Assembly: GCA_050506795.1 (NCBI GenBank)
Contig: JBJHCF010000061.1
Span: 1 to 24,008 of the forward strand
Direction: 5' to 3'
Source: Opitutia bacterium
Lineage (GTDB): Bacteria > Verrucomicrobiota > Verrucomicrobiia > Opitutales > T3Sed10-336
DNA length: 24,008 bases
The notes below the pieces were generated by a model. It had not been told where the DNA came from. It ran no database searches and saw only the letters and a list, made by a program, of their open reading frames with translations. How positions within the stretch are numbered: position 1 is the first letter of the stretch; every line of letters starts with the position of its first letter. Shown piece by piece: positions 1 through 24,008 of the stretch. Made by a program: the position numbers and the translations under genes.

Positions 1-99
1 CTTTCATCTGGACAGCAACCGCCAAGGATATTCTGGAGAAAGTAAAGCGTGGTCGCGCAAAACTGAATAAGTTACAGACTGCTTGACGGGCTACACTAG
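1..99 (+). mobile_element. Right end of an IS630-family insertion sequence (transposase C-terminus, stop at 84-86, and terminal ...TACACTAG)
   Basis: Frame 3 reads FIWTATAKDILEKVKRGRAKLNKLQTA*, matching the typical IS630 transposase C-terminal pattern (PFxWTxxAxxILxKVxR). It is followed closely by ctacactag, an IS630-like end containing TA. Truncated by the window edge. Confidence 0.75.
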
Positions 100-158
100 A
101 GTCCTAAAACCGGAAAAGTTGTTGTAGTTGGGTCAAGTTTTACGATTGCCGAGGGAAA

Positions 159-210
159 AAGTAGCTTACGCTTCCAGCGTGAATTCGCACGCAAGATGCG
201 TGCACTACTT
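159..210. repeat. REP-like inverted doublet (GTAG...CTAC)
   Basis: aagtag-cttacgcttccagcgtg-aattcg-cacgcaagatgcgtgca-ctactt: two imperfect inverted copies of a short palindrome, each starting with GTAG, as in REP doublets. Confidence 0.65.
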
Positions 211-269
211 CGGGTCTGAGGCTTCGCCTCGCTAGCTAATCCAAACCCTGAGTTTTCTAGAAATCAAAT

Positions 270-983
270 TCAGACTATATTATATGCCTTACAACCTTTT
301 GGGCGAAATAAAGCAATCCCCCCATGCTCTAGGAGATCAGTCCTCATCCATCCGAAGGCGTCAGCCCATCCTCTTGCGATTCTAGCTTCACCTGGCCGTT
401 GAATATCATCTAAGAACACAGCAAAATCCGAACTCAGTCGCGTCGAAAGGAAAGCGCCTGCGGGCATCCGAACCGTCAGATCATTTCGGCTGCTCACTGG
501 TCCGTCTACCAAAGCCAGATCAAACAACCGATCTCCGAGTGCGGTGTCGAGTTCGTGCTCTTCATACCAAAAATGGCCCGTCCCCTGGAAATCCGCCAGT
601 GATACGCACTGAAGGCGCACTGTCTCCGAGGCAACACCGACATCTTCGAGGACAGCCTTAACAGTATCGCGCCACCCTGAGTCGCTATCTACAGAAATCA
701 ATCGCCCCCCATACTTTTTGAGGAGCAAGCCCAGGTAGACCGTTGAGATACCAGATCCGAATTCGATGATCTCCTTCCTCCGGTGGATTATTATCTCGTT
801 TGCCACAAGTCGCATCGCTCCTGGCCGAAGCGAGGAACTCGTCCACGGAAGGTAGGGAGCATTAAGTGGTGACAGGGCCCCTAATGCGAATAGATCACGC
901 ATGTCAGCCCGTGCCCTGGCCCTTTGTCTGCGAAAAGCTTCGACTAATAGGGCTTTTTTGATACAGTTTTTTAGAATCGACAT
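270..983 (-). CDS. Class I SAM-dependent methyltransferase (Methyltransf_24-like), probably glycan-modifying
   Basis: IIEFGSGIST glycine-rich SAM motif, LISVDSD, DLALVDGP and FLDD motifs; lies directly downstream of the flippase. Confidence 0.75.
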   Translation of the reverse strand: MSILKNCIKKALLVEAFRRQRARARADMRDLFALGALSPLNAPYLPWTSSSLRPGAMRLVANEIIIHRRKEIIEFGSGISTVYLGLLLKKYGGRLISVDSDSGWRDTVKAVLEDVGVASETVRLQCVSLADFQGTGHFWYEEHELDTALGDRLFDLALVDGPVSSRNDLTVRMPAGAFLSTRLSSDFAVFLDDIQRPGEARIARGWADAFGWMRTDLLEHGGIALFRPKGCKAYNIV

Positions 984-1128
984 TTTAAGCTTTCTGAATT
1001 TTGCCTCTTAGTTTAATTCGATATCTGCCGCGAGCATAAAGCTTTTCTTGTTCTCCTCTGGAATCCTCTAGTTCTGAAACTGAGTCCTGTGACTGGCTGC
1101 GAAATTTTTTCACGCAAAAAATTGTTTA

Positions 1129-2682
1129 CTACCTTATTACTCCGACAGCTGGAGCGGAAATGTCGCGCTTGGATCGCAGCCACTTCATTGATCGTAATTC
1201 CGGGAGCAGACACCAACAGACTAAAGAAACCAGCAGTGCCGCAATACCGGCCCTGACTATCCATCCTGTCCAGGTCTCGACATCGAACACAGAGGCGATG
1301 GCAGACCCGCACCCCAGTATTCCAGCGACAGGAATCCAGACCCACACAAGCGGTGTCGTTCCCGATGCGACTTCACCTTTGTTGCGCCTTATAATGAACG
1401 CATAAGCCGGTGCGGCGAAAACGCTGGTAACGAGCATGGCGAGCGGTACGCCAAGCACTCCCATCCAAGCAATCAGCAGGAACAGCAGCAAACTGCGCGC
1501 CAGCCGCTCGATGATACTGACGACACACGTGCTTTGGATCGCACCAAGTGCCATTCCAAACGTTTCGAGTAGCCGGTTCCCCATTAGCACGAAGGTACCA
1601 AGTGCAAGAAAAACCGTAACGTTCTGTCCGGCAAACAGATCAGGCGATATCCAAAGTGAGACAAACCCACGGTTCGTCATAGTGTAAATTAGGAAAATCC
1701 CAGTACATCCGACCATAAAGACGCGCACCAAATCAAATACTAGCCGATTCCGGGCCTCCGGGCTGACGTTGCTGTCAGCGAAAAAATGTCCTGCCGCGCC
1801 GTACAGCGAATCAATCCCCTTGTTGATAAATACCCTCAGGATCTGTAGTGCGCGGAATGTCACAGTGTATGCGACTGTAACCTCTGGGCCAAGCCACCGG
1901 GTAAGGATGAGCACAGGCAGTGCTTCAGTCAGCTTGCCGGAGGCCTTAGCACCGAGTACTGCAGGAGTATTCCTAAGATAATCGTAGAAGACTGCACGAG
2001 ACCAGCCACTGTAATACCCGACTTTTCTTAAAAGAAACGCTGCGTACACTCCGTTGACCAAAAACGGGAGCAATGGTCGAACGACGGCACCGACCCCCAA
2101 TGCCCAGAGCCCCCATCCCAGGTATAGCCCGACCACAATAGAAAGTAGCCCAACCAAGTTCCCAATGATCTCAGCAATAACTGGAACCTGAGTACGCTGC
2201 AGTCCAACCGCGAACCCTCTGAGGAAAAAGCCAATAAACTGAAAGATTGCACCGAGGCCAGCCAACAGAAAGCAGCCTGTAAGGATTCCATGCCATTGCT
2301 CGTCGGCATTGATCCAATCCACAATCACTAGACTTGTCGCCCCTATGAAGGCTCCGTAAAAAGTTGCTATCACGCCGGCAACCACCGCCCCGTGTATAAA
2401 ATAACTTGAAACCCCTGAAAAATCATTGCGGCCATAGGCTGCGGCGCACCGCAGCTTAGTAATTCCGGTAGCCCCAGCATCAATCATTGAAATCAATGTC
2501 AACACACCCCCCGAAGCGAGCCAAAATCCGTACAGGCGATCCCCTAGAAAACTGATGTACATCGGAATCAGTAGAAGTCCCTGGATAACGGTGATACTGC
2601 TGCCAACCCAGCCCCCGATGGCCAACCAGGCCGCCGCTTGGCGCCGCGAGGGTTTTTTGGATAGCTTTGAGCTTTTGCTCAT
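1129..2682 (-). CDS. wzx: Wzx-like oligosaccharide flippase (MOP superfamily)
   Basis: Many hydrophobic helices; LIPMYISFLGDRLYGFW...DAG N-terminal pattern and ILTRWLGPEVTVAY mid-protein pattern typical of polysaccharide flippases. Start placed at ATG 2682; the ORF extends to 2817. Confidence 0.75.
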   Translation of the reverse strand: MSKSSKLSKKPSRRQAAAWLAIGGWVGSSITVIQGLLLIPMYISFLGDRLYGFWLASGGVLTLISMIDAGATGITKLRCAAAYGRNDFSGVSSYFIHGAVVAGVIATFYGAFIGATSLVIVDWINADEQWHGILTGCFLLAGLGAIFQFIGFFLRGFAVGLQRTQVPVIAEIIGNLVGLLSIVVGLYLGWGLWALGVGAVVRPLLPFLVNGVYAAFLLRKVGYYSGWSRAVFYDYLRNTPAVLGAKASGKLTEALPVLILTRWLGPEVTVAYTVTFRALQILRVFINKGIDSLYGAAGHFFADSNVSPEARNRLVFDLVRVFMVGCTGIFLIYTMTNRGFVSLWISPDLFAGQNVTVFLALGTFVLMGNRLLETFGMALGAIQSTCVVSIIERLARSLLLFLLIAWMGVLGVPLAMLVTSVFAAPAYAFIIRRNKGEVASGTTPLVWVWIPVAGILGCGSAIASVFDVETWTGWIVRAGIAALLVSLVCWCLLPELRSMKWLRSKRDISAPAVGVIR

Positions 2683-2946
2683 CGTCGGCTGCAGAGGGAC
2701 AGGTTTCTGGCTGACCAAGATCGATCGCGCATCCACACTGAGACCCTTCGGCGATGGCTGCCGGGAACTTGGATCACGACTCCTTTTTTCAGATTGTCTT
2801 CTTCCTTGAGTCTCCAAGGGATGACTCTGTTATCTTCAAGTTCTTGCTGCGCGCTGCCAAGCTTGAGTCCCGCAAAATCCATTGCCTCTAATGCGTTGAA
2901 TTCATCGTGCATCAGGCAATGGCTTAAGAGCTGATCGCGCCTCAAT

Positions 2947-3578
2947 TTACAGTTGTCCATAATAATTTGCCGGAAGCTCCCTCAGATGAAAATCCTGACC
3001 GGCAGTGAGGACGGAGCCGTTTTCCAAAACCTTGCGTAAATCCTCATCAGTCGTCCCCGGGTAGGTCGTGGATTCGAGTATGGCGAGCTTGGCCCTTCGG
3101 CTGTCAGTTGGCGATTTTTCGTTGTTCGTTCCTGTGGCTTGCTTCTGAGTTGCAACTCCTCCGCCCGCACTGTCATCGGCTCGTTCCGCCGTCTGCCTGC
3201 GGCCAGTCGCTTGGCGCTCTGCTTGCTCCACCGTCCACCGTTCTGCCTCGGCGGCCAACAACGGGGCGATTGCCTCACCAGTAGCAAGCACGTACGAAAT
3301 ATCCGGTTCCCGATGTTTGTTTAACGGAGTGGGGACACAAATGATAACCGCCTCACATTCCAAACTTTCGTAAAATCCGTAAAGACCACCAAGGTTCCGT
3401 CGTCGATAGGTCGTTTCAGGTCGGCGTGTTCAATATGGCGGATGTAGCTTCGTCCGTTTCGGACGGAATCCACTTTATCAGAATCGATGTCGAGCCCGAC
3501 AACCGATACCCCTGACCGGGCGAATTGAAGCGCTAGAGGTAGGCCGACGTAGCCCAATCCGATAATTGCTATTTGCAT
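2947..3578 (-). pseudogene. Frameshifted, truncated nucleotide-sugar dehydrogenase (WbpA/TviB/WecC type)
   Basis: ATG 3578 gives MQIAIIGLGYVGLPLA (Rossmann motif). After a frameshift near 3362-3365 it continues in another frame as ECEAVIICVPTPL...LESTTYPGTT...GQDFHL. It then diverges before the expected (F)SPER motif and stops at 2947. Confidence 0.85.
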
Positions 3579-3645
3579 GGATCCGGGTGATGAAAAATGA
3601 AGGTTGCGGTGCTTGGCTCGGAGGTTGGTTCTCACGGAATTTTTT

Positions 3646-3775
3646 GACCACAGATTACTCAGATAACACAGATTTAAAGGCAGGAATTTTTGCCGGGCAG
3701 GATGCCCGCATTTCCAGTGATTCTGGCCCTCGCCCCTACCTGTGCCCATCTGTGGAATCCATGACACATGTGGTT
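3646..3775. repeat. Palindromic nonamer-periodic element (CACAGA type) with an internal REP-like hairpin; left flank of MNT-HEPN
   Basis: Left arm gaccacaga-ttactcaga-taacacaga; right arm cctgtgcc-catctgtgg...catgtggtt; internal gggcaggatgccc. Confidence 0.85.
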
Positions 3776-3786
3776 GAAGGCCGCTT

Positions 3787-4197
3787 CTACATCAGTCTAT
3801 CGATCTCGTCCCGGAACCGTCGAAATGTGTTCAATCGGTTTTTCAAAATGTCGAAGGTTACCTTTGGATCGATCCGATCGTATTGATGGACAATGAAATT
3901 TCGGTACCCGATCATGGGAAGGTACGGTTCCGCGGATTCCAGATATCCCGCATCGGCACACGCACGCACCGCTTCCGCTGAGGAAGCTGCCGGGCCTTGG
4001 CCGTTCAAAGCGAGAATTCGCTCGGCAATGTCAATGACGGCTTCGATCGCAATTTGGAGACCTCGTTCAGCGATTGCCTGAAGCTCCCACTCGGCAGAGA
4101 ATGCTTCAAACGTAACTTCAGAAAAACGGTCCTCCAACTGACGGACTCGTTCGTCCATAAGGGCCAGCTTTCGCTGTATTGGGCCATTTAGCCTCAT
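3787..4197 (-). CDS. HEPN/DUF86 ribonuclease toxin (HepT-like)
   Basis: ERGLQIAIEAVIDIA helix and RNFIVHQY (Rx4H) HEPN active-site motif; directly downstream of an MNT gene. Confidence 0.9.
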   Translation of the reverse strand: MRLNGPIQRKLALMDERVRQLEDRFSEVTFEAFSAEWELQAIAERGLQIAIEAVIDIAERILALNGQGPAASSAEAVRACADAGYLESAEPYLPMIGYRNFIVHQYDRIDPKVTFDILKNRLNTFRRFRDEIDRLM

Positions 4198-4201
4198 GAC
4201 A

Positions 4202-4645
4202 TTAGGCCAAGCTTCTGGGTCGTTCCCGCCGGTACCTCAACTGGCGGCCGTACGCCGCCATGGTTTCCTCGTACCGCCGACAGGTTTCCGAGAAGAACCG
4301 GGCGTACGTTTCCTTCGAACGACAATGAATCAAGCTTCCCTGTAGGGCCTCGAACGCGTAAACAGGGTCGGCGTCTTTGAGCAGCCCCAAATCACAACGC
4401 ACCCCTCGGTGAAGGTCACTGATCCGGGAAATAAGCTCGATAAAGCGCTCTCCCGAAAGAGGGGGCTCCGCGTACACCGCCAGATCCAAATCGCTGTGAG
4501 GGCGGATCACCCCGCTTTTCGCGGAACCGTGCAAAAGCGCGAACACCGCTTCCGGGAATGCCCGGGCGAGGCAGTCGGCGATCGCCTCGCGATTCACAGG
4601 CACTTCCGCCTCGTGAGTGTCCAGATAATGTTTTGATAGGGGCAT
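4202..4645 (-). CDS. Minimal nucleotidyltransferase antitoxin (MntA-like)
   Basis: LHGSAKSGVIRPHSDLDLAV (GS-x10-DxD) motif; 147 aa; paired with the HEPN gene. Confidence 0.9.
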   Translation of the reverse strand: MPLSKHYLDTHEAEVPVNREAIADCLARAFPEAVFALLHGSAKSGVIRPHSDLDLAVYAEPPLSGERFIELISRISDLHRGVRCDLGLLKDADPVYAFEALQGSLIHCRSKETYARFFSETCRRYEETMAAYGRQLRYRRERPRSLA

Positions 4646-4671
4646 GGGGTTTGTCGGTTATTGGAAATTTT

Positions 4672-4781
4672 GACCACGGATTACTCAGAGAACACAGATT
4701 TAAAGGCGGGGATTTTCGGCGGGCAGGATGCTTGCGGTCCCAGGGGTTTCCTATCTGTGCCCATCTGTGACATCTGTGGTT
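4672..4781. repeat. Palindromic nonamer-periodic element (CACAGA type); right flank of MNT-HEPN and direct repeat of 3646-3775
   Basis: gaccacgga-ttactcaga-gaacacaga ... atctgtgcc-catctgtga-catctgtggtt. Positions 4668-4716 match 3642-3690 at 45/49. Confidence 0.9.
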
Positions 4782-4842
4782 GAGGATTTGCTTCCTGGTT
4801 CATCGGCGGAAGCGCCGAAGCTACTAGGGATCCGTTTATGCC

Positions 4843-5790
4843 TTAAACGGCGCGAAGGTCGGCTTTGTTACGCTCGTTAAGAAAAGACTGGCAGGTGGTG
4901 GCGAGACCGGTTTCGAGGTCGATGCGGGCTTGCCAGCCGAGGGCTTTCATACGTGAGACATCGAGGAGTTTGCGGGGAGTGCCGTCGGGTTTGGTCGGGT
5001 CGAAGCGGAGGGCGCCGTTGTAGCCGGTGGCTTGTTTGACCTTTTCCGCCAGCTCGGCGATGGAAACGTCTTCTCCGACTCCGATGTTGACCCAGTCGGG
5101 TGGATTGTCGCGTTCCAGGAGATGAAGGCAGGCTTCGGCCAGGTCGTCGACGTGGAGGAATTCCCGCCGGGGTTTGCCGGTCCCCCAGACCACCACTTCC
5201 GGTTGGTTCTGTTCTTTGGCTTCGTGGAAGCGTCGAATCAGTGCCGGCAGCACGTGACTGTTTTCCGGATGGTAGTTGTCACCCGGCCCGTAGAGGTTGG
5301 TGGGCATGGCCGAATGAAAGAGAACGCCGTATTGCTTGCGGTAATACTGGCAGAGCTTGAGGCCGGCGATCTTGGCGATGGCGTAGGCTTCGTTGGTCGG
5401 CTCCAGGGGACCGGTCAGCAGGCAATCCTCCGGCATCGGCTGGGGCGCATGCTTGGGATAGATGCAGGAACTGCCGAGAAACAGGAGCCGCCGGACTCCG
5501 GCCGCCCAGGCTCCGTGAATCAGGTTCTGGGCGATGGCCAGGTTCTCGTAAAGGAACTCGGCCGGGTAGGTGTTGTTCGCGTGAATCCCCCCCACCCGGG
5601 CCGCCGCGACGATGACGATCTCCGGCTTTTCGGCTTCGTAAAATTCCTGGACATCCGCCTGGCGAGTCAGGTCCAGTTCCTTCCGGGTGCGGGTCAGAAG
5701 ATTCGTCCAGCCTCGCCGTTCACAAGCCCGCACCAACGCCCCACCAACCATGCCACCGTGGCCGGCAACGAATGTATTAATATTGTGCAT
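4843..5790 (-). CDS. fcl: GDP-L-fucose synthase
   Basis: [58 protein letters not shown] and KPDGTPRK motifs. Start at ATG 5790; the ORF extension to 5916 translates the repeat element. Confidence 0.97.
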
Positions 5791-5803
5791 GGAAAGGGAG
5801 GTT

Positions 5804-5876
5804 AACCACGAAGTACACGAATTGGTTCTGATACTCTGGTTCCTAAAACTTCGTGCATTTCGTTTACTTCGTGGTT
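5804..5876. repeat. Palindromic nonamer-periodic element (CACGAA type), downstream flank of GxxExxY
   Basis: aaccacgaa-gtacacgaa ... ttcgtgcat-ttcgtttac-ttcgtggtt. Confidence 0.9.
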
Positions 5877-5899
5877 CAGAAAATACAGAGGTTAGGGCA

Positions 5900-6283
5900 T
5901 CACGAATTATTCTCAAATCTCATCACTCGTTTAATGCCCAGTTTTGCGTGTTTGAAATTAAGCAGGAGAGATATATCCAAGCCTGTGATGTTAAGGTAGC
6001 CTAGCATCTGCGCCAAATGAGTTTCATTGAATGCGGAAACCACCTTTGGATCGACAATCACGTCTTCTACGATCATGTCGGGAATCAATGTACCAATATG
6101 GTGCCCTTCGTAATACACTGGGAATTCTCTATGAAACTCAACGTTGAAACCTTTTCTCCGAAGTTCGATACCCAGCGCTCGCTCGTAAAGCTTCTCGTCC
6201 AACCCAGGCTTTAATTTATAAAGAACCCGGTGGGCTGAACCGATAACTGCATTAGATGTGGGGTCGAAAGATTTAAGGGGCAT
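5900..6283 (-). CDS. GxxExxY protein (PD-(D/E)XK nuclease-like)
   Basis: [12 protein letters not shown] signature, PDMIV...VDPK putative catalytic residues, AQMLGYL...LLLNF C-terminal motif. Start at ATG 6283; the upstream ORF extension translates the repeat. Confidence 0.92.
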
Positions 6284-6323
6284 TGGCTTCGCGAAAGATT
6301 CGGGGTTTTTATTGATAAACGGT

Positions 6324-6404
6324 ACCACGAACTGCACGAAATTCACGAAATGATTCTAATACTCTCGTTCCCAAAACTTCGTGCATTTCGTGTGCTTCGT
6401 GGTT
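6324..6404. repeat. Palindromic nonamer-periodic element (CACGAA type), upstream flank of GxxExxY and direct repeat of 5804-5876
   Basis: accacgaa-ctgcacgaa-attcacgaa ... ttcgtgcat-ttcgtgtgc-ttcgtggtt. Positions 6344-6404 match 5816-5876 at 54/61, including the loop. Overlaps the gmd TAA stop. Confidence 0.9.
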
Positions 6405-7440
6405 AAACACCGGATTTTGAACTTTCCGCTTCGCGGAAACGGGCATACCGGGCTTCTTCTTCGGCGAGTTTGAGGTCGTGGTCGACCATGAGTTTGACCA
6501 GTTCTTTGAACTTGTACTTGGGTTGCCAGCCGAGTTTTTTTTTGGCTTTGGCGGGGTCGCCGACCAGGAGATCGACTTCGGAGGGGCGTTCGTAGCGGGT
6601 GTCGTACTTGACGTACTTCTCCCAGTCCAAATCCAGCAGACCGAAGGCTTCCTCGCAGAACTCGCGTACGCTGTGCGTTTCTCCGGTCGCCACGACGTAG
6701 TCGTCCGGCTGATCCTGCTGCAGCATGAGCCACATCATTTCGACGTACTCCTTCGCGTACCCCCAGTCGCGCTTGGCATCGAGATTCCCGAGGTAAAGCG
6801 CCTCCTGGAGCCCCGTCTTGATCCGGGTAGCCGCGCGGGTGATCTTACGGGTCACAAAGGTTTCACCGCGGCGGGGGGATTCGTGGTTGAAGAGAATGCC
6901 ATTGCTGGCGTGCAGATGGTAGGATTCGCGATAGTTCACGGTCAGCCAATAGGCGTAAACCTTGGCGCAGCCGTACGGTGAACGTGGCCAGAAGGGGGTG
7001 GTTTCGCACTGGGGAACCTCCTGGACCTTCCCGAACATCTCCGAGGACGACGCCTGGTAAAAGCGTACCTTTTTCACCAAACCGGCCTCGCGGATGGCTT
7101 CGAGGATGCGCAGGGAGCCGAGTCCGTCGACGTCTCCGGTGTACTCGGGAATATCGAAGGAAACCCGCACGTGGCTCTGCGCGCCGAGGTGGTAGATTTC
7201 GTCGGGCGCAAGTTCATACAGCAGCTTCACCATTTGCACCGAATCCGCCAGGTCGCCGTAATGCAGTATAAGGCGTTTTCCAGTGGAATGCGGATCCTGG
7301 TAAAGGTGATCGATCCGATCGGTGTTGAAGGTCGAAGCACGACGTATCACCCCGTGAACCTCGTATCCCTTATCGAGCAGCAGTTCGGCCAGGTAGGATC
7401 CGTCCTGGCCGGTGATTCCGGTAATGAGCGCTTTTTTCAT
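6403..7440 (-). CDS. gmd: GDP-mannose 4,6-dehydratase
   Basis: [63 protein letters not shown] and [11 protein letters not shown] motifs. Confidence 0.98.
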
Positions 7441-7445
7441 AAGTA

Positions 7446-7700
7446 AGCGGCGAAGCCGCTGTTCTTGGTTCTTGGTGCTTGGTTCAGACGTTGGGGTTAG
7501 CCATGGAGAAGAATGGGACCGGAAAGAAAAAGCGGGAAGTAATCTTTAACCGCGAAGGGCACGAAGAGCACGAAGGGAGAGCCACAAAAGTGGAAAGCGG
7601 AAGGCGGAAATCTAAGAACTAAGAACCAGGAACCTCGAACCAAGAACGGATTTCATCTGTGCCCATCCGTGAAATGCTCCGCGCTGCTTCGTCTGTGGCT
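7446..7700. repeat. Mosaic repeat intergenic region (heptamer arrays plus nonamer arms)
   Basis: agcggcgaagccgct hairpin; GTTCTTG-type array 7461-7485; aaccgcgaa-gggcacgaa-gagcacgaa from 7548; AAAGCGG-type array 7587-7610; AAGAACC-type x5 array 7613-7647; CACAGA-type right arm 7655-7700. Confidence 0.85.
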
Positions 7701-7703
7701 GGA

Positions 7704-7988
7704 TCAATCCGGGTTTGGGTCTTCGGCCACTTGGGAAGCCGGCTGGCGAGGATAGCGCTGAAGAATGGCGTCCGCAATCCAGATGTCTTCATCCAGCGTC
7801 TCCCACCTCAAAGCGCGGCCTCCGACCCGAAGGGATACCTCTGAAAGCGCAGCCGGACCTGCCCCGGCAAGCCGGGGATAGTAGGCGACGGGAAACGAAT
7901 GGGTGGATCCATCGGCTAGCTCAAGAACGACCTGGCCATTCTCAACCTTCGCTGAGGTCGCGATATACTGGGGTTCGGGATTATCCAT
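7704..7988 (-). CDS. DUF2442 protein (putative antitoxin)
   Basis: VLELADG...FPVAYYPRL...GRALRWETLDEDI pattern; its ATG overlaps the stop of the DUF4160 gene. Confidence 0.85.
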   Translation of the reverse strand: MDNPEPQYIATSAKVENGQVVLELADGSTHSFPVAYYPRLAGAGPAALSEVSLRVGGRALRWETLDEDIWIADAILQRYPRQPASQVAEDPNPD

Positions 7989-8214
7989 GAAACTTCTTCC
8001 AGGCTTGGAATAATACTTCCTGATTTCGGGCAACGATTCCTTTTATTTCATTTAGTTCGTGACCGGGAAACCCGTGATTGCGCGAGAGGCTTACAGGATC
8101 GAGCCAAAACTTGGCTTCGTAATCATCCCTCGCCACATGAATGTGCGGGGGCTCATTGAGTTCTCTACTGTAAAAATGGAGGCGATAAGGTCCAATCCGT
8201 AAAACAGTGGGCAT
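7981..8214 (-). CDS. DUF4160 protein (putative HicA-like toxin)
   Basis: MPTVLRIGPYRLHFYSRE..EPPHIHV...AKFWLDPV pattern; 77 aa; coupled to DUF2442. Confidence 0.88.
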   Translation of the reverse strand: MPTVLRIGPYRLHFYSRELNEPPHIHVARDDYEAKFWLDPVSLSRNHGFPGHELNEIKGIVARNQEVLFQAWKKFHG

Positions 8215-8436
8215 GGGGTAGAATCGTGGGATAGTGTACGGAGAAACGGCGGTACTTACGCCTGCGCGGGCTTCCGACCGAGCTTCGCCCCGTCACTTCT
8301 TTTTTGAAGTGTTTCACAAACAGCTAAACTTAAGTGGCTTCGAGAGTGGAACTCCCGGATTTCGAAGCAATCGTCGCAGTTTGCGGAGGTGATTTCAATA
8401 AAGATTGAAGGAAATGAAATAAAGGCCCTGCGGCCC

Positions 8437-8605
8437 GTGCCTGGTTCCTGGTTCTTTGTTCCTGGTTCTTGGTTCTTTGGGGGACCGGTTTCTTAGCCAC
8501 AGATTGTACGGATAAAAAGGATTTCCGGCGATCAGGATAGCCCGCGCTCCCAAGCCGGCGGCCATGCCGGAGCATGGCCCTCCGGAGAATTCGCCCCACG
8601 CCCCA
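8437..8605. repeat. Heptamer array, CACAGA-type left arm and reverse copy of the REP/MITE core
   Basis: GTTC(C/T)TG-type x6 array 8437-8478; agccacaga-ttgtacgga at 8495; 8540-8585 is the reverse complement of the core at ~9633-9680. Confidence 0.8.
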
Positions 8606-8615
8606 TTCCGAGACT

Positions 8616-9539
8616 TCACTTTTCCTGGAAGTATTCGATGGTTCGCTGGAGGCCTTCTTTGAGGGCGACGGCGGGTTGCCAGTCGAGGTATTGCCGGGCC
8701 AGGGTGAGGTCCGGGCGGCGCTGGACCGGGTCGTCGGCGGGGAGCGGATCGAATACCACTTTCGATTTGCTGCCGGTCAGGTCGATCACCTGGCGCGCCA
8801 ACTCCAGGATGGTGAATTCGTTGGGATTGCCGATGTTGACCGGGCCGGGAGTCTGTTCCTGTTGCATCAGGCGCAGAATGGCTTCGATCAAGTCGTCCAC
8901 GTAACAGAAGGAGCGGGTTTGTTTTCCCTCGCCGTAAACCGTGATATCGCGGCCGCGCAGGGCCTGGACAATAAAATTGGATACCACCCGTCCGTCGTCC
9001 TCCAGCATGCGGGGGCCGTAGGTGTTGAAGATTCGCCCCACCCGGATGTCGACTTTGTTCTCGCGATGGTAATCGAAAAACAGCGTTTCCGCGCAACGCT
9101 TGCCTTCGTCGTAGCAGGCCCGCGGTCCGATCGGATTGACGTTGCCGCGGTAGGTTTCGGTCTGCGGGTGCTCGGTGGGATCGCCGTACACTTCGGAGGT
9201 TGAGGCCTGGAAGATGCGCGCCTTGACCCGCTTGGCCAGGCCGAGGCAATTGATGGCCCCCATGACCGAGGTCTTCACCGTCTTGATGGGATTGTATTGG
9301 TAATGAATCGGCGACGCCGGACAGGCCAGGTTGAAAATCCAGTCGACCTCCAGCTTGAAGGGATCGGTCACATCGTGTCGCAACAACTCGAAACGCCGGT
9401 CGTCGAGCAGATGAACGATGTTGTTCTTCCGTCCGGTGAAGAAGTTGTCGAGGCAGATCACTTCGTGCCCGTCGGCCAAAAGCCGCTCACAAAGGTGACT
9501 GCCGAGAAAGCCGGCCCCGCCGGTGACTAAGGTACGCAT
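8616..9539 (-). CDS. uxs: UDP-glucuronate decarboxylase (UDP-xylose synthase)
   Basis: [71 protein letters not shown] and DDPVQRRPD motifs. Confidence 0.95.
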
Positions 9540-9567
9540 GGAATTTGGTTTTGGGTTATCCTGTGAT

Positions 9568-9792
9568 TAGGCGAATGCCGCTCGGACAAGGTGGCGGATC
9601 GAAGGAGTTTATCCGAATCGCATTGGCAATTCCCTGGAGGGCCATGCTCCCGCATGGCCGCCGGCTTGGGAGCGCGGGCATCTTGCCCGCACACCGGCGG
9701 CGCGGGAGCGCCGCCCTCCAGGAAAGGGAAGCACGATCTCGATTCGGTTTCATCAAGCGATCGACCAACTTAACCGAGGGCCATTCGCGATA
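9568..9792. mobile_element. Putative MITE (~225 bp) with terminal inverted repeats and a REP-doublet core; copy 1
   Basis: Ends taggcgaatgccgctcgg / ccgagggccattcgcgata are imperfect inverted repeats. The whole length aligns with 23686-23911. Confidence 0.75.
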
Positions 9793-9808
9793 AAGCTCAT
9801 CCTGCAAA

Positions 9809-10726
9809 TCAAACCAAGTGACGAGCCGTCGATGGCGGCGATTCGGATGCAGCCTCCGCTTGCCGGGAATTCAGCGCGTTCCGGAGGCCTTCCGGATCGC
9901 CAATGTCGCGGCGAATTCCGTCGAGTTCCACGGCGTGAAATCCTTCCTTTTCCTTAATCGCCATCATGGCGTCGGTAAGCTGGATCTCCCCGTTCTTGCC
10001 GGGAGGGGTTCGCTCCAGTTCCGCGAATAGGCCCGGAGTAAACACATAGCGGGCGGCAAACGCGTAGTGGCGGGACTCCCCACCCTCGCCGGAAAGCAAA
10101 CGGATCACCGGCGCCGCACCCGGTTCGGGTTTTTCCACCATTTCCCGAACCCGGAAGAGCCCGGATGCGATTTCCTCACCGCCGGCCACCCCGTAACGGG
10201 CCACCCGCTCAGGAGGAACCGTCTCCACCGCCACCGCCGAGGTGTTCCGGTCTTCCAGCACCTCGACGAGCCGGGTCATGGTCGCCGACGTGCCTTCCGG
10301 ATCCCCGACCGGACTGATAAAGGTGTCTCCCAGCAGAACCCCAAAGGGTTCGTCGCCCGCAAAGGAACGGCCTTGCAGCACCGCGTGGCCCAATCCCTTC
10401 ATTTCGTGCTGGTAGATATAGTGAATGCGGGCCATTTCGGAGAGACGGCGCAGCCCCTCGGCCAACCCGGCTTTTCCCGAGGCTTCCAGCCGCCGTTCGA
10501 GCTCCGGATTCCGGGCAAAATAGTCGGGGATCGCTTCTTTCCCGCGACTGATCACGATCAGGATTTCCGTCAGCCCGGCCGCCACCGCCTCCTCAACCAC
10601 ATACTGGATCACCGGTTTGTCCCCCACGGGCAACATTTCCTTGGGAACGGTCTTGGTGATCGGCAGAAAACGCGTTCCGAAGCCGGCTGCGGGAATGATC
10701 GCTTTGCGGATGCGGGTTGTGTTCAT
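9809..10726 (-). CDS. galU: GalU-like UTP:sugar-1-phosphate uridylyltransferase
   Basis: KAIIPAAGFGTRFLPITKTVPKEML, QHEMKGLGHAV, MVEKP and GEIQLTDA motifs; ATGA overlap with the upstream kinase. Confidence 0.85.
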   Translation of the reverse strand: MNTTRIRKAIIPAAGFGTRFLPITKTVPKEMLPVGDKPVIQYVVEEAVAAGLTEILIVISRGKEAIPDYFARNPELERRLEASGKAGLAEGLRRLSEMARIHYIYQHEMKGLGHAVLQGRSFAGDEPFGVLLGDTFISPVGDPEGTSATMTRLVEVLEDRNTSAVAVETVPPERVARYGVAGGEEIASGLFRVREMVEKPEPGAAPVIRLLSGEGGESRHYAFAARYVFTPGLFAELERTPPGKNGEIQLTDAMMAIKEKEGFHAVELDGIRRDIGDPEGLRNALNSRQAEAASESPPSTARHLV

Positions 10727-11745
10727 GAAATGGTTGAGATGGGATAAACGGGTGCGAACTGCGGTCGGATGACAACGATGTTCTTGGGAGCGAACGCCTC
10801 CTCCAGACGCCGGAACATGGCGTCGTCCTCATAGGTCCCGACGATCGCACCCCCGCTACCGGCAAATTTGGCGCTGGCGCCCGTCCGTCGAGCGGTCTCC
10901 ACCAGGTCGCGATTGCCGTCTCCAACGTCGTAAAGGCTCGCCCGTTTGTCAAAATTGGCGTCGATCAGCTTTCCGAGCTCTCCTTTACCGCCATTGAGCA
11001 ATGAATCGCGAAAGTTCTCCGTCAAATCTGCCCAGAACCGCATCGCTTCACAGACGTCGGCATCGCCTCGCTGCCAGCGAACCTTCAGATCATTATGGTA
11101 AATCTCGGTGCCCTGCGAAAGGTCATCGCGATACGCGATATACAGGGACGGCAGACAGGCGACATCCAGGTTTTCGTACCGGCCGTATCCGTTCTGTTCA
11201 AAATGACCCTTGTCAAAATCCATGTAAACCAATCCCTGATACACCTGCGCCACTCTGTCCTGCAGCCCGGCGGGGATGGCCAGTTCCTCGGTCTCCACCG
11301 ACCGTACCAGATTGGCCAGGACGGGATGAGGAATCGTGACGCCGTAAAACGCCATCAAGGCTCGCAGGCACGCGGTAATGATTGCACTCGAACCGGCCAG
11401 TCCCACACGGTTTGGGATGTCCGAGGAGTACCGAAGAGTGAAGTTCCTGTCGTCGAGTTTGGTTCCCGATTCCCGGCAATGATCGTAGAAACGCTTGATG
11501 CTGGCCTTCAGGAGCCGGAATCCTCCGTAGTAACCATGCTTGCGAACATCGTTATGCAGGGATTCGATGCTCTGAAAAACGGAATGATCACGGCGGCTGG
11601 GTACCAGCTCGATCTCGGGCGACTCCCACATCGAGATGTGGGCGGAAAAATTCGTGAAACAGAACGCGATGGTTTTCCCGAAGTAGCCGTCGGATGGATT
11701 GCCGATCAAACCAGCACGCGGATAGGCGATGGTACGTATAATCAC
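10723..11745 (-). CDS. GHMP kinase, glucuronokinase-like
   Basis: RAGLIGNPSD, GYYGGFRLL, FTLRYSSDIPNRVGLAGSSAII, AGLQDRVAQVYQGLVYMDF and AKFAGSGGA motifs, which recall plant glucuronokinase blocks. GTG start. Confidence 0.85.
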   Translation of the reverse strand: MIIRTIAYPRAGLIGNPSDGYFGKTIAFCFTNFSAHISMWESPEIELVPSRRDHSVFQSIESLHNDVRKHGYYGGFRLLKASIKRFYDHCRESGTKLDDRNFTLRYSSDIPNRVGLAGSSAIITACLRALMAFYGVTIPHPVLANLVRSVETEELAIPAGLQDRVAQVYQGLVYMDFDKGHFEQNGYGRYENLDVACLPSLYIAYRDDLSQGTEIYHNDLKVRWQRGDADVCEAMRFWADLTENFRDSLLNGGKGELGKLIDANFDKRASLYDVGDGNRDLVETARRTGASAKFAGSGGAIVGTYEDDAMFRRLEEAFAPKNIVVIRPQFAPVYPISTIS

Positions 11746-11785
11746 GAGATGGAATGGTCAGGTGGTGTCTGTGACATCAGAGGCA

Positions 11786-12571
11786 TCATTTGAACGAACC
11801 CAAAACCCGTGCCGCCAGTCCGGCGTCGCCGGCGGTGAGGAGGGCGGGGTTGCGGAGGCTGTCCTTGTTGTAGGTGAGGCGTTCGCCGGCGGTGGTGGTG
11901 AGGACCTGGCCGCCGGCGGCTTCGACGATGCACTGGGCGGCGCCGACGTCCCACTCCATGGTGGGTACGTCGCGGAGGTAGAGATCGGCTTCGCCTTCGG
12001 CCACCAAACAGAACTTGAGTGAACTGCCCATGCTCTTGGCTTTCGCGGTGGGAAAGCGTTCCAGGAGAGCTTTGACCTCGGGCCCGGCGTGATCACGGCT
12101 GGCGACAACGGCCAGATTGTTTTCATCGGCCGGTCGAACCCGGATCGAGGCCGGGACGCCGCCACTGTTTCGTTTCCAGGCCCCCTGTCCCGTCTCCGCG
12201 TAATAGGTCCGGTCGAGCGCCGGCACATGAATCACCCCCAGTACCGGCACGCCGTCTTCGATCAAAGCGATGTTAACCGTGAACTCACCGGTCTGCTTGA
12301 TAAACTCCTTGGTGCCGTCCAGCGGGTCCACCAGCCAAAAGCGCCGCCACGATTTCCGGTCGCGAATCTCGGCCTCGTCCGATTCCTCGGACAGAACGGG
12401 CAACCCCGCGTCGAGCTCACCCAAACGCCGGCAGATCAGCGTATGCGCCGCCCGGTCGGCCTGGGTCAGCGGAGAGTCGTCCGCCTTGGATTCGACGGAA
12501 AAAGCGCGTCCGTAATACTTCAGGATTTCGACGCCCGCCTCACGGGCAATCTGCTGGATGGTTTCGAGCAT
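11786..12571 (-). CDS. cysQ: 3'(2'),5'-bisphosphate nucleotidase
   Basis: KADDSPLTQAD, WLVDPLDGTKEFI, GEFTVNIALI, VASRDH, GSSLKFCLVAEG and TMEWDVGAA motifs. Confidence 0.92.
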   Translation of the reverse strand: MLETIQQIAREAGVEILKYYGRAFSVESKADDSPLTQADRAAHTLICRRLGELDAGLPVLSEESDEAEIRDRKSWRRFWLVDPLDGTKEFIKQTGEFTVNIALIEDGVPVLGVIHVPALDRTYYAETGQGAWKRNSGGVPASIRVRPADENNLAVVASRDHAGPEVKALLERFPTAKAKSMGSSLKFCLVAEGEADLYLRDVPTMEWDVGAAQCIVEAAGGQVLTTTAGERLTYNKDSLRNPALLTAGDAGLAARVLGSFK

Positions 12572-12618
12572 AGGGGGGAATAAGGAATGAAAGGGAAGGG
12601 AATCAGGAACCGATTTTT

Positions 12619-12778
12619 AACCACGGATTACTCAGATAACACAGATTTTTTGGCGGGCAGGATGCCCGCTGCTCGTTTGGTTCCTGGTTCGGGTCATCGA
12701 ACTTCGGACTTCGGCGAGCTCAGTCGAAGCGCCCACTCGCCCCACGCCCCTCGTCCCTCGCCCCACGCCCCTCGCCCC
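12619..12778. repeat. Orphan CACAGA-type left arm with REP, followed by a second hairpin and a heptamer array
   Basis: aaccacgga-ttactcaga-taacacaga-ttttttggcgggcaggatgcccgc; then cttcggcgagctcagtcgaag; then a CCC(A/T)CGC-type array at 12731-12778. Confidence 0.8.
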
Positions 12779-12786
12779 CCATAAAC

Positions 12787-13392
12787 CTACTCCTCGGTGA
12801 AGCCGGTGCCCGAAGCCGCGATCAGTCCGCGTTTGGTGGTGAAGGCGTAAACGATAGGAAGGACAATGAGGGCACAGGTCAGCAGAAGCATGATCGAGAT
12901 GCCGCCGAAAAAGTACCCGAAGGCCCCGATAACGACCCCCATTGAAATATGGAACACCTCCGGACTGTTGACAATTCTTCCGAACACCGCACCCGCCACC
13001 ACCCCGTAGATCACCATCCACCAGTCAAAAATCACCAGACTGATACCGGTAACCAGGAACATCGGCGCCATGCAGTAGAGGTGTTTGCGCTTGTAGTACG
13101 TGTTGAAAAACAACCCCAGGGCCAGCACTCCGGCGACCACCCCCAATTCGTCCATGTAGTTTTCCGCCTGGGCATCGAGAGCGTAGACGTGGTGGTAAAG
13201 GAGATACGCCCCGGCATAGCCGCGGACCAGGTCGAGCCAGTTCTGCCAGGTACGCAGGATGCCCACCAGGGGAAAGTCACCGGAAGGCAATGAATTTGCG
13301 ATACGACGCCGGATTCGGCTGTTGAAGAAAAGATAGGACGGCGTGAATAGCAGGACAACGGCACCCACCAGTGGCCAAAGATTGTACTCCAT
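12787..13392 (-). CDS. Uncharacterised multi-pass membrane protein (paralog of 13465-14064)
   Basis: Highly hydrophobic. Shares TPxYLF, TWQxWLDxxRG, GAYLLY, DWWxVxYG and FGRxxN blocks with its neighbour. Confidence 0.8.
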   Translation of the reverse strand: MEYNLWPLVGAVVLLFTPSYLFFNSRIRRRIANSLPSGDFPLVGILRTWQNWLDLVRGYAGAYLLYHHVYALDAQAENYMDELGVVAGVLALGLFFNTYYKRKHLYCMAPMFLVTGISLVIFDWWMVIYGVVAGAVFGRIVNSPEVFHISMGVVIGAFGYFFGGISIMLLLTCALIVLPIVYAFTTKRGLIAASGTGFTEE

Positions 13393-13464
13393 AAAAAAGG
13401 TTTTTGCAGTTAATTTGACCCAGTGATACCCGGTCGTCTCGCTTTTGACAACCCCGGTTTTGCC

Positions 13465-14064
13465 TCAGCGGTGGGCGATGATCAGGTTCTCCTGGATCAG
13501 GAAGGACAGTGCGATCGGAACGATCAGCAAGGCGCAGATCATCAGCAATTCCAGGCGCAACCCGAACATCATGTATCCGAACGCGCCGATCACCACCGCC
13601 ATAATGGCGAAAAACGACTCGGAGTTGTTAATCAGCCGGCCGAAGATCAATCCGGCCAAAATACCGTACATGACAATCCACCAGTCCACCACGGCAAGAC
13701 TGACGCCGGTGAGAAAGAAAAGCGGTGATAGCGAGTACAGGTGGCACCGGATCTGGTAATAGAGCACCTGGGCGCAGATGCCCGCCAGCAGCACGAAACC
13801 CATGGTTCCCAGTTCCAGGTAGTAGGAGGAATCATCCAATGTCCTTTCCAGGGGAAAGGTATACACATACAGGAGATAGGCTCCGCAAAATCCGCGGATG
13901 CCATCGAGCCAGTGCTGCCAGGTAACGAAGATTCGACTCAGCGGCAGGCCGTTTGACCCGTGCACGCTGTGCACTCGTTCGCGCATGGCGGCGGTGTAGA
14001 AAAGGTATCCGGGGGTCCACAGGACCAGTATGGCCAGGAACAGGAATAATGGATCGAATCGCAT
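13465..14064 (-). CDS. Uncharacterised multi-pass membrane protein (paralog of 12787-13392)
   Basis: Collinear similarity with the adjacent ORF over its full length; hydrophobic. Confidence 0.8.
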   Translation of the reverse strand: MRFDPLFLFLAILVLWTPGYLFYTAAMRERVHSVHGSNGLPLSRIFVTWQHWLDGIRGFCGAYLLYVYTFPLERTLDDSSYYLELGTMGFVLLAGICAQVLYYQIRCHLYSLSPLFFLTGVSLAVVDWWIVMYGILAGLIFGRLINNSESFFAIMAVVIGAFGYMMFGLRLELLMICALLIVPIALSFLIQENLIIAHR

Positions 14065-14293
14065 GGTGTGATCGGGGTTGGGGTAGAAGGTGGGACAACC
14101 GGCCGGAATGGCAGTCCGGCGTCAGTTCCCGCCGAAAAAGTGAGTGATTGTCGCGTGGACGTAAAGAATTTAAGCAGGCTTCGCCCCGTCACTTCTTTTT
14201 TTTGAAAAAAAGCAACCGGGCTTGCAATGAACTGTGAACGCCCGCTTCACGGGCTGAAAATCAGATGCCGGCGCGCCGCGCACCAAAAAATAC

Positions 14294-14860
14294 TCAGATC
14301 CGGATCAATCCGACCAGTAAAGGCAACAGGCGGTCTCCGGTCTTATGAAGGTTATCCAATTGCTCGACCTTTTTGTCCAGAAACTCCCTTTCCTCCTCCG
14401 GCAGCCTTTCGAGCAGCGTGCGCATGGTCGCCAAACGGGCGTGGCCGCTCTCCAGGTGGGGCCGGATTTCCTCCCGGATGAAACCGGAAACGATGTGCCG
14501 GAAACTGGGCTCCGCCACGAAGTGGTCCTTGCGGTCACCGGGCACGTACCGGACCTTGACCGCACGAAAGGCCCGCAACTGACGCAGTCCCTGGCTGGCG
14601 GAGCCGAGGCTGATTTTCAAGCGGGTGCGGATCTGCTCCATGGTCAGGGGATCCGGCGACACGTAGAGAAGCCCGAAAATCTCTCCCAAGGAGCGGGGCA
14701 ATCCGAGAAGGCGGGCCGCGCGCACAAAAACATCCGCCATTTCGCGTTCCAGAGCCTCGCGTTCGCGGCTGGATTCACCCGGCCGGGATTCCTTGCTGAA
14801 CTCTGTTTCAGTCGATTCGATTCCGGAAGCTTGGAAGGCCGGATTCAGGATTTCAAACAA
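14294..14860 (-). CDS. GbsR/MarR-family transcriptional regulator
   Basis: LGLPRSLGEIFGLLYVSPDPLTMEQI...ISLGSASQGLRQL...PGDRKDHF winged-helix pattern. Start codon uncertain. Confidence 0.85.
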   Translation of the reverse strand: MFEILNPAFQASGIESTETEFSKESRPGESSREREALEREMADVFVRAARLLGLPRSLGEIFGLLYVSPDPLTMEQIRTRLKISLGSASQGLRQLRAFRAVKVRYVPGDRKDHFVAEPSFRHIVSGFIREEIRPHLESGHARLATMRTLLERLPEEEREFLDKKVEQLDNLHKTGDRLLPLLVGLIRI

Positions 14861-14903
14861 AAATGAAATTTAAAACTCGCTGAAGGACGGAGTGGCATCG
14901 CGA

Positions 14904-15320
14904 CTAGATGTAATACATAGCCTCTTCACCATCCCTGGCGACCAGCGATTCCAGGGTGTATTCTTTCGTCTTATCCTCCAACGTCCGGGCGATTTCCTCC
15001 CAGATTTGCCGCACCGCGGCGGAGGACTGCCCCTGGCTGGCGGCATTGACCGCGAGCAATTCGCCGTCGATGACCTTGACGATTTCAAACACCGTGATTT
15101 CCTCCGGCTTGCGGGCCAGGGCGTAACCGCCCTGCTTCCCACGCCGACTGATAATCAGGCCGCCGTTGCGCAGGTCGGTAAGAATCTGCGCCAAATAATT
15201 AGCCGGAATCCTCTCCGCTCGGGCCAGATCCTCGATATGGGCCAATTCGGGCTGGCCGTAGCTTCTGGCCAATTGGGCCAAAACCCGGCAGGCATACTCT
15301 ACTTTAACAGAAAGTTTCAC
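14904..15320 (-). CDS. Rrf2-family regulator, CymR-like (no Fe-S cysteine triad)
   Basis: MKLSVKVEYA, YLAQILTDL, SRRGKQGGYAL motifs and C-terminal MYYI; lacks the IscR/NsrR C-terminal cysteines. Confidence 0.88.
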   Translation of the reverse strand: MKLSVKVEYACRVLAQLARSYGQPELAHIEDLARAERIPANYLAQILTDLRNGGLIISRRGKQGGYALARKPEEITVFEIVKVIDGELLAVNAASQGQSSAAVRQIWEEIARTLEDKTKEYTLESLVARDGEEAMYYI

Positions 15321-17969
<2,649 letters not shown>

Positions 17970-18005
17970 ACCCGTTTCCAGGCCAGGACACTCCTCAGCC
18001 GATCC

Positions 18006-20429
18006 ATGTACACGCAGAACGAAAAGCTCTCCACCGCCAATATCACGGACGTCATGCAGACCGCTTACATCGATTATTCGATGTCGGTCATTATCAGCCG
18101 TGCGCTTCCCGATGTCCGCGACGGGTTCAAACCGGTCCAGCGCCGGATCCTGTACGCCATGTTCCGCGAGGGTCTGGCCAGCAACCGGCCGTTCGACAAG
18201 TGCGCCGGGGTGGTGGGAGAGGTACTCAAAAATTACCACCCCCACGGTGACACTTCGGTTTACGACACCCTCGTCCGCATGGCCCAGCCCTGGGTCATGC
18301 GCTACCCGCTGATCGAGCCGCAGGGGAACTTCGGTTCGGTCGACGGCGATCCTCCGGCGGCCTACCGGTACACCGAATGTCGCCTGCAGTCGATCGCCGA
18401 GGACATGCTCCGGAATATCGACGAGGAAACGGTCGATTTCATCGCCAACTACAAGGAAAGCACGACCGAACCTTCGGTCCTCCCGGCCTCCCTGCCCAAT
18501 CTTCTGCTCAACGGTTCCACCGGTATCGCGGTGGGGATGACCACCAACATCCCGCCGCACAACATGGACGAGTTGATCAGCGGAATCGTGGCGCTGATCG
18601 ACAACCCGTCACTGCCGATCGACGAATTGATGCGGCACATTCCCGGTCCCGACTTCCCTTCGGGCGGAGCCGTGGTGGGGCGAAGCGGGATCGACTCCTA
18701 CATGCGCACGGGCCGGGGAATCGTTAAGATCCGCGGCAAAATCCACAGCGAGGAACTCAAGAACGGCAAAGAACAAATCGTCGTCACCGAGATTCCCTAC
18801 AACGTCAACCGGGCGTCGCTGGTCAAAAAAATCGCCGATCTCATTTCCCACAAGATCATCGAGGGCGTGAGCGACCTGCGGGACGAATCCGACGAAAACA
18901 CCCGCATCGTCCTCGAACTCAAACGCGGCGAAGTCCCGCGGGTGATCGTAAACAAACTCTTCAAACACACCGCGCTCGAATCCTCCTTCGGCGTGATTCT
19001 GCTGGCCCTCGACAAACGCCGTCCCAAGCAGATGAACATCAAGGAGATGATCGAATGCTACGTCGAGCATCGCCGGGAGGTCGTGTACCGCCGCACCCAG
19101 TTCCAGCTGCGCAAGGCGGAAGATCGCGCCCACATTCTGGAAGGTTATAAGATCGCGTTGGACAATCTGGACGATTTTGTCCGCATCATCCGCGCCTCCG
19201 CCAATCGTGACGAGGCCCGCGAGCGCCTGATGGCGAAGTACCCCATCACCGAACGCCAGGCCAACGCCATTCTCGACCTCCGCCTTTACCAGCTCACCGG
19301 TCTCGAACGCGAAAAAATCGAAGAGGAATACAATCGCCTCCTGGAGCTCATCGCCGAGCTGAAATCGATTCTCGAGAACGAACAGAAGCTTCTGGACGTC
19401 ATCAAAAAGGAACTGCTGGAACTCAAGGAAAAGTACACCAGCCCCCGCCGCACCGAACTCGTCCCCGAAGAGGGCGAGTTCCGCATGGAGGATGTCATCG
19501 CCAACGAGGGCTGCATCATTACGGTTTCCCACCAGGGTTTCATCAAGCGCACCTCCGTCAGCGCCTACCGCTCGCAGAAACGCGGTGGCAAAGGCATCAT
19601 TGGTTCCGGCTCGTACGACGAAGACTTTGTCGAACACCTTTTCACCGCCAGCACCCACGACTACATCATGTTCTTCATGAACAACGGCCGGGTGTACGTG
19701 GAAAAGGTTTACGAAATTCCCGAAGGCACCCGAACCTCCAAGGGACGCTCCCTGGCAAACGTGCTGTCCCTGCAAAAGGACGAACGGATCGCCACCATGA
19801 TCTGCGTGAAGGAGTTCTCAGAGGACCAGCATCTGGTCATGGCCACCAAACACGGCGTGGTCAAAAAGACCAATCTCAGTGCTTACGTCAATTATCGGCG
19901 GGGCGGAATCATCGGGATCAACATCGATGAAGGCGACAGCCTCATCGCCGTTCGCCTCACCAGCGGCGAAAACGAGGTCGTCATGATCACGCACCTCGGA
20001 ATGTCCATCCGTTTTCACGAAAATGACCTGCGCGATCAGGGACGCGCCACCCGGGGTGTGCGCGGCATCAAGCTGAAGAAGGGCGACTCGGTGGAGATTA
20101 TCGAGGTCGTCAAATCCGACGCCACCCTTCTGATCGCCGGCGAAAACGGCCTCGGCAAACGCACCCAGTTTGAGGAGTACCGCACCCAGTCGCGCGGCGG
20201 CAGCGGTATTATCGCCATTCGCTCCTCCAACGTGGCCGGCGCCCTGAGCGTCAAAGACGACGACGAGATCATGCTCCTCACCTCCAGCGGCCAGACCGTT
20301 CGCTGCCCGGTGAAGGACATCCGCGTCATCGGTCGCACCACCCGCGGCGTGAAACTGGTCAACCTCGGCGACGACGACAAACTGATCGGCATAGCCCGTA
20401 TCGTCGACATCGACGCCGAAGAAGCGTGA
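18006..20429 (+). CDS. gyrA: DNA gyrase subunit A
   Basis: RALPDVRDGFKPVQRR, YHPHGD, AAYRYTE catalytic Tyr, GyrA-box QKRGGKG and C-terminal pinwheel repeats. Confidence 0.98.
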   Translation: MYTQNEKLSTANITDVMQTAYIDYSMSVIISRALPDVRDGFKPVQRRILYAMFREGLASNRPFDKCAGVVGEVLKNYHPHGDTSVYDTLVRMAQPWVMRYPLIEPQGNFGSVDGDPPAAYRYTECRLQSIAEDMLRNIDEETVDFIANYKESTTEPSVLPASLPNLLLNGSTGIAVGMTTNIPPHNMDELISGIVALIDNPSLPIDELMRHIPGPDFPSGGAVVGRSGIDSYMRTGRGIVKIRGKIHSEELKNGKEQIVVTEIPYNVNRASLVKKIADLISHKIIEGVSDLRDESDENTRIVLELKRGEVPRVIVNKLFKHTALESSFGVILLALDKRRPKQMNIKEMIECYVEHRREVVYRRTQFQLRKAEDRAHILEGYKIALDNLDDFVRIIRASANRDEARERLMAKYPITERQANAILDLRLYQLTGLEREKIEEEYNRLLELIAELKSILENEQKLLDVIKKELLELKEKYTSPRRTELVPEEGEFRMEDVIANEGCIITVSHQGFIKRTSVSAYRSQKRGGKGIIGSGSYDEDFVEHLFTASTHDYIMFFMNNGRVYVEKVYEIPEGTRTSKGRSLANVLSLQKDERIATMICVKEFSEDQHLVMATKHGVVKKTNLSAYVNYRRGGIIGINIDEGDSLIAVRLTSGENEVVMITHLGMSIRFHENDLRDQGRATRGVRGIKLKKGDSVEIIEVVKSDATLLIAGENGLGKRTQFEEYRTQSRGGSGIIAIRSSNVAGALSVKDDDEIMLLTSSGQTVRCPVKDIRVIGRTTRGVKLVNLGDDDKLIGIARIVDIDAEEA

Positions 20430-20459
20430 TCCGTTCACCTTACTTCAGGTAAACCCGGA

Positions 20460-20488
20460 GTCCCGGGACCATCTGGTCGCGGGATTTT
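20460..20488 (+). terminator. Possible intrinsic terminator after gyrA
   Basis: gtcccgggacc-atct-ggtcgcgggat imperfect hairpin followed by a short T run. Confidence 0.35.
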
Positions 20489-20519
20489 CCCCGGTAGGCT
20501 TCAACCGCCCCCCTTCGCT

Positions 20520-20557
20520 GCGACAATAAAATTATCAGCTGATAGTTTTATTGTCGC
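20520..20557. repeat. 38-bp near-perfect AT-rich palindrome
   Basis: gcgacaataaaattatcag|ctgatagttttattgtcgc: one mismatched pair, no spacer. Confidence 0.85.
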
Positions 20558-20568
20558 GCCTGCGTTCC

Positions 20569-21234
20569 CTATAACAACCGCTTTTGCCGGAGCGGTTCGC
20601 TCCGGGCGGCGGAACCGGAGCTCATTTCCAGGAGCCAGCGAAGCGAGTGCCGCCGGTAGGCGGGCTCCTTCGCCGGCACCGAGATCAACACCGCGGACGC
20701 CAGCGCGTCGTAGAGGGCGCAGTGGTAGCGGCGGCGATCTTCGGGACAGTACTCCGCCGCCAATTCCTCCAGCCGGTCCCGTTGTCCGAACGCTTCGATC
20801 AGGTCCGCAAGGCCCGCCCCGCTCAGGCCGGAATACAGGTTCGGCAACAGCCGTCCGGTATCGACCCAAGGGCCCCAATCGACCATTCCCGCGGTGCCCC
20901 CGGTGAAGTCCGGCACCGTACCGGGAAACGGCCAAACGGAGCGGATCAGACTGTTTTCCACCGAAGCGAAATGCGCGCCGAAAAAGCCGGTTTTGCGTCG
21001 CCCCAGAAACAAGTCCCACTCGTGCGCGAATGGGGCTTCACCCTTGATGACGGCCGGGCGGATGCCGTGGGTGCGGACGTCCTCTTCACGGATACGGCCG
21101 ATCGGTCCGCAGAGCCGCGTCCGCGTCTCCAGGATCTCCGCTCCCCGCACCGTGACCAGCCCGTATTCCAGGATTCCCGAAGTCTTGTTGCCCTCGAAAT
21201 CGATGATGTGCAGCGTTGCTTCCGTCCAACTCAT
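20569..21234 (-). CDS. DEDDh 3'-5' exonuclease (DnaQ-like)
   Basis: IIDFEG (Exo I), GAHFASVE (Exo II), WVDT and HCALYDA (Exo III) motifs. Confidence 0.85.
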   Translation of the reverse strand: MSWTEATLHIIDFEGNKTSGILEYGLVTVRGAEILETRTRLCGPIGRIREEDVRTHGIRPAVIKGEAPFAHEWDLFLGRRKTGFFGAHFASVENSLIRSVWPFPGTVPDFTGGTAGMVDWGPWVDTGRLLPNLYSGLSGAGLADLIEAFGQRDRLEELAAEYCPEDRRRYHCALYDALASAVLISVPAKEPAYRRHSLRWLLEMSSGSAARSEPLRQKRLL

Positions 21235-21331
21235 CCTTGATGTTCTCTATACCGGAATTCACCCATGGTTCAGGTCAGTTTCCCGGAACCGCGACGGCGT
21301 TTCTACCGTCATCAAGCTATCCACAGCAACC

Positions 21332-22099
21332 ATGCTCTCGGAAAAAATCCAACCATTCATGCACGATCTCGCGCAGCGAAGCGCCAAGGTCATCAAGCCG
21401 TACTTCGCCCATCCGGACCTGGAGGTGGAAACCAAAGCCGACGACACCCCGGTCACCCGCGCTGACCGGGCGGCTGAACGGCTGATGCGGGATCACATCG
21501 AAAAACACTATCCGCAGCACGGCATCATCGGCGAAGAGTTCGGGCAAAAGGATCCGGACGCGGAATTCGTCTGGGTGCTCGATCCCATCGACGGCACCAA
21601 GTCCTTCGCCGCCGGTTGCCCCCTTTTCGGCACCCTGATCGCCCTGCTGCACGACGGTCAGCCCATCGCGGGCACCATTCATCAACCGGTCCTGGACCAG
21701 TTCTGCTTCGGCGACAACAGCACCGCCTCCCTGAACGGCCGTCCGGTAAAAATGCGTTATTGTCCGCACCTCAAGGACGCCATCCTGCTCACCACGGACG
21801 TTCGCAACGTTTACCGGCACCAGAGTGGACCGGCCTTCGAAAATCTGGTCGATTCGACCGGTCTCTTTCGCACCTGGGGCGATTGCTACGGCTACCTTCT
21901 GCTTGCGTCCGGTTGGGCCGACATCATGATCGATCCGATTATGAATCCCTGGGACTACCTGGCCCTGGTCCCGGTCATCCGCGGCGCCGGAGGGGTGATC
22001 ACCAACTGGCAGGGTGGCGATCCGATCGGGGGCGAATCCATCGTCGCCGCCAGCAAGTACATCCACGGCCGCACCATCGAAATCCTGAACGAACACTGA
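21332..22099 (+). CDS. hisN: Inositol monophosphatase family protein, histidinol-phosphatase-like
   Basis: KADDTPVTRAD, IIGEE, WVLDPIDGTKSF, PLFGTLIAL, WGDCYGY and PWDYLAL motifs. Start at ATG 21332. Confidence 0.75.
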   Translation: MLSEKIQPFMHDLAQRSAKVIKPYFAHPDLEVETKADDTPVTRADRAAERLMRDHIEKHYPQHGIIGEEFGQKDPDAEFVWVLDPIDGTKSFAAGCPLFGTLIALLHDGQPIAGTIHQPVLDQFCFGDNSTASLNGRPVKMRYCPHLKDAILLTTDVRNVYRHQSGPAFENLVDSTGLFRTWGDCYGYLLLASGWADIMIDPIMNPWDYLALVPVIRGAGGVITNWQGGDPIGGESIVAASKYIHGRTIEILNEH

Positions 22100-22122
22100 A
22101 AGGCGCCGGCGGAATCCAACCC

Positions 22123-23481
22123 ATGGCTGAACAAGCATCCCGCGAGGCATCGACCGATCCCGCCGACAAGCTGGACCGCCTTTACGCCTTCATCGCCAAC
22201 GAGGAGACCCGGGTCTGCGACGACATCGAAGAGGAAGCCTGCCGCCACGTCCCGGGGAATTTCTTCCGTCAGTTGGCAAGCCTCACCCTGACCAAAACCG
22301 GCGACGCCCTGGTCAACGCCAAAACCGTTCTCGCCTGGCTGCTCGGCACCCTGGGCGCCCCGGTGGGCTTCGTCGCCCTGCTGGTGCCGATCCGTGAATC
22401 GGGCTCCATGCTGCCCCAGCTTTTCATCGCCGGCCCAATCCGCGCATTCGCCCGGCGCAAATGGGTCTGGGTCACCGGATCCGTCCTGCAGGCGGGAGCG
22501 ATCATCGGAATGGCCGCCACCGCCCTGCTGCTTGAGGGTGTGGCCGCCGGCATCGCCCTGATCGGGGCGCTGGTCGTCTTTTCCCTGGCCCGGGGCCTTT
22601 CCTCCATCGCCTCCAAGGACGTGCTGGGCAAAACGGTACCAAAACGGCGCCGGGGCCGTCTCAACGGCCTGGCTTCCACCATCGCCGGCCTGGCGACCAT
22701 TTCCCTCGGCGTGGTGCTCCTGACCCGGCTCGACGAGGAAACCTCTCCCGTATTCTTCGCCTGGATACTGCTGGCGGCGGCCCTGCTGTGGCTGCTGGCC
22801 TCGCTGATCTACGGCACAATCCGGGAGCATCCCCTGAAAGGTTCCAGTGGCGGCGGAACCCTGACCGAAGCGGGCCGCAGCCTCAGGCTGCTCCAAACCG
22901 ACGCGCCTTTGCGCCGGTTCGTCATCGCCCGGGCATTGCTCCTCTGTTCCGCGCTCTCCGCCCCCTACTACGTCCTGCTGGCCCAGCGAACCGAAGGCGT
23001 GACCACCGCCCTGCTGGGCGGATTCGTGCTGGCCGGCGGCCTTGCCTCCAGCCTGAGCGCCTCGGTCTGGGGTTGGCTGGCCGATCGATCCAGCCGTCTG
23101 GTCATGACGGCGGGCGGAGCCATTACCGCCGCCACAGGAGTTACGGTTTTCCTGGTGGACCGGATGGCGCCGGAAGCCGCCGCCGTGGCCTGGTTTTTCG
23201 CCGCCGCCTACTTTTTTCTGAACATCGCCCACAGCGGGGTCCGGCTCGGACGAAAAACGTTCCTGGTCGACCTGGCCGCGGGCGACAAACGCACCCAATA
23301 CGTCGCGGTCAGCAACAGCGCCATCGGCCTGATCCTGCTGGTCATCGGAGTAACCGGCGCCCTCATTCCCAGCCCGTCGCCCGCCTGGAACGTGCTGGCG
23401 CTGTCCCTGGCGGGACTGCTCGGAGCCCTTCTTTCCCATCGCCTTCCCGAAGTCACGGCACAAAAAAGCGGTGATTCCTGA
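22123..23481 (+). CDS. MFS transporter
   Basis: About 12 hydrophobic helices, KDVLGKTVPKRRRGR loop and WGWLADRSSR MFS motif. Start at ATG 22123. Confidence 0.85.
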   Translation: MAEQASREASTDPADKLDRLYAFIANEETRVCDDIEEEACRHVPGNFFRQLASLTLTKTGDALVNAKTVLAWLLGTLGAPVGFVALLVPIRESGSMLPQLFIAGPIRAFARRKWVWVTGSVLQAGAIIGMAATALLLEGVAAGIALIGALVVFSLARGLSSIASKDVLGKTVPKRRRGRLNGLASTIAGLATISLGVVLLTRLDEETSPVFFAWILLAAALLWLLASLIYGTIREHPLKGSSGGGTLTEAGRSLRLLQTDAPLRRFVIARALLLCSALSAPYYVLLAQRTEGVTTALLGGFVLAGGLASSLSASVWGWLADRSSRLVMTAGGAITAATGVTVFLVDRMAPEAAAVAWFFAAAYFFLNIAHSGVRLGRKTFLVDLAAGDKRTQYVAVSNSAIGLILLVIGVTGALIPSPSPAWNVLALSLAGLLGALLSHRLPEVTAQKSGDS

Positions 23482-23491
23482 AAATCACCGC
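23462..23491 (-). terminator. Intrinsic terminator downstream of tRNA-Arg (possibly bidirectional)
   Basis: gcggtgatt-cctgaa-aatcaccgc 9-bp stem preceded by A6 on the + strand, i.e. a U-tract on the - strand. Confidence 0.7.
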
Positions 23492-23507
23492 CTCAAAGCA
23501 TCCGTTG

Positions 23508-23582
23508 TGGTACACCCATCGGGAGTCGAACCCAAATCTTCGGCTCCGGAGGCCGATGTTCTATCCATTGAACTATGGGTGC
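23508..23582 (-). tRNA. tRNA-Arg (CCG)
   Basis: Reverse complement GCACCCA-TAGTTCAATGGATAGAAC-ATCGGC-CTCCGGA-GCCGA-...GGTTCGACTCC...TGGGTGT-ACCA folds as a cloverleaf; anticodon CCG; CCA encoded. Confidence 0.97.
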
Positions 23583-23685
23583 CTATAGATAGAGCCCTAA
23601 GTTAGGCGATTCGCCCGACGGCTGGCGATAAAAAAATCGCCGCCGTGCAGAATGGCGCTTGGAAAAGGTGGCGGATTGAAGTCGT

Positions 23686-23911
23686 CTAACCGGAACGGCA
23701 CTCGGTTCAGGCGGTGGATCGAAGGAGCATAGCTGAATTGCATCGGCCGTTCCCCTGGAGGGCCATGCTCCGCCATGGCCGCCGGCTTGGGAGCGCGGGT
23801 ATCTTGCCCGCACCGGCGGCGCGGGGGCGCAGCCCTCCAGGAAGCAGAGGCGCGATTCCGATTCGGTTTCTCAAGCGATCAACCGCCTAAGTCGAGTGCC
23901 ATTCAGGCTAG
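23686..23911. mobile_element. Putative MITE (~225 bp); copy 2
   Basis: Terminal inverted repeats ctaaccggaacggcactcgg / tcgagtgccattcaggctag; collinear with 9568-9792. An extra partial left end lies at 23650-23681. Confidence 0.78.
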
Positions 23912-24008
23912 CCCGACTTTCGAAACTGGAGCCTATGATGGTCCGCCAGGGCGCTTCCGTGCGTAGGGCGGGGCCAAAGGTCTTCACTACAGACGTTGAT
24001 CCGACAGC

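Follow-up and report, generated by a model that had tools for sequence, protein, structure and literature searches.

The window analysed here, a stretch of 24,008 nucleotides, is contig C61 of a source genome of 4.94 Mb that is 97.8% complete. Three neighbouring genes lie on its minus strand: a GHMP kinase of the glucuronokinase family (10723..11745; GTG start, 340 aa, PF00288), a GalU-fold nucleotidyltransferase of the type that accompanies this kinase (9809..10726; 305 aa), and uxs, the gene for UDP-glucuronate decarboxylase (UXS; 8616..9539; 307 aa). The kinase is predicted to form GlcA-1-P from glucuronate (GlcA) and ATP, and the GalU-like partner to form UDP-GlcA from GlcA-1-P and UTP. 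UXS is a consumer of UDP-GlcA and a neighbour of the pair only in this lineage. All three open reading frames were found where the original prediction had placed them. The ATGA overlap that it had noted, between the stop of the kinase gene and the start of the GalU-like gene, is present in the sequence (10726-10723); it is absent from three of the four closest relatives (L013 to L015), where some 35-90 nt separate the two genes instead.

The gene uxs had been described as the next gene. It is next in order, but it lies 269 nt off, beyond a palindromic intergenic repeat with inverted arms (9611..9730), and the gap, with its hairpin, has a fold z-score of -7.4. The repeat is found throughout the source genome (71 loci of at least 50 nt on 35 contigs) and is not part of the module. 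A half copy (8540..8591; 52 nt, 94% complementary) is located 3' of uxs, inverted with respect to positions 9628-9679. A promoter and terminator scan gave matches near chance level. The upstream neighbour of the kinase gene, encoding the 3'(2'),5'-bisphosphate nucleotidase CysQ (11786..12571, minus strand; TIGR01331 above cut-off), is also outside the module and adjoins the kinase gene in just 2 of 66 kinase loci. Downstream of the three genes are gmd, fcl, a gene for a MatE-family protein and a broken gene for a WbpA/TviB-type dehydrogenase, a neighbourhood that suggests a surface-glycan region.

The kinase and its GalU-like partner

The four blocks cited earlier as typical of plant glucuronokinase (GNPSD, GYYGG, GLxGSSAI and AGLQDR) are all present in the kinase, at residues 15, 71, 106 and 159. 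Similarity scores and the tree agree on the glucuronokinase family, as had been proposed, and not on heptose, fucose or galactose kinases. Xenopus GKUP (P0184) aligns over 339 aa with 44% identity and 281 bits. Long homologues number 467; among the 120 of them that were listed, animal GKUP proteins are 43-48% identical to the kinase. A plant protein that bears the name glucuronokinase in UniRef matches with both of its halves, at 40-42% identity. The best PDB match is a heptose kinase with only 39 bits, and assignment as a heptose, galacto- or mevalonate kinase was rejected because every such match has 39 bits or less. A quick tree of 58 rows, heptose and fucose kinases not being among them, places the kinase with the plant and animal glucuronokinases on a 100% branch against four GalK-like rows. 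The eukaryotic and the bacterial kinases form separate sub-branches of this tree, and the block at residues ~204-218 of the bacterial kinases differs from that of all eukaryotic ones; for these two reasons the specificity of the bacterial kinases could differ. The closest relatives of the kinase come from Opitutales and Verrucomicrobiota MAGs. A separate gene on contig C13 of the source genome is galactokinase-like by its motif.

Glucuronokinase activity is reported as confirmed for the Xenopus enzyme (PMC3938481). GlcA was reportedly the sole sugar accepted by the zebrafish enzyme (nine tested) and by the Arabidopsis enzyme (six tested), and GalA was rejected by all assayed members of the family (PMC3938481, PMC2823444). 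Specificity of the present kinase for GlcA is likely, although not certain. Bacterial homologues in Solibacter, Dyadobacter and Verrucomicrobium were already named in 2010 (PMC2823444), and many homologues are labelled 'glucuronokinase' by JGI; hence there is no novelty in the bacterial kinase as such.

The partner matches the GalU model TIGR01099 with 282 bits, under the cut-off of 326.8. This cut-off is passed by a match in 40 of 301 genomes of the phylum, and the model therefore fails to separate the types of GalU. The fold of the partner, in an AlphaFold model, is that of GalU (TM 0.8-0.9), the catalytic motifs are intact (GxGTRxLP, the Mg-binding Asp134, EKP and EIQLTD), and identity to canonical bacterial GalUs is 35-44%. 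BLAST against four eukaryotic proteins, three of them with the GKUP pyrophosphorylase domain, gave no significant match (best E 0.4). A check of the source genome for a separate canonical galU found the partner as its only GalU-family gene. Taken by itself, this would suit a housekeeping enzyme; the phylum survey points away from that reading.

In its sugar pocket the partner has Thr135 at the site of the Asp that otherwise binds glucose, together with Ala224 and Arg272. In a pocket alignment (87 rows, one truncated row dropped), all 61 rows of the partner group, which is defined by exclusion and includes one row (G199) from a kinase-negative genome, carry Thr, Ala, Ser or Cys at position 135 and Arg at position 272. 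Position 224 is Ala, Ser or Gly in 60 of the 61. Among 16 reference GalUs, a small and hand-picked set with two Acidobacteriota references assigned after their motif was seen, Asp and Arg272 occur together in 11 and neither occurs in 5, which leaves the combination of Arg without Asp in 0/16. Nine rows with His were grouped by the His residue itself and together form a 99% branch. In a quick GalU tree the partner branch has an SH-aLRT value of only 89% and takes in the GalK-fusion type.

An independent test was made with Acidobacteriota, where the kinase was found in 8 of 101 genomes (the unpublished G353 and G328 among the 101). The five top GalU-like matches (at 59-100% to the query, which is itself one of the five) all have Ser and Arg; they belong to five of the eight kinase-bearing genomes, and four are adjacent to the kinase gene. 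The next 25 ranked matches have Asp and Arg in 24 cases and Val and Thr in one (23 of 24 have Asp and Arg without the unpublished L166). In the remaining three kinase-positive genomes the kinase is a distant one and GalU gave no match. No transferase domain was seen in three distant Acidobacteriota kinases whose open frames are long.

Position 272 of the partner aligns with Trp224 of RmlA. This site presumably lines C6 of the sugar, and the W224H variant of RmlA reportedly admits glucuronate. A review credits W224H with a widened sugar-1-phosphate tolerance. In YngB and in P. aeruginosa GalU, the glucose moiety is contacted by the residue that follows the Mg-binding Asp; D131A of the P. aeruginosa enzyme is almost inactive, and Klebsiella GalU has at this site a dispensable Val, with 67% activity retained in V138A (bioRxiv 10.1101/2020.11.30.405621, PMC11796359). 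The pattern of Arg without Asp is our own observation and not a published rule. It fits a carboxylate substrate and would indicate a carboxylate as such, not which one. Going by the alignment with RmlA, Arg272 would face C6, in a pocket of net positive charge. Because the pocket is without the glucose-binding acid and keeps an unpaired Arg, it is proposed that the partner can take GlcA-1-P.

Distribution of the pair

The same 301 genomes of the phylum were surveyed for the kinase and for TIGR01099 matches at E 1e-40. The kinase was found in 78 genomes and a TIGR01099 match in 83, with none in 218. Nine genomes were set aside since their sole match falls in a low-scoring group (169-205 bits), which consists mostly of a GalK-like/GalU-like fusion, 650 aa long, that has His as residue 135; a stand-alone GalU then remains in 74. 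Both genes are present in 73 genomes, the kinase only in 5, the GalU only in 1 and neither in 222, counts that overstate independence and contain soft absences, because most of the genomes are MAGs, 90-100% complete, and they are related to one another. The partner is cut by a contig end in one of the five kinase-only genomes (G286). The two genes are adjacent in 57 of the 73 genomes with both and unlinked in 16.

In 24 of 66 loci, Planctomycetota and Bacteroidota included, the distance from the kinase gene to a GalU-like gene is no more than 5 kb. The cultured Verrucomicrobium sp. BvORR106 (L057) has the two genes side by side. Natural fusions of the GalU-like protein and the kinase number five among the 120 listed long homologues, with 11 member sequences from four sources. 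In the other genomes of the order, the kinase was found in 2 of 62, and any GalU in those same two only. When 1895 ORFs from the 66 loci were clustered and Pfam was run on 31 representatives, the only other transferase found beside the kinase at partner-less loci was KdsB, at four loci. The partner is located elsewhere in four of five genomes tested that have partner-less loci; the fifth has only a His-type GalU-like protein. The core is a two-gene module of kinase and GalU-like partner. Co-occurrence, fusions and the altered pocket support the view that the partner behaves like a dedicated mate of the kinase.

It was considered whether the partner could be an ordinary or broad UDP-glucose pyrophosphorylase that serves UDP-Glc supply and keeps company with the kinase in a nucleotide-sugar cassette, GlcA-1-P being a side substrate at most or that of another enzyme. 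Its position as sole GalU of the source genome, its fold and its intact motifs would agree with this, as would the fact that the glucose-binding Asp is not universal among GalUs; in families f28 and f30 the pair is present, yet a PF01704 enzyme was found in 0/5 and 0/3. We nevertheless regard this explanation as unlikely, since 218 of the 301 genomes have no TIGR01099 match and 22 of 22 tested members of the order without kinase or GalU manage with ugd and uxs, so that GalU is not the usual source of UDP-Glc in the order. Moreover, an ordinary GalU stands side by side with the partner type in two Acidobacteriota genomes (G302 and G303), and Arg without Asp occurs in none of the 16 references and in none of the 25 kinase-independent Acidobacteriota matches. 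In favour of an ordinary GalU, a search at E 1e-40 showed a second GalU in none of four Acidobacteriota that carry the partner. Most Opitutales would make UDP-glucose with something other than GalU. In the source genome the enzymes that come into question for this are RmlA, a PF01704 protein of the UAP-like kind and a transferase resembling 3PNN; GlmU was not found in this genome, and the literature search found no paper on a chlamydial UAP-like enzyme.

Predicted route, glucuronate source and role of uxs

The favoured reading, which we consider probable, is a dedicated pair that converts GlcA to GlcA-1-P and further to UDP-GlcA and feeds a shared pool. The kinase would phosphorylate free D-glucuronate at C1 with ATP, and the GalU-derived partner would condense GlcA-1-P with UTP to UDP-GlcA, possibly with the unpaired Arg272 holding the C6 carboxylate; some activity with Glc-1-P may be retained. 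UDP-GlcA would join a general pool that is also fed by Ugd and from which UXS and glycosyltransferases draw, and salvaged GlcA may in this way flow into a surface glycan. The substrates of both enzymes and the roles of Thr135 and Arg272 are here deduced from sequence.

The original prediction had noted that Ugd is missing from the window. The window has indeed no intact copy, only the broken WbpA/TviB-type dehydrogenase, but a full-length Ugd is encoded on contig C1, so its absence from the window is no argument. The source genome also has UxaC, and with Ugd and UxaC the salvage route is not needed there. A GH115 glucuronidase was found in the source genome and GH67 was not; with GH115, UxaC and the kinase pair, the cell could release GlcA and then either burn or activate it. 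MIOX was not found in the source genome, by a search in which no positive control matched, nor in 77 kinase-positive genomes of the phylum, by a search that matched one Acidobacteriota genome at E 5e-109. The myo-inositol route was therefore rejected as GlcA source, and glycan breakdown would be the more plausible origin.

Ugd query matches were obtained in 42 of 77 kinase-positive versus 72 of 80 kinase-negative genomes, all of them related MAGs, for which Fisher values would overstate the contrast, and the 80 hand-picked from 223; the lower frequency in the former suggests that salvage may sometimes replace Ugd. A re-check by family search was confined to the 35 kinase-positive misses (30 of 35 matches fetched). 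Of these misses, 3 turned out to have a Ugd of a shorter type and 5 a short Ugd-like protein; 1 is an unresolved case, and in 26 none was recognisable by Ugd motifs. The pair and uxs occur without recognisable Ugd in 21 of the 77 genomes. The sharpest contrast is seen in genus g62, where uxs is found in 14/14 kinase-positive versus 1/5 kinase-negative genomes, and Ugd in 2/14 versus 5/5.

A dedicated salvage module could also serve another acidic sugar (galacturonate, iduronate, mannuronate or 4-O-methyl-GlcA), or the repair of intracellular breakdown products of UDP-GlcA. The separate branch of the bacterial kinases with its distinct ~204-218 block, a pocket signature that names no particular carboxylate, and the absence of MIOX as a GlcA source from the 77 genomes leave room for this. 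However, the assayed members of the family are specific for GlcA and reject GalA, in four fetched loci the gene immediately upstream of the kinase gene is ugd, in three genomes the one immediately upstream of the partner gene is uxs, and Ugd is depleted where the pair occurs; an acid other than GlcA, or repair, has accordingly little probability.

The third gene had been identified as UXS, and this holds: it has 400 bits to human UXS1 over residues 2-306, with the next family at 138 bits, and it is single copy in the source genome. Conservation of all three genes as a trio did not hold. Among the 66 loci, uxs is found no more than 5 kb from the kinase in three, all from close relatives, and in none of the other 77 kinase-positive genomes is it that near. 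It is present in 74 of the 77 kinase-positive and 68 of the 80 kinase-negative genomes, and is near-universal in the phylum. Conversion of UDP-GlcA onward to UDP-xylose, as once suggested, is metabolically possible, but there is no channel dedicated to it here. That kinase, GalU-like gene and uxs form one conserved, co-expressed unit for GlcA to UDP-xylose is highly improbable, for the gene order kept in L013 and L014 (uxs is upstream in L015), the contrast in g62 and the 21 genomes without recognisable Ugd are outweighed by the lack of linkage, the frequency of uxs in kinase-negative genomes, the strong hairpin repeat between the pair and uxs, and the Ugd of the source genome.

A more far-reaching version of the dedicated-pair reading is put forward tentatively, as possible rather than probable. 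The partner might be a dedicated UTP:glucuronate-1-phosphate uridylyltransferase that arose from GalU when the charge of the pocket was switched, in which case the label galU would be a widespread misannotation, and salvage might have replaced Ugd in about one quarter to one third of the module-bearing Verrucomicrobiota (21/77). The predicted activity would be EC 2.7.7.44. If Ugd has been replaced, such cells would need glucuronate from their surroundings to make UDP-GlcA and UDP-xylose, and in some uncultured lineages added glucuronate could help culture.

Comparison with known systems

A search of the literature, in open listings from which subscription journals are absent and with matches listed in part, returned no study or assay of a bacterial glucuronokinase and none of the partner. 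The pair appears to be a variant of the known glucuronate salvage route. Canonical GalU (EC 2.7.7.9; P. aeruginosa 8F73, B. subtilis YngB, and the Klebsiella and E. coli enzymes) has fold and catalytic motifs in common with the partner, which differs by Thr for Asp with the Arg kept, by Ala224 for a larger residue, and by a distribution tied to the kinase. If the prediction is right, genes annotated as 'galU' often carry the wrong name in Verrucomicrobiota and related phyla. The pair would then also provide a probably soluble bacterial enzyme system for UDP-GlcA, the donor for synthesis of hyaluronan, heparosan and chondroitin.

Bacteria are likewise known to activate a free sugar in two steps in xylose salvage by GalK and GPUT of Solitalea (PMC11267548) and with Fkp of Bacteroides. 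These systems are built on another kinase family, act on a neutral sugar and are promiscuous, whereas the pair described here is apparently dedicated.

The plant system is among those closest to the pair. Arabidopsis GlcAK (At3g01640, EC 2.7.1.43) belongs to the same kinase family and, with UDP-sugar pyrophosphorylase (USP), follows the same two-step route as predicted here; the published Lilium peptide matches the GNPSD block of the window kinase (PMC2823444). The second step is catalysed in plants by USP and would be catalysed here by a bacterial GalU-fold enzyme (PMC2823444). The plant pathway uses MIOX, which was not found in the source genome or in 77 relatives. In zebrafish and Xenopus, GKUP is a fusion of glucuronokinase and putative pyrophosphorylase that has the same logic of kinase and nucleotidyltransferase as the bacterial pair. 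Its transferase domain lacks the GxGTR arginine, and very low activity is reported for it (PMC3938481). The bacterial fusions share the domain order of GKUP. With its catalytic motifs intact, the bacterial partner looks like a recruitment separate from the GKUP domain. If so, the problem of activating glucuronate would have been solved independently a third time, beside USP in plants and the barely active fused domain in animals.

Other genes and repeats of the window

A WbpA/TviB-type NDP-sugar dehydrogenase is present on the reverse strand at window positions 2947-3767, where it is broken over two frames and spans only the first ~194 residues of its intact paralogue, which is located on contig C36. 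The glycan genes of the window are broken up at 3787-4645 and 7704-8033 (reverse strand) by an MNT/HepT-type toxin-antitoxin pair and DUF2442, and at 5900-6346 by a PD-(D/E)XK protein. Two adjacent membrane-like proteins of ~200 aa each (12787-13392 and 13465-14064, reverse strand) gave no match in the Pfam search and look, by eye, like paralogues. A strongly folding palindromic repeat of ~110 nt, REP- or MITE-like, was identified at 9611-9730, 8540-8591 and 23735-23843, and occurs at 71 loci over 35 contigs of the genome.

UDP-glucose supply in Opitutales

In 22 Opitutales genomes ugd and uxs are present and GalU is absent, and the sole PF01704 protein of these genomes, which scores weakly, is probably UAP-like. 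Candidate sources of their UDP-glucose are RmlA, this UAP-like protein and a 3PNN-like transferase that is uncharacterised. For this question the sites in the genome of the window, G000, are C12:78616, C1:156296 and C5:15327.

Kinase loci and GalU-like proteins in other genomes

The ugd gene is located immediately upstream of the kinase gene in four loci of family f27 (L183, L184, L205 and L216). Short Ugd-like proteins (251-296 aa; loci L198, L199, L200, L201 and L202) were found in five genomes that have the kinase but lack a full-length Ugd. A eukaryote-type hexokinase (PF00349/PF03727) directly precedes the kinase at L026, L027, L030 and L031, three of which are from Kiritimatiellia MAGs. 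Genome G295 contains two copies of the kinase.

Natural fusion proteins of 640-650 aa, in which a galactokinase-like GHMP domain is joined to a GalU-like domain carrying His at position 135 (L098:3075-4994, L100:1220-3145, L101:3249-5192 and L089:12028-13953), probably represent a second salvage system that runs in parallel and acts on another sugar. In the Acidobacteriota genome G302 the kinase, the partner and an ordinary GalU are accompanied by MIOX (L146; G302:C7:248393-249118), and this genome is a candidate for a complete plant-like myo-inositol route.
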